This document shows, piece by piece, positions 1-64,000 of a stretch of DNA of 64,000 bases. The stretch comes from Escherichia coli (GTDB lineage: Bacteria > Pseudomonadota > Gammaproteobacteria > Enterobacterales > Enterobacteriaceae), in assembly GCF_001677475.2 (NCBI RefSeq), contig NZ_CP015229.1. One strand, written 5' to 3'. The translations under genes were made by a program, and so were the position numbers. A model generated the notes under the pieces. The model saw nothing but the letters and a program-made list of their open reading frames with translations, had not been told where the DNA came from and ran no database searches. How positions within the stretch are numbered: position 1 is the stretch's first letter; each line of letters starts with the position of its first letter.

Positions 1-1257
1 TGGCAGCCGTTGACCGATTCGGGCCAGCACCTGCTGTTTAAGCCCCTCATCACGCAGTGCTTCCGTCAGTTCGGCAGCAAAGGCGTAAATGATCATCTGC
101 TGGGCATCCTGCTGATTGATCCCGCGCGAGCGCAGATAGAACATCTGTTCATCATCAATACGCCCCACCGTCGCGCCGTGGCTGCATTTCACATCATCTG
201 CATAGATTTCCAGCTGCGGTTTCGTATCCACTTCCGCCAGTTTGCCCATCAGCAGATTATTGTTGGTCATCTGACCATCCGTTTTGATGGCGTGCTGCGC
301 GACGTTGATCAAACCGTTAAATACCGCGCGGCCTTTGTCGCTGACGATAGTTTTGTGCAACTGTCGGCTGTTACAAAAACCTTTATTGTGTTCCAGCCAG
401 GTACGGGTATCACACACCTCGTTTTTCACCGGCATCGCCAGGCTATTGATCCGCAACATGCTGTTTTCGCCATTGAGTTGCGTACTGGTGTTGTGTCGTA
501 ACACTGCGCCACCCAGCAGGAAACTGTGGCTAAATGCGGTGGCATCGTCAGCCAGCAACAAATCGTTATGGGCAAAGTGGTGACTGAGCGGGTTTTCAAA
601 CGCCAGCTTGATATGCTGCAAGTGGGCGTTCGCTGCGACGTTGATAGTGAACCGTGCCCCGGTAAAATGACGAGCATCATTAAGGCTGATAAAATGTTCA
701 ATCACCGTTGCTTCGGCACCTTCCGCCAGATCCAGATGATGTCGGTAATGGGCAGTGTTCACCTCTTCACCTGCCACGCCCTGGGTGATATGCATTAACA
801 GCAATGGCTTTGCCGGTCGTTGACCGCGCTTCACGGCGATATGCGTCACGCTTTGTGCCAGGCTTTCCGTCAAATGCAGAAACACTTCCGCCTGAATAGC
901 GTCGGGTAACCCCTGACGGTCATCATTAATGCTCACTTCATATCCGCTGCCTTCAGTTGCATCGCTCAGCGCAGGCATGTAACGTCCATCGACAAACACC
1001 AGCCGTACGGCGTCTAACGTTAACGCTAAGGCATCACGCTGCTGTGGGGATATCTCCCCCGCAATGCTGACAAACTGGCTATTGGCCAGCCCTTCCAGCG
1101 GCGTATATTTCCAGTTTTCATGTTTACGTGTCGGCAGTCCGGTACGCAGCAATTGTTGTAAATGCTGTTGTGCTTGCGGTGAGCGTTTTGTCCCTTCAGC
1201 TTCAAACAAGTGATGCCACTGTTGCAGCGCGTTACTGCTGTTCGGTAAGCCAGCCAT
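1..1257 (-). CDS. sufD: Fe-S cluster assembly protein SufD (gene 3' end lies left of the window)
   Basis: Minus-strand frame open from window start to ATG at 1255-1257; no in-window stop so absent from ORF track; N-terminus reads MAGLPNSSNALQQWHHLFE; overlaps sufC end as in the suf operon. Confidence 0.85.
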   Translation of the reverse strand, partial: MAGLPNSSNALQQWHHLFEAEGTKRSPQAQQHLQQLLRTGLPTRKHENWKYTPLEGLANSQFVSIAGEISPQQRDALALTLDAVRLVFVDGRYMPALSDATEGSGYEVSINDDRQGLPDAIQAEVFLHLTESLAQSVTHIAVKRGQRPAKPLLLMHITQGVAGEEVNTAHYRHHLDLAEGAEATVIEHFISLNDARHFTGARFTINVAANAHLQHIKLAFENPLSHHFAHNDLLLADDATAFSHSFLLGGAVLRHNTSTQLNGENSMLRINSLAMPVKNEVCDTRTWLEHNKGFCNSRQLHKTIVSDKGRAVFNGLINVAQHAIKTDGQMTNNNLLMGKLAEVDTKPQLEIYADDVKCSHGATVGRIDDEQMFYLRSRGINQQDAQQMIIYAFAAELTEALRDEGLKQQVLARIGQRLP

Positions 1258-1978
1258 AACCCTGCTCCTCCAGTTGTTTGACCAACGTGAAATCGCCGGA
1301 TTTCACAATTCGTCCCTGATACAGCACGTGGACGTAATCAGGCTTGATGTAGTCGAGAATGCGTTGGTAGTGCGTAACAATGATGAATGAACGCTTGCCG
1401 TCACGCAGCGAGTTCACGCCATCGGCAACCACTTTTAATGCGTCAATATCCAGCCCGGAGTCCGACTCATCAAGAATGCATAACTCCGGTTCCAGCACCG
1501 CCATTTGCAAAATATCGTTGCGCTTTTTCTCGCCGCCAGAAAAACCAACGTTTACCGAACGGGTTAATAAATCCTCCGGCATCTTCAGGAGAGCGATTTT
1601 CTCTTCCATCAAATCCTGAAAATCAAAGCGGTCGAGCGTTTCCTGCCCGCGATAGCTGCGCACCGCATTAAGTGCCGTTTGCAGGAAAAACTGGTTACTG
1701 ACGCCGGGAATTTCCACCGGATACTGGAAGGCCATAAAGATACCTTCACCTGCACGATCTTCCGGCGACAGCGCAAGCAAATCTTTGCCTTTGAACTCAA
1801 CCGTGCCGCCCGTCACTTCATAATCTTCTCGCCCGGCAAGCGTTGCCGATAAGGTACTTTTGCCCGAACCGTTTGGCCCCATAATGGCGTGAACTTCGCC
1901 GGGACGAACGTCGAGGCTTAATCCACGCAGGATAGCTTTATCTTCCACGCTGACGTGTAAATCTTTAATACTTAACAT
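1232..1978 (-). CDS. sufC: Fe-S cluster assembly ATPase SufC
   Basis: 248-aa ORF; Walker A GPNGSGKST and ABC signature FSGGEKKR; position between sufB and sufD. Confidence 0.95.
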   Translation of the reverse strand: MLSIKDLHVSVEDKAILRGLSLDVRPGEVHAIMGPNGSGKSTLSATLAGREDYEVTGGTVEFKGKDLLALSPEDRAGEGIFMAFQYPVEIPGVSNQFFLQTALNAVRSYRGQETLDRFDFQDLMEEKIALLKMPEDLLTRSVNVGFSGGEKKRNDILQMAVLEPELCILDESDSGLDIDALKVVADGVNSLRDGKRSFIIVTHYQRILDYIKPDYVHVLYQGRIVKSGDFTLVKQLEEQGYGWLTEQQ

Positions 1979-1987
1979 GTTTATTCC

Positions 1988-3475
1988 TTATCCGACGCTG
2001 TGTTCAAGACTGATGGCGAGGAGTTTTTGTGCTTCAACGGCAAATTCCAGCGGCAGTTCTGAGAACACGTCTTTGCAGAAACCGTTAACAATCATCGAGA
2101 TGGCATCTTCTTCGCTGATCCCGCGTTGCAGGCAGTAAAACAGTTGATCTTCACCAATACGTGATGTTGTTGCCTCGTGCTCCAGTTGTGCGCTGTTATT
2201 GCGACATTCGACATACGGGAAGGTATGCGCCCCACAATTAGCGCCAATCAGCATTGAGTCGCACTGAGTGAAATTGCGCGCATTGGTTGCCGTCGGCATG
2301 ATTTTCACTAAGCCGCGATAACTGTTCTGACTATGTCCGGCAGAGATCCCTTTCGAGATAATGGTCGATTTGGTGTTTTTACCAATGTGGATCATCTTGG
2401 TGCCGGTATCCGCCTGCTGATGACCGCTGGTCAGTGCCACCGAGTAGAACTCACCGATAGAGTTATCGCCGCGCAGAATGCAGCTTGGGTATTTCCAGGT
2501 AATCGCTGAACCGGTTTCTGATTGCGTCCATGACATCTTGCTGTTTTCGCCTTCGCACAACGCACGCTTGGTGACGAAGTTGAGAATACCACCGGTGTTG
2601 TTATCGCCAGGGAACCAGTTTTGTACCGTGGAATATTTCACCTCGGCGTTTTTATGGATGATGACTTCCACCACCGCCGCGTGTAACTGATAGCTGTCAC
2701 GCACCGGAGCGGAACAGCCTTCGATGTAGCTGACGTAGCTGTCTTCGTCGGCCACCAGAATGGTGCGCTCAAACTGCCCGGTTTTTTCTGCGTTAATGCG
2801 AAAATAGGTGGAAAGTTCCATCGGGCAGCGCACGCCTTTAGGCACATAAATAAACGTACCGTCAGAGGCTACCGCCGCATTAAGCGCGGCAAAGAAGTTG
2901 TCATTCCCCGGCACCACGGTGCCGAGATATTTACGCACCAGTTCCGGGTGATCGTGGATCGCCTCACCAAAGGAACAGAAAATAATTCCCTGCTCCGCCA
3001 GTTTTTCGCGATAAGTAGTGGCAACCGAAACAGAGTCGAAAATGGCATCCACCGCCACCTCTTTGCCTTCCCGCACGGGAACGCCCAACTGCTCAAACGC
3101 CGCCTCCACCTCTTTACTTAAAAAGGCGTTCGCGCCAGTTTGCTGCACCGCGCCAGGTTCAGACGCGCAAGTGTCGTCACAATTACCGCACGATGGTGCC
3201 GAATAGTAGCTGTAATCCTGATAATTCAGCTTGTCGTAGTGCGCTTTCAGCCAGTGCGGCTCTTCCATCTCCAGCCATGCGCGATAGGCATTGAGACGAA
3301 ACTCCAGCATCCACTCCGGCTCATTACGCTTCGCCGAAATTGCGCGCACCACCTCTTCGTTTATCCCCTTTGCCAGCTCATCGGTGGCTAACTGGGTGAA
3401 GAATCCTTCTTTATAATTCAGCGGGCCGCCGGTCCAGGTTTTGACATCGTCAGTTGCTTCAGTATTACGAGACAT
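1988..3475 (-). CDS. sufB: Fe-S cluster scaffold protein SufB
   Basis: ORF 1988..3514; start set at internal Met ([14 protein letters not shown]) which matches the SufB N-terminus as I recall it; synteny. Confidence 0.9.
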
Positions 3476-3483
3476 AGTACCGC

Positions 3484-3852
3484 CTATACCCCAAAGCTTT
3501 CGCCACAGCCACATTCATTCTGGGCTTTAGGGTTGTGAAATTTGAATATCTGATTAAGTCCTTCACGAACGAAATCGACTTCCGTGCCATCAATAAACGG
3601 CATCGCTTGCAGCGGGACAAACAGCTTCGCGCCGTCGTGTTCAAACAGCAGATCGTCTTTGTCCGGCTCGCTAACACTGTCGAGCACATAGCCAAAGCCC
3701 GCGCAGCCTGTTTGCTTCACGCCTAAGCGCACGCCGACCATACCTGGCTGCTTTGCCACCAGCTCGCGGATGTGTATCGCCGCTGCGGGTGTCAGCGTTA
3801 AGCCTTGCCAGGCGAAATCCTGTGGATTAAAGGTTCCTGAATGCATGTCCAT
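3484..3852 (-). CDS. sufA: Fe-S cluster A-type carrier SufA
   Basis: 122-aa ORF with C-terminal CGCGESF motif typical of A-type carriers; first gene of suf operon. Confidence 0.9.
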
Positions 3853-4060
3853 CGATTTACCTCACTTCATCGCTTTCAGCGTATAACAGCATGTTAGTGA
3901 TAATGATTATCAGTTCAACCCAGCAAACGCAGGGGCTTTACCGTAAAACATGCTTTTTTCCTGCTTTTAATAAGCATAGACCCTGATGTGTGGGTTAACA
4001 GGCACGCTAAGAATTAGGTATCTCATTGTTAGATAATGATTATTATCTAAGGAGCATTAA
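3853..4060. promoter_or_regulatory. suf operon promoter/regulatory region with Fur-box-like motifs
   Basis: GATAATGATTATC at 3899..3911 and GATAATGATTATTATC at 4032..4047 resemble the Fur box consensus; the suf promoter is known to be Fur/IscR/OxyR regulated. Confidence 0.6.
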
Positions 4061-4400
4061 GGCTGTGATGAAAAAGAAAAAGTTGTATTGAAAATGACTA
4101 TTTAAGAGATAGGTAAAAAAGTGCAGCGTTCAGAAATAAGAAAACCCTTAAGTCTGTGCGACACAGGCTTAAGGGTTTCTACCCCATCCGGCGCTTATCT
4201 CCGGCACTCTCAGTGGCTTAGCTCTTGAAGGGGCGATAAGAATAATCTCATAAAGCTAACCCGCCGTTTTAACACAAACTGCGATTAGTATTATTTTTGA
4301 ACAATATCAGGCGGGTAGATAAGCAGTATTAAGAAGGCCATCGAACCTGGACGGAGATTAATCCAGGTCGATATGGCGAACTTGCGGCATTAAGTCAGGA

Positions 4401-4589
4401 TCAATGCACGCCCAGACGCCAGGCAAAGTAGATTTCTTCTTTTAATTCAGCAGAAGAGAGAGTAAGCAGGTCAGCAAATTCAAGTTCTAGTTGTTTCAGA
4501 CGTTTGAGATATTGGGCAGGTGAAAGATTGCTCTGGTCACGGCGTAAAAATTCAATGGCCAGCTGGGTGGGATCAAGTTGAGTAGACAT
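4401..4589 (-). CDS. ydiH: small conserved protein YdiH
   Basis: ORF 4401..4670; start set at internal Met (MSTQLDPTQLAIEF) giving 62 aa; synteny between suf and menI. Confidence 0.75.
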   Translation of the reverse strand: MSTQLDPTQLAIEFLRRDQSNLSPAQYLKRLKQLELEFADLLTLSSAELKEEIYFAWRLGVH

Positions 4590-4688
4590 AGCATCCTCGC
4601 TTTTAGACAAGACCTGCACAGTATACCACCGTTTACTGTGCAGATAATGACCAAAAGCAATATGCGTCACACTTTTCTGGTGACAACG

Positions 4689-5099
4689 TCACAAAATGGC
4701 GGTCGTTAATCGTGACGAACAGCACAAACGCCCTTTCTCATCGAAGATTTCAATCTGCCAGACCTGGTGACGCGAACCGAGATGCAACGGTTTGCATACG
4801 CCGCGCACCCGCCCTTCTCGTGCCGAGCGGACGTGGTTAGCATTGATTTCCAGACCAACTACCTTTTGCTCACCTTCGGTACATAAATAACCGGCAACGG
4901 AACCGATACTTTCGGCCAGTACCACGGATGCCCCTCCATGCAGCAACCCGAAAGGCTGCTTTGTCCGCGAGTCTACTGGCATTGTCGCTTCAAGGGTGTC
5001 ATCACCAATATGTTCAAAGCGAATATCCAGTAACCCCACCATGTTTCCTTCACCCATGGCATTCAGTGCTTCCAGGGTGATTTTTCGTTTCCATATCAT
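4689..5099 (-). CDS. menI: 1,4-dihydroxy-2-naphthoyl-CoA hydrolase (hotdog-fold thioesterase)
   Basis: 136-aa ORF; hotdog thioesterase-like; synteny (ydiI position). Confidence 0.85.
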   Translation of the reverse strand: MIWKRKITLEALNAMGEGNMVGLLDIRFEHIGDDTLEATMPVDSRTKQPFGLLHGGASVVLAESIGSVAGYLCTEGEQKVVGLEINANHVRSAREGRVRGVCKPLHLGSRHQVWQIEIFDEKGRLCCSSRLTTAIL

Positions 5100-8000
5100 T
5101 TAATAATCTCAAGTAAAGCCTGCACAGGATGGCGTACCCCCGTGCCTTCAACCCGTTTGACCTGACTACGGCAGGAATATCCGGTCGCCAGACAGCGGTT
5201 ACGCGGCAGTCGCTGCATCGCCTGATGCCAGGATAACTCATAGATCCCGAGCGAATTTTTATGGTTTTTCGCTTCATGTCCGTAAGTCCCTGCCATGCCG
5301 CAGCAACCCACGCTGACATTTTCCAGTTTCGCGCCAAAACGGGCAAATATCGCGGCCCATTGTGCTGGCGCGCCCGGCAAAGCGGTAACTTCGGTACAGT
5401 GACCAAAGAAATACCATGATTCACCGCTGACTGTAGCCACTGGCTGTGAGTCAAGTGCGCTTGCCAGCCATTCATTCGCCAGTAAGACGTTAAACTCGCC
5501 ACGTTCCTCGCCCAGCGCCAGTTTATATTCATCGCGATAACAAAGTACCAGCGCCGGATCGACGCCCACCATTGGCATCCCCAGCTTCGCCACACGGTTG
5601 AGGAAATCCGCCGTCTTTTTCGCCGTCTTCGCAAAACGATTAAGAAAGCCTTTAATATGCTGGGCTTTGCCATTTGGCGAAAATGGCAGTAACACAGGCT
5701 GGAAACCTAATTTTTCGACCAGACGGACAAAATCCGCCACCACTTGCGCATCGTAATAGCTGGTAAAGGGGTCCTGCACCACCAACACCGTGCGCGCTTT
5801 CTGCTCTGCATTGAGAGCTTCAAGCTGTTCCAGCGTCATGTTTGCCGAGCGATGCCCCACCATTTGTTGTTGTAGCGAGGGGACCGACAGCAGCGGCAAA
5901 TCAACCATGCCGATATGTTTTTCCGAGAGTTTGCGCACCAGCGGCTGGTTAATGAAGAAGTTAAAGGTTTTCGGCGCGCGTGCCATCAGCGGTGCGTAGC
6001 TCTCGACCGTAGCGACGAGGTGGTCGCGCAGCGGGCGTAAATAACGGGTGTGATAGAGCTGCAGGAAACGAGAGCGAAACTCCGGCACATCAATTTTGAT
6101 GGGGCACTGGGTCGAACAAGCTTTACAGGCCAGACAGCCCGACATCGCCTCTTTGACTTCGTGTGAGAAATCATATTCGCCTTTATTCGCATGCCAGCTA
6201 TTGCGCGTGCGGGCAATTAACGTCCGCAAGCTGACGCCGGATTCAGGCAGTTCTTGTTCCAGTTTGAGTGGGTCAACGCCGCGATCCGCCAACAAACGCA
6301 GCCATTCACGCACCAGCGTTGCGCGCCCTTTAGGTGAATGAATCCGGTTCTGGGTGATCTTCATCGACGGACACATCGGACTACGGGCATCAAAGTTGAA
6401 GCATAAACCGTTGCCGTTACACTCCATCGCACCACGCCACTGCTGGCGTACCGCAATGGGGATCTGCCGGTCGAATGTACCGCGCTTCACCGCGTCCACT
6501 TTCATCATCGTTGCATCGAGACCTTCTGGCGGGCAAATCTTCCCTGGGTTGAGTCGGTTATGCGGGTCAAATGCCGCTTTCACTTTACGCAGTTCTGCAA
6601 AAAGTTCCTCACCGAAAAACGCCGGGCTGTATTCGGCGCGAAAACCTTTGCCGTGTTCGCCCCACAACAAACCACCGTATTTCGCAGTCAGCGCCACCAC
6701 GTCATCAGAGATTTGCTTCATCAAAATCTCTTGTTGCGGATCGCACATATCCAGCGCTGGACGTACGTGCAAGACACCTGCATCGACGTGACCGAACATA
6801 CCGTAGCTTAAGCCGTGGCTGTCGAGCAGCGCGCGAAATTCAGCAATATAATCCGCCAGGTGTTCCGGCGGTACGCAGGTATCCTCAGCAAACGGAATTG
6901 GCTTAGCGGCACCTTTGGCATTGCCAAGCAGACCAACGGCTTTTTTGCGCATCGCATAGATACGTTCAACACCCGCCAGCTCGCGGCACACCTGCCAGCC
7001 GATCACTCCTGCCTGTTGGCTGGCAATCAGCTCATCCAACCGCACACAGAGTGCATTAACTCGCTCGTCAATCAGTGCCTCATCATCACCAGCAAATTCC
7101 ACAATGTTCAGCCCGAGCATCTCTTTGTCAGGCACATCGGTAATCAACTCGCTGACGGAATGCCAGACAATATCTTCCCGCGCCAGATTCAGCACTTTTG
7201 AGTCCACCGTCTCTACCGAAAGCGCCCGCGCCTCAACCATAAACGGCGCGTTACGCAGCGCGGAGTCAAATGAGTCATATTTAACGTTCACCAGACGGCG
7301 CACTTTAGGCAAGCGCGTAATATCCAGCCGCGCTTCGGTAATAAAGGCCAGCGTTCCTTCTGAACCCGTCAGAATGCGCGTCAGGTCGAACTCGGTCATC
7401 TCATCGTTAAAGACATGACGCAGATCGTAACCGGTAAGAAAGCGGTTAAGTTTGGGAAATTTGTCGATGATTAACTGCCGTTGCTGACGGCAGCGTTGAT
7501 AAACCGTTTTATAGATACGCCCGATAGCTGTATTGGTTTTGCCCAGCGTTTCCGCCAGCTCGACGGGTAAAGGTTGCGTATCGAGAATATCCCCCCCCAA
7601 CAACACCGCCCGCACGCCGAGCACGTGATCTGACGTTTTACCATAGACCAGCGATCCCTGACCGGAAGCATCGGTATTGATCATCCCGCCGAGCGTTGCC
7701 CGGTTGCTGGTCGAAAGTTCTGGTGCAAAAAAGTAGCCGAACGGTTTCAGGTACTGGTTAAGCTGATCTTTAATAACCCCCGCTTCAACGCGCACCCAGC
7801 CCTCTTCAGGGTTAATTTCGATGATGCGGTTCATATGACGGGACATATCAACAATAATCCCCTGGTTGAGCGCCTGACCGTTAGTGCCGGTGCCGCCACC
7901 GCGCGGGGTGAAGATCAACGATGAATAGCGTTCCTGCGCAGCCAGACGGGCGATTAATGCCACATCTGCGGTCGAACGCGGAAATACCACTGCGTCGGGG

Positions 8001-8152
8001 AGAAGTTGGTAAATACTGTTGTCGGTCGACATTGTCAGACGATCGGCATAACTTGTCGCCGTATCGCCGGTAAAACCCTGTTGCTCCAGCTCTTGCAAAT
8101 AATTAAGCACCAGTTGAACGACGCCGGGTGCCTGGGAAATCTGTGGAATCAT
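5096..8152 (-). CDS. ydiJ: FAD-linked oxidoreductase with C-terminal Fe-S/CCG domains (YdiJ)
   Basis: 1018-aa ORF; N-terminal FAD-binding region, Cys clusters (CLACKACSTQCP); synteny. Confidence 0.9.
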   Translation of the reverse strand: MIPQISQAPGVVQLVLNYLQELEQQGFTGDTATSYADRLTMSTDNSIYQLLPDAVVFPRSTADVALIARLAAQERYSSLIFTPRGGGTGTNGQALNQGIIVDMSRHMNRIIEINPEEGWVRVEAGVIKDQLNQYLKPFGYFFAPELSTSNRATLGGMINTDASGQGSLVYGKTSDHVLGVRAVLLGGDILDTQPLPVELAETLGKTNTAIGRIYKTVYQRCRQQRQLIIDKFPKLNRFLTGYDLRHVFNDEMTEFDLTRILTGSEGTLAFITEARLDITRLPKVRRLVNVKYDSFDSALRNAPFMVEARALSVETVDSKVLNLAREDIVWHSVSELITDVPDKEMLGLNIVEFAGDDEALIDERVNALCVRLDELIASQQAGVIGWQVCRELAGVERIYAMRKKAVGLLGNAKGAAKPIPFAEDTCVPPEHLADYIAEFRALLDSHGLSYGMFGHVDAGVLHVRPALDMCDPQQEILMKQISDDVVALTAKYGGLLWGEHGKGFRAEYSPAFFGEELFAELRKVKAAFDPHNRLNPGKICPPEGLDATMMKVDAVKRGTFDRQIPIAVRQQWRGAMECNGNGLCFNFDARSPMCPSMKITQNRIHSPKGRATLVREWLRLLADRGVDPLKLEQELPESGVSLRTLIARTRNSWHANKGEYDFSHEVKEAMSGCLACKACSTQCPIKIDVPEFRSRFLQLYHTRYLRPLRDHLVATVESYAPLMARAPKTFNFFINQPLVRKLSEKHIGMVDLPLLSVPSLQQQMVGHRSANMTLEQLEALNAEQKARTVLVVQDPFTSYYDAQVVADFVRLVEKLGFQPVLLPFSPNGKAQHIKGFLNRFAKTAKKTADFLNRVAKLGMPMVGVDPALVLCYRDEYKLALGEERGEFNVLLANEWLASALDSQPVATVSGESWYFFGHCTEVTALPGAPAQWAAIFARFGAKLENVSVGCCGMAGTYGHEAKNHKNSLGIYELSWHQAMQRLPRNRCLATGYSCRSQVKRVEGTGVRHPVQALLEIIK

Positions 8153-8540
8153 TATATTGACCCTTTCCTGCGGTCTGTGATGTAGGTCGATACACTATTC
8201 TTTCAGGCTGCTGCAATAGCGCACTGAAAGGTGATGTTTGTTTACTCTATGGATTTCGTGTTGCAGGAAGGCGGCAAGCGAGTGAACTCCAGGAGCTTAC
8301 AATAGTAAGTGACTGGGGTGAACGAACGTAGCCGCAGCACATGCAACTTGAAATACGACGAGTAAATCGTTTGCGTGTTGCCTGAGTTGTTGTACCACAT
8401 TTTTTTCTAACACGCCCATCAGAATTAAGGGCAGAATCGGCCTGTTAAAAACCGCTGAAATTGCTCATCATTATGCAGGTGAGTTTCGCGTGTTCACGTC
8501 GCGTCGACGATTTGACGTACAAAAAAGGTGAAAAGTAGTT

Positions 8541-9653
8541 ATGGTAAATGTTCGTCAGCCCAGGGATGTCGCACAAATTCTGCTTTCGGTGCTGTTTTTA
8601 GCCATCATGATTGTGGCATGTCTGTGGATTGTTCAACCCTTTATTCTCGGCTTTGCATGGGCCGGTACGGTGGTTATCGCCACCTGGCCGGTATTGTTAC
8701 GTTTGCAAAAGATCATGTTTGGCCGCCGCTCTCTCGCCGTTCTGGTGATGACGCTGTTATTAGTGATGGTGTTTATCATCCCTATTGCTTTGCTGGTTAA
8801 CAGTATCGTCGACGGCAGCGGCCCGCTAATTAAAGCCATTTCCAGCGGCGACATGACGTTACCCGATCTGTCGTGGCTTAATACCATTCCGGTGATTGGC
8901 GCGAAGCTGTATGCAGGCTGGCACAACTTGCTGGATATGGGGGGTACGGCGATCATGGCGAAAGTCCGCCCTTATATTGGCACCACCACCACCTGGTTCG
9001 TTGGGCAGGCGGCGCATATCGGGCGCTTTATGGTGCATTGTGCGCTGATGCTTCTCTTCAGTGCCCTGCTGTACTGGCGCGGTGAACAGGTGGCACAAGG
9101 CATTCGCCATTTTGCAACCCGTCTGGCAGGCGTTCGCGGAGATGCCGCCGTGCTGCTGGCGGCACAGGCTATCCGCGCGGTGGCGCTGGGTGTGGTGGTG
9201 ACGGCGTTAGTACAGGCAGTGCTTGGCGGTATCGGCCTCGCCGTATCCGGCGTACCTTATGCAACTTTGCTAACGGTGTTAATGATCCTCTCCTGCCTTG
9301 TCCAGCTTGGCCCGTTGCCGGTACTGATTCCGGCGATTATCTGGCTCTACTGGACCGGCGATACCACCTGGGGAACGGTATTGTTAGTGTGGAGCGGTGT
9401 GGTTGGCACGCTGGATAACGTCATCCGCCCAATGTTAATTCGCATGGGTGCCGATTTACCGCTGATCCTGATCCTCTCTGGCGTTATTGGTGGTTTGATT
9501 GCTTTCGGGATGATCGGTCTGTTTATTGGTCCGGTTCTGTTAGCCGTTTCCTGGCGTCTGTTTGCCGCGTGGGTGGAAGAAGTCCCGCCGCCGACGGACC
9601 AACCGGAAGAAATTCTCGAAGAACTTGGCGAAATCGAGAAACCGAATAAGTAA
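8541..9653 (+). CDS. ydiK: AI-2E family inner-membrane transporter YdiK
   Basis: 370-aa highly hydrophobic multi-TM ORF; synteny. Confidence 0.9.
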   Translation: MVNVRQPRDVAQILLSVLFLAIMIVACLWIVQPFILGFAWAGTVVIATWPVLLRLQKIMFGRRSLAVLVMTLLLVMVFIIPIALLVNSIVDGSGPLIKAISSGDMTLPDLSWLNTIPVIGAKLYAGWHNLLDMGGTAIMAKVRPYIGTTTTWFVGQAAHIGRFMVHCALMLLFSALLYWRGEQVAQGIRHFATRLAGVRGDAAVLLAAQAIRAVALGVVVTALVQAVLGGIGLAVSGVPYATLLTVLMILSCLVQLGPLPVLIPAIIWLYWTGDTTWGTVLLVWSGVVGTLDNVIRPMLIRMGADLPLILILSGVIGGLIAFGMIGLFIGPVLLAVSWRLFAAWVEEVPPPTDQPEEILEELGEIEKPNK

Positions 9654-9660
9654 TTTCTCA

Positions 9661-9681
9661 TCAGGCGGCTCTGCCGCCTGA
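9661..9681 (+). terminator. putative intrinsic terminator downstream of ydiK
   Basis: 9-bp stem TCAGGCGGC/GCCGCCTGA with 3-nt loop immediately after the ydiK stop; weak T tract. Confidence 0.45.
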
Positions 9682-9838
9682 TTGTTAACCACCGCTAATT
9701 GATATTTGCTTGCTCTTCCCCATATTTTCCTGCTTACCGCCATTCAGCTGGTAGTACCTGTCGCAAATTCTTTACAGTTTTTAAACTAATGAGACGAATC
9801 TGATCGACGCAAAAAGTCCGTATGCCTACTATTAGCTC

Positions 9839-9944
9839 ACGGTTATAAATCAACATATTGATTTATAAGCATGGAAATCCCCTGAGTGAAACAACGAATT
9901 GCTGTGTGTAGTCTTTGCCCATCTCCCACGATGGGCTTTTTTTT
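9839..9944 (+). ncRNA. rprA: RprA small regulatory RNA (RpoS translational activator)
   Basis: Sequence ACGGTTATAAATCAACATATTGATTTATAAGCATGGAAATCCCCTGAGTGAAACAACGAATTGCTGTGTGTAGTCTTTGCCCATCTCCCACGATGGGCTTTTTTTT matches RprA as I recall it, including terminal hairpin plus U tract; located between ydiK and ydiL as in K-12. Confidence 0.85.
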
Positions 9945-10081
9945 AACATTTTTCCGCTTCGCTACCTCGCCCCTCACTCTTTCCAATAATGTTGCACAAG
10001 ATACTGTGACTCTCTTCAAGCCGTCAGCAGGCTGATAATGTTATTTATATTTTATTGTTTATTTCATGCAGCCATTACACG

Positions 10082-10438
10082 ATGAACGCTTATGAACTCC
10101 AGGCACTTCGCCATATTTTTGCCATGACTATTGATGAATGCGCGACCTGGATTGCCCAGACCGGTGACAGTGAAAGCTGGCGTCAATGGGAAAATGGCAA
10201 GTGCGCCATTCCTGATCGTGTAGCCGAGCAACTGTTGGCTATGCGTCAGCAAAGAAAAAAACATCTTCATGCCATCATAGAGAAAATAAATAACCGCATC
10301 GGCAACAACACCATGCGTTTTTTCCCCAACTTAACCGCGTTTCAACGTGTCTACCCGGATGGCAATTTTATTGACTGGAAAATCTATCAATCGGTAGCCG
10401 CTGAATTATATGCACACGATATGGAGCGGCTTTGTTAA
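10082..10438 (+). CDS. ydiL: uncharacterised protein YdiL
   Basis: ORF 10055..10438; start set at internal Met (MNAYELQALRH); synteny. Confidence 0.75.
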   Translation: MNAYELQALRHIFAMTIDECATWIAQTGDSESWRQWENGKCAIPDRVAEQLLAMRQQRKKHLHAIIEKINNRIGNNTMRFFPNLTAFQRVYPDGNFIDWKIYQSVAAELYAHDMERLC

Positions 10439-10537
10439 TTTTTCCACAGAAAGGAATTGTCGTTGTTACAACAATAATGAATGGATACTGACACAACATC
10501 GCTACACTTTTTAAAGCACCTTTGCTAAGTAGAACCT

Positions 10538-11752
10538 ATGGAAAATCCCTATTACCCTACCGCACTTGGGTTGTATTTTAATTACCTGGTGCATGGTATG
10601 GGCGTCATTTTGATGAGCCTGAATATGGCCTCGCTGGAGACACTTTGGCAGACTAATGCCGCGGGTGTCTCGATAGTTATCTCATCGCTGGGCATTGGTC
10701 GATTAAGTGTCTTGCTTTTTGCAGGATTATTATCCGATCGCTTTGGTCGCCGCCCTTTTATCATGCTCGGGATGTGCTGCTATATGGCCTTCTTTTTTGG
10801 CATCCTGCAGACCAACAACATCATTATCGCTTATGTTTTTGGCTTTCTGGCGGGAATGGCAAACAGTTTTCTCGATGCAGGCACTTATCCCAGTTTGATG
10901 GAAGCTTTTCCACGCTCACCTGGGACAGCCAATATTTTAATTAAAGCATTTGTTTCCAGCGGACAATTTTTATTACCGCTAATCATTAGCCTGTTAGTGT
11001 GGGCTGAACTGTGGTTCGGTTGGTCCTTTATGATTGCTGCAGGCATTATGTTTATTAACGCTCTGTTTTTATACCGTTGTACGTTCCCACCCCATCCGGG
11101 TCGTCGCTTACCTGTCATAAAGAAAACCATCAGCTCTACGGAACATCGCTGTTCAATTATCGATTTAGCCAGTTATACCTTATATGGCTATATCTCAATG
11201 GCAACGTTTTATCTGGTTAGCCAGTGGCTGGCACAGTACGGACAATTTGTTGCAGGCATGTCATACACTATGTCGATCAAACTACTCAGTATCTACACCG
11301 TGGGTTCGCTGCTTTGTGTATTTATTACCGCTCCACTCATTCGTAATACCGTTCGCCCAACAACATTACTGATGCTGTACACCTTTATCTCATTTATTGC
11401 TCTGTTTACCGTCTGCCTGCATCCCACATTTTATGTGGTGATAATATTTGCTTTTGTCATTGGTTTTACCTCTGCTGGAGGTGTTGTGCAAATTGGCCTG
11501 ACGTTAATGGCTGAACGTTTCCCTTACGCTAAAGGTAAAGCTACAGGGATCTATTACAGTGCGGGCAGTATTGCGACCTTTACTATTCCGTTGATTACGG
11601 CTCATCTGTCCCAAAGAAGTATTGCCGATATTATGTGGTTCGATACCGCCATCGCTGCCATCGGCTTTTTACTGGCACTGTTTATCGGCTTACGCAGCCG
11701 CAAAGAAACGCAGCGTAACTCGCTAAAGGAAAATGTCGCTCCGGGTGGGTAA
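10538..11752 (+). CDS. ydiM: MFS transporter YdiM
   Basis: 404-aa 12-TM-like ORF; paralogous to next gene; synteny. Confidence 0.85.
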   Translation: MENPYYPTALGLYFNYLVHGMGVILMSLNMASLETLWQTNAAGVSIVISSLGIGRLSVLLFAGLLSDRFGRRPFIMLGMCCYMAFFFGILQTNNIIIAYVFGFLAGMANSFLDAGTYPSLMEAFPRSPGTANILIKAFVSSGQFLLPLIISLLVWAELWFGWSFMIAAGIMFINALFLYRCTFPPHPGRRLPVIKKTISSTEHRCSIIDLASYTLYGYISMATFYLVSQWLAQYGQFVAGMSYTMSIKLLSIYTVGSLLCVFITAPLIRNTVRPTTLLMLYTFISFIALFTVCLHPTFYVVIIFAFVIGFTSAGGVVQIGLTLMAERFPYAKGKATGIYYSAGSIATFTIPLITAHLSQRSIADIMWFDTAIAAIGFLLALFIGLRSRKETQRNSLKENVAPGG

Positions 11753-11978
11753 TGCAATATTCTTTTCAGGTCATGCAAAATCTTACGGATAAATAACTCT
11801 TTCTGCGCTAACTAAGGAAAATCGCGATCAAAAACAAACTATGACATGCAATATTCCTGGAAACATAAACTTTATGCCATGTACCCAGGGAAAATCATCT
11901 TCAGTATAGTAATTATGTAAACCGTCGGAGAACAATACGTACGGTAACGAAATTATCTTTCAGCAAGGAGCTGTGAAA

Positions 11979-13244
11979 ATGTCTCAACATAAGGCTTTCA
12001 GCACGCCATTTATCCTGGCTGTTCTTTGTATTTACTTCAGCTACTTCCTGCACGGCATTAGTGTTATTACGCTTGCCCAAAATATGTCATCTCTGGCGGA
12101 AAAGTTTTCCACTGACAACGCGGGCATTGCCTACTTAATTTCCGGTATCGGTTTGGGGCGATTGATCAGTATTTTATTCTTCGGTGTGATCTCCGATAAG
12201 TTTGGTCGTCGGGCGGTGATATTAATGGCAGTAATAATGTATCTGCTATTCTTCTTTGGTATTCCCGCTTGCCCGAATTTAACTCTCGCCTACGGTCTGG
12301 CAGTGTGCGTAGGTATCGCTAACTCAGCGCTGGATACGGGTGGCTACCCCGCGCTCATGGAATGCTTTCCGAAAGCCTCTGGTTCGGCGGTCATACTGGT
12401 TAAAGCGATGGTGTCATTCGGGCAAATGTTCTACCCAATGCTGGTGAGCTATATGTTGCTCAATAACATCTGGTACGGCTATGGGCTGATTATTCCGGGT
12501 ATTCTGTTTGTACTGATCACGCTGATGCTGTTGAAAAGCAAATTCCCCAGCCAGTTGGTGGACGCCAGCGTAGCTAATGAATTACCGCAAATGAACAGCA
12601 AACCATTAGTCTGGCTGGAAGGTGTTTCATCGGTACTGTTCGGTGTAGCCGCATTCTCGACCTTTTATGTGATTGTGGTGTGGATGCCCAAATATGCGAT
12701 GGCTTTTGCTGGTATGTCAGAAGCTGAAGCATTAAAAACCATCTCTTATTACAGTATGGGCTCGTTGGTCTGTGTCTTTATTTTTGCCGCACTACTGAAA
12801 AAAATGGTCCGGCCCATCTGGGCTAATGTATTTAACTCTGCACTGGCAACAATAACAGCAGCCATTATCTACCTGTACCCTTCTCCACTGGTGTGTAATG
12901 CCGGAGCCTTTGTTATCGGTTTCTCAGCAGCTGGCGGCATTTTACAGCTCGGCGTTTCGGTCATGTCAGAGTTTTTCCCCAAAAGCAAAGCCAAAGTCAC
13001 CAGTATTTATATGATGATGGGTGGACTGGCTAACTTTGTTATTCCGCTGATTACCGGTTATCTGTCGAACATCGGTCTGCAATATATCATTGCTCTCGAT
13101 TTTACTTTCGCGCTGCTGGCCCTGATTACCGCAATTATTGTCTTTATCCGCTATTACCGCGTTTTCATTATTCCTGAAAATGATGTGCGGTTTGGCGAGC
13201 GTAAATTTAGCACCCGGTTAAACACAATTAAGCATAGAGGTTAA
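11979..13244 (+). CDS. ydiN: MFS transporter YdiN
   Basis: ORF 11973..13244; hydrophobic multi-TM; upstream of ydiB-aroD; start at MSQHKAF. Confidence 0.85.
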
Positions 13245-13255
13245 AGGAGTTAATT

Positions 13256-14122
13256 ATGGATGTTACCGCAAAATACGAATTGATTGGGCTGATGGCCTAT
13301 CCTATCCGCCACAGTTTATCGCCTGAAATGCAGAATAAAGCCTTAGAAAAAGCGGGATTGCCATTTACCTATATGGCCTTCGAAGTGGATAACGATAGCT
13401 TTCCCGGAGCAATTGAAGGATTAAAAGCCTTAAAAATGCGCGGAACTGGTGTATCAATGCCAAACAAACAACTGGCGTGTGAATATGTTGATGAATTAAC
13501 GCCAGCTGCCAAACTGGTGGGTGCCATCAACACCATCGTTAATGATGATGGCTACCTGCGTGGTTATAACACCGACGGCACAGGCCATATTCGCGCCATT
13601 AAAGAGAGCGGTTTTGATATCAGAGGCAAAACGATGGTGCTGCTAGGTGCCGGTGGCGCCTCAACGGCGATTGGCGCGCAGGGGGCAATTGAAGGTTTAA
13701 AAGAAATTAAACTCTTTAACCGTCGGGATGAGTTCTTCGATAAAGCCCTCGCCTTCGCGCAGCGGGTTAACGAAAACACCGATTGCGTCGTCACGGTTAC
13801 CGATCTCGCCGATCAGCAAGCCTTTGCTGAAGCCCTGGCTTCCGCCGACATTTTAACCAATGGCACAAAAGTGGGTATGAAACCCCTTGAGAATGAATCA
13901 TTGGTTTATGATATCAGTCTGTTACATCCGGGACTGCTGGTCACTGAATGCGTGTATAACCCGCATATGACGAAGTTATTGCAGCAGGCGCAACAAGCTG
14001 GTTGCAAAACGATTGATGGATACGGCATGTTGTTGTGGCAAGGGGCTGAACAGTTCACGTTATGGACTGGCAAAGATTTCCCTCTGGAATATGTTAAACA
14101 GGTCATGGGGTTCGGTGCCTGA
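13256..14122 (+). CDS. ydiB: quinate/shikimate dehydrogenase
   Basis: 288-aa ORF; Rossmann glycine-rich motif LLGAGGAS; adjacent to aroD. Confidence 0.9.
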
Positions 14123-14152
14123 CAGGCTGACCGCGTGCAGAAAGGGTAAAAA

Positions 14153-14911
14153 ATGAAAACCGTAACTGTAAAAGATCTCGTCATTGGTGCGGGCGCACCT
14201 AAAATCATCGTCTCGCTGATGGCGAAAGATATCGCCCGCGTGAAATCCGAAGCTCTCGCCTATCGTGAAGTGGACTTTGATATTCTGGAATGGCGTGTGG
14301 ACCACTTTGCCGACCTCTCCAATGTGGAGTCTGTCATGGCGGCGGCAAAAATTCTACGTGAAACCATGCCAGAAAAACCGCTGCTGTTTACCTTCCGCAG
14401 TGCCAAAGAAGGCGGCGAGCAGGCGATTTCCACCGAGGCTTATATTGCTCTCAATCGTGCAGCCATCGACAGCGGCCTGGTTGATATGATCGATCTGGAG
14501 TTATTTACCGGCGATGATCAGGTTAAAGAAACCGTCGCCTACGCCCACGCGCATGATGTGAAAGTTGTCATGTCCAACCATGACTTCCATAAAACGCCGG
14601 AAGCCGAAGAAATCATTGCCCGTCTGCGCAAAATGCAGTCCTTCGACGCCGATATTCCTAAGATTGCGCTGATGCCGCAAAGTACCAGCGATGTGCTGAC
14701 GTTGCTTGCCGCGACCCTGGAGATGCAGGAGCAGTATGCCGATCGTCCAATCATCACGATGTCAATGGCAAAAACTGGCGTAATTTCTCGTCTGGCTGGT
14801 GAAGTATTTGGCTCGGCGGCAACTTTTGGTGCGGTAAAAAAAGCCTCTGCGCCAGGGCAAATCTCGGTAAATGATTTGCGCACAGTATTAACTATTTTAC
14901 ATCAGGCATAA
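14153..14911 (+). CDS. aroD: 3-dehydroquinate dehydratase type I
   Basis: 252-aa ORF; synteny with ydiB; size and sequence consistent with AroD. Confidence 0.9.
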
Positions 14912-15056
14912 GCAATAATATTTCGGCGGGAATATCCTCCCCCGCCGAACTAAAAAAAATATATTCAACCGTATTTAATAAAAATATTTCGTGAGTCTCT
15001 GTGCGCTAATTATCCATCTGGCGTAGGGAAAATCACACCTGAATCAGGAATTAACA

Positions 15057-16652
15057 ATGAAACCTGTAAAACCACCTCGTATTAATGGACGAGTGCCGGT
15101 CCTGTCGGCACAGGAAGCGGTGAATTATATTCCCGACGAAGCAACACTTTGTGTGTTAGGCGCTGGCGGCGGTATTCTGGAAGCCACCACGTTAATTACT
15201 GCTCTTGCTGATAAATATAAACAGACTCAAACGCCACGTAATTTATCGATTATTAGTCCAACAGGGCTTGGCGATCGCGCCGACCGTGGTATTAGTCCTC
15301 TGGCGCAAGAAGGTCTGGTGAAATGGGCATTATGTGGTCACTGGGGACAATCGCCGCGTATTTCTGAACTCGCAGAACAAAATAAAATTATTGCTTATAA
15401 CTACCCACAAGGTGTACTTACACAAACCTTACGCGCCGCCGCAGCCCACCAGCCTGGTATTATTAGTGATATTGGCATCGGGACATTTGTCGATCCACGC
15501 CAGCAAGGCGGCAAACTGAATGAAGTCACTAAAGAAGAGCTGATTAAACTGGTCGAGTTTGATAACAAAGAATATCTCTATTACAAAGCGATTGCGCCAG
15601 ATATCGCCTTCATTCGCGCTACCACCTGCGACAGTGAAGGCTACGCCACTTTTGAAGATGAGGTGATGTATCTCGACGCATTGGTTATTGCCCAGGCGGT
15701 GCACAATAACGGCGGTATTGTGATGATGCAGGTGCAGAAAATGGTTAAGAAAGCCACGCTGCATCCTAAATCTGTCCGTATTCCGGGTTATCTGGTGGAT
15801 ATTGTGGTGGTCGATCCGGATCAAAGCCAACTGTATGGCGGTGCGCCGGTTAACCGCTTTATTTCTGGTGACTTCACCCTTGATGACAGCACCAAACTTA
15901 GCCTGCCCCTAAACCAACGTAAATTAGTTGCGCGGCGTGCATTATTCGAAATGCGTAAAGGCGCGGTGGGGAATGTCGGCGTCGGTATTGCTGACGGCAT
16001 TGGCCTGGTCGCCCGGGAAGAAGGTTGTGCTGATGACTTTATTCTGACGGTAGAAACAGGTCCGATTGGCGGAATTACTTCACAGGGTATCGCCTTTGGC
16101 GCGAACGTGAATACCCGCGCCATTCTGGATATGACGTCCCAGTTTGATTTTTATCACGGTGGTGGTCTGGATGTTTGTTATTTGAGTTTTGCTGAAGTCG
16201 ACCAACACGGTAACGTCGGCGTGCATAAATTCAATGGAAAAATCATGGGTACCGGTGGATTTATTGATATCAGTGCCACCTCGAAGAAAATTATTTTCTG
16301 CGGCACGTTAACTGCGGGCAGTTTAAAAACAGAAATTGCCGATGGCAAATTGCATATCGTCCAGGAAGGACGGGTAAATAAATTTATTCGGGAACTACCG
16401 GAAATTACTTTTAGCGGAAAAATCGCTCTCGAGCGAGGGCTAGATGTTCGTTATATCACTGAGCGCGCAGTATTCACGCTGAAAGAAGACGGACTGCATT
16501 TAATCGAAATCGCTCCAGGCGTCGATTTACAAAAAGATATTCTCGACAAAATGGATTTCACCCCAGTGATTTCGCCAGAACTCAAACTGATGGACGAAAG
16601 ATTATTTATCGATGCGGCGATGGGTTTTGTCCTGCCTGAAGCGGCTCATTAA
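15057..16652 (+). CDS. ydiF: acyl-CoA:acetate CoA-transferase (fused alpha/beta)
   Basis: 531-aa ORF; CoA-transferase family features; synteny. Confidence 0.85.
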   Translation: MKPVKPPRINGRVPVLSAQEAVNYIPDEATLCVLGAGGGILEATTLITALADKYKQTQTPRNLSIISPTGLGDRADRGISPLAQEGLVKWALCGHWGQSPRISELAEQNKIIAYNYPQGVLTQTLRAAAAHQPGIISDIGIGTFVDPRQQGGKLNEVTKEELIKLVEFDNKEYLYYKAIAPDIAFIRATTCDSEGYATFEDEVMYLDALVIAQAVHNNGGIVMMQVQKMVKKATLHPKSVRIPGYLVDIVVVDPDQSQLYGGAPVNRFISGDFTLDDSTKLSLPLNQRKLVARRALFEMRKGAVGNVGVGIADGIGLVAREEGCADDFILTVETGPIGGITSQGIAFGANVNTRAILDMTSQFDFYHGGGLDVCYLSFAEVDQHGNVGVHKFNGKIMGTGGFIDISATSKKIIFCGTLTAGSLKTEIADGKLHIVQEGRVNKFIRELPEITFSGKIALERGLDVRYITERAVFTLKEDGLHLIEIAPGVDLQKDILDKMDFTPVISPELKLMDERLFIDAAMGFVLPEAAH

Positions 16653-16665
16653 CAGGAGTATAATG

Positions 16666-17817
16666 ATGGATTTTTCTTTAACTGAAGAACAAGAACTGCT
16701 GCTGGCCAGTATTCGCGAACTGATTACGACTAACTTTCCGGAAGAGTATTTCCGCACCTGCGATCAAAACGGGACATATCCGCGTGAGTTTATGCGGGCA
16801 CTGGCGGATAACGGTATTTCCATGCTTGGCGTGCCGGAAGAGTTCGGCGGCATCCCTGCGGATTACGTCACCCAGATGCTGGCGCTGATGGAAGTGTCAA
16901 AATGCGGTGCTCCGGCATTTTTGATTACCAATGGTCAATGTATTCACAGTATGCGCCGTTTCGGTTCTGCAGAGCAGCTACGTAAAACGGCAGAAAGCAC
17001 CCTGGAAACCGGCGACCCCGCCTATGCCCTGGCGTTGACGGAACCAGGTGCTGGCTCAGATAACAACAGCGCCACCACCACTTACACGCGTAAAAACGGC
17101 AAGGTTTACATCAACGGACAGAAAACCTTTATTACCGGTGCGAAAGAGTACCCGTATATGCTGGTGCTGGCGCGCGATCCTGAACCGAAAGATCCGAAAA
17201 AGGCCTTCACCCTGTGGTGGGTCGACTCCAGTAAGCCCGGCATTAAGATTAACCCGCTGCATAAAATCGGCTGGCATATGCTCAGCACCTGCGAAGTCTA
17301 TCTCGACAACGTAGAGGTTGAAGAGAGCGACATGGTGGGCGAAGAAGGAATGGGTTTCCTCAATGTGATGTACAACTTTGAGATGGAGCGCCTGATCAAC
17401 GCCGCGCGCAGCACCGGCTTTGCCGAATGCGCATTCGAAGATGCCGCCCGCTATGCCAACCAGCGTATCGCTTTTGGTAAACCTATTGGGCATAACCAGA
17501 TGATCCAGGAAAAACTGGCGCTGATGGCGATTAAGATCGACAACATGCGCAACATGGTGCTGAAAGTGGCATGGCAAGCCGATCAGCATCAGTCACTGCG
17601 CACCAGCGCGGCGCTGGCAAAACTGTACTGCGCACGTACCGCAATGGAAGTTATTGATGATGCGATTCAAATCATGGGCGGTCTGGGCTATACCGATGAG
17701 GCGCGCGTCTCTCGCTTCTGGCGTGATGTCCGTTGTGAACGTATCGGCGGCGGTACAGACGAAATCATGATTTACGTAGCGGGTCGGCAGATCCTGAAAG
17801 ATTATCAGAACAAATAA
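16666..17817 (+). CDS. ydiO: acyl-CoA dehydrogenase family protein
   Basis: ORF 16612..17817; start set at MDFSLTEEQ; acyl-CoA dehydrogenase-like C-terminus; synteny. Confidence 0.85.
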   Translation: MDFSLTEEQELLLASIRELITTNFPEEYFRTCDQNGTYPREFMRALADNGISMLGVPEEFGGIPADYVTQMLALMEVSKCGAPAFLITNGQCIHSMRRFGSAEQLRKTAESTLETGDPAYALALTEPGAGSDNNSATTTYTRKNGKVYINGQKTFITGAKEYPYMLVLARDPEPKDPKKAFTLWWVDSSKPGIKINPLHKIGWHMLSTCEVYLDNVEVEESDMVGEEGMGFLNVMYNFEMERLINAARSTGFAECAFEDAARYANQRIAFGKPIGHNQMIQEKLALMAIKIDNMRNMVLKVAWQADQHQSLRTSAALAKLYCARTAMEVIDDAIQIMGGLGYTDEARVSRFWRDVRCERIGGGTDEIMIYVAGRQILKDYQNK

Positions 17818-17859
17818 TCTGCAGGCGGCGCAGCTTCTTAACAAACTGCGCCGCCAGAT

Positions 17860-18771
17860 TTATCCGGCAAGACTTACCGGTTGAGGAAATTCAGATAAGA
17901 TTTCTTGTTCCGCAAAACAGTTTTTAAATTGCCTGCGGTAATCGCTGGGCGAACAGCCGACATGGCGCAAAAACAGTTTGGCAAAGTGATCAACATTTTC
18001 ATAACCCACACGCCAGGAGATCTCTGCCTGTGATAATTCAGTATTAGTGAGTGACCATTTCGCTTCCGTCATACGCCGTTGAATAACATAGTTAATAGGG
18101 GAAATACGATACTCTTTGGTAAATTCATGGCAAATATAACTGACGCTGGCACGAAACTTTTTCGATAACTGCTCTAAAGTGATTTTTTCGCGATAGTTAT
18201 TATTCAGATAGAAAAGAATATCTTTTATCAGAACATCTTTTTTAATATATCCCTGCTCCGAACGATAAGCATTTTTAAAGTTTTCGTAGTAAAGAATTGC
18301 TAACGTATAGGCAAAGGCGTCCCATAACGAAGATGTTTGGCTATTTTTACTTTGCGGCAAAATCACACTTAGCTCATTAAATAAGGTTTTAATGACTTCT
18401 TTTCCCTGCCCTGCGGCAATTACCGGGCAAGAATGCGGTTGCAGTAGCTGATTTTCCTCAGCCCCCTGAAACTGAAAGCCGTACAGCGCACAGGTACACG
18501 TCGTTGCTGGATCGTTAACGTCAGAGGCCACCGCATGCAGCCTGCCACGTTCTATCACCACAATGTCATCGGCGTGCGCGACATATAACGAAGAATCGAT
18601 GGTAAACCTTGCTACCCCTTTCTTGACGTAAATCAACTCGGTTTCATTGTCATGAACGTGATGTCCGGACTCCCATTTTGGATCATCGCTAAATGCAAAA
18701 CGTGAAAGCCGTGGCGTTTTACCGGCGACAAACAGCGTTTCGCTGGCGTTATCAAAACAGCGTTGATACAT
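17860..18771 (-). CDS. ydiP: AraC-family transcriptional regulator
   Basis: 303-aa ORF; C-terminal AraC-type HTH; divergent from ydiQRST. Confidence 0.85.
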   Translation of the reverse strand: MYQRCFDNASETLFVAGKTPRLSRFAFSDDPKWESGHHVHDNETELIYVKKGVARFTIDSSLYVAHADDIVVIERGRLHAVASDVNDPATTCTCALYGFQFQGAEENQLLQPHSCPVIAAGQGKEVIKTLFNELSVILPQSKNSQTSSLWDAFAYTLAILYYENFKNAYRSEQGYIKKDVLIKDILFYLNNNYREKITLEQLSKKFRASVSYICHEFTKEYRISPINYVIQRRMTEAKWSLTNTELSQAEISWRVGYENVDHFAKLFLRHVGCSPSDYRRQFKNCFAEQEILSEFPQPVSLAG

Positions 18772-19086
18772 GACAACCTCCCTATTCCATGAGCAAGCAA
18801 AAACAATATATGCCGGATAAAATACGGCGTGTATTGCGGTTATACAACCGCGTTTAGCGAGAGCTAAACAAGATTATTTACACTGAATGCAAGATTGTAC
18901 GGTCATGGAATAACAACATTGCCGCAAATTGCACTTTTGTTTTAGCGATCGCATTTTTTTTGCAAGATTGTTGGCAAGGAAAACAGCTTGCTCCGTCGAA
19001 AACCCCGCACCGCTATCGCACACTATTTTCAGGCCATATTTACCTTCCATCGGAGATGGTTCCGTATGCGACTCACAGGAGAAATC

Positions 19087-19851
19087 ATGAAAATAATAAC
19101 CTGCTTTAAGCTGGTGCCTGAAGAACAGGACATTGTTGTCACTCCAGAATATACCCTGAATTTCGACAATGCCGACGCCAAAATCAGCCAGTTCGATCTC
19201 AATGCCATTGAAGCTGCAAGCCAGCTTGCATCAGATGACGATGAGATAGCCGCGCTGACCATTGGTGGCTCATTGTTGCAGAACTCGAAAGTGCGAAAAG
19301 ACGTGCTATCCCGCGGGCCGCACAGCCTGTATTTGGTGCAGGATGCGCAACTTGAACATGCACTGCCTCTCGATACCGCAAAGGCGCTGGCGGCAGCAGT
19401 TGAAAAGATCGGCTTCGATTTACTGATCTTTGGTGAAGGTTCCGGCGACCTTTATGCCCAGCAGGTTGGCTTGCTGGTCGGAGAAATTCTGCAACTTCCG
19501 GTGATTAATGCAGTGAGTGCTATTCAGCGTCAGGGCAATACACTGGTGATTGAACGCACGCTTGAAGATGATGTTGAAGTTATTGAACTCTCTGTTCCAG
19601 CCGTGCTCTGCGTCACCTCCGATATTAACGTGCCACGCATTCCTTCGATGAAAGCCATTCTTGGCGCGGGTAAAAAACCGGTAAATCAGTGGCAGGCAAG
19701 TGATATTGGCTGGAGCCAGAGCGCACCACTTGCTGAACTGACCGGCATTCGCGTACCGCCGCAAACAGAACGTAAGCACATCATTCTCGATAACAATTCG
19801 CCGGAGGCCATTGCCGAGCTGGCGGAACATCTGAAGAAAGCCCTGAACTGA
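19087..19851 (+). CDS. ydiQ: electron-transfer flavoprotein beta-subunit-like protein
   Basis: ORF 18988..19851; start set at MKIITCFKLVPEEQD with RBS AGGAG upstream; ETF-beta-like; synteny. Confidence 0.85.
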   Translation: MKIITCFKLVPEEQDIVVTPEYTLNFDNADAKISQFDLNAIEAASQLASDDDEIAALTIGGSLLQNSKVRKDVLSRGPHSLYLVQDAQLEHALPLDTAKALAAAVEKIGFDLLIFGEGSGDLYAQQVGLLVGEILQLPVINAVSAIQRQGNTLVIERTLEDDVEVIELSVPAVLCVTSDINVPRIPSMKAILGAGKKPVNQWQASDIGWSQSAPLAELTGIRVPPQTERKHIILDNNSPEAIAELAEHLKKALN

Positions 19852-19870
19852 AGCCTACGGAGAAGAAACG

Positions 19871-20809
19871 ATGAGTCAATTAAACAGCGTCTGGGTCTTT
19901 AGCGATAATCCTGAACGTTATGCTGAACTATTTGGCGGCGCGCAGCAATGGGGCCAACAGGTGTATGCCATTGTACAAAATACCGACCAGGCGCAGGCAG
20001 TTATGCCTTATGGGCCAAAATGTATTTATGTTCTTGCGCAAAACGACGCACTGCAACGTACTGAAAATTACGCCGAAAGCATTGCTGCCCTGCTGAAAGA
20101 TAAACCCCCCGCTATGTTGCTGCTGGCCGCGACGAAACGTGGTAAAGCGCTGGCAGCACGGTTAAGTGTGCAACTGAATGCGGCGCTGGTGAACGATGCC
20201 ACGGCAGTGGATATTGTCGATGGTCACATTTGCGCCGAACACCGGATGTATGGCGGGTTAGCGTTCGCTCAGGAAAAGATCAACAGCCCGCTGGCGATCA
20301 TTACCCTTGCACCCGGTGTTCAGGAACCGTGCACCAGTGATACCTCTCATCAGTGCCCGACAGAAACGGTACCTTATGTTGCTCCGCGTCATGAAATTCT
20401 CTGTCGCGAACGCCGTGCGAAAGCCGCAAGCAGCGTGGACCTGAGCAAAGCAAAACGTGTGGTTGGCGTCGGTCGTGGTCTGGCGGCGCAGGATGACCTG
20501 AAAATGGTCCACGAACTGGCGGCGGTGCTGAATGCTGAAGTCGGCTGTTCACGTCCAATTGCCGAAGGCGAGAACTGGATGGAGCGTGAACGTTATATCG
20601 GTGTCTCCGGCGTGTTGCTGAAATCCGATCTCTACCTGACGCTGGGGATCTCCGGGCAGATCCAGCATATGGTTGGCGGCAACGGCGCAAAAGTGATTGT
20701 CGCCATCAATAAAGATAAAAATGCGCCAATCTTCAATTATGCCGACTACGGTCTGGTGGGCGATATCTACAAAGTCGTCCCTGCCCTGATTAGCCAGTTG
20801 AGCCGCTAA
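19871..20809 (+). CDS. ydiR: electron-transfer flavoprotein alpha-subunit-like protein
   Basis: 312-aa ORF; ETF-alpha-like; synteny. Confidence 0.85.
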   Translation: MSQLNSVWVFSDNPERYAELFGGAQQWGQQVYAIVQNTDQAQAVMPYGPKCIYVLAQNDALQRTENYAESIAALLKDKPPAMLLLAATKRGKALAARLSVQLNAALVNDATAVDIVDGHICAEHRMYGGLAFAQEKINSPLAIITLAPGVQEPCTSDTSHQCPTETVPYVAPRHEILCRERRAKAASSVDLSKAKRVVGVGRGLAAQDDLKMVHELAAVLNAEVGCSRPIAEGENWMERERYIGVSGVLLKSDLYLTLGISGQIQHMVGGNGAKVIVAINKDKNAPIFNYADYGLVGDIYKVVPALISQLSR

Positions 20810-20864
20810 TTCCCCTTTCAACCACATCTCCCGCTGTAAACGCAGCGGGAAGGGAGCATAACGG

Positions 20865-22154
20865 ATGTCGGATGACAAATTTGATGCCATTGTGGTCGGT
20901 GCGGGCGTTGCTGGTAGCGTTGCCGCACTGGTCATGGCGCGAGCCGGGCTGGATGTCCTGGTGATAGAACGCGGCGACAGTGCCGGATGTAAAAACATGA
21001 CCGGCGGGCGTCTTTATGCCCACACACTTGAAGCAATCATTCCAGGCTTTGCAGTATCAGCGCCGGTAGAACGCAAGGTCACACGCGAGAAAATCTCCTT
21101 CTTAACCGAAGAAAGCGCCGTTACCCTCGATTTTCACCGCGAGCAACCAGATGTTCCGCAACACGCGTCTTATACCGTATTGCGTAATCGTCTGGACCCG
21201 TGGTTGATGGAACAAGCCGAGCAGGCGGGCGCGCAGTTTATCCCGGGCGTACGCGTCGATGCGCTGGTTCGTGAAGGAAACAAGGTCACTGGCGTCCAGG
21301 CTGGGGATGATATTCTCGAAGCGAATGTGGTGATTCTGGCTGATGGCGTTAACTCGATGCTTGGCCGCTCGCTGGGAATGGTTCCCGCTTCCGATCCGCA
21401 TCATTACGCTGTTGGTGTTAAAGAGGTTATTGGCCTGACACCAGAACAGATCAACGATCGCTTTAATATTACGGGCGAGGAAGGTGCCGCCTGGCTGTTT
21501 GCCGGTTCCCCTTCTGACGGCCTGATGGGTGGCGGATTCCTCTATACCAACAACGATTCCGTATCGTTGGGGCTGGTTTGTGGATTGGGTGATATCGCCC
21601 ATGCGCAAAAAAGCGTGCCGCAAATGCTGGAAGATTTTAAACAACACCCCGCCATTCGCCCGCTGATTAGCGGCGGCAAGTTGCTTGAATATTCCGCGCA
21701 TATGGTGCCAGAAGGCGGTCTGGCAATGGTGCCGCAGCTGGTTAACGATGGCGTGATGATCGTCGGTGACGCCGCAGGCTTCTGCCTGAATTTGGGTTTT
21801 ACGGTCCGCGGCATGGATTTAGCCATTGCATCGGCTCAGGCTGCCGCCACAACGGTGATCGCCGCCAAAGAACGCGCGGATTTCTCCGCCAGCAGTCTTG
21901 CGCAATACAAACGTGAGCTGAAACAAAGCTGCGTCATGCGTGATATGCAGCATTTTCGCAAGATCCCGGCGCTGATGGAAAACCCGCGCCTGTTTAGCCA
22001 ATACCCACGAATGGTAGCCGACATCATGAACGAGATGTTCACCATTGACGGCAAACCAAACCAGCCGGTACGCAAAATGATCATGGGACATGCGAAGAAA
22101 ATTGGGCTGATCAACTTGCTGAAAGATGGCATTAAGGGAGCAACCGCGCTATGA
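20865..22154 (+). CDS. ydiS: FAD-dependent oxidoreductase (ETF-QO-like)
   Basis: 429-aa ORF; N-terminal dinucleotide-binding motif VVGAGVAGSVAA; synteny. Confidence 0.85.
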   Translation: MSDDKFDAIVVGAGVAGSVAALVMARAGLDVLVIERGDSAGCKNMTGGRLYAHTLEAIIPGFAVSAPVERKVTREKISFLTEESAVTLDFHREQPDVPQHASYTVLRNRLDPWLMEQAEQAGAQFIPGVRVDALVREGNKVTGVQAGDDILEANVVILADGVNSMLGRSLGMVPASDPHHYAVGVKEVIGLTPEQINDRFNITGEEGAAWLFAGSPSDGLMGGGFLYTNNDSVSLGLVCGLGDIAHAQKSVPQMLEDFKQHPAIRPLISGGKLLEYSAHMVPEGGLAMVPQLVNDGVMIVGDAAGFCLNLGFTVRGMDLAIASAQAAATTVIAAKERADFSASSLAQYKRELKQSCVMRDMQHFRKIPALMENPRLFSQYPRMVADIMNEMFTIDGKPNQPVRKMIMGHAKKIGLINLLKDGIKGATAL

Positions 22155-22444
22155 GCCAGAACGCTACGGTTAACGTCGACATCAAATTAGGCGTCAATAA
22201 ATTCCATGTTGATGAGGGCCACCCGCATATCATTTTGGCGGCAAATCCCGATATCAATGAATTCCGTAAATTAATGAAAGCCTGCCCGGCCGGACTTTAT
22301 AAGCAGGATGATGCCGGCAACATTCATTTTGATTCTGCCGGTTGTCTGGAGTGCGGCACCTGTCGGGTGCTGTGCGGTAACACTATTCTCGAACAGTGGC
22401 AATATCCCGCAGGCACCTTCGGTATTGATTTTCGCTACGGCTAA
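22151..22444 (+). CDS. ydiT: ferredoxin-like protein
   Basis: 97-aa ORF with Cys cluster (CLECGTCRVLC); overlaps ydiS stop. Confidence 0.8.
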   Translation: MSQNATVNVDIKLGVNKFHVDEGHPHIILAANPDINEFRKLMKACPAGLYKQDDAGNIHFDSAGCLECGTCRVLCGNTILEQWQYPAGTFGIDFRYG

Positions 22445-22500
22445 TCATGCATCCCACAGGCCCGCATCTCGGGCCTGATGTTCTGTTTCAAGAGTCCAAA

Positions 22501-24123
22501 ATGAAAGTGACATTAACGTTTAACGAACAACGTCGTGCGGCGTATCGTCAGCAAGGGCTATGGGGCGATGCTTCGCTGGCCGATTACTGGCAGCAGACCG
22601 CTCGTGCGATGCCTGACAAAATTGCCGTGGTCGATAATCATGGAGCATCGTACACCTATAGCGCGCTCGATCACGCCGCGAGCTGTCTGGCAAACTGGAT
22701 GTTAGCGAAGGGGATTGAATCAGGCGATCGCATCGCATTTCAACTGCCAGGCTGGTGTGAATTTACCGTTATCTATCTTGCCTGCCTGAAAACCGGTGCG
22801 GTTTCCGTACCGCTGTTGCCTTCCTGGCGGGAAGCAGAACTGGTATGGGTACTCAATAAGTGTCAGGCAAAAATGTTCTTTGCACCGACGTTGTTTAAAC
22901 AAACGCGTCCGGTAGATTTAATCCTGCCGCTGCAAAATCAGCTTCCACAACTACAACAAATTGTCGGCGTGGACAAACTGGCTCCCGCCACCTCTGCTCT
23001 CTCATTAAGTCAGATTATCGCCGACAATACTCCTCTGACCACGGCGATAACGGTCCACGGCGATGAATTAGCCGCGGTGCTGTTTACCTCCGGAACCGAG
23101 GGTCTGCCAAAGGGCGTGATGCTAACGCATAACAATATTCTCGCCAGTGAGCGGGCTTATTGCGCGCGGCTGAATCTGACCTGGCAGGATGTCTTTATGA
23201 TGCCTGCGCCACTTGGTCACGCAACGGGCTTTCTGCATGGCGTAACAGCACCATTTTTAATTGGTGCTCGCAGCGTGTTGTTAGATATTTTCACTCCTGA
23301 TGCGTGTCTCGCGCTGCTTGAGCAGCAGCGTTGCACCTGTATGCTCGGCGCAACGCCGTTTGTCTATGATCTTTTGAATTTACTGGAGAAACAACCCGCA
23401 GACCTTTCAGCGCTGCGCTTCTTTCTTTGCGGCGGGACCACAATCCCCAAAAAAGTGGCGCGTGAATGCCAGCAGCGCGGCATTAAATTATTAAGTGTTT
23501 ATGGTTCCACAGAAAGTTCGCCGCATGCGGTGGTGAATCTCGATGATCCTTTGTCGCGCTTTATGCACACCGATGGTTACGCTGCCGCAGGTGTAGAGAT
23601 TAAAGTGGTCGATGACGCACGCAAGACCTTACCGCCAGGTTGCGAAGGTGAAGAAGCCTCGCGTGGCCCCAATGTGTTTATGGGGTATTTTGATGAACCT
23701 GAATTAACTGCCCGTGCGCTGGATGAAGAAGGCTGGTATTACAGCGGCGATCTCTGCCGTATGGATGAGGCTGGCTATATAAAAATTACCGGACGCAAAA
23801 AAGATATTATTGTCCGCGGCGGCGAAAATATTAGCAGCCGTGAAGTGGAAGATATTTTATTGCAGCATCCTAAAATTCACGATGCCTGTGTGGTTGCAAT
23901 GCCCGATGAACGTTTAGGTGAACGATCATGCGCTTATGTCGTGCTGAAAGCACCGCATCATTCATTATCGCTGGAAGAGGTGGTGGCTTTTTTTAGCCGT
24001 AAACGGGTCGCAAAATATAAATATCCTGAACTTATCGTGGTAATCGAAAAACTACCGCGCACTGCCTCAGGTAAAATACAAAAGTTTTTGTTAAGAAAAG
24101 ATATTATGCGGCGGTTAACTTAG
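22501..24123 (+). CDS. fadK: short-chain acyl-CoA synthetase (anaerobic)
   Basis: ORF 22447..24123; AMP-binding motif FTSGTEGLPKGV; start uncertain (22447 or 22501, MKVTLTFNEQ). Confidence 0.85.
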   Translation: MKVTLTFNEQRRAAYRQQGLWGDASLADYWQQTARAMPDKIAVVDNHGASYTYSALDHAASCLANWMLAKGIESGDRIAFQLPGWCEFTVIYLACLKTGAVSVPLLPSWREAELVWVLNKCQAKMFFAPTLFKQTRPVDLILPLQNQLPQLQQIVGVDKLAPATSALSLSQIIADNTPLTTAITVHGDELAAVLFTSGTEGLPKGVMLTHNNILASERAYCARLNLTWQDVFMMPAPLGHATGFLHGVTAPFLIGARSVLLDIFTPDACLALLEQQRCTCMLGATPFVYDLLNLLEKQPADLSALRFFLCGGTTIPKKVARECQQRGIKLLSVYGSTESSPHAVVNLDDPLSRFMHTDGYAAAGVEIKVVDDARKTLPPGCEGEEASRGPNVFMGYFDEPELTARALDEEGWYYSGDLCRMDEAGYIKITGRKKDIIVRGGENISSREVEDILLQHPKIHDACVVAMPDERLGERSCAYVVLKAPHHSLSLEEVVAFFSRKRVAKYKYPELIVVIEKLPRTASGKIQKFLLRKDIMRRLT

Positions 24124-24172
24124 GATGTCTGTGAAGAGATTGAATAAGTTTCATCTTCGGGGATCACATAAA

Positions 24173-24200
24173 CCCGGCGACAAAACGCCGCCGGGTATTT
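24173..24200. terminator. bidirectional intrinsic terminator between convergent fadK and ppsA
   Basis: GC hairpin CCCGGCG...CGCCGGG flanked by T-rich tract on both strands. Confidence 0.5.
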
Positions 24201-24203
24201 ATT

Positions 24204-26582
24204 TTATTTCTTCAGTTCAGCCAGGCTTAACCAGGTTTGCACCACGGTGTCCGGATTCAGAGACAGGCTATCGATCCCCTCTTCCATCAACCATGCGGCA
24301 AAGTCTTCGTGGTCGGACGGGCCCTGACCGCAAATCCCGACATATTTGCCCTGTTTCTTCGCGGCACGGATAGCCATCGACAGCAATGCTTTCACCGCAT
24401 CGTTGCGCTCATCGAACAGTTCAGACACCACGCCGGAGTCACGGTCCAGGCCGAGCGCCAGCTGCGTCATATCGTTTGAGCCAATTGAGAAGCCGTCGAA
24501 ATATTCGAGGAACTGCTCTGCCAGCAAGGCGTTGGACGGGATTTCACACATCATGATGATTTTCAGCCCGTTCTCACCACGTTTCAGCCCCTGACGCGCC
24601 AGTTCCTCAACCACCGCTTTCGCCTGATCTACGGTACGCACGAACGGGATCATGATCTCAACGTTGGTCAGCCCCATGTCGTTGCGCACACGTTTCACTG
24701 CTTCACACTCCAGCGCGAAACAGTCGCGGAAGCTGTCGGAAACATAGCGGCCCGCGCCACGGAAGCCGAGCATCGGGTTCTCTTCATCTGGCTCGTAACG
24801 CTCACCACCGACCAGGTTGGCATATTCGTTCGATTTAAAATCAGAGAGACGGACAATGACGCGCTTCGGATAAAACGCGGCACCCAGCGTCGCGATCCCT
24901 TCAGTCAGACGACCAACGTAAAATTCACGCGGAGAATCAAAACCTTTCATCATCTCGCGGATTTCGTTTTGCAACTGCGGTTCCTGATCGTCAAACTCAA
25001 GCAGTGCGCGTGGGTGGACGCCAATCATACGGTTGATGATAAATTCCAGACGCGCAAGGCCCACGCCTTCGTTCGGCAGGCAGGCGAAGTCGAAAGCACG
25101 GTCCGGGTTACCGACGTTCATCATCACTTTCAACGGCAGATCCGGCATCGTTTCTACGCTGGAGCTTTTCACGCTAAATTCCAGCAACTCCGCATAGACG
25201 TAACCAGTATCACCTTCGGCACAAGAAACAGTGACGTTCTCACCGTCTTTCATCCGTTCTGTTGCATCACCACAGCCCACTACCGCCGGAATGCCCAGTT
25301 CACGAGCGATGATCGCCGCGTGACAGGTACGACCGCCACGGTTGGTGACGATGGCAGATGCTTTCTTCATGATCGGTTCCCAGTCCGGGTCGGTCATGTC
25401 AGTGACCAGCACGTCACCAGGTTCGATGCGGTTCATTTCGCTGATGTCATGGATGACTTTCACCGGACCCGCACCGATGCGATGACCGATAGCACGGCCT
25501 TCGGCGATAATCTTACCCTGTGAATGCAGCGTATAACGCTCCATGACCTGACCGCGTGAGCGCACGGTTTCCGGACGCGCCTGCACAATGAACAGTTTAC
25601 CGGTGTGGCCATCTTTCGCCCACTCAATATCCATCGGGCGACCGTAGTGTTTCTCAATTTGTACGGCCTGTTTTGCCAGTTCCTGCACTTCTTCGTTGGT
25701 CAGCGAGAAGATGTCACGCTGTTCCTGCGGTACGTCTTCGATTTTAACCTGCTTGCCGTGCTCCTGGGTCGGCGCGTAGACCATGCGTATTTTTTTCGAC
25801 CCCATGGTGCGGCGCACGATAGCCGGGCGATTCGCCGCCAGTGTCGGTTTATGCACGTAAAACTCATCCGGGTTAACCGCACCCTGCACGACCATTTCCC
25901 CAAGGCCCCATGCGGAAGTGATAAATACCACCTGGTCAAAGCCGGATTCGGTATCAATGGAGAACATCACGCCAGAAGATGCGAGGTCGGAGCGCACCAT
26001 CCGCTGAACACCGGCAGAGAGAGCCACGCCACGGTGATCGTAACCCTGGTGCACACGATAAGAGATGGCGCGATCGTTAAACAGAGAAGCAAATACATGC
26101 TTCACTGCCACGAGAACGGCGTCAAAACCCTGAACGTTGAGGAAGGTTTCCTGCTGACCGGCAAAGGAAGCGTCCGGCATGTCTTCTGCGGTGGCGGAGG
26201 AGCGTACCGCAAAAGAGGCGTTTTCGTCATCGGCGGAAAGCTGTGCATAGGCTTCGCGGATGGCGTTTTCCAGCTCAGGCTGGAAGGGAGTGTCGATAAT
26301 CCACTGGCGGATTTGCGCGCCCGCTTTCGCAAGCTGAGTAACATCGTCAATATCCGTTTTATCCAGCAGTTCATAAATGCGCTGGTTTACGCCGCTTTGG
26401 TCCAGAAACTGGTTAAACGCGTCGGCGGTTGTGGCGAAACCATTCGGAACGGAAACACCCATCCCAGAAAGGTTAGTAATCATTTCACCCAGGGAGGCAT
26501 TTTTGCCCCCAACCCTGTCTACATCATTCATGCCGAGTTGGTTATACCAAAGCACCAGCGGTGACGAGCCATTGTTGGACAT
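24204..26582 (-). CDS. ppsA: phosphoenolpyruvate synthase
   Basis: 792-aa ORF; PEP-utilising enzyme motifs ([17 protein letters not shown]); synteny with ppsR. Confidence 0.95.
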
Positions 26583-26913
26583 CGAACAATCCTTTTGTGA
26601 TAAATGAACGGTTTGAGAAACACATTTCTGCGCATTTATCTTTGCATATTTAACCGGATGAAAAAAACGGTGAATCGTTCAAGCAAATATATTTTTTACT
26701 TTTTAAGACTGATCCCAGCGTTGCGCAAATCTGCTCTCTTCGACAATTTCCACATAAACCATCGGTATAAACGAAACCATAAAAATGAAATGCTGTTTTC
26801 ATAAAAAATAAAATTGAAGGTTCATTTTATAATCCAGACATAACGTCCTACGCTTCTGTGCGTTTTTAATTTATGCTTTCATAGAATTATGTCTGCATCA
26901 CGGGAAGAACAAA

Positions 26914-27747
26914 ATGGATAATGCTGTTGATCGCCACGTTTTTTATATTTCTGATGGTACGGCAATAACTGCGGAGGTATTAGGACACGCAGTAATGTCA
27001 CAATTTCCCGTCACTATCAGCAGCATTACGCTGCCGTTTGTCGAAAATGAGAGCCGTGCACGGGCAGTGAAGGAGCAGATTGACGCAATTTATCACCAGA
27101 CAGGTGTGCGCCCGCTGGTCTTCTACTCCATCGTGTTGCCTGAGATTCGCGCCATCATCTTGCAAAGTGAAGGCTTTTGCCAGGATATTGTTCAGGCGCT
27201 GGTTGCCCCGCTACAACAAGAGATGAAACTGGATCCAACGCCGATTGCTCATCGTACCCATGGCCTTAACCCTAATAATCTCAATAAATATGATGCGCGC
27301 ATTGCGGCGATTGATTACACCCTCGCCCACGATGACGGCATTTCGTTGCGCAATCTGGACCAGGCTCAGGTGATCCTGCTCGGTGTTTCTCGCTGTGGTA
27401 AAACCCCCACCAGTCTGTATCTGGCAATGCAGTTTGGTATCCGCGCGGCAAACTACCCCTTTATTGCCGACGATATGGACAACCTGGTGCTACCCACGTC
27501 GCTCAAACCGCTTCAGCATAAATTGTTCGGCCTGACTATCGACCCAGAGCGGCTGGCGGCAATTCGTGAAGAGCGTCGGGAGAACAGTCGCTACGCCTCG
27601 CTTCGTCAGTGCAGGATGGAAGTCGCGGAAGTGGAAGCGTTGTACCGTAAAAATCAGATCCCGTGGATTAACAGTACCAATTATTCGGTAGAAGAGATTG
27701 CCACCAAGATCCTCGATATCATGGGTCTTAGCCGCCGAATGTACTAG
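26914..27747 (+). CDS. ppsR: PEP synthase regulatory protein (kinase/pyrophosphorylase)
   Basis: 277-aa ORF; P-loop [11 protein letters not shown]; divergent from ppsA. Confidence 0.9.
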
Positions 27748-27760
27748 AGAACTAGTGCAT
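27741..27760. promoter_or_regulatory. TrpR operator-like palindrome upstream of aroH
   Basis: GTACTAGAGAACTAGTGCAT resembles trp operator half-sites (GTACTAG..CTAGT.C); aroH is known to be TrpR-repressed. Confidence 0.6.
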
Positions 27761-27903
27761 TAGCTTGTTTTTTTGTTATCATGCTAACCACCCGGCGAGG
27801 TGTGACACACCTCGCACTTGAAATCAGCAGCGATTGGTTTATCGTGATGCGCATCACTTCCCGGCAGTCCTGCCGTAGAAGCAACAAATTTCTGAGACTT
27901 GTA

Positions 27904-28950
27904 ATGAACAGAACTGACGAACTCCGTACTGCGCGTATTGAGAGCCTGGTAACGCCCGCCGAACTCGCGCTACGGTATCCCGTAACGCCTGGCGTCGCCA
28001 CCCATGTCACCGACTCCCGCCGCAGAATTGAAAAAATACTGAATGGTGAAGATAAGCGACTGTTGGTCATTATTGGCCCCTGCTCGATCCACGATCTCAC
28101 CGCTGCAATGGAGTACGCCACCCGTCTGCAGTCGCTGCGCAACCAGTACCAGTCACGGCTGGAAATCGTAATGCGCACCTATTTTGAAAAACCACGAACT
28201 GTTGTCGGCTGGAAAGGACTAATCTCCGATCCGGATTTAAACGGTAGCTATCGGGTAAATCACGGTCTGGAGCTGGCGCGCAAATTACTTTTACAGGTAA
28301 ATGAGCTGGGCGTCCCTACCGCGACTGAGTTCCTCGATATGGTGACCGGTCAGTTTATTGCTGATTTAATCAGTTGGGGCGCGATTGGCGCACGTACTAC
28401 CGAAAGTCAGATCCACCGTGAAATGGCTTCGGCACTCTCCTGTCCGGTAGGTTTTAAAAATGGTACCGATGGCAACACGCGGATTGCCGTAGATGCTATC
28501 CGCGCAGCCCGCGCCAGCCATATGTTCCTCTCGCCAGACAAAAACGGTCAGATGACCATCTATCAGACCAGTGGCAACCCGTATGGCCATATTATTATGC
28601 GTGGCGGCAAAAAACCGAATTACCATGCCGATGATATCGCCGCAGCCTGCAATACGCTGCACGAGTTTGATTTACCTGAACATCTGGTGGTGGATTTCAG
28701 CCACGGTAACTGCCAGAAGCAGCACCGTCGCCAGTTAGAAGTTTGTGAGGATATTTGTCAGCAAATCCGCAATGGCTCTACGGCGATTGCTGGAATTATG
28801 GCGGAAAGTTTCCTGCGCGAAGGAACGCAAAAAATCGTCGGCGGTCAGCCGCTCACTTACGGTCAATCGATTACCGACCCGTGTCTGGGCTGGGAAGATA
28901 CCGAACGCCTGGTCGAAAAACTCGCCTCTGCGGTAGATACCCGCTTCTGA
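27904..28950 (+). CDS. aroH: DAHP synthase, Trp-sensitive
   Basis: ORF 27781..28950; start set at MNRTDELRTARI giving 348 aa; class I DAHP synthase; synteny. Confidence 0.9.
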   Translation: MNRTDELRTARIESLVTPAELALRYPVTPGVATHVTDSRRRIEKILNGEDKRLLVIIGPCSIHDLTAAMEYATRLQSLRNQYQSRLEIVMRTYFEKPRTVVGWKGLISDPDLNGSYRVNHGLELARKLLLQVNELGVPTATEFLDMVTGQFIADLISWGAIGARTTESQIHREMASALSCPVGFKNGTDGNTRIAVDAIRAARASHMFLSPDKNGQMTIYQTSGNPYGHIIMRGGKKPNYHADDIAAACNTLHEFDLPEHLVVDFSHGNCQKQHRRQLEVCEDICQQIRNGSTAIAGIMAESFLREGTQKIVGGQPLTYGQSITDPCLGWEDTERLVEKLASAVDTRF

Positions 28951-28954
28951 ATGC

Positions 28955-28982
28955 GTGCCCATTCCTGACGGAATGGGCACTT
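28955..28982 (+). terminator. putative terminator after aroH
   Basis: 10-bp stem GTGCCCATTC/GAATGGGCAC with 6-nt loop right after the aroH stop. Confidence 0.45.
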
Positions 28983-29081
28983 CTGCGCAACTTGTTGTCT
29001 TCTCAACACATTACTGCTTGCTCTGGCCCGCTATAATATTGATAATAAGAATCATTGTTATATCAATTATTATTAATTTTT

Positions 29082-29273
29082 ATGCGTTATACGGATAGCA
29101 GAAAACTCACGCCTGAAACGGATGCCAATCACAAGACCGCTTCCCCGCAGCCCATCCGGCGAATAACCAGCCAGACACTGTTAGGGCCGGATGGCAAACT
29201 GATTATCGATCATGACGGGCAAGAATATCTGCTCCGTAAAACTCAGGCTGGCAAGCTGCTGTTGACCAAGTAG
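29082..29273 (+). CDS. ydiE: HemP-like small protein
   Basis: ORF 29055..29273; start at [12 protein letters not shown] giving 63 aa; synteny. Confidence 0.7.
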
Positions 29274-29276
29274 CCT

Positions 29277-30752
<1,476 letters not shown>

Positions 30753-30775
30753 TTAAACACCAGCAAACAGGAGGG

Positions 30776-31489
30776 TTATCGCTGAACCAACGTCGTTATC
30801 TGATTTACAGGAACGGCAGGCCACAGGCATCCCTGGAGAGCATGGAAATCGAAGGGGGTAATCTGTGCCATTATTTCTGGCGTATCAATGCCCCCCGCGA
30901 TGATGCAATTGCAACATGGGGAAATTTGCGCCTGGATCGCACGAATAAACGGTTCGAAGGAGCGATGCGTGATTTGTTGCTGAATAAAACTTTTATCCAG
31001 CATGACGCGGGTGAAAAGACCATCAAAAACCGCTTTCATTGTGCTATTGCCTGCGCCCAAATTACCTAACACAAGGGGATACATTTGCGATAAGGACAAA
31101 AGATCGCGATTATCTTTTCCTTCATCGAGATGCGGGTAATTCTCATTAATCAACAGTTCAATAAACGGATATTTTAATAGTTCGCCCGCGTAATTATCCC
31201 TGTCTAATAATAATGTAGCCACTTGTGGCGTTAAATTAAGCCAGGCAAAGAGTTTATGTTGAATAAAAAAGTGTTGGCATGATTTTAGTAATTCCAACTG
31301 CTCTGAAAATAATTGCCAATGTTGCTCCTCGGTAAGTTGCGCTATAACCCGACTCGTCGGGATACGAACCGTACCATCTTCACTGGAGAAATGGGTAATT
31401 AACTCAACGCCGACAAGGTCTTGCTGGTTATCTCTTATCGGCAGGAAATAGCAATCAGAATGATAAAGATTCTCCAAAAAAATCTTCAT
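30776..31489 (-). CDS. ydiV: EAL-like anti-FlhD4C2 factor
   Basis: 237-aa ORF; degenerate EAL domain; synteny. Confidence 0.85.
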   Translation of the reverse strand: MKIFLENLYHSDCYFLPIRDNQQDLVGVELITHFSSEDGTVRIPTSRVIAQLTEEQHWQLFSEQLELLKSCQHFFIQHKLFAWLNLTPQVATLLLDRDNYAGELLKYPFIELLINENYPHLDEGKDNRDLLSLSQMYPLVLGNLGAGNSTMKAVFDGLFTRVMLDKSFIQQQITHRSFEPFIRAIQAQISPCCNCIIAGGIDTPEIMAQITPFDFHALQGCLWPAVPVNQITTLVQR

Positions 31490-31735
31490 GGTAACCGTCC
31501 CTCTCGAAGGATGTTTTTCAGTATCCGGCTAAAAGGGATGAGGCCATAAGACATAACAATTACAGAAGGAGTAACTTTCATTTGTTCCATGTTAACCACT
31601 TTTTCAGGGGTCCTTTTTTTAGATTATCCTGATTATAAACGAATAATCCATTTACGGAATTTTTGTCTGCAAAATACTACTGTATTCTGGAGTAAATTGA
31701 CGGCGATGTATCATCGCCGTCAATTTTTCGACATA

Positions 31736-32200
31736 CTAGATTCGTCTCGCCTGCCAGAAATTTTTCTGCCAATAGACATTATCAAGTGAGGAACGCATCA
31801 CTCCCTTGCTGGTAGAGGCGTGGATAAATTGGTTGTTGGTATCATAAATACCTACATGCAAACCATTTTGTCCGGAGCCCGTTTTGAAAAAGACCAGGTC
31901 ACCTGGCAGCAACTCGTCTTTATCAATTTGCGTGCCGATAGAGGCTTGTTGTTTGGTTTCACGGGGCAGCTGCAAATCGAAACGATCGCGCATCGTCACA
32001 ACCACAAATCCCGAACAGTCCACACCGCGCCGCGTCATGCCACCATAACGATACGGCGTGCCATGCCAGCTCTGTAGCTGGTCGTTCAAACCGGCAATAA
32101 CGGTAATCGAATCAGAAAGTCTGGCATTTGGCGGCGGTGCTTTATGGTGGCTACACCCGGCCAGAAACAGTGCTGTGATCAAAATAAGGCAGAAACGCAT
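31736..32200 (-). CDS. nlpC: NlpC/P60 family lipoprotein
   Basis: 154-aa ORF; lipobox LAGC; NlpC/P60 Cys (DCSGF) and His; synteny. Confidence 0.9.
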   Translation of the reverse strand: MRFCLILITALFLAGCSHHKAPPPNARLSDSITVIAGLNDQLQSWHGTPYRYGGMTRRGVDCSGFVVVTMRDRFDLQLPRETKQQASIGTQIDKDELLPGDLVFFKTGSGQNGLHVGIYDTNNQFIHASTSKGVMRSSLDNVYWQKNFWQARRI

Positions 32201-32277
32201 TCCGTACGGTTCCTCTGTTTTTTATTCTTGCATTAATTTAGCGTCGTAATTACCCGATTTTCAAGATACTAATGAAA

Positions 32278-33027
32278 TCAGATGGTCGAAATCAGCATTC
32301 TGTGACCTTCGATATCCAGACGGCGAAAATTCATCCCATAGGCCTGCGCCAGATTTGGCGGCGTGAGCACCTCTTCTCTGCGTCCACTGGCCAGCATTTT
32401 TCCACCTTTTAGCAACCACGCCCGATGCGCATGACGCAATGTGTGGTTGAGATCGTGACTGCTCATCACAATCGCCAGTCCTTGCTGACACAGCGCGCTC
32501 AGAATTTTGTCTAACGCACTTTGTTGCGCAACATCAAGACTGTTCATCGGCTCATCAAGAAGCAGCAATTGGCCTGCGGGATTGGCTTGTGGTGTGATTT
32601 GCAGCACCACCGCAGCAAGACGTACGCGTTGCCATTCACCGCCGGAAAGTTGATTGGTGCTACGTCCGAGTTTGTCATCAAGAGCCAGCGCCCCTGCGAC
32701 ATCATTCAGTAGTTCGGTACGCGTTTTATCGTGCTGATGCAATGTCAGGTAGTGCCAGACCGGCATTGCAAACGGCGGCGTCTGCTGTTGTGAAAGATAG
32801 GCGCGATGCAGCGCGAGTTTTGTTGCGGACCATGCTTCCAGTGGTTGCCCCGCGAACTGAATGCTTCCCTTACCGCTGGTCATTCCGGCCATTCGCGCCA
32901 GTAAGGTACTCTTACCCGCGCCATTCGGCCCCACCAGGTGCAGGATCTCCCCAGCCCGAACCTCGCCAGAAAGCGGCCCCAGGCGGGTAGATTCCGCAAC
33001 ATCCTGTAACTGCATCACAATAGACAT
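32278..33027 (-). CDS. btuD: vitamin B12 ABC transporter ATPase
   Basis: 249-aa ORF; Walker [10 protein letters not shown], signature LSGGEWQR. Confidence 0.95.
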
Positions 33028-33578
33028 TATTTTGCCAACGCCAGTTTAATGCTTTCCATCACAATGGGATCTTCCGGCGTCATATCCGGGGAAAAACGCT
33101 GGATGACCAATCCGTCCCTGCCAACTAAAAATTTCTCAAAATTCCATAAAATATCATCAGGGTACAGCGGTGCACGACCTTTGCTGACCATACGGGCATA
33201 GAATCCGCTCTCTTCCGGCGCGACTGCGGTCGGCGCTGCGGCAATCAATTTTTGATACAGCGGATGGCGTCCTTCGCCATTAACTTCAATCTTACTGAAC
33301 ATCGGAAACGTCACCCCCCATGTGGTGGTACAGTAAGTTTTAATCTCTTCATCGCTGCCCGGTTCTTGTTCCAGAAACTGGTTGCACGGGAATCCCAGCA
33401 CCACAAAACCACGATCGGCCCAGGCTTTCTGAATATTCTCCAACTGCTCATATTGCGGCGTTAAGCCACACTTTGAGGCGACATTGACAATCAACAGCAC
33501 ATTACCAGCGTACTTCTCCAGCGTGGTCACTTCACCGTCGATATCTTTCACTACGGTCGTCAGAATGGAATCTTGCAT
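33027..33578 (-). CDS. btuE: glutathione-peroxidase-like protein
   Basis: 183-aa ORF; GPx-like active site region; between btuC and btuD. Confidence 0.9.
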
Positions 33579-33640
33579 CGTTTCTCCTGGGTGTGGTCAG
33601 TAAAAATCTTAGCTTTTAATCATAGACCGTCTTTTTGCGG

Positions 33641-34621
33641 CTAACGTCCTGCTTTTAACAATAACCAGATAAACACCGGCGCACCTAACGTTGCGGTGAC
33701 CACGCCAATAGGCAGCTCTGCGGCAGCTAATGCCAGGCGCGCTACAACATCGGCCAGCAGCAATGCGCTCGCCCCTGCCAGCGCGCAGCCTGGAAGTAAT
33801 ACGCGATGATCGGTTAAACCACACAGCCGGAGAATATGTGGGATCACCAGACCAATAAAGCCGATAGCACCCGCCAGCGCCACACTGACGCCAACCATCC
33901 AGCCGGTCACTGCGACCAACACATTGCGCCAGAACCACAGGGGTAAACCCAGTTGCCGCGCCGAGATCTCGCCAAGTGCTAACATATTCATCGGCCTGGA
34001 CTGACAACAGATCCACAACAACACGGGGATCAATGCCAGCATCAGCCAGCTTTGCCGCCAGTCTACGCCGCCAAAACCGCCCATCATCCAGTACATCAGC
34101 TGACGCAAATCAACAGAGGTGGAAAAGTAGATAGCCCACGTCATTAGTGCGCTACAGATAATCCCTAATGCAACGCCAGCCAGCAATAACCGACTGGTCG
34201 AAAGATGACGACGGGCGAAACGTAAGAGTATTAAAGTGATGATAAGCGCGCCAGCAATCGCACACAGCCCCAGCGCCCAGTTGGGGAGTTGCCCTTGCCC
34301 AAGCAATACCGCGGCGATAAGCCCCACGCCTGCGCCATTAGAGACGCCAAGTAGTCCAGGTTCTGCCAGAGGATTTTCAAACAACGCCTGCATTACTGCG
34401 CCGGATATAGCCAGCGCCGCACCAACCAGCAATACAGCCAGCGTACGTGGCAGGCGAATTTGCCAGACGAACAGTTCGCCACGAGGAGTAAACCAGTCAC
34501 CTGGCGAGATCCATTGTTCACCGGCGCAAAGGCTTAAGAGAAGCGCCAGCAGCATCAAAACTGACAGGCATAATAACCAGCGAATATTTTGTCGCTGTTG
34601 TTGGCGGGCAAGTGTCAGCAT
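33641..34621 (-). CDS. btuC: vitamin B12 ABC transporter permease
   Basis: 326-aa multi-TM ORF; FecCD-type permease; synteny. Confidence 0.95.
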
Positions 34622-34682
34622 GGTATCCGTTCTGCTGAAGTGTCATGGCGTTGATTTTACGGTGACTCTTCGACAGTGAAAA

Positions 34683-34704
34683 GAAAAAAGGCCGCAGAGC
34701 GGCC
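34683..34704 (-). terminator. intrinsic terminator (minus strand) near left prophage boundary
   Basis: Hairpin GGCCGCTCTGCGGCC followed by T6 on the minus strand, about 110 bp downstream of the stop of ORF 34814..35344. Confidence 0.55.
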
Positions 34705-34813
34705 ATAAACACAAACAAAAATCAATAAGTTAGATAATTATCAAAGACTTACAGACACACAAAAACACAGCAAACCACAACAAATAACATAGATGTGGTC
34801 AATTTGTGGATCA

Positions 34814-35344
34814 TCATCCAACAAATTTAGCAACAAATACAGCAACCGCCGCCGTGAAAATGGTTGTGCATACTGGCACAATAATGCCACTCCAACGCCA
34901 CTTCGTATTATCATCAACCTTGTCAAACCGCCGATTCATCTCATCCATAATCTTGTCAAAGCGTTTATCCATCGCTTCGGTAAGCTCACCCTTCAGGCTG
35001 TTAATGTCTGATTTGAGCTGCTCTTTCAGGTTAGCTGTATCAGATTTAAGCTCACCTTTCAGATTCGCAATATCGCATTTAAGATCACCTTTCAGATTCG
35101 CAATGTCTGCTTTGAGCTCACCTTTAACCTCACCAACATCGGCTTTGGTTGAGAGGTTTGTAGTGCGTTCAGCAAGCGTCGCAAGGTCGTTTCTTGTTAG
35201 CGATAAATCACCTTCGAGCCGCTCAATTCGCCTTTCAAGTTTATCTGACATTCCGCCTCCACTATCACCGCCTCCCCCACCGAAAGAGTTGCCAATGTCC
35301 TCACGAATAAGGGTTATGCCATGCTCACTTTTAGCATATGCCAC
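34814..35344 (-). CDS. tail-anchored coiled-coil membrane protein with tandem 11-residue repeats (unknown function)
   Basis: 176-aa ORF; Gly-rich N-terminus, repeats DIANLKGDLKC/DIANLKGELKS/DTANLKEQLKS/DINSLKGELTE, single C-terminal TM helix; abuts upstream ORF. Confidence 0.6.
   Translation of the reverse strand: MAYAKSEHGITLIREDIGNSFGGGGGDSGGGMSDKLERRIERLEGDLSLTRNDLATLAERTTNLSTKADVGEVKGELKADIANLKGDLKCDIANLKGELKSDTANLKEQLKSDINSLKGELTEAMDKRFDKIMDEMNRRFDKVDDNTKWRWSGIIVPVCTTIFTAAVAVFVAKFVG
34993..35128. repeat. tandem ~33-bp direct repeats inside ORF 34814..35344
   Basis: Repeated units of the form CACCTTTCAGATTCGCAATnTCnnnTTTnAGnT visible in sequence (4 copies, degenerate). Confidence 0.7.
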
Positions 35345-35758
35345 TCAGATTCCCTCCCAAACTATATATCCTTTGTCTCTTGCCCAACAAACAACTGTGT
35401 GGGCTGTATATGTGGATGTGAAGCCGCAATAAGAACATGACACTTCATACCGAGTATTGTAGATGTTAATGGGCTCGTTCTCCTTGTGTATGGGAGTGAC
35501 ATATTCCCAATCATTTGAATCATCATAATCATCAAGTTCAGGGTCTGTGCCGTGAACAACCGTATGTGGAATAAACAAATCTAGGCGCCCACACGAGAGA
35601 CAAGAGGTTCTGGCTCCTCTATCTTTAAGGAATTGAATAAATAATTTGGGCGAAATCTGTTGCAGAACCTGCAAATGCCCACGTTCATTATCATTAAGAG
35701 ACCTGTCTGCATATGGAAAATCATCAAATTTAAGAGGCTTCATATAAGGCATCTCCAA
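35345..35758 (-). CDS. zinc-ribbon-containing protein of unknown function
   Basis: 137-aa ORF with CLSCG...CSYCG Cys pairs; overlaps int 3' end and abuts the next ORF (operon-like); alternative start 35743. Confidence 0.5.
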   Translation of the reverse strand: MEMPYMKPLKFDDFPYADRSLNDNERGHLQVLQQISPKLFIQFLKDRGARTSCLSCGRLDLFIPHTVVHGTDPELDDYDDSNDWEYVTPIHKENEPINIYNTRYEVSCSYCGFTSTYTAHTVVCWARDKGYIVWEGI

Positions 35759-36722
35759 GGGGATTAAATCTCACCGCATCCTGCAGGTAATCCGGCGCAA
35801 GATGGGCATAAATCATCGTTGTCTGAATCTTTGCGTGCCCCAGAATTTTCTGGAGCGTCAGAATATTGCCGCCGTTCATCATGAAATGACTGGCGAAGGT
35901 GTGGCGCAGCGCATGAACAGCCTGGCCGTCAGGAACATCAGGTGCGACCGTTTTGATGACATCGCGAACCAATGGATAATCCAGCGTCGGAAACACCAGT
36001 TTCCCGCCCCGTTTTTTGATCTTTTCAAACAGGCTTTCAGAAATAGGAACGGTACGGTTTTTGCTGTTCTTCGTTTTTGAAAAAGTGATTCGACAATGAA
36101 GAACACGGCGCTGCTCCAGTGCCGCTACCTCGCCCCATCGCGCCCCGGTCGACAGAAGGATTTCGACAGCCAGCCGTTCATCGGGATTTTCAGCCAGTGC
36201 ATCCAGCAACTGAACACATTCAGACTTACTCAGATATCCCATTTCGCGCTCGTTAACCTTCATTCCTTTAAGGCCTTGAACGGGGTTATCGTTAAGAAAA
36301 TGGCCGGATGAGATGAGTGCGGTAAACATCGCGCTTAACGCCCCAATCTCTCGATTTATGGTGCTGGGCTGTATCCCCTGCTCTATCCTGGACACACGTA
36401 GCTCGGTGAGCATCGTTGTATTAAGTTTATGCACGCACGGGTCATCCATTGCCTCACTCAAGCGCAGCAATTTAAGGCGCGTGTTATGCCCTGACTTCAT
36501 TAGCTGGCCGTGGTATTTCCACCACAAGTCAATAAGCACCGACAGCGGACGGCGATCAATGGAGTTTCCTTTCCACTCATTGTTATGCTGTTGCGCCAGC
36601 ACCCACCGCTCATATAAAACTGCATCCGATTTCGTTTTAAATTTTTTGCGAATGCGTTTGCCTTTACGCCCCTCCGGGCGCATGTCAAGAAGATACCCTC
36701 CCGGAATTGATTTTATGCTCAT
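35730..36722 (-). CDS. tyrosine integrase, P2 Int-like
   Basis: ORF 35730..36872; start set at internal Met (MSIKSIPGGYLLDMRPEGRKGKRIRKKF) by resemblance to P2 Int N-terminus; C-terminal catalytic region TGARWGE...HALRHTFASHFMMNGG...LGH...IYAH. Confidence 0.9.
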   Translation of the reverse strand: MSIKSIPGGYLLDMRPEGRKGKRIRKKFKTKSDAVLYERWVLAQQHNNEWKGNSIDRRPLSVLIDLWWKYHGQLMKSGHNTRLKLLRLSEAMDDPCVHKLNTTMLTELRVSRIEQGIQPSTINREIGALSAMFTALISSGHFLNDNPVQGLKGMKVNEREMGYLSKSECVQLLDALAENPDERLAVEILLSTGARWGEVAALEQRRVLHCRITFSKTKNSKNRTVPISESLFEKIKKRGGKLVFPTLDYPLVRDVIKTVAPDVPDGQAVHALRHTFASHFMMNGGNILTLQKILGHAKIQTTMIYAHLAPDYLQDAVRFNPLGDALYEAS

Positions 36723-36771
36723 TCGTGAAACCCCAGCGTTACAAGACCACCATGCCCCCAGCGCTCCATGA

Positions 36772-37083
36772 TTAGCCGGGCTGTGTGCCAGTCTTGCGGG
36801 GTTTTTGAGAAGGCGATGTGCTTTTTGGCCCATCAGGGGAGAGAGACGGACTGATCTGCCCAGCAGCCTCATTTGTTTCGTTACTCATCAACCACGTGGT
36901 GTATTTTTTAAAGTTCGGATGCATTGTGATTTTCAGTAAAACCTCCGTCCCCACACCTCTAATACCAGTCTCATATTGCTTAACTGTACCAACCGCAATA
37001 CCTATTGAATCCGCGAACTTTGCCTGGCTAAGTCCCTCAGATTCTCGAATTGCTTTTAGCTTCTTTGATATCTCTATTGACAT
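36772..37083 (-). CDS. P2 C-type immunity repressor (HTH, no peptidase domain)
   Basis: ORF 36772..37155; start set at MSIEISKK (ATG 37081-37083, AGG RBS); HTH plus motif KYTTWLMSNE...GQISPSL resembling P2 C. Confidence 0.75.
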   Translation of the reverse strand: MSIEISKKLKAIRESEGLSQAKFADSIGIAVGTVKQYETGIRGVGTEVLLKITMHPNFKKYTTWLMSNETNEAAGQISPSLSPDGPKSTSPSQKPRKTGTQPG

Positions 37084-37178
37084 GGTGTGCACCTGAATAC
37101 TATATTGGTTATCAGTTGAGTACCACTTGACGCCACAAAAAGCCACAAATAGCACCAGATTGAATAGGTTATCACATC
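37084..37178. promoter_or_regulatory. divergent early promoter/operator region (repressor vs cox-like operon)
   Basis: Intergenic between divergent C-like and cox-like genes; GGTTATCA repeated at 37107..37114 and 37167..37174; TTGACG -35-like element. Confidence 0.5.
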
Positions 37179-37457
37179 ATGGCAAAAGTCCTGAACACAT
37201 ACGAACAAGCGGATTTTGAGCGTTTGGCGGCGTTCTACCCATACCGTGATGAGCATGGGTTACCTGTGCTTGAAGAAAGCCTGGAAGATTACGCGAAACG
37301 CACGAATCAAAGCATTCTTGCGGTAAGAAGGCAGGCCGACAGATCAGTAATCCCCGTCACCCAAGAAGGAAGAAACACAAAACGCAAAGTAAACCTTTTC
37401 GCAATATTCCTGAAAACCATCAGGAGCGCAGAGAAATACGTGCAGATGACAAAATAA
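37179..37457 (+). CDS. Cox/Apl-position early protein (putative excisionase/transcriptional switch)
   Basis: 92-aa ORF, first gene of rightward early operon opposite the repressor; function assigned by position only. Confidence 0.4.
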   Translation: MAKVLNTYEQADFERLAAFYPYRDEHGLPVLEESLEDYAKRTNQSILAVRRQADRSVIPVTQEGRNTKRKVNLFAIFLKTIRSAEKYVQMTK

Positions 37458-37471
37458 CGAGGTGTAATTTT

Positions 37472-37810
37472 ATGCTGAAGCAACGCCATAATTTTCGTAC
37501 CGGAACGGAACGCCACGCTAACCGTTTCGCTACCAGTGCATCACGTAGTAACTCCCGCTACAGCCTGAGCGAAACACACGCTACACCTGATGGCCATCCC
37601 GTAAAACAAATTGGTGAACACACCTGGCTGATTGAGAAAGCTGGAATCGTGGTTCACAGATGCCAACGCAACCCATTTACCGGAAACCGCATTTTTGCTC
37701 TGAGCAACGGCGACACTCAGTTTGGACAGGATTTCACATTGTACGAAGCACTTCGCACGGTTGATCGTCTGCTTCGCGGGCAAAGTTTTATTAAACAGAC
37801 TGATTTATAA
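37472..37810 (+). CDS. phage early protein, unknown function
   Basis: 112-aa ORF in early operon, same strand, short intergenic spacing. Confidence 0.5.
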   Translation: MLKQRHNFRTGTERHANRFATSASRSNSRYSLSETHATPDGHPVKQIGEHTWLIEKAGIVVHRCQRNPFTGNRIFALSNGDTQFGQDFTLYEALRTVDRLLRGQSFIKQTDL

Positions 37811-37819
37811 CAGGTGCGT

Positions 37820-38099
37820 TATGACCAAAGAGCATGCACAAGGTGTATTTATCCGTTTTATTGATTTTCGCGGTGAACTGTTATTGCGCGCATCAGCTAT
37901 TGATGGAGTTGTCCCATCAGAAAAAAATGCAGCTACTTACGTTTATCTGAACGGCACGCGCCTGACCGTAGAACTTCCGTACCAGACTGTACACGGAATC
38001 ATTAGCGAAGCTGAAAAGGCACGTCAGGTTAATGGCAATGAACCCTATATCGAAATTATTTGCATGGATTCAGAAGCTGAAATCCAGAAAGCAGATTAA
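37820..38099 (+). CDS. phage early protein, unknown function
   Basis: ORF 37722..38099 with start set at MTKEHAQGVF (ATG 37820) to avoid overlap. Confidence 0.45.
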
Positions 38100-38110
38100 A
38101 GGGTGTTGCA

Positions 38111-38353
38111 ATGGACAAAGAATATAAAACACTCATCAACAAAGCACTTGAGCGTTTTTATTTTCGCTTAAGCGCATCAGGCGTTCATGCTGAACGTGCA
38201 GCCCGTGACTCATTGACCAGGGCAATCCGGAGTCTGTATGACGTGGCTTTTTACGCTGATGATCTGGATGCACTTAACGAACTTTCCGAGCTGATCTGTG
38301 CCGCAGAATGCGGAGAACATATTGAACCGTATAAGCTGGGGAATATCGCATGA
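38111..38353 (+). CDS. phage early protein, unknown function
   Basis: 80-aa ORF; operon context. Confidence 0.45.
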   Translation: MDKEYKTLINKALERFYFRLSASGVHAERAARDSLTRAIRSLYDVAFYADDLDALNELSELICAAECGEHIEPYKLGNIA

Positions 38354-38463
38354 GTATATTTATCTCATGGCTTGTTCTGATTATTTCGGTGGCCTGCGCC
38401 ATTGGGATTATGCGAATTATTAATTCAGTGAAAAAGATCGAGCGTTTTTTCTCTGATGAATAA
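38350..38463 (+). CDS. small hydrophobic peptide (37 aa), unknown function
   Basis: ATG overlaps previous stop (ATGA); MSIFISWLVLIISVACAIGIMRIINSVKKIERFFSDE; single TM-like segment; below ORF-track length cut-off. Confidence 0.35.
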   Translation: MSIFISWLVLIISVACAIGIMRIINSVKKIERFFSDE

Positions 38464-38556
38464 CGATACAAATAAAACATCAAATTAAATAAGAAAACGT
38501 GAAAACCATCCGTATTAACGGAGGTATTCGCACACGCAAATAACGGAGATACAAAA

Positions 38557-38967
38557 ATGCACGCAAAAGAAGAAGGTATCATCAGAGCACTGAAAGAAAT
38601 TTCAAAGATGGAAAGCGAAGTAGCGAAAAAAGCCGTGGCCAATGCTCACATGGACGTCGCAACCCACACAATGATAGTCGCAAAAGTCACGGCAGAAGCT
38701 GCCAAAATCATCGAAGAACAGGGTGTGGAACTTGCGCTTCTCAAAACTAAACCAGTCACCGGACTGGATTTATCTGACACCGGACGCCTTATTTACACTA
38801 TTGGCTCGGAGTCACAGCGATACACCATTATCGCCGGATTACAGAACAAATACCTGATCACTCCTCATCCCATAAGGGAATCAGCGCTTCTGACAAATCT
38901 CCGCCTGATAGAGCGCTCTCAAGTTGCATTCATTGATGACGCCCGACACACCGTATTTAACGCATAG
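38557..38967 (+). CDS. phage early protein, unknown function
   Basis: 136-aa ORF; operon context. Confidence 0.5.
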   Translation: MHAKEEGIIRALKEISKMESEVAKKAVANAHMDVATHTMIVAKVTAEAAKIIEEQGVELALLKTKPVTGLDLSDTGRLIYTIGSESQRYTIIAGLQNKYLITPHPIRESALLTNLRLIERSQVAFIDDARHTVFNA

Positions 38968-38990
38968 GGTTACTGGACAAAGGGGGTGCA

Positions 38991-39194
38991 ATGGCAATTA
39001 AGCATTTTCCCGTCGTTCGCTTTACCTCCAGAGGGCGCGAATACGAGGTCGACGAACGCCTGATTACCACTATCGACAAACATCGTTCGGAAAAGGATGC
39101 ACACCACATCTACCTCACTGACGGTACTTACTTCTGCGCCACCAACGTGGCGCGGGTGAATCTTATCCGACAGGTACAGGAGCCACGCAGATGA
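38991..39194 (+). CDS. phage early protein, unknown function
   Basis: 67-aa ORF; stop overlaps next start. Confidence 0.45.
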   Translation: MAIKHFPVVRFTSRGREYEVDERLITTIDKHRSEKDAHHIYLTDGTYFCATNVARVNLIRQVQEPRR

Positions 39195-39457
39195 CCATTC
39201 TGGACTACATCGCTACTCATCCGGGTTGTAGCGGCGGAGAGATCGCCGCAGCACTGAATACTCCAACCACAGCCATTAATGCTGAGTTACGCCAACTTTG
39301 GCGCGGCGGCTTAGTCATCAGAACAAACCGCAGCACAGGTGGTCGCGCTCGCAAAACTGGAGGCCAGGCTTCTTACCACGTAAACCCGATGCCGTTCGGG
39401 TGCGGCAATCCACTTACCAACATGTTTAACCAGCTACTGAAGGAAGCCAGAACATGA
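39191..39457 (+). CDS. small putative DNA-binding (winged-helix-like) phage protein
   Basis: 88-aa ORF; overlapping start/stop with neighbours. Confidence 0.45.
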   Translation: MTILDYIATHPGCSGGEIAAALNTPTTAINAELRQLWRGGLVIRTNRSTGGRARKTGGQASYHVNPMPFGCGNPLTNMFNQLLKEART

Positions 39458-39753
39458 GCACCATCAACCACCAGAAGCTACGCGAACTGGCATTTTCCCT
39501 GCAACGAATGGCAACGCCTCAAAAATTACTGGCGTTTCGCGCAATGCTCTCGCCGTCTGCTGTGCTGGCACTGCTGGATGAGCAGGAGCACGCCAGAACC
39601 ACGGCTCCTGCCATTCGCCTGACACTCCATCATGAAATTGCTGATTTCTGCGCGACGCTGGAGGCACCAGGCGAACCGGAAACGCCGGAAGCAATACAGC
39701 AAGAGCTGCTGCAACGCATTGACAAGGTTTTTGATTTTTTTCTGAACCACTAA
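39454..39753 (+). CDS. phage early protein, unknown function
   Basis: 99-aa ORF; coupled to previous gene. Confidence 0.45.
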   Translation: MSTINHQKLRELAFSLQRMATPQKLLAFRAMLSPSAVLALLDEQEHARTTAPAIRLTLHHEIADFCATLEAPGEPETPEAIQQELLQRIDKVFDFFLNH

Positions 39754-40075
39754 GAAACCAGAACATGCACACACAAAAAAACCGCTTGCCATGCCGCAAT
39801 CAGTCAGGTTACATTTCCGCTGCACCTCATAAAACGGGTGCCGGGTTTCGCAGCCTGCTAACTACACAAGCGCACAACCGCGCCAGCGGTTTTTTTGTGC
39901 GTACTGTATTGCCACGTTTTTTTCGCGCCAGAATTATGGCGGGGCGTACGGGGCCGACTTCGGTCGGGCCGGGTTCTTGTGTAGCCGGTACTGCGAACCT
40001 CGTACGTCTCGCCACCCACAGTTTCGCAGCTCTGGATGGTAAGTTTTCACAACTTACTACACAAGAGGCCACACC

Positions 40076-40306
40076 ATGGCAAACCGCAAACAACAGCGCG
40101 CATACGCTGCGCGTCGTCACATCCAGACTGAAATCAACCGCAGACTTTCCCGCGCATTCCGCGTCACTAAAATCATGCACATCAATATGCTGCATGAGCG
40201 TAGCTGCGAACTTTCAAACCTCTATTCATCCGCTGTTTTCAGCTATCTGGCGGATGATCTGCGCGAGCTTCAGCAGCTCATCCAGCAGCAAAACAAACTC
40301 CATTAA
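40076..40306 (+). CDS. phage early protein, unknown function
   Basis: 76-aa ORF with AGAGG RBS; basic. Confidence 0.4.
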   Translation: MANRKQQRAYAARRHIQTEINRRLSRAFRVTKIMHINMLHERSCELSNLYSSAVFSYLADDLRELQQLIQQQNKLH

Positions 40307-40378
40307 TTCCTGTTCCGGGCCTTTCCTGCACCTTGCGGCGGGAGGCCTTCGCACATCTGTAGTAAAGAGAATTGCAGC

Positions 40379-40768
40379 ATGATTGACGCTCATGACTTCA
40401 CAAGATGGGTGCGCACACAGGACACCCGTCTGGCTCCCGTTCTTCAGGGATTATTTGATCTTTACATCCGTGGTCGTGACAACAGAGCACGCACTACAAA
40501 ACCGGAGAATGCGGACACCCTTTATTTCACAGTAGACGACTGCTACCGCGTGGACTTCACACCACACGGGCTGGCGTTGCACTGCCTGACACCACACGGC
40601 GAATCACTGCTGGCGTATTACGACTCCCCGGCCTCCGTATTTGCGGCAATGCTGGCGCATCGCACTGCTGGCGGGTGTGCCTCGCTGAGTGAATACACCG
40701 CTGAATTTAACCGCCTTTCCGCCATCTTCTCGCAGGAGTGGCAGCGCGTGACGGGATACCAGCCATGA
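40379..40768 (+). CDS. phage early protein, unknown function
   Basis: 129-aa ORF; stop overlaps gpA start (ATGA). Confidence 0.5.
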   Translation: MIDAHDFTRWVRTQDTRLAPVLQGLFDLYIRGRDNRARTTKPENADTLYFTVDDCYRVDFTPHGLALHCLTPHGESLLAYYDSPASVFAAMLAHRTAGGCASLSEYTAEFNRLSAIFSQEWQRVTGYQP

Positions 40769-43605
40769 GTGAGTTTGCATGGAGCTGGAATGAACCACGG
40801 CCAGCCATTGATCCGGCCAGATTTACGGAGCGCAGGCAGGAAACTGAAACCGACCTGCAACGCGCCATCCGTTACTACCTTGAGGCAGACAAAAGGGCAC
40901 AGGAAGAACAGGAAGCGAAGGAAGAAGCCTTTTTCGCACAATCCACCGTGGGTAAAAAACTCATGGCATCCCTTGAGGAAGCCGGACAGCGTGAAAAGCT
41001 GGCACAGAGCATCATCAGTAAGCGCCGGGCAACAGAACAAGACACGGTAGCCCGTGCCTTTGCCACACTAAAGGCACTACCTGTTTATCTGCGTGAACCA
41101 CTGAGCCGCCACCTCTCTTTCCTGCGCAAAAAACAGGAAGCCGATCGCCGGAAAGGCAAAAAGAGCTGGCAGGCGGAACGCTATGCACGCGGAACCCTGC
41201 GCAAAATATTCGAACGTCTGGACCGCACCGACAGCCGCTGGCTGACACCGGGTTATCGCGCCCTTGCCGGACGCGAACGCCTGGACGATTTGCTTTACCT
41301 GCCGCAGCTCAACAAACACCAGATACAGACGCTGGCCACCATGACAGCGGCGATGTTCAGCAGCACCTTCGAAAAACTCTGCGATGGCTTTGGCGCGACT
41401 GATGGCGAGCTGACCATGGATGTAACGCTGAAGGCGTATCAGATGCTGGCCCGCATGGCGTTACACCTGCACGCCATGCCTCCGCATTATGACGTACTGA
41501 CAACAGACAAAGACCGGAGGAACGAACCAGACACAGAACTGCTGCCGGGCGCAATCCTTCGCCTGACCTGTGCGGAATGGTGGAAACGCAAACTGTGGCT
41601 GTTACGTTGCGAGTGGCGGGAAGAACAACTCCGAGCCGCCTGTCTGGTTTCCAGAAAAACATCGCCCTATCTGAGCCAGGACGCGTTAAGCGAGTTTCGC
41701 GCACAGCGCGAGAAAACACGCGATTTCCTGAAAAGTTTCATGCTGGAAAATGAAGACGGGTTCACGATTGATCTCGAGACGGTGTATTACGCGGGAGTAA
41801 GTAACCCGGTTCACCGTAAGGCAGAAATGATGGCCACCATGAAGGGACTGGAACTTCTGGCCGAAGCCCGTGGCGACAGAGCGGTGTTTCTGACCGTCAC
41901 CTGCCCGTCAAAATACCACGCAACAACGGAGAACGGTCATCCGAACCCCAAATGGAACGGGGCCACCATGCGCGACTCCAGCGATTACCTGGTTAACACG
42001 TTTTTTGCGGCGGTCCGCAAAAAACTGAACCGCGACGGCCTGCGCTGGTATGGCATCCGCACGGTGGAGCCTCACCATGACGGCACTGTGCACTGGCATA
42101 TGATGGTCTTTGCACATCCGGACGAGATTGAAACCATCGTGTCCCACGTCTGCGATATTGCCATTCAGGAGGACCGCCACGAGCTGGGCGATGACATAAC
42201 TCCGCGTTTTAAGGCGGAGTATGTCGACGGCTCAAAAGGCACACCAACCAGCTACATCGCCACCTACATCGGAAAGAACTTGGACAGCCGCGCCGTGGAT
42301 GGCATCGACCCGAAAACGGGCAAGCCACGCGTTGACCACGAAACCGGAAAATCAATGGCCGAGAGCGTGGAGCGCGCCATCGGCTGGGCGCGCCTTCACC
42401 GGGTCCGTCAGTTCCAGTTCTTTGGCATCCCCTCCCGTCAGGTGTGGCGTGAACTGCGCCGCCTTGCCAGCCAGATGGCACGCAATCCGGAAGGCCCGCA
42501 ACGGCTGAAAGATGATGCAATGGATGCGGTACTCGCTGCCGCCGATGCCGGGTGTTTTGCCACCTACATTGAAAAACAGGGTGGCGTGCTTGTTCCACGC
42601 AAGGACTACCTGATTCGCACCGCCTACGACCTCGCAGATGAGCTGAACGATTACGGCGAACAGAGCGTACAGATTTACGGGATCTGGTCACCACTCATCG
42701 GGGAATCCTCCCGTGTGTGCACGCATCCGGATAACTGGAAGTTGGTAAGACGTAAACCAGAACCGGAAGACAACGCCCACGAAAATGGTTTTGACCTTCA
42801 GGGCGGCCCTGCCGCCCCTTGGACTCGTGGCAATAACTGTCCCCGTGTACAGGAAACGGACAATAACGGGACAGAACTGCCGGAAGAACGGCCAGCACCG
42901 TGGCCGCAGCTCCCTGACGGCGTTGAAGTGAACGAATGGATGCGCTCACTGAAACAGCACGAACGCCGGGCGCTGATGCGTTCGCTTCGTGACAAACAGG
43001 CAAAAAACAGCAGTGATGAAATGCAGAGCTGGACACAGAGCCGCAAACAGCAGCGGCCTTTGCCTGATAACCACGAATTACTCGCTAAAGAATGGCGGGA
43101 GTCTGCTGAATCTCTCGGCCTGCATATCGGTGAACAACAGATGCAGCACCTGTTACGGGGCGGCAGCCTGTACGTTGACGGCAGCATCATTGCACCGCAG
43201 GGATTTGAAATTGTACGCAAACCGGATACCCGCCCGGACAGCCGAATCACGCAGCTCTGGCAGCGCCTGAGCCGTAATCATGGCGTAAGCAGCACGGAGA
43301 TCCGCCATAACCCGGTCGCCAGCTATCTGGCACAGCTGGGGGCATCAGACCCTGAAGTCGCCGCACGCCTGGCATCCACACTTCAGCAGGACCAGAACAC
43401 CATGAAAACACCCGTTACCGTGCTTTCTGACATGCTGCGCGCCATCCGCGACGCAGAGCACGCACAGAGAATCAGTGAAACCACTGAACGCGCCCGCCGC
43501 AAAGCAGACCTGCTGCGGGGTGGCCTGACCAGTGGAAACAAAAAACAGACAGAAACGGGACTCATGAATCCCGTAAATGAGCAAAAAACGCGCAGCGATA
43601 TATGA
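40765..43605 (+). CDS. rolling-circle replication initiator, P2 gpA-like, with long C-terminal extension
   Basis: ORF 40738..43605; start set at ATG 40765 (MSEFAWSW); HWHMMVF and ATYIGKN motifs typical of gpA-family nicking proteins; 946 aa. Confidence 0.8.
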   Translation: MSEFAWSWNEPRPAIDPARFTERRQETETDLQRAIRYYLEADKRAQEEQEAKEEAFFAQSTVGKKLMASLEEAGQREKLAQSIISKRRATEQDTVARAFATLKALPVYLREPLSRHLSFLRKKQEADRRKGKKSWQAERYARGTLRKIFERLDRTDSRWLTPGYRALAGRERLDDLLYLPQLNKHQIQTLATMTAAMFSSTFEKLCDGFGATDGELTMDVTLKAYQMLARMALHLHAMPPHYDVLTTDKDRRNEPDTELLPGAILRLTCAEWWKRKLWLLRCEWREEQLRAACLVSRKTSPYLSQDALSEFRAQREKTRDFLKSFMLENEDGFTIDLETVYYAGVSNPVHRKAEMMATMKGLELLAEARGDRAVFLTVTCPSKYHATTENGHPNPKWNGATMRDSSDYLVNTFFAAVRKKLNRDGLRWYGIRTVEPHHDGTVHWHMMVFAHPDEIETIVSHVCDIAIQEDRHELGDDITPRFKAEYVDGSKGTPTSYIATYIGKNLDSRAVDGIDPKTGKPRVDHETGKSMAESVERAIGWARLHRVRQFQFFGIPSRQVWRELRRLASQMARNPEGPQRLKDDAMDAVLAAADAGCFATYIEKQGGVLVPRKDYLIRTAYDLADELNDYGEQSVQIYGIWSPLIGESSRVCTHPDNWKLVRRKPEPEDNAHENGFDLQGGPAAPWTRGNNCPRVQETDNNGTELPEERPAPWPQLPDGVEVNEWMRSLKQHERRALMRSLRDKQAKNSSDEMQSWTQSRKQQRPLPDNHELLAKEWRESAESLGLHIGEQQMQHLLRGGSLYVDGSIIAPQGFEIVRKPDTRPDSRITQLWQRLSRNHGVSSTEIRHNPVASYLAQLGASDPEVAARLASTLQQDQNTMKTPVTVLSDMLRAIRDAEHAQRISETTERARRKADLLRGGLTSGNKKQTETGLMNPVNEQKTRSDI

Positions 43606-43650
43606 AGCGCGCACAAAACAGGCAAAAACGGGATTTTAGAATCCCGTAAA
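43554..43650. promoter_or_regulatory. twin palindromic operator-like sites flanking the putative parM promoter
   Basis: AACGGGACTCATGAATCCCGTAAA at 43554..43577 and AACGGGATTTTAGAATCCCGTAAA at 43627..43650, each an inverted repeat ACGGGA-N8-TCCCGT; TATAT between them. Confidence 0.5.
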
Positions 43651-43681
43651 CGATTAATTAATCAACATAAGGAAAAGCGAC

Positions 43682-44641
43682 ATGAAAATTTGTATCGACG
43701 ACGGCTCCACCAACATCAAGCTGGCATGGACTGAGAACGGCGAACGCCGCAACGCCATCAGCCCGAACAGCTTCAAGTCGGAATGGTCTGCGCCGTTCGG
43801 TGGCACGCAGCCCGCGAACTACATGCTTGATGGCGTGCGCTATGGTTTTGATCCGGTCAGCGATCGCTTTGTCCAGACGACCGACACGCAATACCAGTAC
43901 AGCGATGTGAATGTCATTGCCATTCATCACGCGCTGGTCAAATCAGGCATCACGCCACAGGAGGTGGATGTGGTTGTCACCCTGCCACTGAGCGAGTATT
44001 TCGACACAAACGCACAGCCGGACATGGCCAACATCAACCGCAAAAAAGCGAACGTTATGCGCCCGGTGGAGTACCAGAACGGCGAAGCATTCACTATCCG
44101 TAACGTGCGGGTTATGCCTGAATCCATTCCGGCTGGCTTTAAGGCACTGGCTGACATGAGTCCGTTTGAATCCCTGCTGATTGTAGATTTGGGCGGAACC
44201 ACGCTGGATGTGGCAAAGGTTCAGGGGCAACTGGCAGGTATCAGCCAGGTGTTTTGCGATCCACACGTAGGCGTTTCTCTGATGGCCGATGCCGTACTGT
44301 CGGTGATGGCCACTAACGGTATGCGCACCAGTCACCACATCGCCAATACCATTATCGAACATCGCCATAATGAAGCCTGGCTGCGCCAGCACATCCACAA
44401 TGACGCGCATTACGCCAGCCTGATGGAGGTTATTCGTGAAAAGGAAGAAACACTGAAACAACGCGTGATCCGCGCGCTGGCGGGTTTTTCGGGTTACGGG
44501 CGGGTGATGGTTGTCGGTGGAGGGGCGGAGATTGTGGCACCCGCTATCCGCGAAGCCTGCGGAGTTCATGCGACTTTCATCGCGGACGGGGTGCCACAGT
44601 TTGCTCTGGTTAATGGGCTGTACGCAATGGACAAGGAGTAA
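43682..44641 (+). CDS. actin-like ATPase, ParM/StbA family
   Basis: 319-aa ORF; motifs DDGSTNIKL, SPNSFK, YSDVNVIAIHHAL, MPESIPAG, DLGGTTLD, VVGGGAEI align with plasmid R1 ParM as I recall it. Confidence 0.85.
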   Translation: MKICIDDGSTNIKLAWTENGERRNAISPNSFKSEWSAPFGGTQPANYMLDGVRYGFDPVSDRFVQTTDTQYQYSDVNVIAIHHALVKSGITPQEVDVVVTLPLSEYFDTNAQPDMANINRKKANVMRPVEYQNGEAFTIRNVRVMPESIPAGFKALADMSPFESLLIVDLGGTTLDVAKVQGQLAGISQVFCDPHVGVSLMADAVLSVMATNGMRTSHHIANTIIEHRHNEAWLRQHIHNDAHYASLMEVIREKEETLKQRVIRALAGFSGYGRVMVVGGGAEIVAPAIREACGVHATFIADGVPQFALVNGLYAMDKE

Positions 44642-44645
44642 ACCA

Positions 44646-44957
44646 ATGACGACACCAACCAGACGGATAAGTTTCTATCTGAAGCCTGCGGCCGTCAAGA
44701 ACGAAAGCGAAGCATGCGCCTGGCTGGACAGCCTTACACCAGAAGCCCGCAAAAGCGGCCAACGCGTGGCTTTTCTGGCCGGGCTGGCACTTCTGAAAAT
44801 GAATCCGGCAGAGGCTTACCGACTGGCTGCATGGGCTGACGATGAGGCGTTATCAGTGACACAAACCAGGACAGAATGCCCCGCGTCACAGCCAGTATCA
44901 ACCGCACAGATAACCAGTCAGATGGCCGGAAATATCCGGGCGTTATTTCCCGAATAA
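44646..44957 (+). CDS. ParR-like centromere-binding/repressor protein
   Basis: ATG 44646 with GGAG RBS, 103 aa; RRISFYLKP...AWLDSLTPEARKSGQRVAFLAGLAL resembles R1 ParR N-terminal RHH region; immediately downstream of parM-like gene. Confidence 0.7.
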   Translation: MTTPTRRISFYLKPAAVKNESEACAWLDSLTPEARKSGQRVAFLAGLALLKMNPAEAYRLAAWADDEALSVTQTRTECPASQPVSTAQITSQMAGNIRALFPE

Positions 44958-44962
44958 CACAA

Positions 44963-44990
44963 CATCAGGGCGCATCCGCCCTGATGACTT
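44963..44990 (+). terminator. putative terminator after parR-like gene
   Basis: 10-bp stem CATCAGGGCG/CGCCCTGATG with 4-nt loop, followed by short T-rich stretch. Confidence 0.4.
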
Positions 44991-45020
44991 TAATCCGGGA
45001 ACATAAACAAGGGGGACACA

Positions 45021-45356
45021 ATGCAACACATTGACAGAGAAAAAGCGCAGCGACTGATTGAGCGAATGGAAGCGCTGGCGAAAGAAGAAAATGTCAACAT
45101 CCAAAAAATAGCTGAATGTGGCCAGATAGTTCTTCGTCGTGAAAAAGACATCAAGCAACTGATGTCTGGCGAAATCAGCAAAACATGGACTTCAGGCAAG
45201 AAGACGATTTATTGCAGCTTCTGCAATAAATCCCAGCACGAAGTCATAAAGGTGATTGCCGGACCGTCTGTTTACATCTGCAATGAGTGCGTGGATTTGT
45301 GCAATGAAATTATCAGAAGAGAAGTGACAGACCATGAAGAAAAAACGCATGAATGA
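45021..45356 (+). CDS. ClpX-type C4 zinc-binding-domain protein (novel N-terminal helical region fused to ClpX-like ZBD)
   Basis: 111-aa ORF, GGGGGA RBS; residues [38 protein letters not shown] closely match E. coli ClpX N-domain (about 32 of 39 residues by my recollection); no AAA+ module. Confidence 0.8.
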
Positions 45357-45943
45357 CGAATTTGACGGCTTTTAATTTTATCGGGGCACACTGTCTCCCC
45401 CCGCACGAGGAAAACACGATGAAAAAATACGAATACATGCTAATGAAAGAAGCACTGCGGGCTGGTCTGGCTCCCTGTCCTGTATCCGTAGAAGCTGTTG
45501 TTGGGAACACGATTTTCCGAACGCTGCGAAATCGCGTATCCGTGAAGATGATTCACCAACCACCCAAATCTACCAGCATGATCTATCTGCCGCTGCCCGA
45601 GGCTATCAAACTTATGCGTTCGCTGAAATTTGCGATTTGGATGCAGACACAACTCAACAAAGCGGTGCAAAACACCTTCGTTAAGAAACTGATGCCGGAG
45701 CTTGCTGCCAGATGTGCAAAATGTACCAGACCCGCACTTCAATTTGATCTGTCATTGATTCAACAAGCTACGGAGGCAGAACTGTACCGCCTGTCACCTC
45801 TCCATGATGTTCACACGGAAGCCTCAGAAATGTTCCGGCTCATGTTTCAATTTAATTTTGCCGTTCGACGCACACGCGTTCAGGTCAATCGCATGATGCA
45901 GGCGCAGGAAGAGCTGACGCAACACAAAGGAGGCAACCAGTGA
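45353..45943 (+). CDS. hypothetical protein, translationally coupled to ZBD gene
   Basis: ATG 45353 overlaps upstream stop (ATGA); alternative start ATG 45416 with GAGGAA RBS; no recognisable motif. Confidence 0.55.
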
Positions 45944-46464
45944 GCAAGATTGACTATCAGGCATTACGCGAACGCTATTCACCTGCGCCAGTACCGAAAT
46001 GCCCTATTTGCGGCGAGGAAATGTCAATTCAGCGAATATCTGGAGCACAGGTTGTTTATGCCTGCTCCGGTTATGGTGATGATGGAGATTTCAAAATTGG
46101 TCGAACTCTTGCCGACGAACATTATGAAAAATCGCGCGTAACAGTGTTGGATGTCGGGGATCCTGAAGTATTGGCGCTACTTGATTGGCTGGAAACTAAA
46201 GACAACCGAATCGCTGAACTGGAAAAAATCGCCACTGACTATGCACTTAAATTCCAGAAAGCACAGGACGCATTAAAGCATGCCGCTTTGCTGCATAGCC
46301 GGACGGCGCAACAAACAAATAATTTTGCAGTATCGCTTCCGGACATAAGCGAATATTTCATTAATGACGTATTTCAGCCCTTGCGATACGAGCGGGATGT
46401 TGAAAGAGCCATCATAAAGGCTGGCGGAAAAGCATTGTGGCAGGAGAAACACGACGACAGATAA
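45940..46464 (+). CDS. hypothetical protein with N-terminal Cys-rich (zinc-ribbon-like) segment
   Basis: GTG start overlapping upstream stop (GTGA) with AGGAGG RBS; CPICGEE...YACSG; 174 aa. Confidence 0.55.
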   Translation: MSKIDYQALRERYSPAPVPKCPICGEEMSIQRISGAQVVYACSGYGDDGDFKIGRTLADEHYEKSRVTVLDVGDPEVLALLDWLETKDNRIAELEKIATDYALKFQKAQDALKHAALLHSRTAQQTNNFAVSLPDISEYFINDVFQPLRYERDVERAIIKAGGKALWQEKHDDR

Positions 46465-46516
46465 AAATAACACCTGATCTCCCTCAAACCAGGGCGATAA
46501 TCGCGCATCGCCCTGC

Positions 46517-46543
46517 TGCACAATAGTGCACAAATTTGCACAA
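46517..46543. repeat. three TGCACAA direct repeats at exact 10-bp phasing
   Basis: TGCACAA at 46517, 46527 and 46537; helical-turn periodicity suggests protein binding on one DNA face. Confidence 0.6.
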
Positions 46544-46614
46544 TTTTTTTGAACGACTTTTTGCCCTTCCGGCCCGCGTGGCGGCTGGATCCGTCAAGGA
46601 TCCGTGCGTGCACA

Positions 46615-46630
46615 AAAAAACGCGTTTTTT
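46615..46630. other. perfect palindrome AAAAAACGCGTTTTTT inside phage non-coding block
   Basis: Seen directly; preceded by GGATCCGT direct repeats at 46587 and 46598 and followed by G-rich segment. Confidence 0.6.
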
Positions 46631-46914
46631 CTGCGCGCAGGTGACGGGGGAACAGCCCGCGTTTCAGGGGGTAAATAGCGTTCCCTTAACGATGTCGCAG
46701 CGACACGACAGAATGGCCGTATCGCTCACGCTGAGCGTGAAAAATACGTGAGGGATTCTGATTTGATGGGGTGAAAGGTAAGGCCGTCAAAATCGCACTG
46801 AGGCGGCGAGAACATGCAGTCAGCGCGGTGGGATTGTGTAGAGTCTGGCCGTCGATGATAGCGATAAGTCGGAAGATGTCGTGAAATTATCTGATTGATA
46901 CGGGAGCTGGAGAG

Positions 46915-46941
46915 CCGGGGCATAAATTTTTTATGCCCCGG
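46915..46941. other. perfect 12-bp-stem hairpin CCGGGGCATAAA-ttt-TTTATGCCCCGG
   Basis: Seen directly; no flanking U tract on either strand so not a classical intrinsic terminator. Confidence 0.6.
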
Positions 46942-47041
46942 CGAAGCAGCAGACAAGCGAAGCGCGTCAGTGATGCGGCACCTTGCCGACCACACTTCAT
47001 AAGTGCAAAATACGAGCAAAGAAATCAATGGAGGCTGTTTT

Positions 47042-47566
47042 ATGGTCATTAATTACAAGCAGTTACGAGAAAAACGAGAGCAGGTAAAGGAAAGTTTTCG
47101 CCGCAATGAAGATCTGACCCCGCTTGTACACCTTGCCCAGGGAATTGTTGATGCTTATGAAATCTCTCTGGAGCTGCCATCACAGACATGGACGGATAGC
47201 GACGGTAATCGCCAGCATTACGTTTCATGCGGACTGGAAACAACTGAAGGGTTTCGCAGAATGCCTTTATCTCAGATTCCTGCCGCTACCCCCAAAGCAA
47301 GGGGCGGCAATGATGAGCGAAAACTGATTTTCAGCATTGAGACAGTGGTTGACGACACACCTGGCGAAGTCGCGTTCGTGCATACTCCTCTTTCGATCGC
47401 AATGTATAACGATGAAATACAGGTTCGCGTTAATAATAATATCGTGCCACTTAAAGAAGGTAATTCACCATACACCACCGTTTGTGAAGCCATTCAATAT
47501 TACGTTCTCTCTGAAATTGATAATCTCAAGCCTGACGGCACCCAGAAAATGGTTCAACTCTGGTAA
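47042..47566 (+). CDS. hypothetical protein (orphan gene between non-coding block and portal gene)
   Basis: ATG 47042 with GGAGG RBS (ORF track 47003..47566); followed by strong terminator. Confidence 0.55.
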   Translation: MVINYKQLREKREQVKESFRRNEDLTPLVHLAQGIVDAYEISLELPSQTWTDSDGNRQHYVSCGLETTEGFRRMPLSQIPAATPKARGGNDERKLIFSIETVVDDTPGEVAFVHTPLSIAMYNDEIQVRVNNNIVPLKEGNSPYTTVCEAIQYYVLSEIDNLKPDGTQKMVQLW

Positions 47567-47572
47567 AAAGGA

Positions 47573-47597
47573 CAGCCCCATCACGGGGCTGTTTTTT
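47573..47597. terminator. bidirectional intrinsic terminator between convergent orfZ and portal gene
   Basis: Stem CAGCCCC/GGGGCTG followed by T6 on plus strand and T-rich tract on minus strand; portal stop codon lies in the loop. Confidence 0.7.
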
Positions 47598-48627
47598 CAT
47601 CAAGAAGAGCATAAGAATTAAAACGGATCACCTCTTCGCCAAGCCAGTCATTGATATGCTTCATAGCCTCCATGACGGGCATCAGCTCGTTAATTGCGTA
47701 AACCCGCGCGGCCTTCTCCACATCACCAAACGCACTTTTTTCACCCGGCATCGCCCCCATCAGTTGCGGCGGAACGCGGTGCGCAGCCAGCACATCATCA
47801 CGGGATGCCGCCTTAACATTCATGAACTCATCCTTTGCGGTGATCTGCTGGAACGGCAAAATTTGCACCCCCTCTTTGCCCCCGTTGGGCGCATGAATGA
47901 GCACGTTTTTAAACGCACCACCACCACGCGCACCCTGTAGCGTTTCTTTCAGGGAGTCCATGCTTTCGCGGTTTACCTGCGCTGCACCGATGTAGATGAT
48001 GCACCCGGCGTGGGATCCGTTGTCGTAATACAGTTTTCTGAACATGTCCGCCGAATGAGACAGGCTGGCCGAGAGTAATGCGCCGAGATATTCCGGCATG
48101 CCGTAGATTTCCTGGTTAATGTCAGGATTCATCAGGTGGCACACTTTGCTTGGGCGAAACTGAAACGCGTCCTTGCCATCCTGCACATACCACCATGATT
48201 CAAGATCGCTTCCGCGTCGCATGTATTTCGCCAGGGCGTGCCGTAATTTAAGCGGTTCGCCGAGCATATTGCTTCGAAGCTCAAGGAATGCGTTACCGAA
48301 CACAAACCAGTCCAGCGCCAGCGCCGAGAAATCCTGCCGGGAAAGCAGCGGGTGCGGGATGTAGCAACCGAGTAATACATTGCGCTTAAAGTAAAGCGCA
48401 GACTGATGCCAGGACGTTTGCCGGGCAGCTCTTGCCAGACCGTACCAGTCCACCGGGGTTTCATACCACCGCCCGTTATCAGCACAGTACATATTGTCCA
48501 GCAGGTCATGCCCGGTCAGGCGATAAGGACCATCAAATGTGAATGCACTGAGCGATGATTCTTTCCTGAGCGCATCAGCGAGATCAATGCGTGAACTCAT
48601 GCGCACTTTTTTATTTTTTCTGCTCAT
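47581..48627 (-). CDS. portal protein, P2 gpQ-like
   Basis: 348-aa ORF, leftward, immediately downstream of terminase ATPase gene with ATGA overlap; size and position as P2 Q. Confidence 0.75.
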   Translation of the reverse strand: MSRKNKKVRMSSRIDLADALRKESSLSAFTFDGPYRLTGHDLLDNMYCADNGRWYETPVDWYGLARAARQTSWHQSALYFKRNVLLGCYIPHPLLSRQDFSALALDWFVFGNAFLELRSNMLGEPLKLRHALAKYMRRGSDLESWWYVQDGKDAFQFRPSKVCHLMNPDINQEIYGMPEYLGALLSASLSHSADMFRKLYYDNGSHAGCIIYIGAAQVNRESMDSLKETLQGARGGGAFKNVLIHAPNGGKEGVQILPFQQITAKDEFMNVKAASRDDVLAAHRVPPQLMGAMPGEKSAFGDVEKAARVYAINELMPVMEAMKHINDWLGEEVIRFNSYALLDEKTAP

Positions 48628-50378
48628 CAGAACTCCATAACCGTGAAACGCTCGTTTTCTCCTTCGCCGCCAATCGGTTCGTTAATGACAGCAAGCATGG
48701 TTGCCCACGCAAGGTCGCCGTGGCTGATCCCCCTCGCGCGGTCCGTTTCGTAAGTGATAAAGCCGCCCGGTGTTTTCACCTTACGCACGGCGTTAAAGGC
48801 CGCGACCAGCTCGCGTTCGGCGCGATCGTATTCCCAGCGCCCGGCACGCATTATTTGCAGCATTTTCAGTACCAGCGACCGTTTTGATGACAGCGTGAAG
48901 GTGTACGGAATAGCAGCAGGGAAAAACCGTTTCACTATCTGATAAACAGCCTCCCCGTTCCCGCCCGTCACATCAATGCCGATGTGTTCCACGTTGTAGC
49001 GATACGTGAACTCTTCAATGACTCTGGCCTGTTCTTCAAACTCCAGCCCCTGAACGCGTCGCGTCTCCACCGTTCGAAAACGGCCACCAGGAACAGCCGG
49101 AGGAACCACCACGGACACAGCGCCGCTGTCGCCGTTGCCACTGCTGCCGTTTGCGTCATACCCAATCCATACCAGACGATTCCCCATCGGGCGGGGAGCA
49201 AAAGGTTTCCAGTCTTTCCAGTCGTCGTATCCGTCAACACCGCAGCCAATCAGGATATTCAGGTTAAATGCCGATTCCCCTTCGCGAACAAACTCACACA
49301 TATAGAGATTGAGGAACTCGTCTTCGGTGTTTTCATCACGGATTTCGTCAATATCGGTGTGTTTCCAGCCGTGATTAACCACATCTTCCAGCGTGACAAT
49401 TTGCCGCCACGTCCGGTCAGGGCAGATAAGCCCGTTATGCAGCGTTTTCCAGTCCACAGAAAAACGCTGGCGTTTATGCGAGGCCTTTTTCTCGTTCCAG
49501 CGGTCGCCGTTCCAGTAGGCGTATGCCTCGTGCGTTTCGGTGGATGGCGTGGAGAAGTAGGTGCGCCGCAGTCCGCTGAGGGTTGCCATAGCGCCAGCCA
49601 CCTTGCGCAGTTCAGCAAAGCGACTGACCCAGAAAAATTCATCAAAATAAAAATTGCCCGTATAGGACTGTGCCGACGCAGCAGAAGTGCCGAGAAAATG
49701 CAGCTCTGCGCCGTTGGAGAGGATGATTTTATCGCCCCCTTTCAGCTCCACATCAACTTCAGCCGCGGCCTTCTGAATAATGCTTTTAAACTGGAACGCC
49801 TGACGACGCGACGCAGACAAAAAAATCTGGTTACGCTGGTAAGGTTGCGCCACATCGTCACGCAGCGCCATCAGCAGCGCTTCCTGTGCAAAATACCAGG
49901 TTGCCCCAATCTGTCGGGATTTCAGGATCATCCTGTTACGTATCCCGGCTTCCCTGCAAAGGGTCAGGGAGTCAAACCAGCCCCGCTGATGCCACTCCAG
50001 CCTGCTGATGATTTTTTCCCGCAGTGCGGCAATCTGTTCCGGCGTGAAATGATTTTTGAGTTTTTTCGCCCGGCCTTTCTTTCCTGCGGCCATCACATCC
50101 GGCTGGCCATCATGCAGCTTTTTAAGCTGCCGGGTCAGCAGGTCTATTTCCTTAAAGTCACCGCCTGTTTTATTCTGTTTTTCAGTAAGCTGGATGAGGC
50201 GCGCATCGATGGACTGCGTGACACGCTGCACGGGTGGCGCTTCATCCCACTGGTCGCGTTTTTTCCACGCATAAATCGTGTTCGGGTTTATTCCCATCAG
50301 ACGTGATATTTCTGCGGGCGGATAACCCTGCCAGTAAAGTTGCCGCGCACGCTGGCGCACAAAAGCGTCCTGAATCAT
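48627..50378 (-). CDS. terminase large (ATPase) subunit, P2 gpP-like
   Basis: 583-aa ORF; leftward, divergent from capsid genes as in P2; KSRQIGATWYFA ATPase region. Confidence 0.85.
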   Translation of the reverse strand: MIQDAFVRQRARQLYWQGYPPAEISRLMGINPNTIYAWKKRDQWDEAPPVQRVTQSIDARLIQLTEKQNKTGGDFKEIDLLTRQLKKLHDGQPDVMAAGKKGRAKKLKNHFTPEQIAALREKIISRLEWHQRGWFDSLTLCREAGIRNRMILKSRQIGATWYFAQEALLMALRDDVAQPYQRNQIFLSASRRQAFQFKSIIQKAAAEVDVELKGGDKIILSNGAELHFLGTSAASAQSYTGNFYFDEFFWVSRFAELRKVAGAMATLSGLRRTYFSTPSTETHEAYAYWNGDRWNEKKASHKRQRFSVDWKTLHNGLICPDRTWRQIVTLEDVVNHGWKHTDIDEIRDENTEDEFLNLYMCEFVREGESAFNLNILIGCGVDGYDDWKDWKPFAPRPMGNRLVWIGYDANGSSGNGDSGAVSVVVPPAVPGGRFRTVETRRVQGLEFEEQARVIEEFTYRYNVEHIGIDVTGGNGEAVYQIVKRFFPAAIPYTFTLSSKRSLVLKMLQIMRAGRWEYDRAERELVAAFNAVRKVKTPGGFITYETDRARGISHGDLAWATMLAVINEPIGGEGENERFTVMEF

Positions 50379-50532
50379 TGCTCCCCCTGAGTAATTACAG
50401 GAAGATTACCCGCGCGCGAAACCGTTCTCCTTAACCCCCTGTTCTGGCCGTTTTCTTACAACAAAAGCCCTTTGTATCAGCCTGTTACGCTTTGCCATCA
50501 TGACTGAAGAACCAGTCAGAGGGGCAAAAACT

Positions 50533-51369
50533 ATGGCTAATGAAAAAAAGACATCCCGCAAAAAGTTTCGCGTGGCTGTCTCCGGATCAACTGTTGATGG
50601 CCGTGAAATCAGCCCGGTACATCTGCGTGAAGCCGCCGAGAACTTCAACCCGGATGTTTACGCTGCCCGCGTGAACGTTGAGCACTATCTCTCGCCATGC
50701 CCGTCAAGCGAATTTTCCGCAATGGGCGATGTCACCGCGCTGAGTACGGAAGATATTACGGAAGGCCCGCTGGCCGGACGTACTGCGCTGTATGCAGAAA
50801 TCGAACCGACCGAGCGCATGAAGCAGCTTGTCGCTGACGGCAAGAAAATCTATTCCAGTATCGAACTGCACCCGCAGTTCTCCGTTAACGGGCGCGCCTA
50901 TCTGGTCGGGCTGGCGATGACCGACACCCCGGCAAGCCTGGGCACTGAGCGCCTGAAATTCACGGCACAGCAGCGTCAGGCGGTGATGACGTTCAACAGT
51001 ATCCAGGGTGAAGCACCGCTTATCTCCGAAGCCATCGAGTCTGAAATCATCGAAATGGCAGAACAACGCCAGGAAGAAGGCAGCCAGTGGTTTAACCGCG
51101 TAATGGGGATTATTGGTCGTGGGCGCAAAGCGGATGACGCCAGTTTCTCCCGTATTCAGGAAGCGGTGGAAGGCGTCGCAACGTCACAGGCCGACATTAT
51201 CGACCGTTTTAATGTGCTGGAAACCCGCCATCAGCAGGACCGCCAGAAAATCACGTCACTGACCACAGAGCTGGCAGCACTGAAGGAAAAACTGCGCACG
51301 CAGGACGGCGATCCGCAGAACCGGTTCACCGCAACGGGCGCAGCCTCCGACCAGCTGGCTGACTTCTGA
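50533..51369 (+). CDS. capsid scaffolding protein, P2 gpO-like
   Basis: ORF 50500..51369; start set at MANEKKTSRKKFRVAVSG (GAGGGG RBS); position upstream of major capsid gene. Confidence 0.65.
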   Translation: MANEKKTSRKKFRVAVSGSTVDGREISPVHLREAAENFNPDVYAARVNVEHYLSPCPSSEFSAMGDVTALSTEDITEGPLAGRTALYAEIEPTERMKQLVADGKKIYSSIELHPQFSVNGRAYLVGLAMTDTPASLGTERLKFTAQQRQAVMTFNSIQGEAPLISEAIESEIIEMAEQRQEEGSQWFNRVMGIIGRGRKADDASFSRIQEAVEGVATSQADIIDRFNVLETRHQQDRQKITSLTTELAALKEKLRTQDGDPQNRFTATGAASDQLADF

Positions 51370-51391
51370 TAAGACAAAGGAGCAAATTTTT

Positions 51392-52444
51392 ATGAATCTG
51401 GTGATGTCAGATATTACCCGCAACAAGCTGGGTTGCTATATGGCGCAGCAGGCGTCGCTTAACAATATCCCGGTATCTGCACTGGTATCGCGATTTACCG
51501 TAGAACCCTCGGTGCAGCAGCGTTTTGAAAACGCAGTAAAGGAGAGCACTGAATTTACAAAAAAAATTAACGTGTTCGGTGTGACCGACCAGAAAGGCGA
51601 AAAAATCCTCCTGGACACCACCGGGCCGATTGCGCGCACGAATACCAGTTATGACGGCACAAAACGCCGTAACCCGAATAACGTGGTTGATCTGAAAAAC
51701 CGCAAATATCAGTGCGAACAGGTGAACTACGACACGTTTATTTCGTATCCGAAGCTTGATGCCTGGGCGGCACACCCTGATTTTCAGTCACGCGTCAGCA
51801 CACGGATTGCCCGGCAGGTGGCGCTTGACCGCATCATGATCGGTTTCAACGGCACGTCTCACGCAGATGAGTCCAACTTCAGCACCAACAATCTGCTTCA
51901 GGACGTTAACGTGGGATGGCTGGAGCACATCAGAACCGACGCCAGCGAGCGCGTAATGAATGACGTGACGCTGACCTCCCGCAACATGGACAACACTGTG
52001 GCGCACGCGGGTAAGTATGCGAACGCTGATGCACTGGTACAGGACGCGCGCTCATCCCTGCTGGATGAATGGCACAAGGAAGCTGACGACCTCGTGGTGA
52101 TTATGGGGCGCAACCTGTTTAACTCGCTGCGTCTGCCCGTACTGAACAGCATCAGCGGCCAGAATCCCAATGCGGAATTACTTGCCGGACAGCTCATCCT
52201 GTCATCGCGCGCCATTGGCGGGCTGGATGTATTCCTTGCGCCGTTCTTCCCGGATGCAACGATGCTGATCACCTCGTTCAACAACCTGTCGATTTACTGG
52301 CAGAAAGGAACAATGCGTCGCCTGATGAAAGACGAGCCGGAATACAACCGCATCGCCACCTACCAGTCCATCAATGACGCTTATGTCGTTGAAGACTATG
52401 GCAAGTGCGCGATGGTCACTGGCCTGAAGTTCGCCGACAGCTAA
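51392..52444 (+). CDS. major capsid protein, P2 gpN-like
   Basis: 350-aa ORF with GGAG RBS; motifs FTVEPSV, YQCEQVNYD, IMIGFNG, DATMLIT, VVEDYG resemble P2 N. Confidence 0.85.
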   Translation: MNLVMSDITRNKLGCYMAQQASLNNIPVSALVSRFTVEPSVQQRFENAVKESTEFTKKINVFGVTDQKGEKILLDTTGPIARTNTSYDGTKRRNPNNVVDLKNRKYQCEQVNYDTFISYPKLDAWAAHPDFQSRVSTRIARQVALDRIMIGFNGTSHADESNFSTNNLLQDVNVGWLEHIRTDASERVMNDVTLTSRNMDNTVAHAGKYANADALVQDARSSLLDEWHKEADDLVVIMGRNLFNSLRLPVLNSISGQNPNAELLAGQLILSSRAIGGLDVFLAPFFPDATMLITSFNNLSIYWQKGTMRRLMKDEPEYNRIATYQSINDAYVVEDYGKCAMVTGLKFADS

Positions 52445-52489
52445 TCAACTCACGGCGGGCATCATACCCGCCTGTAACGGAGAGAAAAA

Positions 52490-53290
52490 ATGATTACTCC
52501 TGCACAGCAACACTGGCAGAACGTGATGGCACAGCGCGCAGGCCGGGCGAATGAAGGCGTGGACCACGCCGCGCGTACCGCGCATGAAGAGGTGCTGTAT
52601 CGTCTGCGTCTGGCACAGGCCCGGCTTAAGGGCGTACAGGCCAGAAGCGCGAAAGCCGCCATCAAAAAAGAGTTGTTGCCGGATTTTTCCGGCTGGATTG
52701 AGGGAACGCTGGAGGCTGACGGCGGGCAGCAGGATGAAGTGATTGCCACGCTGATGGTGTGGGCGATTGACTGCGGCGATCTTCCGCTGGCGTTGCGTAT
52801 TGGTGCGTATGTGGTCCGTCATAACCTCATTATGCCGGATAACTTTGGCCGTACTGCTGCCACGGTACTGACCGAAGAAATCTGCAACCCGGTACTGACG
52901 CAGGCCGGGACGGATGCCGACGCGGATTTATCCGCCTTTATCGAACCACTGGATACCCTCCGGGAGATTGTCACCGACCAGGACATGCCGGACGAAGTGC
53001 GCGCCAAATTATGCAAGGCGTGCGCCTTTGCCCGTCGTGGTCTGAGTGATGCGGACAGCATGGCCCTGTCACTGAAGCTGCTGCGCGAAGCAATGCACCT
53101 GAACCCGAACGCAGGTGTGAAACGCGAGATTGCAACCCTTTCCCGCGCCCTGAAAAAAGCCGATTCCGCAGCCGCACCAGAAGACGCCAGCGCACAGCAA
53201 ACGCAGGACGAAAGCAGCAAAAGTAAAAAGACAACGCGGAAGCCTGCAACACGAAAAACCACCGCGACGCAGAAGGCGAAGCGCGGTTAA
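52490..53290 (+). CDS. terminase small subunit, P2 gpM-like
   Basis: 266-aa ORF after capsid gene; acidic/basic C-terminus; position. Confidence 0.6.
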   Translation: MITPAQQHWQNVMAQRAGRANEGVDHAARTAHEEVLYRLRLAQARLKGVQARSAKAAIKKELLPDFSGWIEGTLEADGGQQDEVIATLMVWAIDCGDLPLALRIGAYVVRHNLIMPDNFGRTAATVLTEEICNPVLTQAGTDADADLSAFIEPLDTLREIVTDQDMPDEVRAKLCKACAFARRGLSDADSMALSLKLLREAMHLNPNAGVKREIATLSRALKKADSAAAPEDASAQQTQDESSKSKKTTRKPATRKTTATQKAKRG

Positions 53291-53383
53291 CGACTGACCC
53301 CGTCAGCGGGCGGCGTGCGCGGTGTTCCGGTTTGACTCCGTGACCGTTTACACCGCGCACCCACCGCCCGATTTTTTTCAGGA

Positions 53384-53887
53384 GTGAACCCCATGAGTAT
53401 GGTTGCCAGAAATGAACCCAGACCCGCAGAGGACGACATCACCGATACCGATGATGGCGATACCCGCATTTCAGCGGGTGCATTCTGGCCGGATATTGTG
53501 CTGCGCGAGCTGCGTCTGGCGGTACGACTGCCGGGCCGCGTGACTACCTCCCGCCTGCTGCATACTGCCACCGGGGCTGTGGCACACGTTACCCGCGAGC
53601 TGGAAGCATGGCAGCAGGAACAGCAGGCAGCTGGCCATCAGACGCTGGCCGATGTTCCGGCACCCGTAATTAACGGAGAAAGCGTCAATCTCTGGCACTG
53701 GCGCAATGCTGTTTATACCGCCACGCGCGCCCTGATTCTGGAGCGTTATCGTGATGCAGACACAACGGACAAGGGCGACCGCCGGGCGGACGCACTGGAT
53801 ATACAGACATCGGATTTGTGGCGTGATGTGAGCTGGGCCATCTCTGACATTCTGTGCCGCCCACGAATCTTTGCGGAGTTGTGCTGA
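53384..53887 (+). CDS. head completion/stabilisation protein, P2 gpL-like
   Basis: 167-aa ORF; position after M. Confidence 0.55.
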   Translation: MNPMSMVARNEPRPAEDDITDTDDGDTRISAGAFWPDIVLRELRLAVRLPGRVTTSRLLHTATGAVAHVTRELEAWQQEQQAAGHQTLADVPAPVINGESVNLWHWRNAVYTATRALILERYRDADTTDKGDRRADALDIQTSDLWRDVSWAISDILCRPRIFAELC

Positions 53888-54087
53888 TGAAAGTAAAGGC
53901 ACTGGAAGGCGACACCGTGGATTCGCTCTGTTTCCGGTACTACGGCACGACGCAGGGCGTCACCGAAAAGGTGCTGGATGCCAACCCCGGACTCTGTCAG
54001 CAGGTATTTCTGGACGCCGGGCAGGAAGTGGAGATGCCGGAGCCGGAGAAGAAGAAACGAGAAATGATTCAGTTGTGGGGGGAGTAG
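53884..54087 (+). CDS. tail protein X-like (LysM-like small protein)
   Basis: 67-aa ORF; position between L and holin as P2 X. Confidence 0.55.
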   Translation: MMKVKALEGDTVDSLCFRYYGTTQGVTEKVLDANPGLCQQVFLDAGQEVEMPEPEKKKREMIQLWGE

Positions 54088-54089
54088 CA

Positions 54090-54413
54090 GTGAGCACCAT
54101 TCAAACAGGGATCACAGAGCAGGTTATTGCGTGGCTCTTTGACCACCTGCCAACGGTGTATGCAGTAGGCGCGGCGGTCAGCATTTCCGCGCTGATGAGT
54201 CTTTATGACGGACGAACACTGGTTCAGACCGTAACGGGATCGCTGGCGTGCGGCGTTCTTGCCATGGCCGTGGCCGGGTCGTTGCGCTTCTTCGGGTTTC
54301 CTGAAGATGCCGTGACGTTTATCGGCGCATCAATCGGTTTTATGGGGGCAGAGAAAGCACGCGACAAGGTTATTGCGGCCTTTAATCGCAGGGTGAAGGA
54401 GAAGGACGAATGA
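54090..54413 (+). CDS. holin
   Basis: GTG start at 54090; about 107 aa with two hydrophobic helices and charged C-terminus; precedes endolysin. Confidence 0.55.
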   Translation: MSTIQTGITEQVIAWLFDHLPTVYAVGAAVSISALMSLYDGRTLVQTVTGSLACGVLAMAVAGSLRFFGFPEDAVTFIGASIGFMGAEKARDKVIAAFNRRVKEKDE

Positions 54414-54802
54414 GCAACACATTTAAATTCAGCAGCCGGAGCGAAATGAATTTGCAGGGCGTAAATCCTGATCTGGTGAAAGTGACCCGACGGGCACTGG
54501 AAATCTCGGAAGTGGATTTTGGTATCACCGAAGGGTTGCGCAGCCGTTACCGCCAGAAGCAACTTGTGGCCACAGGTAAGAGCCAGACCATGAACAGCCG
54601 CCACCTTACGGGGCATGCCGTGGATGTTGTGGCTTATATCGGCAGCCAGGTGTCATGGGAATGGCCGCTGTACGAAAAAATCGCAGCAGCATTCAGACAG
54701 GCCAGCCGGGAACTGAATATTCCGGTGGAATGGGGCGGCGACTGGAAGACCCTGAAAGACGGACCGCATTTTCAGTTACCACACGGAGCCTATCCGGCAT
54801 GA
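54410..54802 (+). CDS. endolysin, peptidase M15 (L-alanyl-D-glutamate endopeptidase type)
   Basis: 130-aa ORF; SRHLTGHAVDV-like zinc-binding region typical of VanY/M15 peptidases; lysis-cassette position. Confidence 0.65.
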   Translation: MSNTFKFSSRSEMNLQGVNPDLVKVTRRALEISEVDFGITEGLRSRYRQKQLVATGKSQTMNSRHLTGHAVDVVAYIGSQVSWEWPLYEKIAAAFRQASRELNIPVEWGGDWKTLKDGPHFQLPHGAYPA

Positions 54803-55206
54803 AGCTCTGGCCCACGCTGGGTGTCGCTTTCCTTCTGATTGCCGCATGGGGAACATCCATGCGTCTGTCGTGGTCGCTGGGCCGGGAGAACGCCAGAAAC
54901 GAAGCGCAGGCCAGCACCCTGAAAAGTACCGCCGACACCCTGAATATCATCAGCGCCGGGGTACAGGATATGCAGCAGGTGCTGGCGCAACTCCGCGTGG
55001 AAAATCAGCAACGCAATCAGGACGGAGAGGTAAGACGTGAACAGCTACGCAACGATATTGCAAAAGATGAATGCGCCCACGCTTTGCCTGACGCTCGTTT
55101 TACTGACAGGCTGCGCAGGCACGCAGAACGCGCCACTGCCAGCGCCGTCAGTCCGGCTTATACCGCAGACGCTGACCATACCGGTAACGCCTCCCCCCTT
55201 CCCTGA
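54799..55206 (+). CDS. spanin inner-membrane subunit (LysB/Rz-like)
   Basis: ORF 54655..55206 with start at MKLWPTLGVAFLLIAAWG (N-terminal TM) overlapping endolysin stop; coiled-coil body. Confidence 0.5.
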   Translation: MKLWPTLGVAFLLIAAWGTSMRLSWSLGRENARNEAQASTLKSTADTLNIISAGVQDMQQVLAQLRVENQQRNQDGEVRREQLRNDIAKDECAHALPDARFTDRLRRHAERATASAVSPAYTADADHTGNASPLP

Positions 55207-55357
55207 TACTCCCACATGGGGAAATCTCGGTATATGGGGCGACCGCCTTCTGGATGCACTGGAAACCTGTAACGCGGATAAACGGGCCATTGAATTACTG
55301 GAACAGCGCAGGCTGCAACGACTGAACAACGAGGACAACAACCATGCTGAAAACTGA
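55067..55357 (+). CDS. spanin outer-membrane lipoprotein subunit (LysC/Rz1-like)
   Basis: ORF 55037..55357; MNAPTLCLTLVLLTGC signal with lipobox Cys; Pro-rich; overlaps LysB 3' end in another frame. Confidence 0.55.
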   Translation: MNAPTLCLTLVLLTGCAGTQNAPLPAPSVRLIPQTLTIPVTPPPFPDTPTWGNLGIWGDRLLDALETCNADKRAIELLEQRRLQRLNNEDNNHAEN

Positions 55358-55811
55358 TTCCCTGCGTGAAGCCATGACCCGTTCATGCCGATGGTGTCAG
55401 GCCAACCCGGAAAAATTCACCATTTTCGTGGAGAGCGGCAACATTGAAACGACAGGAGAAACCCCATCGTTTGTTTACCGCTATCAGATGGTGATGTTTG
55501 TCATGGATTACGCCGGGGAGCTGGACGACCTCACGCTGCCGCTGCTGGCGTGGTTATCCGAAAATCAGCCACAGTTGTTGCTCAACCCGGAGCGTAATCA
55601 GGACATCAAATTCTCCGCCGTTATCAATGACGATGACAGCGCCGATCTCCTGTTTACGCTCCCCCTGCGGGAACGCGTTCGCATCACGCGCAGCAGTCAG
55701 GGCACACCGCAGGCAGAACACCTGCCGGAGCCAAAACCACGCCTGCCATCTTCCGAAGGCGACTGGTCGCATGTATTCCGGGATGTGACGTGGGGTGAAA
55801 GCGATGGATAA
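55344..55811 (+). CDS. tail completion protein, P2 gpR-like
   Basis: 155-aa ORF; position and size as P2 R. Confidence 0.55.
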   Translation: MLKTDSLREAMTRSCRWCQANPEKFTIFVESGNIETTGETPSFVYRYQMVMFVMDYAGELDDLTLPLLAWLSENQPQLLLNPERNQDIKFSAVINDDDSADLLFTLPLRERVRITRSSQGTPQAEHLPEPKPRLPSSEGDWSHVFRDVTWGESDG

Positions 55812-56439
55812 GGCATTCACCCGCGTGGATGAAACCTTTGAGGCCATCCGCGACAGCCTGAATCAGCAGGCCATCAATAACATCGCCAGAAAGCTGGCAC
55901 AGGATTTACGCCGCGCCCAGCAGGCGCGTATCCGGTCACAGAAAGCGCCGGACGGGACCGCGTGGACACCACGCAGACGCCGCGTAACCCGGATACAGGA
56001 ACGCATTCGCTTTATCTGGAATAACGAAGCACGCACGCTGAAAAACTGGCATCACGACACGGGGAAATACGGGCGAACCATTACCGGGTGGGATGAGGAT
56101 AAAAACAATATCCGCACGTTTTACCGGGATGACATCGACCGTTTTCTGGAAATACGCACCCGGCGCATCAACCAGGACAGCACAAAGCGCGTCCCCATGT
56201 TCGTAAAACTGCGCACCGCCCGCTACCTGAAAGCCCGTGCAGATGCTTCCGGTGTGACGGTGGGTTACAGCGGCGTGGCTGCACGTATTGCACGCGTTCA
56301 TCAGTTTGGTGAGCGCGATCAGGTTGCGCCGGGCATTTTCACCGATTACCCGGTACGTGAGCTGTTGGGCATCAGTCAGGCAGATGAACGCCTGATTTAT
56401 AACACGGTGCTGGGCCGGATTGCGGAGGCTGTACGGTGA
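55795..56439 (+). CDS. virion morphogenesis/tail completion protein, gpS-like
   Basis: 214-aa ORF; position after R. Confidence 0.5.
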   Translation: MKAMDKAFTRVDETFEAIRDSLNQQAINNIARKLAQDLRRAQQARIRSQKAPDGTAWTPRRRRVTRIQERIRFIWNNEARTLKNWHHDTGKYGRTITGWDEDKNNIRTFYRDDIDRFLEIRTRRINQDSTKRVPMFVKLRTARYLKARADASGVTVGYSGVAARIARVHQFGERDQVAPGIFTDYPVRELLGISQADERLIYNTVLGRIAEAVR

Positions 56440-57017
56440 GCGCAGAACTCATGCGGCTGCTGAGCAACATCATCCGCACCGGGATCATCTCTGAAGTTGA
56501 TGAGGAATCCTGGTGCGTGCGCGTTCGCAGCGGCGAACTGGAAACAGGCTGGCTGCGCTGGAACACCACTCGCGCGGGAGCCTTCAATGTGTGGCTGCCG
56601 CCATCACCAGGCGAACAGGTGGTAATTGCCTGCATCGGCGGCAACCCGGAAACCGCCATGATAATTGGCAGCCTGTGGAGTGATGCCAGTCCGGCCCCCG
56701 GCAAAAGCCTGAAAGAAATCGTGATCAGCGCGCCGGACGGCGCGGTGTTCCGCTACGACGCGGACGCTGGCGCACTGAGCGCCAGCGGCATGAAAACGGC
56801 CACTTTACAGGCATCCGTCAGCGTGACACTGGATACGCCCGTCGTGGAATGCACAAACCTTCTGAGAACGGCGACGCTTGACGTCACAAAAGGAGGAAAG
56901 ATGAGCGGCAATATCACGCACAGCGGCGGCAACTTCACCTCAAACGGCATTACCGTGCATACGCATAAACACGGTGGCGTGAAAGGCGGCAGCGATTCGA
57001 CAGGAGGCCCGCAGTGA
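56436..57017 (+). CDS. baseplate spike/assembly protein, P2 gpV-like
   Basis: 193-aa ORF; Gly-rich C-terminus; position. Confidence 0.7.
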   Translation: MSAELMRLLSNIIRTGIISEVDEESWCVRVRSGELETGWLRWNTTRAGAFNVWLPPSPGEQVVIACIGGNPETAMIIGSLWSDASPAPGKSLKEIVISAPDGAVFRYDADAGALSASGMKTATLQASVSVTLDTPVVECTNLLRTATLDVTKGGKMSGNITHSGGNFTSNGITVHTHKHGGVKGGSDSTGGPQ

Positions 57018-57364
57018 CAACCCGCTACACAGGAATGAACCCGGACGGAACGGGAAACCTGAACGATATGGAGCACCTGAAACAGTCAGTCAGGGACATC
57101 CTGACCACCCCGCTGGCAAGCCGGGTTATGCGACGGGAATATGGCAGCCTTGTGCCTGATTTGATTGACGAACCCATGAATAACACCACGCGTCTGCAAT
57201 GCATGAGTGCTGCCGTGATTGCACTGACACGATGGGAACCCCGCATTGCCCTGGACGCCATCGACGTTGTCTGGAAGGCAGGAGGCCGCGCCGGGGTGAC
57301 GCTGTCGGGCACTGTCATGCAGACCATGCAGAATGTTGAATTAACCATCACGCTGAGGGAGTAA
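57014..57364 (+). CDS. baseplate wedge protein, P2 gpW-like (GPW/gp25 family)
   Basis: 116-aa ORF; position and size. Confidence 0.65.
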   Translation: MTTRYTGMNPDGTGNLNDMEHLKQSVRDILTTPLASRVMRREYGSLVPDLIDEPMNNTTRLQCMSAAVIALTRWEPRIALDAIDVVWKAGGRAGVTLSGTVMQTMQNVELTITLRE

Positions 57365-57367
57365 ATC

Positions 57368-58264
57368 ATGCCTGCCGTTGACCTTTCACAGTTACCGGAA
57401 CCCGCCATCATCGCGGAGCCTGACTTTGAGGCAATTCTGGCTGACACAAAGGCCATGATGATTGCGTCCTATCCCGCCGAACAGCGTGAAGCCGTCTCCG
57501 CCGCGCTGGAGCTGGAATCGGAACCCCTGAACGTTATCGCCCAGACAACAGCGTTTCGTGAAATGCTGTTACGCCAGCGGGTCAATGAGGGGGCACGCGC
57601 CTGCATGTTAAGCCACAGCGCCGGGACAGACCTGGACAACCTCGCGGGCAATATGAACACAAAGCGCCTGACCATCACTCCGGCAACGGATACCACCGAC
57701 GCGGTGATGGAGAGCGACACCTCGCTGAGACTGCGGGCGCAGCGGGCGTATGACGGCCTGAGTGTTGCAGGCCCGTCAGGCGCATACGAGTATTTTGCAC
57801 GCAGCGCCAGCGGTCTGGTGCGTGATGCGCGGGCCATCAGCCCGTCTCCGGCCTGTGTGACGGTTTCCATTCTGTCCACTGAAGGCGACGGCACAGCAAC
57901 GGAGGCGTTGCTTAATACCGTTCGCGCCGTTCTGAATGCAGAGGATACCCGCCCGGTGGCCGACCGCCTTACTGTACAGAGCGCCAGAATCGTGACATGG
58001 CGGCTGAATGCAAAACTGTACTTTTACCCCGGCCCGGAATCCGAACCTATTCTGGCCGCGGCGGAATCGTCATTCAGGAAGTGGCTGGCTGAACAGGGGC
58101 TTATCGGTCAGGACGTGGCGTTGTCCGCCATTGCTGCCGCACTGCATGTGCACGGTGTGCAACGCGTGGAGATAATCGAACCCACACAGAATATGGCCAT
58201 CAGCGACATACAGGCGGCGCGCTGTGAGTCATTCACCATCAGCGAAGGTGGACGCAATGAGTAA
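57368..58264 (+). CDS. baseplate protein, P2 gpJ-like
   Basis: 298-aa ORF; position and size. Confidence 0.7.
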   Translation: MPAVDLSQLPEPAIIAEPDFEAILADTKAMMIASYPAEQREAVSAALELESEPLNVIAQTTAFREMLLRQRVNEGARACMLSHSAGTDLDNLAGNMNTKRLTITPATDTTDAVMESDTSLRLRAQRAYDGLSVAGPSGAYEYFARSASGLVRDARAISPSPACVTVSILSTEGDGTATEALLNTVRAVLNAEDTRPVADRLTVQSARIVTWRLNAKLYFYPGPESEPILAAAESSFRKWLAEQGLIGQDVALSAIAAALHVHGVQRVEIIEPTQNMAISDIQAARCESFTISEGGRNE

Positions 58265-58865
58265 TTCGTTGTTACCACCATCAGCCAGCAATTTCATGCG
58301 TTGTGCCGAAGCCGTCGGAACACGCATTACAGACATTCCGGTAGACCTCAACACGCTGTGGTCGCCGGACACCTGCCCGGTGCATCTGCTGCCTTATCTC
58401 GCCTGGGCGTTTTCCGTTGACCGCTGGGATCGCAACTGGCCGGAAGAGACAAAGCGACAGGTGATTCGTGATGCATGGCTGATACACCGACACAAAGGGA
58501 CCATCAGCGCACTGCGAAGAGCCGTGGAGCCTCTCGGCTACCTGATTGAAGTAAAGGAGTGGTGGCAACTCAACGAGGAGCCGGGAACATTTCGCATTGT
58601 TGTCGGAGTACTTGATCAGGGCATCACCGATGAAATGTATCAGGAACTTGAGCGCCTTATTGCGGATGCAAAACCAGTAAGTCGCCATCTGACGGGGCTG
58701 GCGATCAGCCTGAGTGTGAACGGAAAGATTTTCGTTGGTACGGGATGCTATCACGGCGATGCCCTGACGGTTTATCCCTACACCCCGGAGTCCATTATTG
58801 TCGAAGGGGATTATTTCCCTGCCCCGGCCATTCATTTAATTGATAATCTGAGAGTAAACGCATGA
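58257..58865 (+). CDS. baseplate protein, P2 gpI-like
   Basis: ORF 58224..58865 with start at [11 protein letters not shown]; position. Confidence 0.6.
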
Positions 58866-60346
58866 CAGTGAAATACTACGCCATTCTGACTAATCAGGGC
58901 GCGGCACGACTGGCTAACGCGACGATGCTCGGCAGTAAGCTGAATCTGACGCAAATGGCCGTTGGTGATGCAAATGGTGTGTTACCAACACCAGACCCTG
59001 CACAAACAAAACTGATTAACCAGAAACGCATTGCACCGCTGAATCTTCTGAGTATTGACCCGAACAACCAGAACCAGATTATCGCGGAGCAAATCATCCC
59101 TGAGAACGAGGGCGGATTCTGGATCCGTGAGATTGGTCTTTATGATGATGAAGGCGTACTCATTGCGGTGGCAAACTGCCCGGAAACGTACAAACCGCAG
59201 TTGCAGGAAGGCAGTGGACGCACCCAGACTATCCGCATGATTCTGGTTGTCACGAACACCGAAGCCATCACGCTGAAAATCGACCCGTCTGTGGTTCTGG
59301 CAACCCGCAAATATGTGGATGACAAAATCTCAGAGCACGAGCAGTCACGACGTCACCCGGACGCCTCGCTGACTGTAAAAGGTTTTACTCAGTTAAGCAG
59401 CGCAATTAACAGTGAATCAGAAACACTGGCCGCAACACCGAAAGCGGTTAAGGCTGCATATGACCTGGCTAACGGGAAATATACCGCCCAGAACGCCACC
59501 ACAACACAAAAAGGGATTGTTCAGCTCAGTAGCGCCACAAACAGCACGTCTGAAACGCTGGCAGCGACACCAAAAGCTGTTAAGGCGGTAATGGATGAAA
59601 CGAGCAAGAAAGCACCATTAAACAGCCCGGCACTGACCGGAACGCCAACAACACCAACAGCGCCACAGGGGACTAATAGTACCCAGATCGCAAGCACGGC
59701 TTTCGTTATGGCCGCGATTGCCGCACTTGTAGATTCGTCACCTGATGCACTGAACACGCTGAACGAACTGGCTGCGGCGCTGGGCAATGACCCGAATTTT
59801 GCGACCACCATGACTAACGCGCTTGCGGGTAAGCAACCGAAGGATGCCACCCTGACGGCGCTGGCGGAGCTTGCTACATCAGCAGATAAACTCCCATATT
59901 TTACAGGGGCAGATCGTGCCGCGTTAACCGCGTTGACAAGTGTTGGACGTGCCATTCTTGGTAAAACCAGCACTCAGGGAGTTCTTGATTACCTTGGTTT
60001 GGGAGAAGCGGCTAAAAGGAATGTAGGGACAGGGGCGAATCAGATACCTGATATGGGTAGCTTCACGCTTTCTGTTTCAGGTACTGGATATCAAAAATTA
60101 CCATCAGGTTTTATTCTTCAGTGGGGATCAATCGGCGCACCAGGCATTGCACAGGATGTAGTAACCCATTTCCCGATTGCATTTCCAAACAGATGTCTGC
60201 GTGTTTTGGTCTCACAAGACTACACACCAGATAGCGGGGCTGTTGGTTATATTGCCTGTGCAGGTTTTAGTCCCGACCCGGTTAAATTTATATCCAGAGC
60301 CAGTACTCCTGGCCTCGGCGCTTCATTTTTAGCGTTAGGCTGTTAA
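58862..60346 (+). CDS. tail fibre protein, P2 gpH-like (constant N-part plus invertible C-terminal part)
   Basis: 494-aa ORF; internal [13 protein letters not shown] repeats typical of tail fibres; C-terminal ~115 aa lie inside invertible segment. Confidence 0.8.
59981..60006. promoter_or_regulatory. invertase crossover site (left), inside tail-fibre gene
   Basis: Reverse complement TTCTCCCAAACCAAGGTAATCAAGAA matches right site in first 14 positions; gix/hix-like architecture. Confidence 0.65.
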
Positions 60347-60367
60347 TTTAGCTATATGGAGTGAAAA

Positions 60368-60808
60368 ATGAATTACATATATTCCGCGACTACAAACTCT
60401 TTCTATCCGCTGGAGATGAAAGAGGATTACACTCAAGCTGACTCATGGCCAGATGATGCTGTTGAAGTTGATGAGCAAGTGTATATTGAGTTTTCCGGAT
60501 TACCGCCGAAAGGAAAAATCCGTATCGCTGGAGAAAATGGTTTTCCTGCATGGTCTGAAATTCCACCACCAACACATGAGGAACAAATTGCTGCAGCCGA
60601 ATTGGAGAAGCAGCAATTGATTAATCAGGCCAACGATTATATGAACAGTAAACAATGGCCTGGTAAAGCGGCTATTGGTCGTCTGAAAGGTGAGGAACTG
60701 GCGCAATATAATTTGTGGCTGGATTATCTGGACGCACTGGAACTGGTTGATACCTCCAGTGCTCCAGATATTGAATGGCCTACGCCTCCGGCAGTTCAGG
60801 CCAGATGA
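60368..60808 (+). CDS. tail fibre assembly protein (Tfa, gpG-like), currently expressed orientation
   Basis: 146-aa ORF; C-terminal motif LWLDYLDALELVDTSSAPDIEWP shared with inverted paralog. Confidence 0.7.
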   Translation: MNYIYSATTNSFYPLEMKEDYTQADSWPDDAVEVDEQVYIEFSGLPPKGKIRIAGENGFPAWSEIPPPTHEEQIAAAELEKQQLINQANDYMNSKQWPGKAAIGRLKGEELAQYNLWLDYLDALELVDTSSAPDIEWPTPPAVQAR

Positions 60809-61376
60809 CATCCGGCGCGGTGCTGGTATCTGTTGCCGTCACCGCGTCAATGTAATCCAGCACAGCGTTAAGTCTGGTTGTTTCTGCCTGCGTCAGTTTA
60901 CGTCCGGCCTGTAATTTCAGCTGAATCAGACTAATGGAAGCCATTGCTGCATCAATCAGTGACTGGCGCTGTGCTTCTGCCGTTTCTACTGCGGCACCGT
61001 GTTGTGCCTCAGTATCTGTCACCCATTTCTCACCATCCCATTTATCATATGGCGTTAACGGTGAAAGCGTGACATAACCGTTTTTGATGGCACCGATATA
61101 ATCCACTGTAACAGCAGCACCATTTTCGATTGAGTAAACAGTCTCATTGCGATGGTCTTCTTCATGGCTCCATCCCTTACCTGTAAATACTGCCACTCTT
61201 CCCGGAATGTTTTTGCCAGGGTCAATTCCAGTGGAACAGGCGGGCATACTTACGCCAGTATTAATATATTCATCAGACCAGCCCGTATACTCAGATGTTT
61301 CAGCATCATAATAAAAACAACGCATATCGCCCGGCACTGTAGCCAGTCCATTTTCATCAAAAATTGGGGTCATCAT
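60780..61376 (-). CDS. alternative tail fibre assembly protein (Tfa'), inverted orientation
   Basis: 198-aa ORF convergent with tfa; C-terminal motif LNAVLDYIDAVTATDTSTAPDVIWP. Confidence 0.65.
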   Translation of the reverse strand: MMTPIFDENGLATVPGDMRCFYYDAETSEYTGWSDEYINTGVSMPACSTGIDPGKNIPGRVAVFTGKGWSHEEDHRNETVYSIENGAAVTVDYIGAIKNGYVTLSPLTPYDKWDGEKWVTDTEAQHGAAVETAEAQRQSLIDAAMASISLIQLKLQAGRKLTQAETTRLNAVLDYIDAVTATDTSTAPDVIWPELPEA

Positions 61377-61816
61377 TTAGCCCTCACCAGAAAGTTAAAT
61401 GCAATATTTCGCGGTCTGACGGCAACAAAATTCACACCATCACCCACAGAGTTACTGGTGAAATTAAATCGTGAAAATCCTGGCTGATTTCCGGCGATAC
61501 CATCATGAAAATTAATTGCGTGGCCCGCACCATCGCCTATATTCCCGGCAAACTGAGAAAAGTTTGTAGCTGCCTGCCAGCTTAATAATTCGCGACCACC
61601 GTCTACACCTCGCCCGTCATCCCAGATACGAATGAAATCACCGCGGGCTTCAGGTAATACCAGCGAAGGAAACACTTTCGCCAGCACAGGGTAATCAGTG
61701 GCAGAAAATTTCGCCCCGTTGAACTTCAAAAACACCATACCGGACCAGCTGTCGATTACAGTATTTGGCATTGCCGCGGAGGGCCAGAAGAACGGAACGC
61801 CAATAGCTGGAGTACC
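61373..61816 (-). CDS. alternative tail-fibre C-terminal segment (promoterless; fused to H constant part after inversion)
   Basis: Open frame 61373..61870 on minus strand runs through right crossover site; encodes LGEG at the junction, matching LGLGE at the left site in H. Confidence 0.6.
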   Translation of the reverse strand, partial: GTPAIGVPFFWPSAAMPNTVIDSWSGMVFLKFNGAKFSATDYPVLAKVFPSLVLPEARGDFIRIWDDGRGVDGGRELLSWQAATNFSQFAGNIGDGAGHAINFHDGIAGNQPGFSRFNFTSNSVGDGVNFVAVRPRNIAFNFLVRAK

Positions 61817-61842
61817 TTCTCCCAAACCAACGTTTAAGAAAA
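61817..61842. promoter_or_regulatory. invertase crossover site (right)
   Basis: TTCTCCCAAACCAACGTTTAAGAAAA, imperfect palindrome resembling gix/hix; inverted repeat of site at 59981..60006. Confidence 0.65.
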
Positions 61843-61897
61843 TGCAGAGATTACGGCTAACTGGCATCATCCCCGGTTTTTATTCAGGGGATCCATC

Positions 61898-62497
61898 ATG
61901 CTTATTGGCTATGTCCGCGTATCAACAAATGACCAGAATACAGAATTGCAGCGTAACGCGCTGGAGTGCGCAGGATGTGAACTGATTTTTGAAGATAAAA
62001 TCAGCGGAACGAAATCAGCCAGACCGGGATTGAAAAAACTACTCAGAACGCTATCAGAAGGAGATACGCTGGTTGTCTGGAAGCTGGACAGACTGGGCAG
62101 AAGTATGAAACACCTGATCACGCTTATTGAGGAATTGCGGGAAAAAGGGGTTAATTTCCGTAGTCTGACGGACAGCATCGACACATCAACACCCATGGGG
62201 CGTTTCTTTTTTCACGTCATGGGGGCTTTAGCCGAAATGGAACGTGAATTAATTGTAGAGCGTACACTGGCCGGACTGGCAGCAGCACGCGCACAAGGAC
62301 GCATTGGCGGACGTCGCCCGAAGTTGACAAAAGAACAACACGAGCAAATAGCGAGGCTGATTAAAAACGGTCATGACAGGAAACAACTGGCGATCATTTA
62401 CGACATCGGCATATCGACGATTTATCGCTATCACCCTGCAGGCGATATACAGGCTGAAGAAACAACCAGGCAGACTCAGGAAAATGAAAACCGCTAA
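61898..62497 (+). CDS. serine DNA invertase, Pin/Gin/Hin/Cin family
   Basis: 199-aa ORF; N-terminal catalytic motif MLIGYVRVSTNDQ, resolvase domain, C-terminal HTH; adjacent to invertible segment. Confidence 0.9.
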   Translation: MLIGYVRVSTNDQNTELQRNALECAGCELIFEDKISGTKSARPGLKKLLRTLSEGDTLVVWKLDRLGRSMKHLITLIEELREKGVNFRSLTDSIDTSTPMGRFFFHVMGALAEMERELIVERTLAGLAAARAQGRIGGRRPKLTKEQHEQIARLIKNGHDRKQLAIIYDIGISTIYRYHPAGDIQAEETTRQTQENENR

Positions 62498-62523
62498 TCT
62501 GACCATTAGCGGTTTTGCGTTAA

Positions 62524-63018
62524 TCAAAACAGCCCTTTAACGGAGCTGGCCGCGCTGTTAAGGGATGATGTGACCTTATCTTTGAAGCCGGACAGCATAT
62601 CACTGAATGATGAGGATTGCAGGCGCTCCCGCAAATCCTCATCACAGCGTTCAAGAGTCAGTGAAAATTCTATCTTTTTCGCCTTACCGTAGCGATCAAA
62701 CTCGGAACGGGTCGTATTCGTTTCAGTCAGTACATACATGCCGTAAATTTGCCCGACACCATCAATCAGAGGCCAGGGGCGTCCTGTATATGCCTGCGTG
62801 GTCAGCAACGAAAGCGACACTTCGCCACCTGTAATTTCAGGATAAAGCACGCCGGAAAGCACAATGCGATCATCACCTGCACCGATATACTGCCAGCTTG
62901 CTGAACGGTTAACGCGTTCATTTTTCACATGCCGCCAGCTTTTGTTTTGCTGTAACTGCTGATGCGGCAGTGTGCGCAGCTCAAAAACAAACATGCCGTA
63001 GATCATCATCATGACCAT
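62524..63018 (-). CDS. tail protein, P2 gpU-like
   Basis: 164-aa ORF; motifs GMFVFELRTLPHQQ, GVLYPEITGG, WPLIDGVGQIYGMYV resemble gpU as I recall it. Confidence 0.55.
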   Translation of the reverse strand: MVMMMIYGMFVFELRTLPHQQLQQNKSWRHVKNERVNRSASWQYIGAGDDRIVLSGVLYPEITGGEVSLSLLTTQAYTGRPWPLIDGVGQIYGMYVLTETNTTRSEFDRYGKAKKIEFSLTLERCDEDLRERLQSSSFSDMLSGFKDKVTSSLNSAASSVKGLF

Positions 63019-63024
63019 GACTCC

Positions 63025-64000
63025 TCAATCTTTATCGTAAAAACTGCCACGTCCGGCACGGGCGCGCCGTTCCATCTCTGCCCTGACCATTTCACCGACC
63101 AGTTTCGCCAGTTCGCGGGGATTCTGCGTAACAACGTTATGCAGATGAACATGAATTTCACCGCCAAATCCGGAGACAGCAGGCTCCCGATTACGGGAAG
63201 CTGCAGGAACTGATGCCACTGGCGATCGTATGGCCTCCGCCACCGGGCGGGAGCTGGCCGCAACAACAGGGACCAGCGCCGGAGGCAGCGGAGCCGGGAC
63301 TACGGGTGTGATATTAATTGCGGGGGCAGGCTTACTGACCTGCGCAATCTTCCGCTCCTGCCACTCCCCACGAACAGCCAGTGCGCGGGGCAGGTTCTTA
63401 AAGACAATATCGCCGGGGCCAATGCGTTTTTTCGTCTCATCAACCAGCTTACCTGTGTTATCAGCAATTTTGCTGAGTCTGCGTAGCGTCCCGGTATTGC
63501 TGTCTGTGAGCGGTTTGTTGTCTTTGGGTTTATCACCTCCGGTGCCATTGCCATTTTCCACAGGCTTCGGCGGATTGATTTTCGCAAGGTCCCCCTGAAG
63601 CAAGGCAACCTTGTCCTGAAGAATGGCCGCACGCTGTGCGTCTTCGATTTTCTTGCGCGCCTTTTCCGCTTCATCCGGAAGGACGCCAAGTTTTTCAAGT
63701 ATCCACGCCAGCGTATCCAGTAGCATTTTTGCAGGTGTCAGAACAAGCTGTAACGCACCGCCAAGAACGTTACCGAATATCTCGCCAGCACTGGTACATT
63801 TATCCAGCGTTTCCTTGCTGGACTCCATCGGTGACAGCAGCGATTTAAACCAGTTAAACACCTGGCTGATCCCGCTTCCGATTGCGTCAAAAACAGGACC
63901 AAACCGTTCAAAGGTTTCGCGCAACGGGGTCAGCCTTTCCATAATCCCGCTGAACACCCCGGCATAAAACGCCTTGATGGGTTCCCAGTATTTCCAGATG
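63025..64000 (-). CDS. tail tape-measure protein, C-terminal part (gene start beyond window)
   Basis: Minus-strand frame open to window end; low-complexity Ala/Pro-rich and coiled-coil regions; immediately upstream of gpU-like gene. Confidence 0.55.
   Translation of the reverse strand, partial: IWKYWEPIKAFYAGVFSGIMERLTPLRETFERFGPVFDAIGSGISQVFNWFKSLLSPMESSKETLDKCTSAGEIFGNVLGGALQLVLTPAKMLLDTLAWILEKLGVLPDEAEKARKKIEDAQRAAILQDKVALLQGDLAKINPPKPVENGNGTGGDKPKDNKPLTDSNTGTLRRLSKIADNTGKLVDETKKRIGPGDIVFKNLPRALAVRGEWQERKIAQVSKPAPAINITPVVPAPLPPALVPVVAASSRPVAEAIRSPVASVPAASRNREPAVSGFGGEIHVHLHNVVTQNPRELAKLVGEMVRAEMERRARAGRGSFYDKD

Follow-up and report, generated by a model that had tools for sequence, protein, structure and literature searches.

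The gpA-gpQ hotspot of P2-like phages

P2-like phages carry, between the replication gene gpA and the portal gene gpQ and beside cos, a variable cargo region that is already catalogued. In P2 this region holds old and tin, which are read leftward from their own promoter, and no gene stands on the portal side of cos. The hotspot is enriched in defence systems, many of which lack recognisable domains (PMC9122126), and about a quarter of P2-like phages possess a partition system; the arrangement classes encountered here had already been listed, the ClpX and Ead arrangements being absent from the systems tested in that study ('clpx' is not in Table S2) (Rousset et al. 2022, PMC9122126). Described relatives of the cargo genes include Ea22 of phage lambda and Ead of P22, early proteins of the exo-xis region. 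Lambda Ea22 favours lysogeny (PMC7093339, PMC10834534), and its C-terminal domain (CTD), solved by NMR, varies among homologues (PMC10834534). Host ClpX is an AAA+ unfoldase whose zinc-binding domain (ZBD), at the N-terminus (PDB 1ovx, 2ds5-2ds8), is a C4 zinc finger. On its own this domain dimerises, docks SspB and RssB and, supplied in trans, inhibits degradation that depends on adaptors; in vitro, the free domain added in trans inhibits the RssB-dependent degradation of sigma-S (PMC7226468).

The interval analyzed here lies in a window of 64,000 nucleotides of Escherichia coli DNA, within a P88-like prophage (Xuanwuvirus, a P2 relative). It is the P88-type version of the cos-proximal gpA-gpQ hotspot and a homologue of the P2 tin/old variable locus, the latter as the original prediction had proposed: it occupies the gpA-to-portal position of a P2-like phage, and its gene content differs among otherwise close prophages. 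Neither tin nor old was found between gpA and the portal gene. All ORFs past the gpA-like gene up to the portal gene are on the + strand, co-directional with gpA as claimed. The interval had also been taken for one island; it is instead a composite of four independent parts. The first is a lineage-typical ParM/ParR partition cassette with parC-like repeats, and the second a swappable slot running from parR to cos in the direction of the early replication operon. The third comprises the cos packaging site and an old terminator-like hairpin, and the fourth is a separate cassette, formed by an orphan gene and a terminator, between the old hairpin and the portal gene. What the original prediction had observed is partly confirmed and its interpretation partly supported.

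40738-43605, + strand: gpA-like replication endonuclease, left boundary of the locus (ORF; replication endonuclease annotation in ETEC4090, P88 and PhiR44_2)
43539-43653, + strand: two 42-bp direct repeats, candidate parC centromere or ParR operator (repeat and palindrome analysis)
43682-44641, + strand: ParM-type actin-like segregation ATPase (phrog_691 'partition protein', E = 3.7e-90)
44646-44957, + strand: ParR-like partition adaptor, Plasmid_stab_B (phrog_2515, E = 1.5e-57)
44963-44986, no strand: GC-rich hairpin of 10 bp separating parR from the cargo slot (hairpin scan and sequence)
45021-45356, + strand: ClpX zinc-domain protein of 111 aa, ClpX-ZnF (PF06689, E = 4e-17; PDB 1ovx, E. coli ClpX ZBD, E = 2e-20)
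45419-45943, + strand: hyp174, basic (pI 10) and predicted helical (ORF; family restricted to P2-like gpA-gpQ intervals)
45925-45963, + strand: 39-bp junction comprising the hyp174 end, a Shine-Dalgarno sequence and the Ead start (100% identity over 39 bp)
45940-46464, + strand: Ead/Ea22-like protein, 174-aa gene (PF13935, E = 1.3e-32; phrog_368; PGAP ead/Ea22-like)
46512-46665, no strand: conserved non-coding sub-block A, cos region (conservation and alignment to P2 and 186 cos)
46903-46978, no strand: conserved sub-block B (sequence comparison with P88 and other prophages)
47042-47566, + strand: orphan gene, 174 aa (phrog_5091, E = 9e-67)
47572-47592, no strand: bidirectional intrinsic terminator (hairpin scan and sequence)
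47581-48627, - strand: portal protein, gpQ homologue, right boundary of the locus (ORF and annotation in relatives)

The real start of the gpA-like gene is probably downstream of 40738.

The order gpA, ParM, ParR, ClpX-ZnF, variable genes, conserved block and portal is common to P88 (NC_026014, LR595891), PhiR44_2 (PV340564) and many E. coli prophages, and in these two phages gpA, ParM, ParR, ClpX-ZnF, the cos block and the portal are 94-98% identical to those of the present prophage. PhiR44_2 also has the orphan gene, whereas P88 is devoid of it and has a 112-aa gene where hyp174 and Ead stand here; homology to P88 breaks off precisely where ClpX-ZnF has its stop codon (45353) and restarts at 46517. 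The likeness to the P2 hotspot lies in the replication-to-portal position adjoining cos and in an equally high turnover of cargo. The P88-type locus differs from it by cargo co-oriented with gpA, by the absence of any known defence gene from this cargo and by one extra gene, the orphan, on the portal side of cos. The G+C content of the cargo is 43-49%, against 55-58% for gpA and ParM. The claim that no known defence family is represented was borne out, a search of PADLOC-DB 2.0 with the six proteins (E <= 0.1) giving zero matches, and no toxin or antitoxin domains were found in adjacent small genes with Pfam, NCBIfam or PADLOC. Frequencies reported below are counts across 5,426 complete E. coli genomes.

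The partition cassette

An actin-like ParM in tandem with a small ParR adaptor is the gene arrangement of type II (ParMRC) partition systems, and homologues of the two proteins match Pfam StbA_N/ParM_N and PF10784, respectively. Just 5' of parM, the two 42-bp repeats (43539-43580 and 43612-43653, 81% identity, 73-bp spacing) each contain the palindrome ACGGGAyT..AATCCCGT. The cassette resembles R1-type ParMRC in its actin-like ParM, its small ParR-like protein and its palindrome-bearing repeats upstream. It differs in that only two repeats are present, whereas R1 parC has ten iterons, in that scores against the NCBIfam ParM models are far under the curated cut-off, and in that the R1 system is borne by a plasmid and the present pair by an integrated prophage. 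A parMR-like pair is indeed present, as predicted, but is not special to the island: it is found in 1,306/5,426 genomes, at 1,452 chromosomal places versus 2 on plasmids, and is common content of the phage lineage.

The cos region

The gap at 46465-47041 is non-coding and exactly 577 bp long, as had been stated; its description as repeat-rich did not hold, since nothing beyond short matches in two copies and a single 13-bp hairpin was found in it. Taken by the original prediction for a mystery element, the block would instead combine the conserved cos (packaging) region with an old portal-side hairpin, both presumably cis-acting. Sub-block A occurs in 1,149 of the 5,426 genomes at 95-99% identity and was never seen with a coding annotation; within the block, variation is lowest over the 40 nt of the cos-like stretch, and substitutions are not biased by codon position. 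The cos-like 19-mer GGTGACGGGGGAACAGCCC (46640-46658) can be aligned to the cos sites of P2 and 186 via an intermediate prophage, L022, and the distance from its end to the portal stop is 172 bp in L022 versus 168 bp in P2. Identity to P2 at 13/19 positions, together with location and conservation, leads us to place a putative cos at 46640-46658. In LR595891, a linear record, the break falls at 46561/46562, 78 bp left of the 19-mer. Sub-block B, which in P88 lies directly against the portal stop and which is also encountered beside ogr in an unrelated P2-like prophage, contains a perfect 13-bp hairpin (46914-46942) that is probably the ancestral end-of-operon hairpin.

The orphan cassette

The cassette at 46979-47605 sits between this hairpin and the portal gene and is missing from P88 and ETEC4090; the non-coding block and the orphan gene are found together in 396/5,426 genomes. 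The predicted bidirectional terminator is confirmed as a GC-rich hairpin with T-runs on both sides, which overlaps the portal stop codon and is common to the orphan gene (+) and the portal/terminase operon (-). The orphan gene shares with morons, which are autonomous promoter-gene-terminator inserts, a terminator of its own and an insertion point between neighbours that are adjacent in relatives. It is preceded by a Shine-Dalgarno sequence of its own (GGAGG at 47030); the promoter scan found no promoter for it, and a sequence noted by eye 5' of the gene, TTGCCG-17 nt-CAAAAT, matches only 8/12 consensus positions. The orphan protein has no Pfam match. Of the 41 AFDB50 matches that Foldseek gives at E <= 1e-3 for its AlphaFold2 model (pLDDT 78.8), almost all lack a name and most come from Gammaproteobacteria. 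The protein is a member of a widespread family without assignable activity.

The swappable slot and its genes

The truly swappable slot is the parR-to-cos interval. It contains here three genes encoding ClpX-ZnF, hyp174 and the Ead/Ea22-like protein. In relatives, the slot is empty or holds Ead alone, two Ead, HTH+PIN, DUF4760, YafO or other genes, and in others it combines ClpX-ZnF with other hypotheticals or with Phd/Doc. The ClpX-ZnF allele of this window was counted in 111/5,426 genomes and hyp174 with Ead in 15/5,426.

ClpX-ZnF is the most interesting part of the interval. A phage-specific N-terminal helical domain (residues 1-58) precedes a C4 zinc-binding domain copied from ClpX (residues 59-104), ~78% identical over 46 residues to E. 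coli ClpX residues 10-57. The AAA+ module with its ClpP-docking loops, which defines host ClpX as an unfoldase, is absent from this 111-aa protein (NCBIfam clpX, 50 bits versus a cut-off of 371). From Y14 to R49, 31/36 residues are identical between ClpX-ZnF and host ClpX, codons differ at 21/33 identical residues and synonymous sites are saturated (pS = 0.88); in the family alignment, the zinc domain is still host-like where the N-terminal domain has diverged. Purifying selection on the zinc domain is strong. No paper on phage proteins of this kind was found in the searchable literature. By analogy with the free host domain, ClpX-ZnF could divert ClpXP adaptors as a decoy, an idea extrapolated from in vitro work on the host's own ZBD.

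Two starts can be considered for hyp174. The ATG at 45419 is preceded by a Shine-Dalgarno sequence, is the start chosen by PGAP in ETEC4090 and leaves 62 nt between ClpX-ZnF and hyp174; the other, at 45353, shares an ATGA with the stop of ClpX-ZnF. The three-gene operon of the original prediction is only partly coupled: hyp174 and Ead overlap by GTGA, and the first two genes are separated if the start at 45419 is the one used. Searches of Pfam, PHROGs, NCBIfam, PADLOC and PDB gave no match to hyp174, whose family comes to eight clusters among 5.8e9 proteins and to three representatives among 1.84e9. Its AlphaFold2 pLDDT is 47, and about 70 columns are invariant among members down to 56% identity.

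The third gene encodes clearly a member of a common lambdoid early-gene family, the PF13935 match covering model positions 1-134 of 139. The claim that four proteins lack an assignable motif accordingly fails for this one (PF13935, E = 1e-32) and stands as far as defence families in PADLOC are concerned. Like lambda Ea22 and P22 Ead, the protein has a short N-terminal region, here with CxxC, followed by a central coiled coil, and its gene has an accessory place in an early operon and mosaic junctions common to lambdoid prophages. It differs in belonging to a P2-like and not a lambdoid genome, and no solved structure in PDB, the lambda Ea22 CTD included, matched the sequence of its C-terminal part at E <= 0.1.

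What the slot genes may do

The slot genes follow gpA in direction with short gaps, and in the promoter scan promoter-like sites were no commoner than in shuffled sequence; the shared orientation and the absence of such sites point to expression with the early (lytic) operon instead of in the lysogen. ParMR cassettes usually have their own autoregulated promoter, and a promoter of this kind could drive the slot genes in a lysogen. On balance we favour, with reasonable but not high confidence, a four-part P88-type hotspot mosaic whose slot carries accessory early genes. These genes would probably be expressed with gpA upon infection or induction and would tune the host or the balance between lysis and lysogeny instead of providing defence in the lysogen. 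ClpX-ZnF would most likely mimic, as a free protein, the adaptor-docking domain of ClpX, titrating ZBD-dependent adaptors or substrates off ClpXP or pairing with ClpX N-domains. The Ead/Ea22-like protein would most likely act as lambda Ea22 does, a tetrameric coiled-coil protein biasing development.

The original prediction had taken the interval for the window's best candidate for an undescribed system. That the trio forms a single new anti-phage defence system, acting for instance by abortive infection, appears unlikely. It does stand in a hotspot housing Old, Tin and many validated systems (PMC9122126), the G+C content of the cargo is below that of the core genes, hyp174 has no known domain, and the order ClpX-ZnF, hyp174, Ead is retained in several lineages at 51-77% identity, which would also fit a functional three-gene unit. 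PADLOC, however, matches none of the proteins, and the three genes assort independently, each being found without the other two: P2-like prophages of Salmonella have ClpX-ZnF as their sole cargo gene, a relative of hyp174 is found where ClpX-ZnF is absent, and in one locus a 94% identical hyp174 stands beside a 56% identical ClpX-ZnF, with DUF7446 inserted before Ead. The 39-bp junction recurs in hundreds of lambdoid prophages behind differing upstream genes (DUF551, DUF2737 or DUF7446) and is therefore a mosaic recombination boundary. Besides, Ead/Ea22 is a common lambdoid early family whose lambda member is developmental (PMC7093339), and the trio is read in the same direction as the early operon and the scan found no promoter-like site belonging to it, whereas Phd/Doc cargo is in opposite orientation, as are P2 old and tin.

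A role of the slot genes in prophage or episome maintenance together with ParMR seems distinctly improbable. The free ClpX zinc domain would here tune ClpXP turnover of labile proteins such as antitoxins, and hyp174 and Ead would be further stability factors. The slot lies directly 3' of ParMR, other alleles contain addiction modules (Phd/Doc beside ClpX-ZnF, HTH+PIN, YafO), and P1 Phd is reportedly a ClpXP substrate (Lehnherr and Yarmolinsky 1995). ClpXP also degrades the MqsA antitoxin (PMC8808172). Against this role, the prophages are nearly always chromosomal, the Salmonella P2-like prophages carry ClpX-ZnF with neither ParMR nor a toxin-antitoxin pair, and no toxin or antitoxin signature was found in hyp174 or Ead. 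Finally, the very narrow distribution of hyp174 and the mosaic structure of the slot could be expected of neutral hitch-hikers or decaying remnants of hotspot recombination, devoid of selected function, but this is very improbable given that all ORFs are intact, that selection on the ClpX zinc domain is strong, that hyp174 keeps its invariant columns in divergent members and that the orphan fold is confident and common to many Gammaproteobacteria.

Organization of the gpA-gpQ interval

Between the replication gene gpA and the portal gene gpQ of this P88-like prophage, six + strand genes follow the gpA-like gene and converge on the leftward portal gene:

ending at 43605, + strand, gpA-like gene
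43682-44641, + strand, ParM
44646-44957, + strand, ParR-like gene
44963-44986, GC-rich 10-bp hairpin between the parR stop and the ClpX-ZnF start
45021-45356, + strand, ClpX-ZnF (ClpX zinc-domain protein, 111 aa)
45419 or 45353 to 45943, + strand, hyp174 (hypothetical protein)
45940-46464, + strand, Ead/Ea22-like gene (174 aa), GTGA overlap with hyp174
46465-47041, non-coding block of exactly 577 bases
47042-47566, + strand, orphan gene (174 aa)
47572-47592, GC-rich hairpin with T-runs flanking both sides, overlapping the portal stop codon
47581-48627, leftward, portal gene

This ORF map bears out the gene content, the + strand layout, the 577-bp gap and the bidirectional terminator that had been described in the original prediction. 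The G+C content of the cargo genes is 43-49% versus 55-58% for gpA and ParM. The hairpin at 44963-44986 could act as an attenuator of ParMR read-through into the downstream genes. For hyp174, the Shine-Dalgarno-preceded ATG at 45419, which is the RefSeq start of the identical gene in ETEC4090, places the gene 62 nt from ClpX-ZnF. An alternative start that overlaps the ClpX-ZnF stop as ATGA would lengthen hyp174 by 22 codons (45353-45418), an extension that is partly kept in a 74%-identical homologue (P0003) and absent from the other homologues; the same ATGA is the start of unrelated downstream genes in P88 and PhiR44_2. Rfam returned no RNA family across 43400-47800 at E <= 1.

The conserved parts of the interval are 94-98% identical to P88 (Xuanwuvirus, Peduoviridae), PhiR44_2 and related phages, which have in common the order gpA, ParM, ParR, variable genes, conserved non-coding block and portal. 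Partial matches to the interval occur in 1,821 of 5,426 complete E. coli genomes, a count that takes in short Ead-gene matches in lambdoid prophages. The ParMR pair itself is found in 1,306 of the 5,426 (about 24%), with 1,452 chromosomal placements against 2 on plasmids, and therefore belongs to the common content of the lineage and is not peculiar to this island. A putative partition system at the gpA-gpQ hotspot has been reported in about one quarter of E. coli P2-like phages (Rousset et al. 2022, PMC9122126). Upstream of parM, two 42-bp direct repeats (43539-43580 and 43612-43653), 81% identical and 73 bp apart, straddle the gpA stop, and each includes the palindrome ACGGGAyT....AATCCCGT. 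These repeats are plausible candidates for a parC centromere or ParR operator.

The packaging site

The non-coding block, which had appeared mysterious and repeat-rich, contains only short two-copy matches and one 13-bp hairpin and is, judging from its sequence, the packaging site (cos region). Its sub-block A (46512-46665) recurs at 95-99% identity in 1,149 of 5,426 genomes, none of which has it annotated as coding. It is 88% identical in a distant P2-like phage (L008) whose portal and terminase genes reach only 73%, and 75% identical in an Enterobacter phage. A 54-bp core of sub-block A recurs in a different P2-like prophage, CP058308 (L022), where its end lies 172 bp from the portal stop, compared with 168 bp between the end of the P2 cos 19-mer and the Q stop. 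In a multiple alignment, positions 46640-46658 (GGTGACGGGGGAACAGCCC) align with the P2 cos 19-mer GGCGAGGCGGGGAAAGCAC and with 186 cos, L022 being the intermediate with 15/19 identity to P2. Within the block, variability across six related loci is lowest in the 40 nt around the 19-mer and in the hairpin region. The assignment is convincing only through the combination of the L022 intermediate, position and conservation.

Direct similarity did not identify P2 cos: when the block was compared by BLAST with the P2 cos junction, only chance-level matches appeared, and the best ungapped match to the 19-mer (13/19) is insignificant alone, with 15 equally good matches in the window. The linear Xuanwuvirus record LR595891 (P88_4B11) is broken at 46561/46562, 78 bp left of the cos-like 19-mer. 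No paper on how these ends were defined was found in the searchable literature; they may be mapped ends or a curator's choice, and were taken as support for the general region only. Equivalents of P88 gp21 and gp22 and a 107-aa minus-strand ORF, annotated or possible, were rejected: substitutions in every small ORF of the block are spread evenly across the three codon positions, so that none of them is a gene.

Sub-block B (46903-46978; hairpin 46914-46942) adjoins the portal stop in P88 and also lies beside ogr in an unrelated P2-like prophage; it looks like an ancestral end-of-operon hairpin. The intervening 46661-46902 (about 240 bp, from the cos core to the hairpin) is kept only in close P88-like phages and has no coding signature. 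Two comparison loci (L008 and L019) carry in its place a 167-aa gene distantly related to the orphan.

A mosaic cargo slot

Homology to P88 ends at the ClpX-ZnF stop (45353) and returns at 46517. The true slot of P88-type prophages is bounded in practice by the parR stop and 46517. P88-type prophages are present in roughly one quarter of complete E. coli genomes. The contents of the parR-to-cos slot vary.

Contents of the slot in a sample drawn across the ranking of matching E. coli records
Nothing
Ead alone, or two Ead genes
ClpX-ZnF and various hypothetical genes, one of the XF1762 family
ClpX-ZnF and a Phd/Doc pair in opposite orientation
HTH and PIN
YafO
DUF4760

The ClpX-ZnF allele of the window is found in 111 genomes and the hyp174-Ead block in 15, and the whole combination together with the orphan occurs in no complete E. 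coli genome, the best five covering 83-85% of the query. The locus belongs to the known P2-type cos-proximal hotspot, and arrangements of its class are already listed in Table S5 of Rousset et al. The expectation that no protein could be placed in a defence family holds for the PADLOC defence models, none of which any protein of the locus matches, but the third cargo gene can be assigned to a family. With the hotspot known and such arrangements listed, this is a particular mosaic of cargo and no new system is demonstrated.

The slot genes are co-directional with gpA and separated by short gaps, unlike the P2 old/tin and Phd/Doc cargo, which lies in opposite orientation. Promoter-like sites were no more frequent in a promoter scan than in shuffled sequence. 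Given co-direction and the lack of promoter excess, the simplest expectation is that the slot genes would be expressed along with the early operon after infection or induction; alternatively, a ParMR promoter may be active in the lysogen.

The proposal of a single undescribed system, built on a coupled three-gene operon, fares poorly. The GTGA overlap couples hyp174 to Ead, but 62 nt separate ClpX-ZnF from hyp174 if the start at 45419 is used. It is improbable that the three genes form one functional unit with a defence role: their order does repeat in several lineages at 51-77% identity, yet ClpX-ZnF is found by itself or beside different genes, Ead is found where both of the others are missing, and a relative of hyp174 lies directly behind gpA-distal small genes without ClpX-ZnF. 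At one locus, hyp174 is 94% identical whereas the neighbouring ClpX-ZnF is only 56% identical, and DUF7446 is inserted before Ead. Furthermore, a 39-bp segment (45925-45963), comprising the last hyp174 codons, a Shine-Dalgarno sequence and the first Ead codons, recurs with 100% identity in many lambdoid prophages and in some plasmids, where the upstream genes differ (DUF551, DUF2737, DUF7446). An identical junction preceded by such different genes is the hallmark of a recombination boundary, and this one looks like a mosaic junction at which lambdoid and P2-like phages exchange genes. Since each gene occurs without the other two, an obligate three-gene system was dropped as the leading reading. 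The separation of the genes and the mosaic boundary point instead to a set of accessory early genes, each assorting on its own, that resembles the lambdoid exo-xis/ea region. With a packaging site, lineage ParMR and several independent pieces, the corrected map indicates that the locus should not be counted as one new system.

The third cargo gene is a clear member of the Ead/Ea22 family (PF13935, E = 1.3e-32), and the C-terminal part of its product matches no solved structure. Lambda Ea22 is an early pro-lysogeny protein of the exo-xis region that forms a coiled-coil tetramer (PMC7093339; PMC10834534), and by analogy the Ead-like protein would most likely be a developmental modulator. The hyp174 protein has no match in Pfam, PHROGs, NCBIfam, PADLOC or PDB and no assignable activity. 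It belongs to only eight clusters in 5.8 billion proteins and has three representatives in 1.84 billion, a profile search of these 1.84e9 representatives adding a single relative. It is basic (pI 10), with a maximum 19-residue Kyte-Doolittle mean of 1.23 and no hydrophobic stretch typical of a membrane helix; its AlphaFold2 model, built from seven sequences, is unusable (pLDDT 47).

A phage copy of the ClpX zinc domain

Residues 59-104 of ClpX-ZnF match the ClpX C4 zinc finger (PF06689, E = 4e-17), the zinc domain being about 78% identical to residues 10-57 of E. coli ClpX (PDB 1ovx, E = 2e-20). Different codons are used at 21 of 33 residues identical to the host protein, and the proportion of synonymous differences is 0.88; the copy is thus old and under strong purifying selection, and the saturated synonymous sites rule out a recent capture. 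Family members keep a host-like zinc domain, whereas the helical N-terminal domain of 58 residues has diverged among them. At full length the family has a narrow range (Escherichia and Salmonella), and it sits in the P2-like gpA-gpQ interval in all contexts examined except one short contig (L011). In Salmonella, ClpX-ZnF is the sole cargo gene, without ParMR, hyp174 or Ead.

In isolation, the zinc domain of ClpX dimerizes and serves as a docking site for SspB and RssB, and in trans it inhibits RssB-dependent degradation of sigma-S by ClpXP (PMC7226468). From Y14 to R49, ClpX-ZnF keeps 31 of 36 host residues and could inhibit in the same way. The best-supported idea is that it would be a decoy with the same in-trans effect in vivo. 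A broader reading, which we put forward tentatively, is that ClpX-ZnF mimics the host adaptor-docking domain, P2-like phages of Enterobacteriaceae using it to sequester adaptors or substrates that depend on this domain or to poison ClpX N-domain dimers. Its targets may include SspB, RssB and lambda-O-type or MuA-type clients, and hyp174 may be its partner at the present locus. Such a protein would rewire host ClpXP proteolysis during phage development, with exclusion of ClpX-dependent phages such as Mu as a possible side effect.

No description of such a phage protein was found in the searchable literature. If true, mimicry would define a class of phage anti-protease or anti-adaptor factor without earlier description, and an adaptor decoy would represent a new temperate-phage control over host proteolysis that is biochemically easy to test. 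Small, strongly constrained and recurrent in P2-like phages, ClpX-ZnF is a tractable candidate and the one element of the locus worth experiment. In some prophages, among them that of E. coli BCE049 (L023) and also H49-H51 and H59, a Phd/Doc pair in opposite orientation or a YafO toxin gene comes after ClpX-ZnF. Since ClpXP has P1 Phd among its substrates, a functional link between the zinc-domain copy and addiction modules is conceivable.

The orphan cassette

The orphan is a separate insertion: the segment 46979-47605 is absent from P88 and ETEC4090 and present in PhiR44_2 and about 396 E. coli genomes. Its position on the portal side of cos puts the orphan and the other cargo at opposite ends of the packaged chromosome. 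It has no assignable activity. Its sequence family is narrow (E. coli, Salmonella, Trabulsiella), and in other P2-like phages relatives with about 25% identity form the final gene ahead of the portal, flanked by sub-blocks A and B. The AlphaFold2 model is reasonably confident (pLDDT 78.8, pTM 0.70), and its fold is found in 41 AFDB50 proteins (Foldseek, E <= 1e-3), almost all of them unnamed and with lengths of about 160-175 aa, mostly from Gammaproteobacteria, among them Yersinia, Xenorhabdus, Photorhabdus, Klebsiella, Pseudomonas and Histophilus.

Along with the orphan, the cassette supplies a Shine-Dalgarno sequence of its own, the bidirectional terminator and about eight codons at the end of the portal gene. 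P88 homology in the portal gene begins only at 47606, and the insertion has therefore replaced these codons. The new portal stop codon falls inside the terminator hairpin (window 47581-47605).

Follow-up and report, generated by a model that had tools for sequence, protein, structure and literature searches.

The interval between gpA and gpQ of P2-like phages is a hotspot of diversity, for which 1,650 arrangements have been reported (Rousset et al. 2022). About one quarter of P2-like phages carry partition genes in it, and the cargo of the hotspot comprises both defence and non-defence genes; tin/old and several validated systems reside there (Rousset et al. 2022). The arrangement considered in this study is catalogued in the same work, outside the systems that are described as tested: Table S5A, which covers 18,150 loci, includes the proteins WP_047657269, WP_022631071 and WP_022631072, which are exactly the products of the three open reading frames analysed here (ORF1 to ORF3), in an arrangement given as 'StbA + Plasmid_stab_B + zf-C4_ClpX + hypothetical + Ead_Ea22'.

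For ORF1 and ORF3, the closest described proteins are E. coli ClpX and lambda Ea22/P22 Ead (PF13935), respectively. The zinc-binding domain (ZBD) at the N-terminus of ClpX (PDB 1OVX, 2DS5-2DS8) is a C4 treble-clef zinc domain with a hydrophobic patch. ZBDs are obligate dimers according to crosslinking (PMC7226468). The isolated ClpX ZBD in trans inhibits the RssB-mediated breakdown of sigma-S in vitro (PMC7226468, Fig. 1d), and IraD and the ClpX ZBD use a common site on RssB (PMC7226468). Degradation of lambda-O needs the ClpX ZBD, whose F16/I46 patch serves as a binding site for lambda-O, SspB and RssB (PMC7804408). Lambda Ea22 consists of a short N-terminus, a coiled coil and a variable C-terminal domain (CTD) that differs between alleles; the protein is a tetramer, and a pro-lysogenic effect has been reported for lambda and Stx-phage alleles (PMC10834534). 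The anti-adaptors IraD, IraM and IraP are small proteins that titrate an adaptor or the protease and thereby re-route the specificity of AAA+ proteases. The phage proteins T4 PinA and T7 Gp4.5 are small modulators that act against Lon.

The window, that is, the whole stretch of 64,000 nucleotides that was analysed, is a part of the E. coli chromosome (with the host sRNAs RprA and rydB) in which a P2-family prophage begins at about 35.7 kb. The prophage is P88-like (Xuanwuvirus, P2-family, Peduoviridae), and ORF1 to ORF3 are located on the same strand in the interval from parMR to the portal gene. The features of this region are as follows.

40738-43605: gpA-type replication endonuclease, 955 aa, 5' of parMR
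43682-44641: ParM, between the gpA-type gene and ParR
44646-44957, + strand: parR-like gene (Plasmid_stab_B), PHROG 2515 partition protein, E 5e-57
44963-44986, no strand assigned: perfect 10-bp hairpin, CATCAGGGCG-CATC-CGCCCTGATG, in the constant leader 3' of parR
45009-45016, + strand: Shine-Dalgarno (SD) sequence of ORF1, AAGGGGGA, read from the sequence and also conserved in loci L025 and L024
45021-45356, + strand: ORF1, 111 aa, Pfam PF06689 zf-C4_ClpX, phrog_6797 E 8e-57
45357-45418, + strand: ORF1-ORF2 spacer, 62 nt, conserved leader of the ORF2 cassette (alignment A1)
45419-45943, + strand: ORF2, 174 aa, narrow orphan family, predicted to be mostly a helical bundle
45925-45972, + strand: conserved 48-nt boundary (KGGNQ stop, SD AAGGAGG, GTGA overlap)
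45940-46464, + strand: ORF3, 174 aa, Pfam PF13935 Ead_Ea22 E 1.3e-32, phrog_368 E 8e-31
46471-46600, no strand assigned: conserved non-coding region that ends the cargo block, common to the P2-like phages Shae_phiSM and Chuche
46526-46551: terminator-like site, GTGCACAAATTTGCAC and AATTTTTTTG, inside the conserved non-coding region
47042-47566: small gene, 3' of the conserved non-coding stretch
47581-48627, opposite strand to ORF1 to ORF3: portal
48627-50378, opposite strand to ORF1 to ORF3: large terminase

This interval is the P2 gpA-gpQ (tin/old) hotspot of Rousset et al. (2022): it is cos-proximal and next to parMR, and identical proteins are listed there. The parR-like gene, which is named 'plasmid partitioning/stability family protein' by RefSeq in an identical locus, is the last constant gene 5' of the variable cargo. 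In a sequence comparison, Escherichia phage P88 and Xuanwuvirus P884B11 matched the flanks at 96-97% identity but did not share the three-gene interior. An identical copy of the three-gene block is present in E. coli ETEC4090, in which RefSeq labels the genes 'ClpX C4-type zinc finger protein', 'hypothetical protein' and 'ead/Ea22-like family protein'. This annotation, together with purifying selection on all three ORFs (dN/dS 0.2-0.56 when diverged copies were compared), establishes that the ORFs are genuine, as the first-pass annotation of this stretch had assumed. We also considered whether ORF1 to ORF3 correspond to the system of three hypothetical proteins without predicted domains of Rousset et al. 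(2022). The peptide strings of ORF1 to ORF3 do not occur in the portions of the supplement that were searched and, for want of a sequence match in those portions, this candidate was rejected; in contrast to the proteins of that system, ORF1 and ORF3 have clear Pfam domains.

In our preferred reading, which we consider reasonably probable, ORF1 to ORF3 are mosaic accessory cargo cassettes in the P88-like gpA-gpQ hotspot rather than a dedicated three-part system, with ORF1 as a putative decoy and ORF2-ORF3 as a coupled pair. On this reading, the three-gene 'system' is no more than ordinary mosaic cargo of a hotspot that is already mapped, so that we have dropped ORF1 to ORF3 as a candidate defence system. 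What stands out from the known background of mosaic hotspot cargo is a ClpX-domain mimic (ORF1) and a true orphan (ORF2).

The three genes had initially been described as an operon chained by two stop/start overlaps and preceded by a hairpin and a good ribosome-binding site. The hairpin and the strong SD sequence 5' of ORF1 are both present, and so are the two tetranucleotides (ATGA at 45353, GTGA at 45940); however, a conserved overlap exists at the ORF2/ORF3 junction and not at the ORF1/ORF2 junction. The conserved start of ORF2 is the ATG at 45419 (MKKYEY...), with the SD sequence GAGGA at 45407-45411, and PGAP starts the gene at the equivalent position. The ATG at 45353 is out of frame through a 2-nt indel in the commonest ORF2 lineage (alignment A1), and an in-frame upstream ATG is missing in 7 of the 11 ORF2 lineages; frame conservation thus rules it out as the start codon. 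The MKK(Y/D)EY start and the (G/A)AGGA leader are kept in 10 of the 11 lineages, the exception being L010, in which ORF2 is called from a downstream Met and an in-frame ATG is found 8 codons upstream. Because of the conserved start, the indel and the missing upstream codons, the ORF1/ORF2 'ATGA overlap' is, on the evidence of these alignments, an artefact of choosing the longest ORF (45353-45943) and, since the true start is at 45419, a gap of 62 nt separates the two genes. In L002, which lacks ORF1, the ORF2 leader comes immediately after the stop codon of parR, and the alignments show that the cassette junctions have GAAT(A/G)AC microhomology in common.

The GTGA stop-start overlap of ORF2 and ORF3 (45940-45943, SD AAGGAGG) is genuine and conserved across loci. 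The 48-nt boundary that contains it is about 94% identical in more than 100 records of Stx-converting and P22-like phages, where it marks the start of Ea22-like genes, and also occurs in plasmids; in phage P13374 it links two tandem Ea22-like genes. The gene upstream of Ea22 in the Stx phage P13374 was tested as a possible homologue of ORF2 and rejected, for the two have only the terminal KGGNQ in common, which is part of the boundary. Judging from this distribution, the boundary behaves like a recombination linker, which makes the adjacency of ORF2 and ORF3 weaker as evidence of function.

On the 5' side, the hairpin at 44963-44986 lacks a T-run on the + strand and resembles a terminator on the - strand only; it is kept where Ea22 directly follows parR (L024) and absent where ORF2 does (L002; alignment A3). 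A crude promoter scan, which is weak evidence, found no sigma-70-like promoter on the + strand between 43500 and 46464. ORF1 to ORF3 have the orientation of the early/replication genes and, because no such promoter was found, they would most likely be transcribed by read-through from the upstream gpA/parMR genes.

The co-occurrence of the genes was counted in 5,426 complete E. coli genomes at a coverage of at least 80%. The parR type of the window is present in 660 genomes, ORF1 in 111, ORF2 in 28, and the ORF3 allele (coiled coil and C-terminal domain) in 133. ORF1 and ORF2 occur together in nine genomes, one of which has an ORF1 pseudogene, and ORF2 directly follows parR in 19. The ORF3 allele is often directly 3' of parR, without ORF1 and ORF2 (L024), and most copies of ORF1, that of phage P88 among them, precede a small unrelated gene that overlaps with ORF1. 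The genes thus assort independently, and their arrangements are various: the order ZBD, ORF2, Ea22 is seen in L001, L004, L008 and L010; ORF2 and Ea22 without the ZBD in L002 and L022 (the latter being SSB-ORF2-Ea22); Ea22 by itself in L024; the ZBD with other genes in P88, L025 and L026; the reversed order Ea22-ORF2 in L020; ZBD-ORF2-DUF7446-Ea22 in L012; ZBD-ORF2-DUF7446, with no Ea22 domain detected, in L023; and ORF2 without the ZBD in L011. Of these, L004, L008, L010, L011, L012, L020, L022 and L023 lie beyond the E. coli genomes. Moreover, the identities to ORF1 and ORF2 of the window are uncorrelated, being 91% and 56% in L010, 53% and 94% in L012, and 49% and 78% in L004, which indicates that the alleles have been recombined.

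These data bear on an alternative in which ORF1 works together with ORF2, and perhaps also with Ea22, as one functional module: ORF2 would be recognised or stabilised by the ZBD protein, or linked through it to ClpXP, and the whole would act as a protease-gated switch, for example a toxin-antitoxin-like system or a lysis-lysogeny timer whose output is set by ClpXP activity. ORF1 is directly upstream of ORF2 in six of about ten ORF2 lineages, including L010 with its different upstream context, and this adjacency, with a conserved spacer of 62-66 nt, recurs in five diverged combinations (the window, L004, L008, L010 and L012/L023). In loci of the parR type the combination is enriched about 2.5-fold (odds ratio 2.5, Fisher p = 0.03, with relatedness ignored), and in other E. 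coli loci (H224-H235) ORF1 is accompanied by the ORF2 leader and a 5' remnant of ORF2, which suggests that the pair was ancestral more widely. However, 19 of the 28 genomes with ORF2 lack ORF1 and about 100 of the 111 with ORF1 lack ORF2, at least four unrelated genes come after ORF1 elsewhere, and the module would have to accommodate both the uncorrelated allele identities and the lack of translational coupling between the two genes. We consider such a module unlikely. Obligate partnership is excluded by the counts; a looser association of ORF1 and ORF2 is possible, given the modest enrichment and the loci with an ORF2 remnant. The other alternative, that ORF1 to ORF3 are an anti-phage defence system with a sensor and an effector expressed from the prophage, had been proposed from the start. 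Phage Mu needs ClpX, and the exclusion of phages of this kind by a ZBD decoy is conceivable in principle; in addition, toxin-antitoxin modules (YafO, Phd/Doc) fill the same slot in sister prophages. The location in a hotspot with tin/old and validated systems also speaks for it, although the same hotspot holds non-defence cargo (Rousset et al. 2022). Against defence, no family of PADLOC-DB v2 matched ORF1 to ORF3 or the three neighbouring proteins at E <= 0.1, none of the proteins has an enzymatic or effector domain, the three genes assort independently, and they have the orientation of early/replication genes with no promoter of their own detected in the crude scan. Ea22, moreover, has been characterised as a factor that biases towards lysogeny and not as a defence factor (PMC10834534). 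Literature searches on phage ClpX-ZBD proteins, and on Ea22 in defence, gave nothing specific. The defence reading, for which no PADLOC model gives support, therefore appears improbable to us, more so than the module.

With the preferred reading of mosaic cargo, the individual proteins can be considered separately. ORF3 had been thought to have no assignable function; in fact it belongs to the Ead/Ea22 family of lambdoid exo-xis/ea-region proteins, with the Pfam model PF13935 aligned to residues 2-140 (model positions 1-134 of 139). The protein has an N-terminal IDYQALRE motif, a variable insert with three Cys, PEVLALLD and a coiled coil, and a distinct C-terminal domain. It resembles lambda Ea22/P22 Ead in the family profile and in its general layout (a short N-terminus, then a coiled coil and a variable CTD); however, its CTD is unrelated, it has the 3-Cys insert, it is a 3'-shortened allele of a 196-aa form that is found in L002 and L024, and it lies in a P2-family hotspot, whereas lambda Ea22 lies in the lambdoid exo-xis region. 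The CTD of ORF3 has no PDB sequence match at E <= 1 except for one chance match, and a CTD of the lambda type, for which an NMR structure has been solved, was not found. The description of a Cys-rich N-terminus was overstated: there are three cysteines (C21, C24 and C42), all of them in the variable insert, and the matches to zinc-ribbon models of Pfam are weak (E 0.02-0.4). By analogy with the lambda and Stx-phage alleles, ORF3, as an early protein of the Ea22/Ead type, probably biases the outcome of the lysis-lysogeny decision.

ORF2, on the other hand, remains without an assignable function, as was noted initially: searches against Pfam, PHROG, NCBIfam, PADLOC and PDB sequences gave no match. 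At 50% identity the family has three clusters among 1.84 billion representatives, and at 90% identity it has 13; an exhaustive phmmer search of these representatives and a profile search found no relatives beyond close ones in enterobacterial P2-like loci; all the ORF2 contexts that were examined are gpA-portal loci of enterobacterial P2-like phages. The AF2 model is of moderate confidence (pLDDT 68), and its fold matches are generic helical bundles, which are non-specific. The gene is under purifying selection (dN/dS 0.2-0.37), and almost every copy adjoins an Ea22-like gene, so the orphan is now tied to Ea22-type genes. The best reading is that ORF2 and ORF3 are a translationally coupled pair of Ea22 type, forming the second cassette of the block; ORF2 and Ea22 may also be functional partners.

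Taken together, the observations of the first-pass annotation were partly confirmed, and its interpretation was partly supported. It had stated that non-co-occurrence of the three genes in other genomes, or the assignment of a known phage regulatory function, would count against it; the association proved not to be obligate and one gene, ORF3, has an assignment of this kind, so that what had been named as counter-evidence was largely observed. Its alternative idea, a module that hijacks host proteostasis, has fared better and is still the best one for the predicted role of ORF1.

The proposal that ORF1 has the ClpX-type domain held up. The protein is composed of a helical hairpin (residues 6-48), a disordered linker (52-59) and a C4 ZBD of ClpX type (61-100). 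Pfam PF06689 (zf-C4_ClpX) matches residues 64-99 with E 4.2e-17, comparison with the solved ZBD of E. coli ClpX (PDB 1ovx/2ds5) gives E 2e-20, and the core of the domain is identical to E. coli ClpX at 31 of 36 positions. The zinc-ligand cysteines C65, C68, C87 and C90 (CxxC...CxxC) are invariant in the ORF1 family, as is F67, and position 97 is I or V (alignment A4), being I97 in ORF1 itself; the docking patch is thus retained, with F16/I46 of ClpX corresponding to F67/I97. By its sequence, ORF1 carries a bona fide ClpX ZBD. It differs from E. coli ClpX in being phage-encoded and stand-alone, with no AAA+ ATPase module and with a conserved hairpin on a disordered linker; in agreement with this, it scores far below the cut-off of the ClpX unfoldase equivalog TIGR00382 (50 bits against 371) and covers only positions 6-53 of that model. 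The hairpin is conserved across the family (alignment A4) and has no Pfam match. In the AF2 model, the pLDDT is 79 overall, 80-92 in the hairpin and about 85 in the ZBD, and a BFVD fold search with ORF1 returned other phage ZBDs as its sole matches.

ORF1 is probably a decoy of the ClpX N-domain. The proposed mechanism is that this stand-alone ZBD paralogue, tethered by its flexible linker to the helical hairpin, would form soluble ZBD dimers, as may be expected because the four zinc ligands and the docking patch are kept. The dimers would vie with host ClpX for adaptors and substrates that depend on the N-domain, such as SspB, RssB/sigma-S, lambda-O-like and MuA-like proteins, and a subset of ClpXP clients would be stabilised; the hairpin may supply oligomerisation or avidity, or a phage-specific partner. 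Since the host ZBD in trans is inhibitory and lambda-O needs the ZBD, one would expect a phage protein with the patch preserved to titrate both adaptors and substrates that depend on the N-domain. In this respect ORF1 would resemble the Ira anti-adaptors; however, it would mimic the docking domain of the protease itself, and its sequence showed no relationship to that of any Ira protein. No study on the function of stand-alone ClpX zinc-finger proteins of phages turned up in a literature search.

A different role for the same domain is conceivable, namely that of a dominant-negative or bridging subunit. ORF1 would form heterodimers with ClpX through the ZBDs of both proteins, and its hairpin would bring a protein of the phage or the host to ClpXP for degradation, so that ORF1 would be an adaptor rather than a decoy. 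The very high identity to the host ZBD, the obligate dimerisation of ZBDs (PMC7226468) and an additional conserved domain joined by a flexible linker, which looks like the architecture of an adaptor, are in keeping with such a role. However, within a ClpX hexamer the ZBDs pair intramolecularly into three dimers, at high local concentration, which would disfavour exchange with a free domain, and for more diverged members of the family (L004 and L018 types) the identity to the host ZBD, estimated by eye from alignment A4, is only about 60-65%. Of the explanations considered, we give this one the least credence, and the decoy is retained as the probable role. An extension of the decoy is put forward as a tentative possibility: ORF1 would stand for a widespread, uncharacterised class of phage-encoded mimics of the ClpX docking domain, which would reprogram ClpXP by titration of adaptors and N-domain-dependent substrates, in this locus also gating the stability of the ORF2/Ea22 pair or of neighbouring antitoxins such as Phd. 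If so, the gating would tie either the lysis-lysogeny decision or the exclusion of ClpX-dependent phages such as Mu to host proteolysis. If these proteins are decoys, they would be a simple viral means of re-routing a central host protease, and a ready-made tool to block adaptor-dependent ClpXP degradation selectively.

The useful remainder of the analysis is a cleanly defined family of phage copies of the ClpX N-domain, consisting of helical hairpin, linker and ZBD. Full-length members, with 49-54% identity, are also present in phage D6 (P1-like) and SSU5-like phage-plasmids; in these P1-like (D6-type) and SSU5-like elements the gene adjoins Ea22-like genes in another gene order. Relatives of ORF1 stand by themselves in P2-like prophages of Salmonella (L014-L017), and proteins that consist of the ZBD only occur in phages of Pseudomonas, Caulobacter and Bacillus.

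Several elements of the prophage lie outside the cargo block, the three-gene stretch (ORF1 to ORF3) between parMR and the portal gene. Their positions in the window are as follows.

39822-39896, + strand: isrK match (Rfam, 66.5 bits)
39932-40019, + strand: C4 antisense RNA match (Rfam, 83 bits)
43555-43574 and 43628-43647: pair of palindromes of 20 nt each, ACGGGAyTC....TCCCGT, each with AAA on its flanks
46914-46942: perfect 13-bp inverted repeat with a 3-nt loop (GCCGGGGCATAAA/TTTATGCCCCGGC)
47003-47566, + strand, likely start at 47042: extra gene, located after the cargo block and before the portal gene (phrog_5091, E 9e-67)

The two RNA matches both fall within the prophage early region (39822-40019, + strand), and together they suggest that this P2-family phage carries an immunity or antirepressor module of the P1/P7 c4-antisense type. 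Farther downstream, the two palindromes are almost the same in sequence, are spaced 73 bp apart and enclose the end of gpA, with parM beginning shortly 3' of the pair; they may represent a parC centromere or a ParR operator.

Within the cargo block, the 48-nt sequence at the boundary between ORF2, a 174-aa orphan, and ORF3, an Ead/Ea22-family protein (45925-45972), looks like a module linker for the shuffling of Ea22-type genes. At about 94% identity, this sequence recurs in over 100 phages of the Stx-converting and P22-like types, as well as in many plasmids. ORF3 has 174 aa in the window versus 196 aa in the sister loci L002 and L024 because of a 3' rearrangement (46440-46470), and one database protein (P0004) is a fusion of ORF2 with an Ea22 tail. 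The block seems prone to deletion.

The non-coding region that follows (46471-46700) probably belongs to the cos-proximal constant sequence delimiting the hotspot. It is kept in the P2-like phages Shae_phiSM and Chuche, and its counterpart in the related locus L008 is wrongly called as a 75-aa ORF. The inverted repeat, which lies in non-coding sequence 5' of the extra gene, may be a bidirectional terminator. L008 and L012 carry 167-aa genes in the corresponding place, whose products are distant relatives of the extra gene's product (35-37% across a stretch of about 55 aa); the extra gene itself is missing in the otherwise identical ETEC4090 locus of E. coli.

In the sister prophage L026 of E. 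coli C7 (2501-3754), ORF1, the ClpX-ZBD protein, is followed by a 5' remnant of ORF2 and then by a convergent Phd/Doc toxin-antitoxin pair. Since Phd of P1 is a ClpXP substrate, the placing of a ClpX-ZBD mimic beside this pair may be either significant or coincidental. Another sister locus, L003, encodes a YafO toxin (4818-5198).

Stand-alone ClpX-ZBD proteins are also scattered among unrelated phages (records H159-H193), including the P1-like D6, SSU5-like phage-plasmids, Pseudomonas PP9W2/phi1/BUCT566, Caulobacter Cr30, Bacillus G (gp258) and Klebsiella ST846-OXA48phi9.2. These phage proteins are often wrongly annotated, as "Clp protease" or "carboxylate-amine ligase".

Follow-up and report, generated by a model that had tools for sequence, protein, structure and literature searches.

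What would a temperate phage gain from encoding, on its own, the docking domain of a host unfoldase? The question is raised by a short plus-strand gene, hereafter the ZnF gene, in the window, by which we mean the whole 64,000-nt stretch of Escherichia coli DNA that was analyzed (GCF_001677475.2, NZ_CP015229.1). The preliminary description had read positions 45021-45356 as a phage-borne gene for a protein that carries a stand-alone ClpX zinc-binding domain (ZBD) at residues ~60-100, lacks the AAA+ module and has a novel helical N-terminal half. Each of these points is borne out by the results below. The elements of the gene are the following.

45010..45016, plus strand: Shine-Dalgarno sequence AGGGGGA, 5 nt before the ATG of the ZnF gene, read directly from the sequence
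45021..45356, plus strand: ORF of the stand-alone ClpX-ZBD protein (ZnF gene), stop included; ATG start, 111 aa, phrog_6797 match, WP_047657269.1
45021..45170, plus strand: family-specific N-terminal helical hairpin, residues 1-50 (predicted helices 6-22 and 27-49), from AF2 pLDDT and a profile search
45171..45206, plus strand: low-confidence linker, residues 51-62, of varying length across the family (pLDDT ~52; indel-rich alignment block)
45207..45323, plus strand: C4 ZBD, residues 63-101, from Pfam PF06689, PDB sequence matches, Foldseek and the invariant cysteines
45213-45215, 45222-45224, 45279-45281 and 45288-45290, plus strand: codons of the Zn ligands C65, C68, C87 and C90

The C-terminal half of the protein matches PF06689 (zf-C4_ClpX) over residues 64-99 (62.2 bits, E=4.2e-17, model positions 2-38 of 39), and a phmmer search of all PDB chains returned ClpX entries as the only significant matches, with the E. 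coli entries 1OVX (E=2.3e-20), 2DS5 (7e-20) and full-length 8E91 (3e-19). The bit scores of the ZBD in this search, 72 for enterobacterial ClpX, 52 for Listeria ClpX and 26 for Neisseria ClpX, form a gradient that is consistent with an origin in a gammaproteobacterial host or with continued matching to such a host. The NCBIfam ClpX models (TIGR00382 / NF003745) score 50 bits, against cutoffs of 359-371, and are matched only at profile positions 3-53 of ~415; the AAA+ module is therefore absent, and the protein terminates 10 residues past the ZBD helix. Pairwise alignment with ClpX recovers the ligand pattern CxxC-18 residues-CxxC, with C65, C68, C87 and C90 corresponding to ClpX C14, C17, C36 and C39. 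On these profile and alignment matches we classify the protein as a bona fide zf-C4_ClpX member and not as a ClpX unfoldase.

An AF2 model built from an alignment of ten family members (mean pLDDT 79) contains helices at residues 6-22 and 27-49, a poorly defined linker, and a β-hairpin plus helix at residues 78-109. The ZBD part of this predicted structure aligns with 2DS5, 2DS6, 2DS7 and 2DS8 in Foldseek at 0.5-0.8 Å rmsd, with a target-normalized TM of 0.88-0.92 and ~80% identity, and superposition of the model on 2DS5 gives 0.6 Å. A ZBD fold, that is, a β-hairpin zinc ribbon followed by a C-terminal helix, is accordingly what is predicted for residues 63-101, and the modeled domain probably folds into a Zn-bound, dimerizing ZBD like that of ClpX. 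AF2 gave no confident arrangement of the helical hairpin relative to the ZBD (pTM 0.40), and a GGGGS-linked homodimer (mean pLDDT 57, pTM 0.40) likewise yielded no confident quaternary structure.

The N-terminal half has no counterpart in ClpX and is specific to this family. Its two helices are predicted with pLDDT values of 81-92 up to residue 40 and of 73 over residues 41-50, and a profile made from this half matched 18 proteins among 1.84 billion representative proteins, all of the same family; every intact protein among them that has the hairpin also has the ZBD at its C-terminus. Foldseek searches with the AF2 monomer gave no informative fold match for the hairpin in PDB or BFVD, where the ZBD half alone was matched. 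We also considered homology of the hairpin to an IraP-type anti-adaptor and rejected it, given an hhalign probability of 1.7%.

We compared the ZBD with K-12 clpX codon by codon. Over residues 60-105, 33/46 residues are identical but only 88/138 bases; differing codons are used at 21 of the 33 identical residues, and third positions agree at 18 of 46. Identity to ClpX measured in other ways is 32/42 over the ZBD core and 80% over 40 Foldseek-aligned columns. When the ZnF gene was used as a blastn query against 5,426 complete E. coli genomes, clpX itself was never retrieved. Because the residues match while the codons have fully diverged from those of clpX, the gene is an old capture kept by selection on the protein and not a recent duplicate, which agrees with the earlier argument from synonymous differences.

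Comparisons between subfamilies, in which synonymous sites are saturated, give dN values of 0.14-0.46 for the ZBD half and 0.45-0.95 for the hairpin half. Where it is measurable, the dN/dS of the ZBD is 0.07-0.25 in most comparisons; the close pair R41/D6, which differs by few substitutions, departs from every deeper comparison with a ratio of 0.98 for the ZBD half. In the PhiR41_1 allele (L004, 5823-6146; its D6 comparison is L005), the conserved Tyr that directly precedes the first Zn ligand is replaced by Cys (LCCSFC). Evolution of the ZBD half is 2-5 times slower than that of the rest of the protein, and the ZBD of most members has 62-83% identity to that of the host, these members being otherwise only 35-50% identical to one another. 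These substitution patterns indicate that the ZnF protein is under purifying selection.

What is retained extends beyond the spacing of the cysteines, a distinction on which the preliminary description had made its reading depend. The four Cys residues are invariant across 14 family members, bar a one-residue alignment shift in P0125, and at every hydrophobic position of the ZBD core, the interface and the C-terminal helix the protein has the ClpX residue or a conservative substitution. In ClpX numbering, Phe16 (Phe67 of the phage protein) is invariant in the 14 members and Ile46 (Ile97) is Ile or Val; Val24, Ile28, Ala29, Gly30, Val33, Ile35, Val40 and Ile47 are retained in 12-13 of the 14, as are the polar residues Lys19, Gln21, Glu38 and Asp41, the last as Asp or Glu. 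Systematic surface differences from ClpX comprise G18N, a variable residue at R25, D37N and D45E. Phe16 and Ile46 mark a hydrophobic patch to which lambda O and trigger factor bind and with which the docking site of SspB and RssB overlaps (PMC7804408).

The ZnF gene sits in a P2-like prophage of the Xuanwuvirus/P88 type, whose DNA shares 95-99% identity with Escherichia phage P88 and its relatives; P88 is a viable, mitomycin C-inducible phage whose genome paper makes no mention of the ZnF gene (PMC5285337). The gene lies in the interval between gpA and gpQ, a cos-proximal diversity hotspot (Rousset et al. 2022, PMC9122126). The prophage around it is laid out as follows.

35730-36872, minus strand: integrase
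40738..43605, plus strand: P2 gpA-type replication endonuclease, left anchor of the hotspot
43682-44641, plus strand: ParM, partition module
44646-44957, plus strand: ParR-like protein, partition module
44958..45356, plus strand: single-gene cassette of 399 bp (hairpin, Shine-Dalgarno sequence and ORF), from alignment with E. coli A0 34/86
44963..44986, plus strand: 10-bp GC-rich RNA hairpin between the parR stop and the ZnF gene, within the cassette (RNA fold -20.5 kcal/mol, z = -3.2)
45419-45943, plus strand: 174-aa hypothetical protein, also found in prophages without the ZnF gene
45940-46464, plus strand: ead/Ea22-like protein, also found in prophages without the ZnF gene
47581..48627, minus strand: portal protein gpQ, right anchor of the hotspot

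The portal and terminase genes lie on the opposite strand and are followed by capsid and tail genes. The same locus holds the known P2 hotspot cargo old, tin, ParMR and others, and about 1/4 of P2-like phages carry a putative partition system there, for which maintenance in a plasmid state has been speculated (PMC9122126). The survey includes arrangements of this kind in its supplementary Table S5A, for example 'StbA + Plasmid_stab_B + zf-C4_ClpX + hypothetical', and its main text does not mention ClpX; among the curated or tested systems consulted the arrangement was not found, and no activity is reported for it (PMC9122126). A search of PADLOC-DB v2 gave no match for ParM, ParR, the ZnF protein, the 174-aa protein or the Ea22-like protein.

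Several features of the neighboring DNA are recorded here in their own right. The ParM/ParR (StbA/Plasmid_stab_B) module is complete within this integrated prophage, and other carriers of the ZnF family include phage-plasmids. A 42-nt direct repeat is present in two copies that are 81% identical and lie 73 nt apart, at 43539-43580, in the 3' end of gpA, and at 43612-43653, just upstream of parM; each copy contains a palindrome with 8-bp arms (ACGGGAyT....rAATCCCGT), and the pair looks like a parC-type centromere or operator for ParMR. Further downstream, a plus-strand ORF at 47003-47566 (phrog_5091) occupies the space that separates the presumed cos region from the portal gene, and after it comes a strong bidirectional terminator hairpin (47572-47592) that is common to the end of the portal gene.

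Pairwise alignment with the collinear prophage of E. coli A0 34/86, from which the ZnF gene is missing, resolves the 399-bp cassette as a precise insertion directly after the parR stop, with microhomology (GAATAA/GAATGA) at its junctions. Its GC content is 42-46%, versus 55-58% in gpA and parM. The ZnF gene is a real, expressed-looking, autonomous single-gene accessory cassette of a P2-like temperate phage.

How the cassette may be transcribed is hinted at by its surroundings. A promoter scan predicted no sigma-70-like promoter upstream of the ZnF gene on the plus strand of the hotspot, where the sole such prediction falls at 47412-47440, ~2 kb downstream of the gene. The gene order, the lack of a predicted promoter of its own and the Ea22-type neighbors suggest that the gene is co-expressed with the early or accessory set; in lysogens, transcription could alternatively start from a ParR-regulated promoter in front of parM. 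The RNA hairpin at 44963-44986 is not a canonical terminator, because the U-tract on the plus strand is weak, and may possibly act as a weak terminator, an attenuator or an RNA stabilizer. No Rfam match was found over 43000-48000, this hairpin included.

To place the ZnF gene among its relatives, we turned to phage, plasmid and genome collections. The full-length match of the protein to PHROG 6797 (E=7.6e-57) pairs residues 1-105 with profile positions 5-106 of 107; identical copies of the protein are present on 308 contigs, and the full-length ORF is intact on hundreds of contigs. RefSeq/PGAP names WP_047657269.1 (100% DNA identity) a 'ClpX C4-type zinc finger protein', and many GenBank homologues are misnamed 'carboxylate--amine ligase', such as those of P88 (KP063541, 10195-10527) and D6 (NC_050154, 78777-79097), a name for which the sequence gives no support. 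Because RefSeq already names the gene and the hotspot survey already catalogues the arrangement, the gene is no discovery of an unannotated object. Named members come only from Escherichia (coli, albertii, marmotae) or Salmonella enterica. By blastn, phage or plasmid homologues are present in 220 of the 5,426 complete E. coli genomes; the P88-type gene is found in ~2% of complete E. coli genomes, and the plasmid type in a similar number.

Across a range of 35-98% identity the architecture of the ZnF family is conserved, and its subgroups differ in genomic setting. P88-type members are 87-98% identical and show the order gpA-ParM-ParR-ZnF-portal in 31 of 31 IMG/VR loci. A subgroup at 71-75% identity sits between a 50%-identical gpA and the portal gene, without ParMR, and several subgroups at 35-46% occupy the same gpA-portal interval of P2-like prophages that have a gpA of only 31-49% identity. 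Members at ~50% are borne by phage-plasmids, both P1-like (phage D6) and ~108-kb SSU5-like (PhiR41_1, CMS-2020a), and in D6 and PhiR41_1 the gene overlaps its neighbors in a polycistronic array directly after an Ea22-like gene. A P88-type backbone (L070) holds a 39%-identical allele, so recombination also exchanges the ZnF gene.

Across the P2-like lineages, including at least 10 divergent ones, two features alone are constant: the gene shares its strand with gpA, and it closes the early (gpA) transcription unit at the distal end. What lies between gpA and ZnF varies by lineage (ParM/ParR, a Dam-like methyltransferase, a Ren-like protein, unknown ORFs), and the downstream genes also occur without ZnF, which together argue that there is no conserved partner gene. 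In four divergent P2-like prophages (L066, L079, L084 and L086, at about 3950-4930), a ~240-aa Dam-like (D12 class) DNA methyltransferase lies directly upstream of the ZnF homologue, and in L087 the methyltransferase is fragmented. Two apparent domain fusions among the plasmid-type IMG/VR copies, L068 4980-5828 (282 aa) and L069 5115-5822 (235 aa), were rejected as such: a frameshift after 'ICDEC' reads into the next ORF with loss of the ZBD helix, and both copies are probable pseudogenes.

ClpXP governs the stability of proteins that decide the fate of phages and plasmids, among them lambda O, TrfA, Mu transposase and repressor, antitoxins, sigma-S and SOS proteins. Taking the conserved surface and the genomic setting together, we propose that the 111-aa protein mimics the ClpX N-domain and competes for the adaptors and substrates that bind the ZBD, a reading to which we give an even chance. 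Its favored form is simple competition. The phage ZBD would present the same hydrophobic docking patch as ClpX and would compete with it for ZBD-docking partners, including SspB, RssB and UmuD as adaptors and, as substrates that depend on the N-domain, proteins like lambda O or MuA. ClpX(P) activity that relies on adaptors and on the N-domain would then be dampened while phage early or accessory genes are expressed, and the outcome could be protection of phage early proteins or stabilization of chosen host proteins. The helical hairpin may add specificity or avidity for a particular partner.

The patch expected of such a docking competitor is present in the ZnF family, with Phe67 invariant and position 97 restricted to Ile or Val. 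The isolated ClpX ZBD dimerizes and, supplied in trans at 5-20 uM, inhibits RssB-dependent degradation of sigma-S by 0.6 uM ClpXP (PMC7226468, Fig. 1d). Since this inhibition by the free ZBD in vitro requires roughly a 10-30-fold excess over ClpXP, a plain decoy would need to be abundant (PMC7226468), and a plain decoy also leaves the conserved hairpin unexplained. A search of the full-text literature found no functional study (binding, degradation or phenotype) of a stand-alone phage ZBD.

Among the alternatives, the strongest dispenses with ClpX. The ZBD might be merely a compact Zn-ribbon dimerization scaffold, with the hairpin carrying an unrelated activity, for instance in the control of how the phage replicates, is partitioned or decides between lysis and lysogeny. 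Phage regulators commonly include small Zn-ribbon proteins, and the hairpin is obligatory as well as conserved; in numerous P2-like lineages, moreover, the gene lies a short way downstream of gpA, and in phage-plasmids early genes of the Ea22-like type are close by. A scaffold, however, should drift like the rest of the protein, yet the ZBD half changes far more slowly; it also keeps the ClpX-specific surface residues Lys19, Gln21, Glu38 and Asp41 and the Phe16/Ile46 patch, at the level of host identity given above, and searches of the 111-aa protein against Pfam, PHROG and NCBIfam gave no further signal, for DNA binding or otherwise. We regard a ClpX-independent role as unlikely, if still a serious contender. 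Rather less probable, in our view, is that the phage ZBD pairs with the ZBD of ClpX itself and plants the hairpin on the ClpX ring, where the hairpin would recruit a specific cargo for degradation or remodeling, or would disable one ZBD dimer. Such an adaptor or poison subunit would fit the function of the ZBD as a dimerization domain (PMC7226468) and the identical or conservative hydrophobic positions of its core and C-terminal helix; the occurrence of ZBDs C-terminal to unrelated modules in other phage contigs (a 303-aa ParB-like protein in L085, short helical segments in L089 and L091) fits use as a docking tag. Against it, a homodimer is at least as likely because the interfaces are identical, the linked-homodimer model is not confident, and no conserved cargo candidate lies nearby. 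ZBD dimers are, moreover, reportedly stable, which would limit exchange with pre-assembled ClpX to newly made subunits.

A role in defense is improbable to a greater degree. Here the prophage-expressed ZBD would trap ClpX-dependent proteins of superinfecting phages, such as MuA or lambda O-like initiators, or would keep watch over ClpX and set off a response. Mu requires contacts with the ClpX N-domain for transpososome remodeling. The gpA-gpQ hotspot is rich in defense systems (PMC9122126). PADLOC nevertheless recognizes neither the ZnF protein nor its neighbors, these neighbors vary or also occur without ZnF and include no effector partner, and the gene is co-oriented with the early operon, has no predicted promoter of its own and is found again in early accessory arrays of phage-plasmids; the survey of Rousset et al. 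includes the arrangement in Table S5A and reports no activity for it (PMC9122126). The related suggestion in the preliminary description, that the protein senses a ClpX-interacting phage protein, found no support, as there is neither a PADLOC match nor a conserved effector neighbor and the gene moves as a single-gene cassette. That the gene is a functionless, decaying fragment of a captured clpX is hardly credible: it is short and low in GC, it sits in a hypervariable hotspot, and frameshifted or truncated copies do exist, but its ORF is intact on hundreds of contigs and its exact sequence present on 308, its ZBD has a dN/dS of about 0.1-0.25 where measurable, it has a strong Shine-Dalgarno sequence, and it belongs to a family of 35-98% identity with conserved architecture. 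This conservation pattern effectively refutes decay.

Returning to the N-domain mimic, comparison with known systems locates what would be new in it. The phage domain shares with the E. coli ClpX ZBD the fold of the predicted model, the C4 ligands, ~80% identity over 40 residues and the Phe16/Ile46 patch, and differs in that it has no AAA+ motor, is C-terminal to a novel hairpin, is encoded by phages and phage-plasmids and has fully diverged codons. T4 PinA and T7 Gp4.5 are phage inhibitors of the host protease Lon and exemplify the same concept, a phage early protein that tunes an ATP-dependent protease of its host; in contrast to the ZnF protein they concern another protease, are unrelated in sequence and copy no protease domain. 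Together with these inhibitors, the nearest functional analogues would be the anti-adaptors IraP, IraM and IraD, with which the ZnF protein would share its outcome should the decoy model hold; they are small proteins that block substrate delivery to ClpXP by competing at the adaptor/ZBD interface (PMC7226468). The ZnF protein has no homology to them, and whereas the Ira proteins bind RssB via folds of their own, the phage protein would copy the docking domain of ClpX.

Short ZBD-only proteins, also in early or accessory regions, are encoded by the Pseudomonas phages Alize (109 aa), BUCT566 and PP9W2 (65 aa; phrog_12435) and by Caulobacter phage Cr30. Unlike members of the ZnF family, these have the ZBD at the N-terminus and no hairpin, and they look like independent captures; on this comparison, stand-alone ZBDs occur in phages in several independent families, of which the ZnF family is one. 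A wider proposal, which we advance tentatively and would not yet call probable, is that enterobacterial temperate phages and, independently, Pseudomonas and Caulobacter phages use free ClpX docking domains as mimics that reprogram ClpXP substrate selection during infection, with the hairpin directing the ZnF-family mimic to one adaptor, one substrate or ClpX, and that together they would constitute a new class of viral protease modulators acting by domain mimicry.

With the gene name and arrangement already known, the point of interest is what ClpX docking domains carried by phages do biologically; the ZnF family is common, and stand-alone ZBDs recur in unrelated phages. A virus-encoded ClpX docking domain would be a simple and genetically tractable natural tool that switches off only the adaptor- and N-domain-dependent branch of ClpXP, and, if the proposal is true, it could account for the way in which some temperate phages and phage-plasmids shield their early proteins or steer the stress responses of the host. 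Were the protein instead to act independently of ClpX, it would merely be another small accessory protein.

Among the IMG/VR contigs, ZBDs were also found C-terminal to modules unrelated to the helical hairpin, namely in a 303-aa ParB-like protein (L085, 2400-3311) and in short helical proteins of 77-144 aa (L089, 4899-5132; L091, 4947-5198; L088, 4740-5174), which suggests that the ZBD is reused as a module in phage contigs.

Follow-up and report, generated by a model that had tools for sequence, protein, structure and literature searches.

The closest described packaging signals are those of phages P2, 186 and PSP3 and of the satellite P4, which have 19-nt 5' cohesive ends (GGCGAGGCGGGGAAAGCAC / GGCGTGGCGGGGAAAGCAT) and a 55-bp conserved core (Ziermann and Calendar, 1990, as summarized in PMC3931495, PMC5694545 and PMC9122126). 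This core includes the element TGCATTAAAAC (PMC3931495, PMC5694545), and cos is the only region that P2 and P4 have in common (PMC9122126). Among phages of more distant hosts and genera, phiRSA1 of Ralstonia has an end, GGTGAGGCGGGGTCC..., that is reported to have been determined experimentally (Fujiwara, 2008, per PMC5694545), while phiCTX of Pseudomonas has a 21-nt end, with repeats R3–R6 annotated around its cos.

Measured from the deposited cohesive ends, TGCA recurs at closely similar offsets in P2 (-123/-111/-101/-29), P4 (-124/-111/-101/-35/-29), 186 (-124/-120/-111/-101/-35/-29), PSP3 (-120/-111/-101/-35/-29) and phiRSA1 (-129/-110/-100/-35/-29), and phiCTX carries YGCAG repeats at -109/-99/-83/-37/-28. 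Although the upstream TGCA array is present in P2, P4, 186, PSP3 and phiRSA1, we found no description of it in the literature searched, nor any of TGCA elements as terminase sites or of terminase–DNA recognition in the P2 family. The same literature yielded neither a cos definition for P88 or Xuanwuvirus nor the sequence GGTGACGGGGG, discussed below.

Prophage context of the non-coding block

Here we analyse a 577-bp non-coding block in a 64-kb window, the whole stretch of Escherichia coli DNA under study (64,000 nucleotides), in which an original prediction had placed a cos site and terminase-binding sites. The block belongs to a P88-like prophage (Xuanwuvirus, Peduoviridae, P2 family) and has the replication/cargo arm on one side and the portal gene on the other, which is the location of cos in the P2 family; the gene order (replication gene, parM/parR-like genes, cargo, block, Q, P, O, N, M) is that of P2, and the Q-P / O-N-M-L head-gene layout is also found in P88, 569R5 and L011, a related E. 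coli prophage form. P88 can be induced. As in P2, 186, PSP3 and P4, the cargo of the right arm is followed by cos and then by Q, in the same orientation. Both cognate terminase subunits are encoded nearby (Table 1), again as for P2, 186, PSP3 and P4: the large subunit occupies the position of P2 gene P and is annotated as terminase ATPase or large subunit in P88, 569R5 and L011, and the gpM homologue is only 36% identical to P2 gpM. Two mechanical open reading frames in the block (46536-46751, + strand; 46726-47049, - strand) are without gene-like signs; the gene that follows has GGAGG 8 nt 5' of its ATG, and this CDS of 525 nt is also annotated in relatives.

Table 1. Features of the block and of the terminase and portal genes, with positions in the 64-kb window.
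Feature	Position	Strand	Basis or remark
Non-coding block, 577 bp	46465-47041		Flanked by the end of ORF 45940-46464 (stop codon) and the start codon ATG at 47042
Very probable cos region of the prophage (complete packaging signal)	46517-46676	+	Conservation boundary, satellite sharing, P2-family architecture
Three TGCACAA, exactly 10 bp apart; proposed small-terminase recognition array	46517-46543	+	Conservation, geometry
Spacer: T-run, GC-rich stretch, GGATCC-N5-GGATCC dyad (46587-46605)	46544-46608	+	Moderately conserved
Fourth TGCACAA with A-tract (TGCACAAAAAAA)	46609-46620	+	90-100% conserved
Perfect palindrome AAAAAACGCGTTTTTT (A6CGCGT6)	46615-46630	.	Lineage-specific variant of the dyad of A- and T-tracts to the left of the predicted nick
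Predicted 19-nt 5' cohesive end GGTGACGGGGGAACAGCCC	46640-46658	+	Homology
Left-arm flank GCGTTTCAGGGGGTAAAT	46659-46676	+	Satellite-island homology stops at 46676
Lineage-specific spacer of the virion left arm	46677-46913	.	Includes a small vestigial ORF (start at 46771)
Perfect hairpin, 13-bp stem, 3-nt loop	46914-46942 (arms 46914-46926, 46930-46942)	.	Position of P2 tQ
Accessory-gene (moron) cassette	46979-47580	+	Insertion flanked by the old tQ hairpin and by Q
Accessory gene, 174 aa	47042-47566	+	phrog_5091 (unknown-function family); in the moron cassette
Bidirectional terminator	47572-47592	both	Part of the moron cassette
Portal protein (gpQ homologue)	47581-48627	-	TIGR01540 portal_PBSX, 216 bits; relatives annotated as portal
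Terminase large subunit (gpP homologue), presumed cos nuclease	48627-50378	-	Position and annotation of relatives
Terminase small subunit (gpM homologue), presumed to read the TGCA elements	52490-53290	+	phrog_74, E = 9e-82

A probable P2-family cos in the left part of the block

We consider it highly probable that 160 bp of this block, 46517-46676, are the cos site of the prophage. P88-like phages are 91-95% identical to the block, which is found in the P88-like prophages of 1,147 of 5,426 complete E. coli genomes, and conservation with these phages and genomes begins sharply at 46516/46517, whatever cargo lies upstream. The placement of cos and terminase-binding sites in the block is supported by similarity of the cohesive end, by the geometry of the TGCA elements and by sharing with a satellite-like island; comparison with P2, 186 and other P2-like cos regions, the check that the original prediction had named, gave near-identical TGCA geometry and a match of 13/19 at the end.

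The motifs of the original prediction were all found where it had put them, including three TGCACAA repeats at exact 10-bp spacing (46517, 46527 and 46537), but a fourth TGCACAA at 46609, on the same strand, 72 bp past the third and 31 bp before the predicted nick, had been overlooked. With 14 copies on both strands against 16.4 expected, TGCACAA is not over-represented in the window, yet it is clustered: four same-strand copies lie within a stretch of 100 bp in the block, while 500 simulations of 64 kb under a first-order Markov model gave maxima of one (421 runs) or two (79 runs) and never three or more. This clustering is far above chance.

The three-repeat array is 90-100% conserved in 111 unique relatives. 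Across 134 unique family sequences, TGCA occurs at -123/-113/-103 from G46640 in 66-77% and at -31 in 90%. These upstream offsets fall within the 100-124 bp 5' of the nick at which two to three further TGCA elements stand in P2, 186, PSP3 and P4, and the fourth element, TGCACAAAAAAA, corresponds to TGCATTAAAAC at -29 in the P2-family core, matching TGCA(Y)(N)AAAA about 29 bp 5' of the nick with a 2-bp offset. A TGCA with an A-tract some 30 bp before the nick is thus common to both groups. They differ in the word and its spacing, the P88-like repeat being TGCACAA at a regular 10/10 bp and that of the P2 group TGCAT at 12-13/10 bp. Likeness extends to phiRSA1, in its TGCA offsets, and to phiCTX, in its YGCAG repeats and in the foreign genes (ctx) that separate its cos from the Q homologue, although phiCTX has other repeat words and another overhang length.

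The cohesive end is predicted here from sequence. The segment 46634-46658 (CGCGCAGGTGACGGGGGAACAGCCC), picked out earlier as a cohesive-end candidate, is present, and comparison supports the choice: a 19-mer within it, GGTGACGGGGGAACAGCCC, is identical to the P2 end GGCGAGGCGGGGAAAGCAC at 13/19 positions. It differs at six, and a search with the P2 19-mer at up to three mismatches gave no match. A 13/19 match alone is at chance level across the whole window and became convincing only through intermediates, namely the L011 form (15/19 against the P2 end), the satellite form (14/19) and the Reipivirus form (14/19). Like the ends of P2, 186, PSP3 and P4, GGTGACGGGGGAACAGCCC is G-rich and begins GGYGA; it fits the type GG(C/T)G(A/T)GGCGGGG... 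but is divergent, and its first five nucleotides are the GGTGA with which the phiRSA1 end starts. The junction at the predicted nick, GCA followed by GG, is as in 186. GCGCAGGTGACGGGGGAACAGCCC is perfectly kept in Enterobacter phage phiT5282H, which is otherwise only 75% identical, and GCGCAGGTGACGGGGG... persists together with the TGCA elements in the Novemvirus phiT5282H and in Klebsiella Reipivirus phages, where the remaining region has diverged; GGTGACGGGGG is invariant in the sampled relatives, partly by construction of that set. By homology, the nicks are predicted before G46640 (top strand) and after C46658 (bottom strand), with an uncertainty of about 2 bp.

No phage record, none of about 120 IMG/VR stretches and none of about 25 cos-bearing metagenome contigs ended at the predicted nick, in one scan each of IMG/VR and of metagenomes, where stored stretches show contig ends unreliably and most metagenome matches were chance ones in GC-rich genomes. 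Only one linear record, LR595891 (P88_4B11), has its ends in the block; its first base corresponds to 46562, which is 78 bp to the left of the predicted nick, and this start is not documented as a physical end.

Two further motifs of the original prediction exist as described and have a narrower distribution. The GGATCCGT direct repeats were confirmed at 46587 and 46598; because GGATCC is self-complementary, the pair also forms a 6-bp dyad with a 5-nt spacer. Both copies are present in 66 of 134 unique relatives, and other lineages have different small dyads at this place (CGCCCggaGGGCG, CCCGgatCGGG, CGGTCtgaGACCG), although a compensatory hairpin check showed only modest enrichment (mean best stem 4.05 against 3.32 in shuffles). 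The perfect palindrome AAAAAACGCGTTTTTT, confirmed at 46615-46630, is part of a longer, imperfect dyad (46605-46619 / 46625-46639, 87% complementary); it is perfect in only 28 of the 134 and imperfect in P88, and both phiT5282H and the Klebsiella Reipivirus phages lack it. The palindrome and the GGATCCGT pair are therefore lineage-specific and not conserved features of the family.

The lambda cos (cosQ–cosN–cosB, with R sites for gpNu1 and an IHF bend) follows the same logic, in that repeated small-subunit sites and bent DNA adjoin a nicking site that yields 5' cohesive ends. The two are without sequence relationship, the lambda overhang is 12 nt, and here the repeat array is on the side of the virion right end. 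The lambda cosN 12-mer GGGCGGCGACCT was not found with up to two mismatches in or near the block, and no IHF consensus was found in 46517-46676.

A satellite-like island shares the probable signal

A satellite-like island of about 12.5 kb (L012/L257) is inserted at gcd-hpt in 53 of 5,426 E. coli genomes; in NZ_CM132658 it spans 4411344-4423858. It carries a primase, integrases, an Icd-like gene, an ogr/Delta-like gene and a P2-type capsid gene of its own, and no portal or terminase gene was found in it. At the DNA level, the island is homologous to the 64-kb window only in 46516-46676 (81% identical) and in 167 bp of an integrase gene, so that 46516-46676 is the only non-coding DNA common to the two. 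The island carries the signal without a terminase of its own, and parallels P4 in sharing cos with a P88-like phage as P4 does with P2; it is satellite-like, and its mobilization is putative.

The remainder of the block

Outside 46517-46676, the block (46677-46913, 46914-46942, 46979-47580) is not packaging signal. The left-arm spacer 46677-46913 is conserved only among P88-like phages, and similarity scores of 46659-46945 against P2, 186, L011, Reipivirus and phiT5282H were at shuffle level. The perfect hairpin noted earlier as a 12-bp stem at 46915-46941 is real, with a stem that is one base pair longer (Table 1) and a folding energy of -29 to -32 kcal/mol (z = -5.8 / -6.7). In P88 about 26 nt separate its end from the stop codon of Q, and tQ of P2 is placed likewise, which suggests that the hairpin is the old post-Q hairpin, the ancestral 3' end of the P-Q operon; the distance from cos to this hairpin is about 275 bp here against about 140 bp in P2. 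As a Rho-independent terminator it was rejected: the GC-rich stem is present, but no T/U run follows it on either strand, and the scan accordingly did not call it.

The gene between cos and Q had been regarded as atypical. This view does not hold, as P2-like phages are documented to have a hotspot for insertions between cos and Q (PMC5694545, citing Dodd and Egan, 1996, and Nakayama, 1999) and the moron cassette that contains the gene occurs in 396 of 5,426 complete E. coli genomes; it is present in 569R5, 705R2 and PhiR44_2 and absent from P88, 4B11 and 520873. The accessory protein had no NCBIfam, PADLOC or Pfam match, and a fold comparison of its AlphaFold model (pLDDT 74) with PDB and BFVD gave nothing at E <= 0.001.

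Alternative readings

The region could be cos and yet be nicked elsewhere, either 2 bp further left (with an overhang from C46638), within A6CGCGT6, or with an overhang other than 19 nt. The 2-bp shift is suggested by the fourth TGCA, which stands 31 bp before the predicted nick, not exactly 29 bp as in P2, P4, 186, PSP3 and RSA1, but by our count it would reduce the match with the P2 end from 13/19 positions to 10/19, and that of L011 from 15/19 to 9/19. Dyad symmetry centred near 46622 would suit a nick in the palindrome, a motif whose scatter among relatives, set out above, is at odds with the constancy of GGTGACGGGGG in the sampled set, constant there partly by construction. The 21-nt end of phiCTX shows that overhang length varies in the family. 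Taken together, we consider a cut other than the one predicted unlikely.

It is far less probable still that the repeats are regulatory or replication/segregation sites, i.e. operators or a promoter for cargo or accessory genes, origin iterons, or a parM/parR-like centromere. Phased 7-mers beside an A/T run do resemble iterons or a parC centromere, and parM/parR-like genes lie at 43682-44957; the array, however, is 1.56 kb downstream of parR, not upstream of parM, and so falls outside that class, and the satellite-like island keeps it without par genes in the regions examined. In P2, P4, 186, PSP3 and RSA1 the array likewise holds its place relative to the cohesive end among unrelated neighbours, with no par module seen near cos. 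The equivalent TGCAT repeats of P2 overlap the region upstream of the old promoter, but a promoter scan of 46517-46676 found nothing, with counts at shuffle level. A different proposal, compatible with cos at 46517-46676, is that 46677-46942 encodes a small RNA or small protein with the hairpin as its 3' end, and we give it little credence. The segment is conserved within the P88 lineage but absent from other genera and from the satellite-like island. For an RNA, the hairpin is very stable, and P88 and 4B11 have T in the left arm where the window has C, which keeps a G-U pair only if the RNA is the + strand; on the other hand, Rfam 15 covariance models gave no match at E <= 1 on either strand of 45500-48000, no promoter rose above chance, and the hairpin lacks a U-tract. 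A small protein was rejected as a candidate, given that its ORF of 42 codons, open in most relatives, is frameshifted in the window and that variation is flat over the codon positions (0.049/0.056/0.060).

Packaging model and implications

Reading 46517-46676 as cos, we suggest that terminase would recognize and cut this region to give unit-length virion DNA with cohesive ends. The small subunit (gpM homologue), whose binding we infer, would read the four same-strand TGCAC(A)A elements, three of them one helical turn apart and the fourth about seven turns on and followed by its A-tract, while shaping or bending of the DNA is probably the part played by the A/T-tract dyad and by the GC-rich spacer, which contains the small dyad. 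Staggered nicks on either side of GGTGACGGGGGAACAGCCC, made by the large subunit (gpP homologue), may then leave 19-nt 5' cohesive ends, a length taken from homology. On this model, the virion left arm would start at 46640 and run through the accessory gene, Q, P and onward, with a predicted left-end read of 5'-GGTGACGG..., and the right arm would end with the cargo genes and the TGCA array, its top strand terminating at A46639.

Because the left 160 bases are almost certainly a P2-family cos, this is a feature expected at such a position; a cos here is what a specialist would look for, and the P88-like variant has had no explicit description so far. The comparison also suggests a testable recognition code for the P2 family, a TGCA array with fixed geometry. 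It is possible, though we would stop short of calling it probable, that in every P2-family cos site the four TGCA elements and their geometry form the code recognized by the small terminase subunit, with the word (TGCAT in P2, 186, P4, PSP3 and RSA1; TGCACAA in P88-like phages, Novemvirus and related phages) setting packaging-specificity groups, and that the P88-type group has an undescribed satellite family of its own, the 12.5-kb gcd-hpt island, with its own P2-type capsid gene and a borrowed terminase, portal and tail. With the signal of about 160 bp known, the true virion ends of prophage genomes can be assigned, satellites that carry cos, and possible cos-mediated transduction, become recognizable, and cosmids could be designed for P88-type helpers, as P2/P4 cos has already been used for packaged cosmids (PMC9942202).

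Prophage setting and limits of the block

The prophage in the window is of the P2 family and P88 type (genus Xuanwuvirus), and the block studied here, with its flanks, is 91–95% identical to phages P88, 520873, 569R5, PhiR44_2, P88_4B11 and Citrobacter phiSM. The block is 577 bp long, bounded on the left by the stop codon of ORF 45940–46464 and on the right by an ATG at 47042. P2 has its cohesive-end site in exactly the corresponding interval, ~165 bp off the Q stop codon, and in P2-like phages the gpA-to-gpQ interval is a cos-proximal cargo hotspot (Rousset et al., PMC9122126).

Features of the window in and around the block
Feature	Position	Strand	Remarks
Replication protein	40738–43605
parM/parR-like genes	43682–44957	+	ParM-like (phrog_691) 43682–44641; ParR-like (phrog_2515) 44646–44957
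Cargo ORFs	to 46464
Block under study	46465–47041
9-bp stem	46490–46515	+	CAGGGCGAT-N8-ATCGCCCTG, perfect
TGCACAA	46517, 46527, 46537, 46609		same strand
GGATCCGT	46587, 46598
A6CGCGT6 palindrome	46615–46630		AAAAAACGCGTTTTTT
Hairpin	46914–46942		arms 46914–46926 / 46930–46942
Cassette	46979–47580		602 bp
Extra gene	47042–47566	+	phrog_5091, 174 aa
Bidirectional terminator	47572–47592		brought by cassette
Portal Q	47581–48627	-
Large terminase P	48627–50378	-
Scaffold O, then capsid N	50500 onward
Small terminase M	52490–53290		phrog_74; 36% identity with P2 gpM

Two features of the cargo side deserve mention. The ParM/ParR-like pair, directly 3' of the replication gene, is kept in P88-like phages and amounts to a plasmid-type segregation module inside an integrated P2-family prophage. 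A 111-aa cargo protein (45021–45356, +) matches the ClpX N-terminal zinc-binding domain in its C-terminal part (TIGR00382, E = 2e-13); it could be a ClpX adaptor or decoy.

Every motif listed in the original prediction was found where it had been placed, including the hairpin, which is perfect as described but has 13-bp arms rather than a 12-bp stem (folding energy -29 to -32 kcal/mol). The prediction had overlooked the fourth TGCACAA. Across the window as a whole the heptamer is no commoner than chance predicts (14 copies versus 16.4 expected); what is unusual is its cluster rather than its total number, with four same-strand copies within 100 bp compared with a maximum of two in 500 Markov-simulated windows. 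The 9-bp stem comes directly after the last cargo ORF and adjoins the first TGCACAA; in P88 this place is taken by another hairpin, whose tail is T-rich. Each cargo set seems to come with a terminal hairpin of its own.

Conservation and geometry of the predicted cos region

Independent of the upstream cargo, similarity with P88-like phages and with 1,147 of 5,426 complete E. coli genomes starts at 46516/46517, where the first TGCACAA opens. All four TGCACAA copies are 90–100% conserved (111 unique relatives). The Enterobacter phage phiT5282H (Novemvirus) aligns at 46517–46661 only, with 75% identity; GCGCAGGTGACGGGGGAACAGCCC is nevertheless perfect there, and none of the four TGCAC(A/G)A elements has been lost. 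Klebsiella Reipivirus phages and L011, another E. coli P2-like prophage, match the window's plan upstream of the portal gene: two to three TGCA-type words ~10 bp apart, a ~70-bp spacer, TGCAC(A/G)AAAA and, ~20 bp later, TGCGCGCA followed directly by GGTGACGGGGGG....

The deposited ends of five reference genomes were joined, and offsets were counted from the base that opens the cohesive end. The distance from third to fourth TGCA element is 72 bp in the window, P2, P4 and 186 alike.

Offsets of TGCA elements from the start of the cohesive end
Genome	Offsets
P2	-123/-111/-101/-29
P4	-124/-111/-101/-35/-29
186	-124/-120/-111/-101/-35/-29
PSP3	-120/-111/-101/-35/-29
phiRSA1	-129/-110/-100/-35/-29
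Window and 134 unique relatives (from G46640)	-123/-113/-103/-31

All five reference right ends carry two to three TGCAT words 100–129 bp before the nick, additional to the TGCA(AC)TGCATTAAAAC element at -35/-29 and outside the 55-bp core cited in papers. In phiCTX (NC_003278 35340–35580), YGCAG words at -109/-99/-83/-37/-28 from its 21-nt end are likely the equivalent of this array; its record annotates repeats R3–R6 spanning cos.

If the small terminase binds specific sites here, the four TGCA elements are the strongest candidates: apart from the nick region nothing is more conserved, they share a strand and roughly a face of the helix, and the word differs (TGCACAA versus TGCAT) between groups whose gpM is only 36% identical. 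The papers searched do not describe them as terminase sites.

A satellite-like island shares the site

E. coli mip270_05 has, between gcd and hpt, an island of ~12.5 kb (NZ_CM132658.1 4411344–4423858) that carries a copy of the site (5001–5161 of the island locus L012). It encodes two integrases, an HTH regulator, an Icd-like protein, a P4-alpha-like primase (phrog_1139), an ogr/Delta-like zinc finger and MazEF. It further has a major capsid gene of its own, of P2 type (phrog_70; 423 aa, extended at the N-terminus), and portal, terminase and tail genes are absent. Across the whole 64 kb, DNA homology between island and window is confined to 46516–46676 (81%) and 167 bp within the integrase gene; in the reverse comparison, P88-like prophages match the island in its cos part only. 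The island, which 53 of the 5,426 complete E. coli genomes contain, looks like a satellite supplying its own capsid protein.

Predicted placement of the cohesive end

The 19-mer GGTGACGGGGGAACAGCCC (46640–46658) is identical to the P2 end at 13/19 positions, compared with 14/19 for both the satellite and Reipivirus forms and 15/19 for that of L011. The window 19-mer opens with GGTGA, and so does the end of phiRSA1, which was reportedly determined by experiment (PMC5694545). By homology, the top strand would be nicked before G46640 and the bottom strand after C46658, leaving a 19-nt 5' overhang. Nicking 2 bp further left would bring back the 29-bp distance that the reference phages show, but it cuts end identity to 10/19 in the window and 9/19 in L011; we therefore prefer the sequence-based placement, with an uncertainty of ~2 bp. 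None of the phage records, IMG/VR stretches or metagenome contigs examined ends at the predicted nick.

Only one linear record, LR595891, ends inside the block, starting at the equivalent of 46562. This cut in P88_4B11 (LR595891.1; window 46561/46562) falls between ...GAACGAATTTT and TGCCCTTCC..., in the cos spacer, 78 bp to the left of where the nick is predicted, and is probably an arbitrary assembly break, carrying no documentation as a real end.

Combined, the conservation boundary, the shared plan in other genera, the reference geometry, the 19-mer and the satellite-like island argue that 46517–46676 is the cos region, supporting the original suggestion that cos lies in this block.

Spacer features

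The A6CGCGT6 palindrome listed in the original prediction proved lineage-specific: it is perfect in only 28 of 134 unique relatives and imperfect in P88, the satellite has an interrupted form (AAAAAACggtgaGTTTTT), and phiT5282H and Reipivirus lack it. The only general feature around it is an A-tract after the fourth TGCAC. The GGATCCGT pair was found in 66 of the 134 relatives, and small-dyad enrichment at this position is modest (mean stem 4.05 versus 3.32 in shuffles). Palindrome and pair are regarded here as features of the spacer, with a possible role in shaping the DNA, rather than as defining elements.

At the offset of GGATCC-N5-GGATCC (46587–46605), other lineages have unrelated small inverted repeats (CGCCCggaGGGCG, CCCGgatCGGG, CGGTCtgaGACCG; observed in L008, L012 and metagenome loci). 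Such swapped dyads hint, with weak statistical support, that structure rather than sequence is required at this place.

Left arm and extra-gene cassette

Conservation of 46677–46913 is limited to the P88 lineage; this arm has no significant similarity to its equivalent in other genera and is missing from the homology with the island. A 42-codon ORF within it (46771–46880, +; VKGKAVKIALRRREHAV...VVKLSD), open in most P88-like relatives, is frameshifted in the window, and its variation among relatives has no codon-position periodicity. An Rfam search of the block gave no match, and promoter-like sites in it are at chance level. In P88, the equivalent of the hairpin lies ~26 nt past the stop codon of Q, the position of the P2 terminator tQ; the hairpin has no U-tract on either strand.

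P88 homology extends to 46978, covering the last bases of the P88 Q gene, and is followed by the cassette, which holds the extra gene, brings a new terminator and gives Q a different C-terminal tail, replacing its last ~12 codons. An extra gene before Q had been considered atypical; it is not, because the stretch between cos and Q has been documented as a hotspot where foreign genes insert, examples being ctx in phiCTX and the retrons of 186 relatives (PMC5694545). The cassette itself occurs in 396 of the 5,426 genomes, or about one in three of those that have a P88-type cos. The phrog_5091 family is limited to Enterobacteriaceae; its product here has no match in Pfam, NCBIfam or PADLOC, and its AlphaFold model (medium confidence, pLDDT 74) no fold match at E<=0.001.

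The literature searched contains no definition of cos for P88-like phages. The feature is a divergent yet recognisable P2-family cos site, expected at such a position; of greater interest are two by-products, the family-wide geometry of the TGCA array and the capsid-encoding satellite-like island with a P88-type cos.

Follow-up and report, generated by a model that had tools for sequence, protein, structure and literature searches.

What is the open reading frame (ORF) that stands between a non-coding block and the convergent portal gene of an E. coli prophage, how did it come to be there, and what might its product do? The locus was analyzed within a stretch of 64,000 nucleotides of E. coli contig NZ_CP015229.1 (hereafter the window). 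The host prophage is P88-like (Xuanwuvirus, Peduoviridae) with P2-type late genes. An annotation made from the letters alone (the original prediction) had described the ORF as an orphan gene and, if cos lay in the upstream block, as a moron gene at the left end of the phage genome. The following features frame the question.

35733-36872, strand not given: integrase of the same prophage
40738-43605, strand not given: gpA, replication gene A
43682-44957, strand not given: ParM/ParR of the same prophage
46517-46661, unstranded: 145-bp core of the non-coding block, likely the cos/packaging region, delimited by cross-genus conservation
47030-47034, plus strand: ribosome-binding site GGAGG, 7 nt before the ATG
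47042-47566, plus strand: gene for a 174-aa protein (WP_001407222.1), a PHROG 5091 member
47567-47597, unstranded: bidirectional intrinsic terminator, computationally predicted to serve the ORF and the convergent portal-terminase transcript
47581-48627, minus strand: portal gene (P2 Q homologue), 348 aa, matching Pfam Phage_portal and PHROG 68 (1.8e-152)

The ORF was listed as 47003-47566 from a GTG; the ATG at 47042 yields 174 aa and corresponds to the N-terminus MVINY, conserved in all homologues. The strong ribosome-binding site that had been claimed for it was recovered at 47030-47034, and its GGAG was invariant in an alignment of six diverged cassettes. The TAA stop codon ends at 47566 and the terminator begins 1 nt later. 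Alleles were compared between the window and 35 other loci. The resulting 36 ORF copies represented 25 distinct nucleotide alleles and 14 distinct proteins, with 0 internal stops. The more diverged allele pairs differed from the window allele by 14-20 synonymous and 4-10 non-synonymous changes (dN/dS 0.07-0.14, mostly ~0.08); for all pairs with any amino-acid change relative to the window allele, dN/dS was 0.06-0.29. The frame was open in the E. coli alleles and in full-length homologues from Salmonella (61-63% identity) and Trabulsiella (46%). Near-identical cluster members of the 174-aa protein were present in Yersinia enterocolitica, and the exact protein was found on at least 1000 contigs, always under the name "hypothetical". 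The G+C content of the ORF was 45.5% (43% at the third codon position), lower than the 53% (60%) of the portal gene. The ORF is a genuine protein-coding gene under strong purifying selection.

The terminator consists of arms at 47567-47579 and 47585-47597 around a 5-nt loop (47580-47584). Its calculated folding energy was -21.5 kcal/mol on the plus strand (z -5.06) and -18.2 kcal/mol on the minus strand (z -4.45), and 0 of 200 shuffles folded as well on either strand. It is followed by TTTTTT on the plus strand and by CCTTTTT on the minus strand. The portal stop codon, read as TCA on the plus strand (47581-47583), lies within the loop; coordinates, folding and T-runs all matched the bidirectional terminator with an embedded portal stop that had been proposed. 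In the Salmonella cassette, too, the ORF and the portal gene are separated by a hairpin, which the portal stop immediately adjoins, so the shared terminator is a conserved feature of this arrangement. We speculate that a ribosome stopping at the portal stop in the loop could hinder hairpin formation and let late transcription run antisense through the ORF. The encoded portal C-termini were compared as well: the window protein ends in FNSYALLDEKTAP, P88 in RFNPYALLDTQPTS / FNPYALLDTQPTS, and the ORF-bearing Salmonella phage in RFNTYALLEEK, each before the stop. The window tail is closer to the Salmonella ORF-bearing type (FNTYALLEEK) than to P88.

The ORF and terminator belong to an exchangeable unit, which was delimited by alignment with P88 and by module-by-module BLAST over 41 loci, the joints being accurate to ~10 nt:

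46914-46942, unstranded: perfect 13-bp inverted repeat (GCCGGGGCATAAA / TTTATGCCCCGGC) in the phage backbone, outside the cassette
46967-46979, minus strand: relic of the P88-type portal stop (TCA, 46967-46969) and last codons, from the P88 alignment
46980-47625, plus strand: exchangeable cassette of ~646 bp, with promoter-like element, ORF, terminator and variant portal 3' end
46983-47011, plus strand: sigma-70-like promoter candidate TTGCCG-17-CAAAAT (hexamers at 46983-46988 and 47006-47011)
47581-47625, minus strand: cassette-linked variant portal 3' end (ending in RFNSYALLDEKTAP and stop), with its stop inside the terminator loop

Homology between the window and both P88 and phage 500465-2 extends to ~46979 and resumes from ~47626; in the alignment these two phages have ~31 nt in place of the cassette. 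The portal stop of P88 is the TCA of GCGCGTCAGG, and the window keeps this TCA with ~10 nt of the old portal end (window gcgcgTCAgtgatgcggc, P88 GCGCGTCAGGATGTGGGC). From the homology joints and the stop relic it follows that the cassette replaced ~31 nt of an ORF-less ancestor. The closeness of the new portal tail to that of the ORF-bearing Salmonella phage suggests that the gene arrived already joined to the portal 3' end of another P2-like lineage. The 13-bp inverted repeat (-31.6 kcal/mol, z -6.7) is also found in ORF-less P88, ~24 nt past its portal stop.

Presence and absence of the ORF in related prophages were then scored. Among P88-like phage records, 4 of 16 carried the ORF and the other 12 matched the flanks only; isolated carrier phages include vB_EcoM-569R5 and PhiR44_2. 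The cassette was present in 396 of 5426 complete E. coli genomes (~7%), at 400 sites that were all chromosomal and all beside the portal gene. The upstream block occurred at 1307 sites in 1141 E. coli genomes, which sets cassette occupancy at ~30%. Both states were found between phages whose portal genes are ~98% identical. The cassette is thus dispensable, as 70% of sister prophages lack it. Carriers include ST131 strain JJ1886 and O111:H8 strains. The genes left of the block form cargo whose variation is independent of the cassette: the window has ClpX-zinc-finger / 196 aa / Ead-Ea22, EcPF40 has DUF4760, and JJ1886 has DUF4760 together with a hypothetical protein. Patchy presence at the same site, a computationally predicted terminator and a deviant base composition are the traits of a moron that this gene displays.

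Upstream of the ORF, the promoter candidate agrees with the consensus at 8 of 12 positions, one short of the 9 that the scan requires, and a strict promoter scan reported no promoter upstream of the ORF. This score, and its omission by the strict scan, count against the joint explanation given below. Salmonella-type cassettes retain TTGTCT-17-CAAAAT at a similar distance from the ATG, with diverged spacers and upstream DNA that is otherwise unalignable. Hexamers held at a fixed 17-nt spacing may represent the phylogenetic footprint of a weak cassette promoter. An Ogr-dependent late promoter (TGT-N12-ACA) was considered and rejected, as 46940-47041 holds no such motif. Rfam returned no RNA family in 46300-47800.

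Whether the gene lies at the left end of the packaged genome depends on the position of cos. The 145-bp core contains three TGCACAA repeats in 10-nt phase (46517, 46527, 46537), two copies of GGATCCGT (46587-46605), and TGCGCGCAGGTGACGGGGG at 46632-46650. It is the sole part of the block that is conserved across genera (81% in Salmonella locus L004, 73% in Trabulsiella locus L006, 75% in Enterobacter phage phiT5282H). TGCGCGCAGGTGACGGGGG is similar to the TGCGCGC-TGACGG found immediately after the cohesive end in P2, and to the TGCGCGC of 186; the TGCACAA repeats resemble TGCAT repeats left of cos in P2. The linear phage record LR595891 begins inside the core, at the position corresponding to 46562 in the window. 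Searches of the block with the P2 cohesive-end sequence (up to 3 mismatches) gave no match and BLAST with the P2 cos region gave no similarity, so that cos here is not P2-like in sequence. No definition of cos was found in the literature on P88 and Citrobacter phiSM. It is likely that cos lies within 46517-46661, with a cut site somewhere in that interval; if so, 400-480 bp would separate the ORF from the left end of the packaged genome. Core conservation, the P2/186-like flank and the start of LR595891 all point to the left-end position that the original prediction had made conditional on an upstream cos. At its left end P2 has just cosL (1-19), the terminator tQ (160-181) and Q (187-1221), in line with the further statement that P2 has no gene between cos and Q.

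The product is a 19.8-kDa, acidic (pI 5.0), soluble protein with no hydrophobic or membrane segment. Residues 1-168 matched profile positions 1-164 of 164 of PHROG 5091 (E 6.8e-67), a phage protein family without functional annotation, and the same family was matched by 57 of 57 relatives aligned. An exhaustive profile search yielded 89 cluster representatives at 50% identity, mostly of 155-175 aa, with the conserved motifs Y..SL.LP...W.D..G....YV and F.I.TV.DD.P. Of the description "orphan gene" between the block and the portal gene, the gene and its place stand, and "orphan" overstates its isolation. The 174-aa protein had no match in Pfam, NCBIfam or PADLOC (PADLOC-DB 2.0.0). Scans of the 57 relatives against the same three collections gave nothing meaningful, the PADLOC output being two single-member matches (E 0.005 and 0.009) that are not significant. 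A profile search of PDB sequences gave chance matches only (E ~0.4). The structure model was confident (pLDDT 82-83) and predicts two N-terminal helices, an antiparallel sheet and a C-terminal helix, with no recognizable catalytic motifs. Foldseek against PDB and BFVD returned no match and no convincing structural relative; the comparators considered were T3SS-chaperone-like and PI31 FP-like alpha/beta protein-binding folds and a P1 DarA-type protein. Homology to P2 core genes was checked and none was seen: the protein has no Pfam family, and tblastn over 50,697 phage records found the ORF in four P88-like phages only, P2 not among them. With two distant members as queries, tblastn found almost no isolated phages (only CharmingMan), and a scan of genome contigs recovered the Trabulsiella locus only. 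A literature search by accession, PHROG number or locus tag found nothing on the 174-aa protein.

Genomic contexts of the relatives were compared. The Salmonella homologue occupies the same site, between the core and the convergent portal gene. In Trabulsiella, the homologue is found on the gpA side of the core, where it immediately follows gpA and precedes a HicA-like gene, HicB and Phd/Fic. Another P2-like prophage carries a member after ogr, followed by HicA/HicB. Lambdoid phages carry members at two positions: some separate the Q antiterminator gene from the lysis genes, and others separate the lysis genes from terminase. In Pam3/E217-like myophages, the member is just upstream of, or within, the baseplate module, with antirepressors, HTH proteins and an Mrr-like nuclease as neighbors; at one locus (L058) the member and the start of a Dit-like baseplate gene overlap. 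These varied prophage positions indicate that the family is a mobile accessory gene of temperate phages. In phages other than this one, the gene can stand in line with late or structural genes, which would fit a virion-related role and counts against the joint explanation. One family member is chromosomal, with no phage genes nearby, a non-phage context that counts against it as well.

The interval between gpA and gpQ is a cos-proximal cargo hotspot of P2-like prophages (Rousset et al., 2022; PMC9122126), an account extended in a 2026 preprint. The ORF, between gpA (40738-43605) and the portal gene (47581-48627) and next to the likely cos, falls inside it. Validated hotspot cargo is mostly defense, not counter-defense (PMC9122126), a further observation that weighs against the joint explanation. 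In Table S5 of that paper, the window allele (WP_001407222) and the ST131 allele (WP_000236495, at least 167 times) are both entered as "hypothetical" within StbA/Plasmid_stab_B arrangements. The text of the paper mentions the partition system alone, and beyond Table S5 no mention of the gene's arrangement, or of any test of it, was found in the text and supplements searched (PMC9122126).

The joint explanation that we consider best, and to which we give a slightly better than even chance, is that of a cassette-borne moron with its own weak promoter, whose product is a binding protein. A self-contained cassette of ~646 bp recombined into the right side of the gpA-gpQ hotspot of a P88-like prophage, bringing the ORF, the bidirectional terminator and a new portal C-terminus in exchange for ~31 nt. 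The weak sigma-70-type promoter at 46983-47011 would drive the ORF independently of the Ogr-activated late operon, and the shared terminator would insulate it from the convergent P-Q transcript. The soluble, acidic product most likely acts by binding another protein. Our leading guess is a non-enzymatic binding protein engaged in phage-host or phage-phage conflict. The binder reading was drawn from the lack of any Pfam, NCBIfam or PADLOC match, the confident structure model and a divergence faster than that of neighboring genes (28% identity for the family member in two HicAB-bearing prophages, 62-66% for adjacent HicA/HicB).

Narrower assignments of this role are tentative. Counter-defense or inhibition of a host factor is a guess that we hold open as possible, at well below even chances; it was placed slightly ahead of exclusion, also as a guess, because the protein is small, soluble, acidic and fast-evolving and has no effector domain. 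Some other role in lysogenic conversion is a guess that we regard as rather unlikely. It is also doubtful, if still conceivable, that PHROG 5091 as a whole is an undescribed counter-defense or defense family, with no close relative of its fold among solved structures, moving as a single-gene moron among P2-like, lambdoid and Pam3/E217-like phages and accompanied in some lineages by HicAB.

The alternative that best withstands the data, itself rather improbable, is an exclusion or defense factor made in the lysogen that would block superinfecting phages by analogy with the logic of P2 Tin. The gene does sit inside a hotspot where more than one third of tested systems were anti-phage (PMC9122126). 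It has a promoter-like element of its own and a terminator that would insulate it from late genes, and its neighbors elsewhere include HicAB, Phd/Fic and an Mrr-like nuclease. However, 0 of 57 members had a significant PADLOC match, the product, one small soluble protein, lacks both a membrane segment and any effector-type domain, and in several phages the gene is in line with late genes.

Less probable again is a non-essential virion or assembly accessory, which might help in the way of a chaperone or, like P1 DarA, be packaged and injected. DarA is packaged in the P1 virion, injected, and has an anti-restriction function. A virion role would suit a gene that adjoins portal and terminase genes here and terminase or baseplate genes elsewhere, including the overlap with a Dit-like gene. 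It is difficult to reconcile with the absence of the gene from 70% of sister prophages with portals ~98% identical, with its orientation in the window (convergent to the late operon, with no Ogr-type late-promoter motif), with a position that differs in every phage type, and with structural scores that were not significant.

A third component or modulator of a HicAB toxin-antitoxin module, of which the E. coli copy would be a solitary derivative, is very unlikely. In its favor, two P2-like prophages have the order member-HicA-HicB, each at a different site; between these loci HicA is 62%, HicB 66% and the member 28% identical. HicB-like and HicA genes also lie four genes upstream of the member at locus L009. 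Against it, the window, Salmonella and ~10 other contexts showed no HicAB near the gene, and intergenic gaps of 183-245 nt argue against one operon. HicAB pairs, moreover, need no further component and are frequent prophage accessory genes. A chance or decaying ORF without function has next to no probability: no function or domain is assignable to the protein and one IMG/VR copy (L051) has a 1-nt deletion, but dN/dS is ~0.08 in the more diverged allele pairs, 25 of 25 alleles are intact, the start codon and the ribosome-binding site are maintained, and other genera have homologues.

The cassette-borne moron with a binding product remains the preferred reading. The gene is frequent in E. coli lineages of clinical importance, is strongly selected, and occupies a locus with phage-defense cargo. 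If it encodes a defense or counter-defense factor, it adds a small single-gene family to that repertoire and could also affect phage-therapy host range; if it is neither, it is one more accessory gene.

Several known systems share parts of this layout. P2 old/tin occupy the same A-Q interval adjacent to cos and are, like the ORF, rapidly exchanged cargo; they are found between gpA and cos, with leftward transcription, whereas the ORF is on the Q side. Tin is a prophage-made exclusion protein of this same hotspot that poisons a protein of the superinfecting phage. The closest match in order is phiCTX, a Pseudomonas phage of the P2 family, in which cosL is followed by a promoter, plus-strand ctx, terminators, Q on the minus strand and P, the order seen here. 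Its ctx product is a pore-forming toxin of 286 aa with an established role and is unrelated to the 174-aa protein; the phiCTX terminators are separate from Q, while here the Q stop lies within the terminator loop. In lambdoid phages, stx and bor are accessory (moron) genes at the Q-lysis and lysis-terminase positions. Distant PHROG 5091 members are found at these same positions, are likewise patchy and have accessory neighbors, but the proteins have no sequence or fold relationship to Stx or Bor. The layout is thus an ordinary one, an accessory gene in an already described hotspot in an arrangement exemplified by phiCTX; what is new here is an uncharacterized moron within that known hotspot, encoding a protein already tabulated as hypothetical.

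The cassette, an exchangeable unit carrying the 174-aa ORF of PHROG 5091 (window 46985–47630), was 100% identical to its counterpart in E. coli EcPF40, and the adjoining non-coding block (window 46520–46984) reached at most 96.8% identity to any complete E. coli genome. By these two values the prophage is a mosaic, a combination absent from the complete E. coli genome collection. A perfect 13-bp hairpin (window 46914–46942; −31.6 kcal/mol) had no T-run on either side. The hairpin was retained in the ORF-less relative phage P88, immediately past the portal stop, and one E. coli genome matched just 65 nt spanning it (window 46906–46970), at an unannotated place.

Within the cos-like core of the non-coding block (window 46517–46661), the following elements were recorded:
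TGCACAA repeats, three copies in 10-nt phase
GGATCCGT, two copies, 11 nt apart
A7-CGCG-T6 palindrome
TGCGCGC..TGACGG motif, P2/186-like
The cohesive-end sequence of P88-like phages apparently has no published definition.

To the left of this core, the gpA–gpQ hotspot carried a cargo of three genes (window 45021–46464) joined by overlapping stop and start codons, two products of which were assigned as follows:
Within 45021–46464, 111-aa protein, ClpX-type C4 zinc finger (PF06689, 1.4e-17) as its sole content
Within 45021–46464, 174-aa protein, Ead/Ea22-like, with a zinc ribbon
The 196-aa cargo protein had no family match in any library searched. As a stand-alone ClpX zinc-finger domain, the 111-aa protein could function either as an adaptor of the host's ClpX or as a decoy for it.

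Other PHROG 5091 members were found in different settings. The order member–HicA–HicB was kept at two differing positions in two P2-like prophages (Trabulsiella locus L006, 6001–7369; locus L010, 6001–7359), between which the members shared 28% identity and HicA/HicB 62–66%, the member diverging much faster. Member P0026 (loci L064–L066, gene 5001–5525) lay in a non-phage chromosomal setting on 22 contigs, flanked by choline-sulfatase/OpuAC genes on one side and an epimerase gene on the other.

A ParM/ParR (StbA/Plasmid_stab_B) partition pair (window 43682–44957) was also carried by the integrated P2-like prophage; such pairs occur in about one quarter of P2-like phages (Rousset et al., 2022; PMC9122126). 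The gpA replication protein (window 40738–43605) measured 955 aa from the mechanical GTG start, or ~940 aa following the annotation of relatives. Its Phage_GPA domain was confined to residues 194–518, beyond which a long C-terminal extension had no assigned domain. At either length it exceeds the gpA of P2, which is 761 aa.
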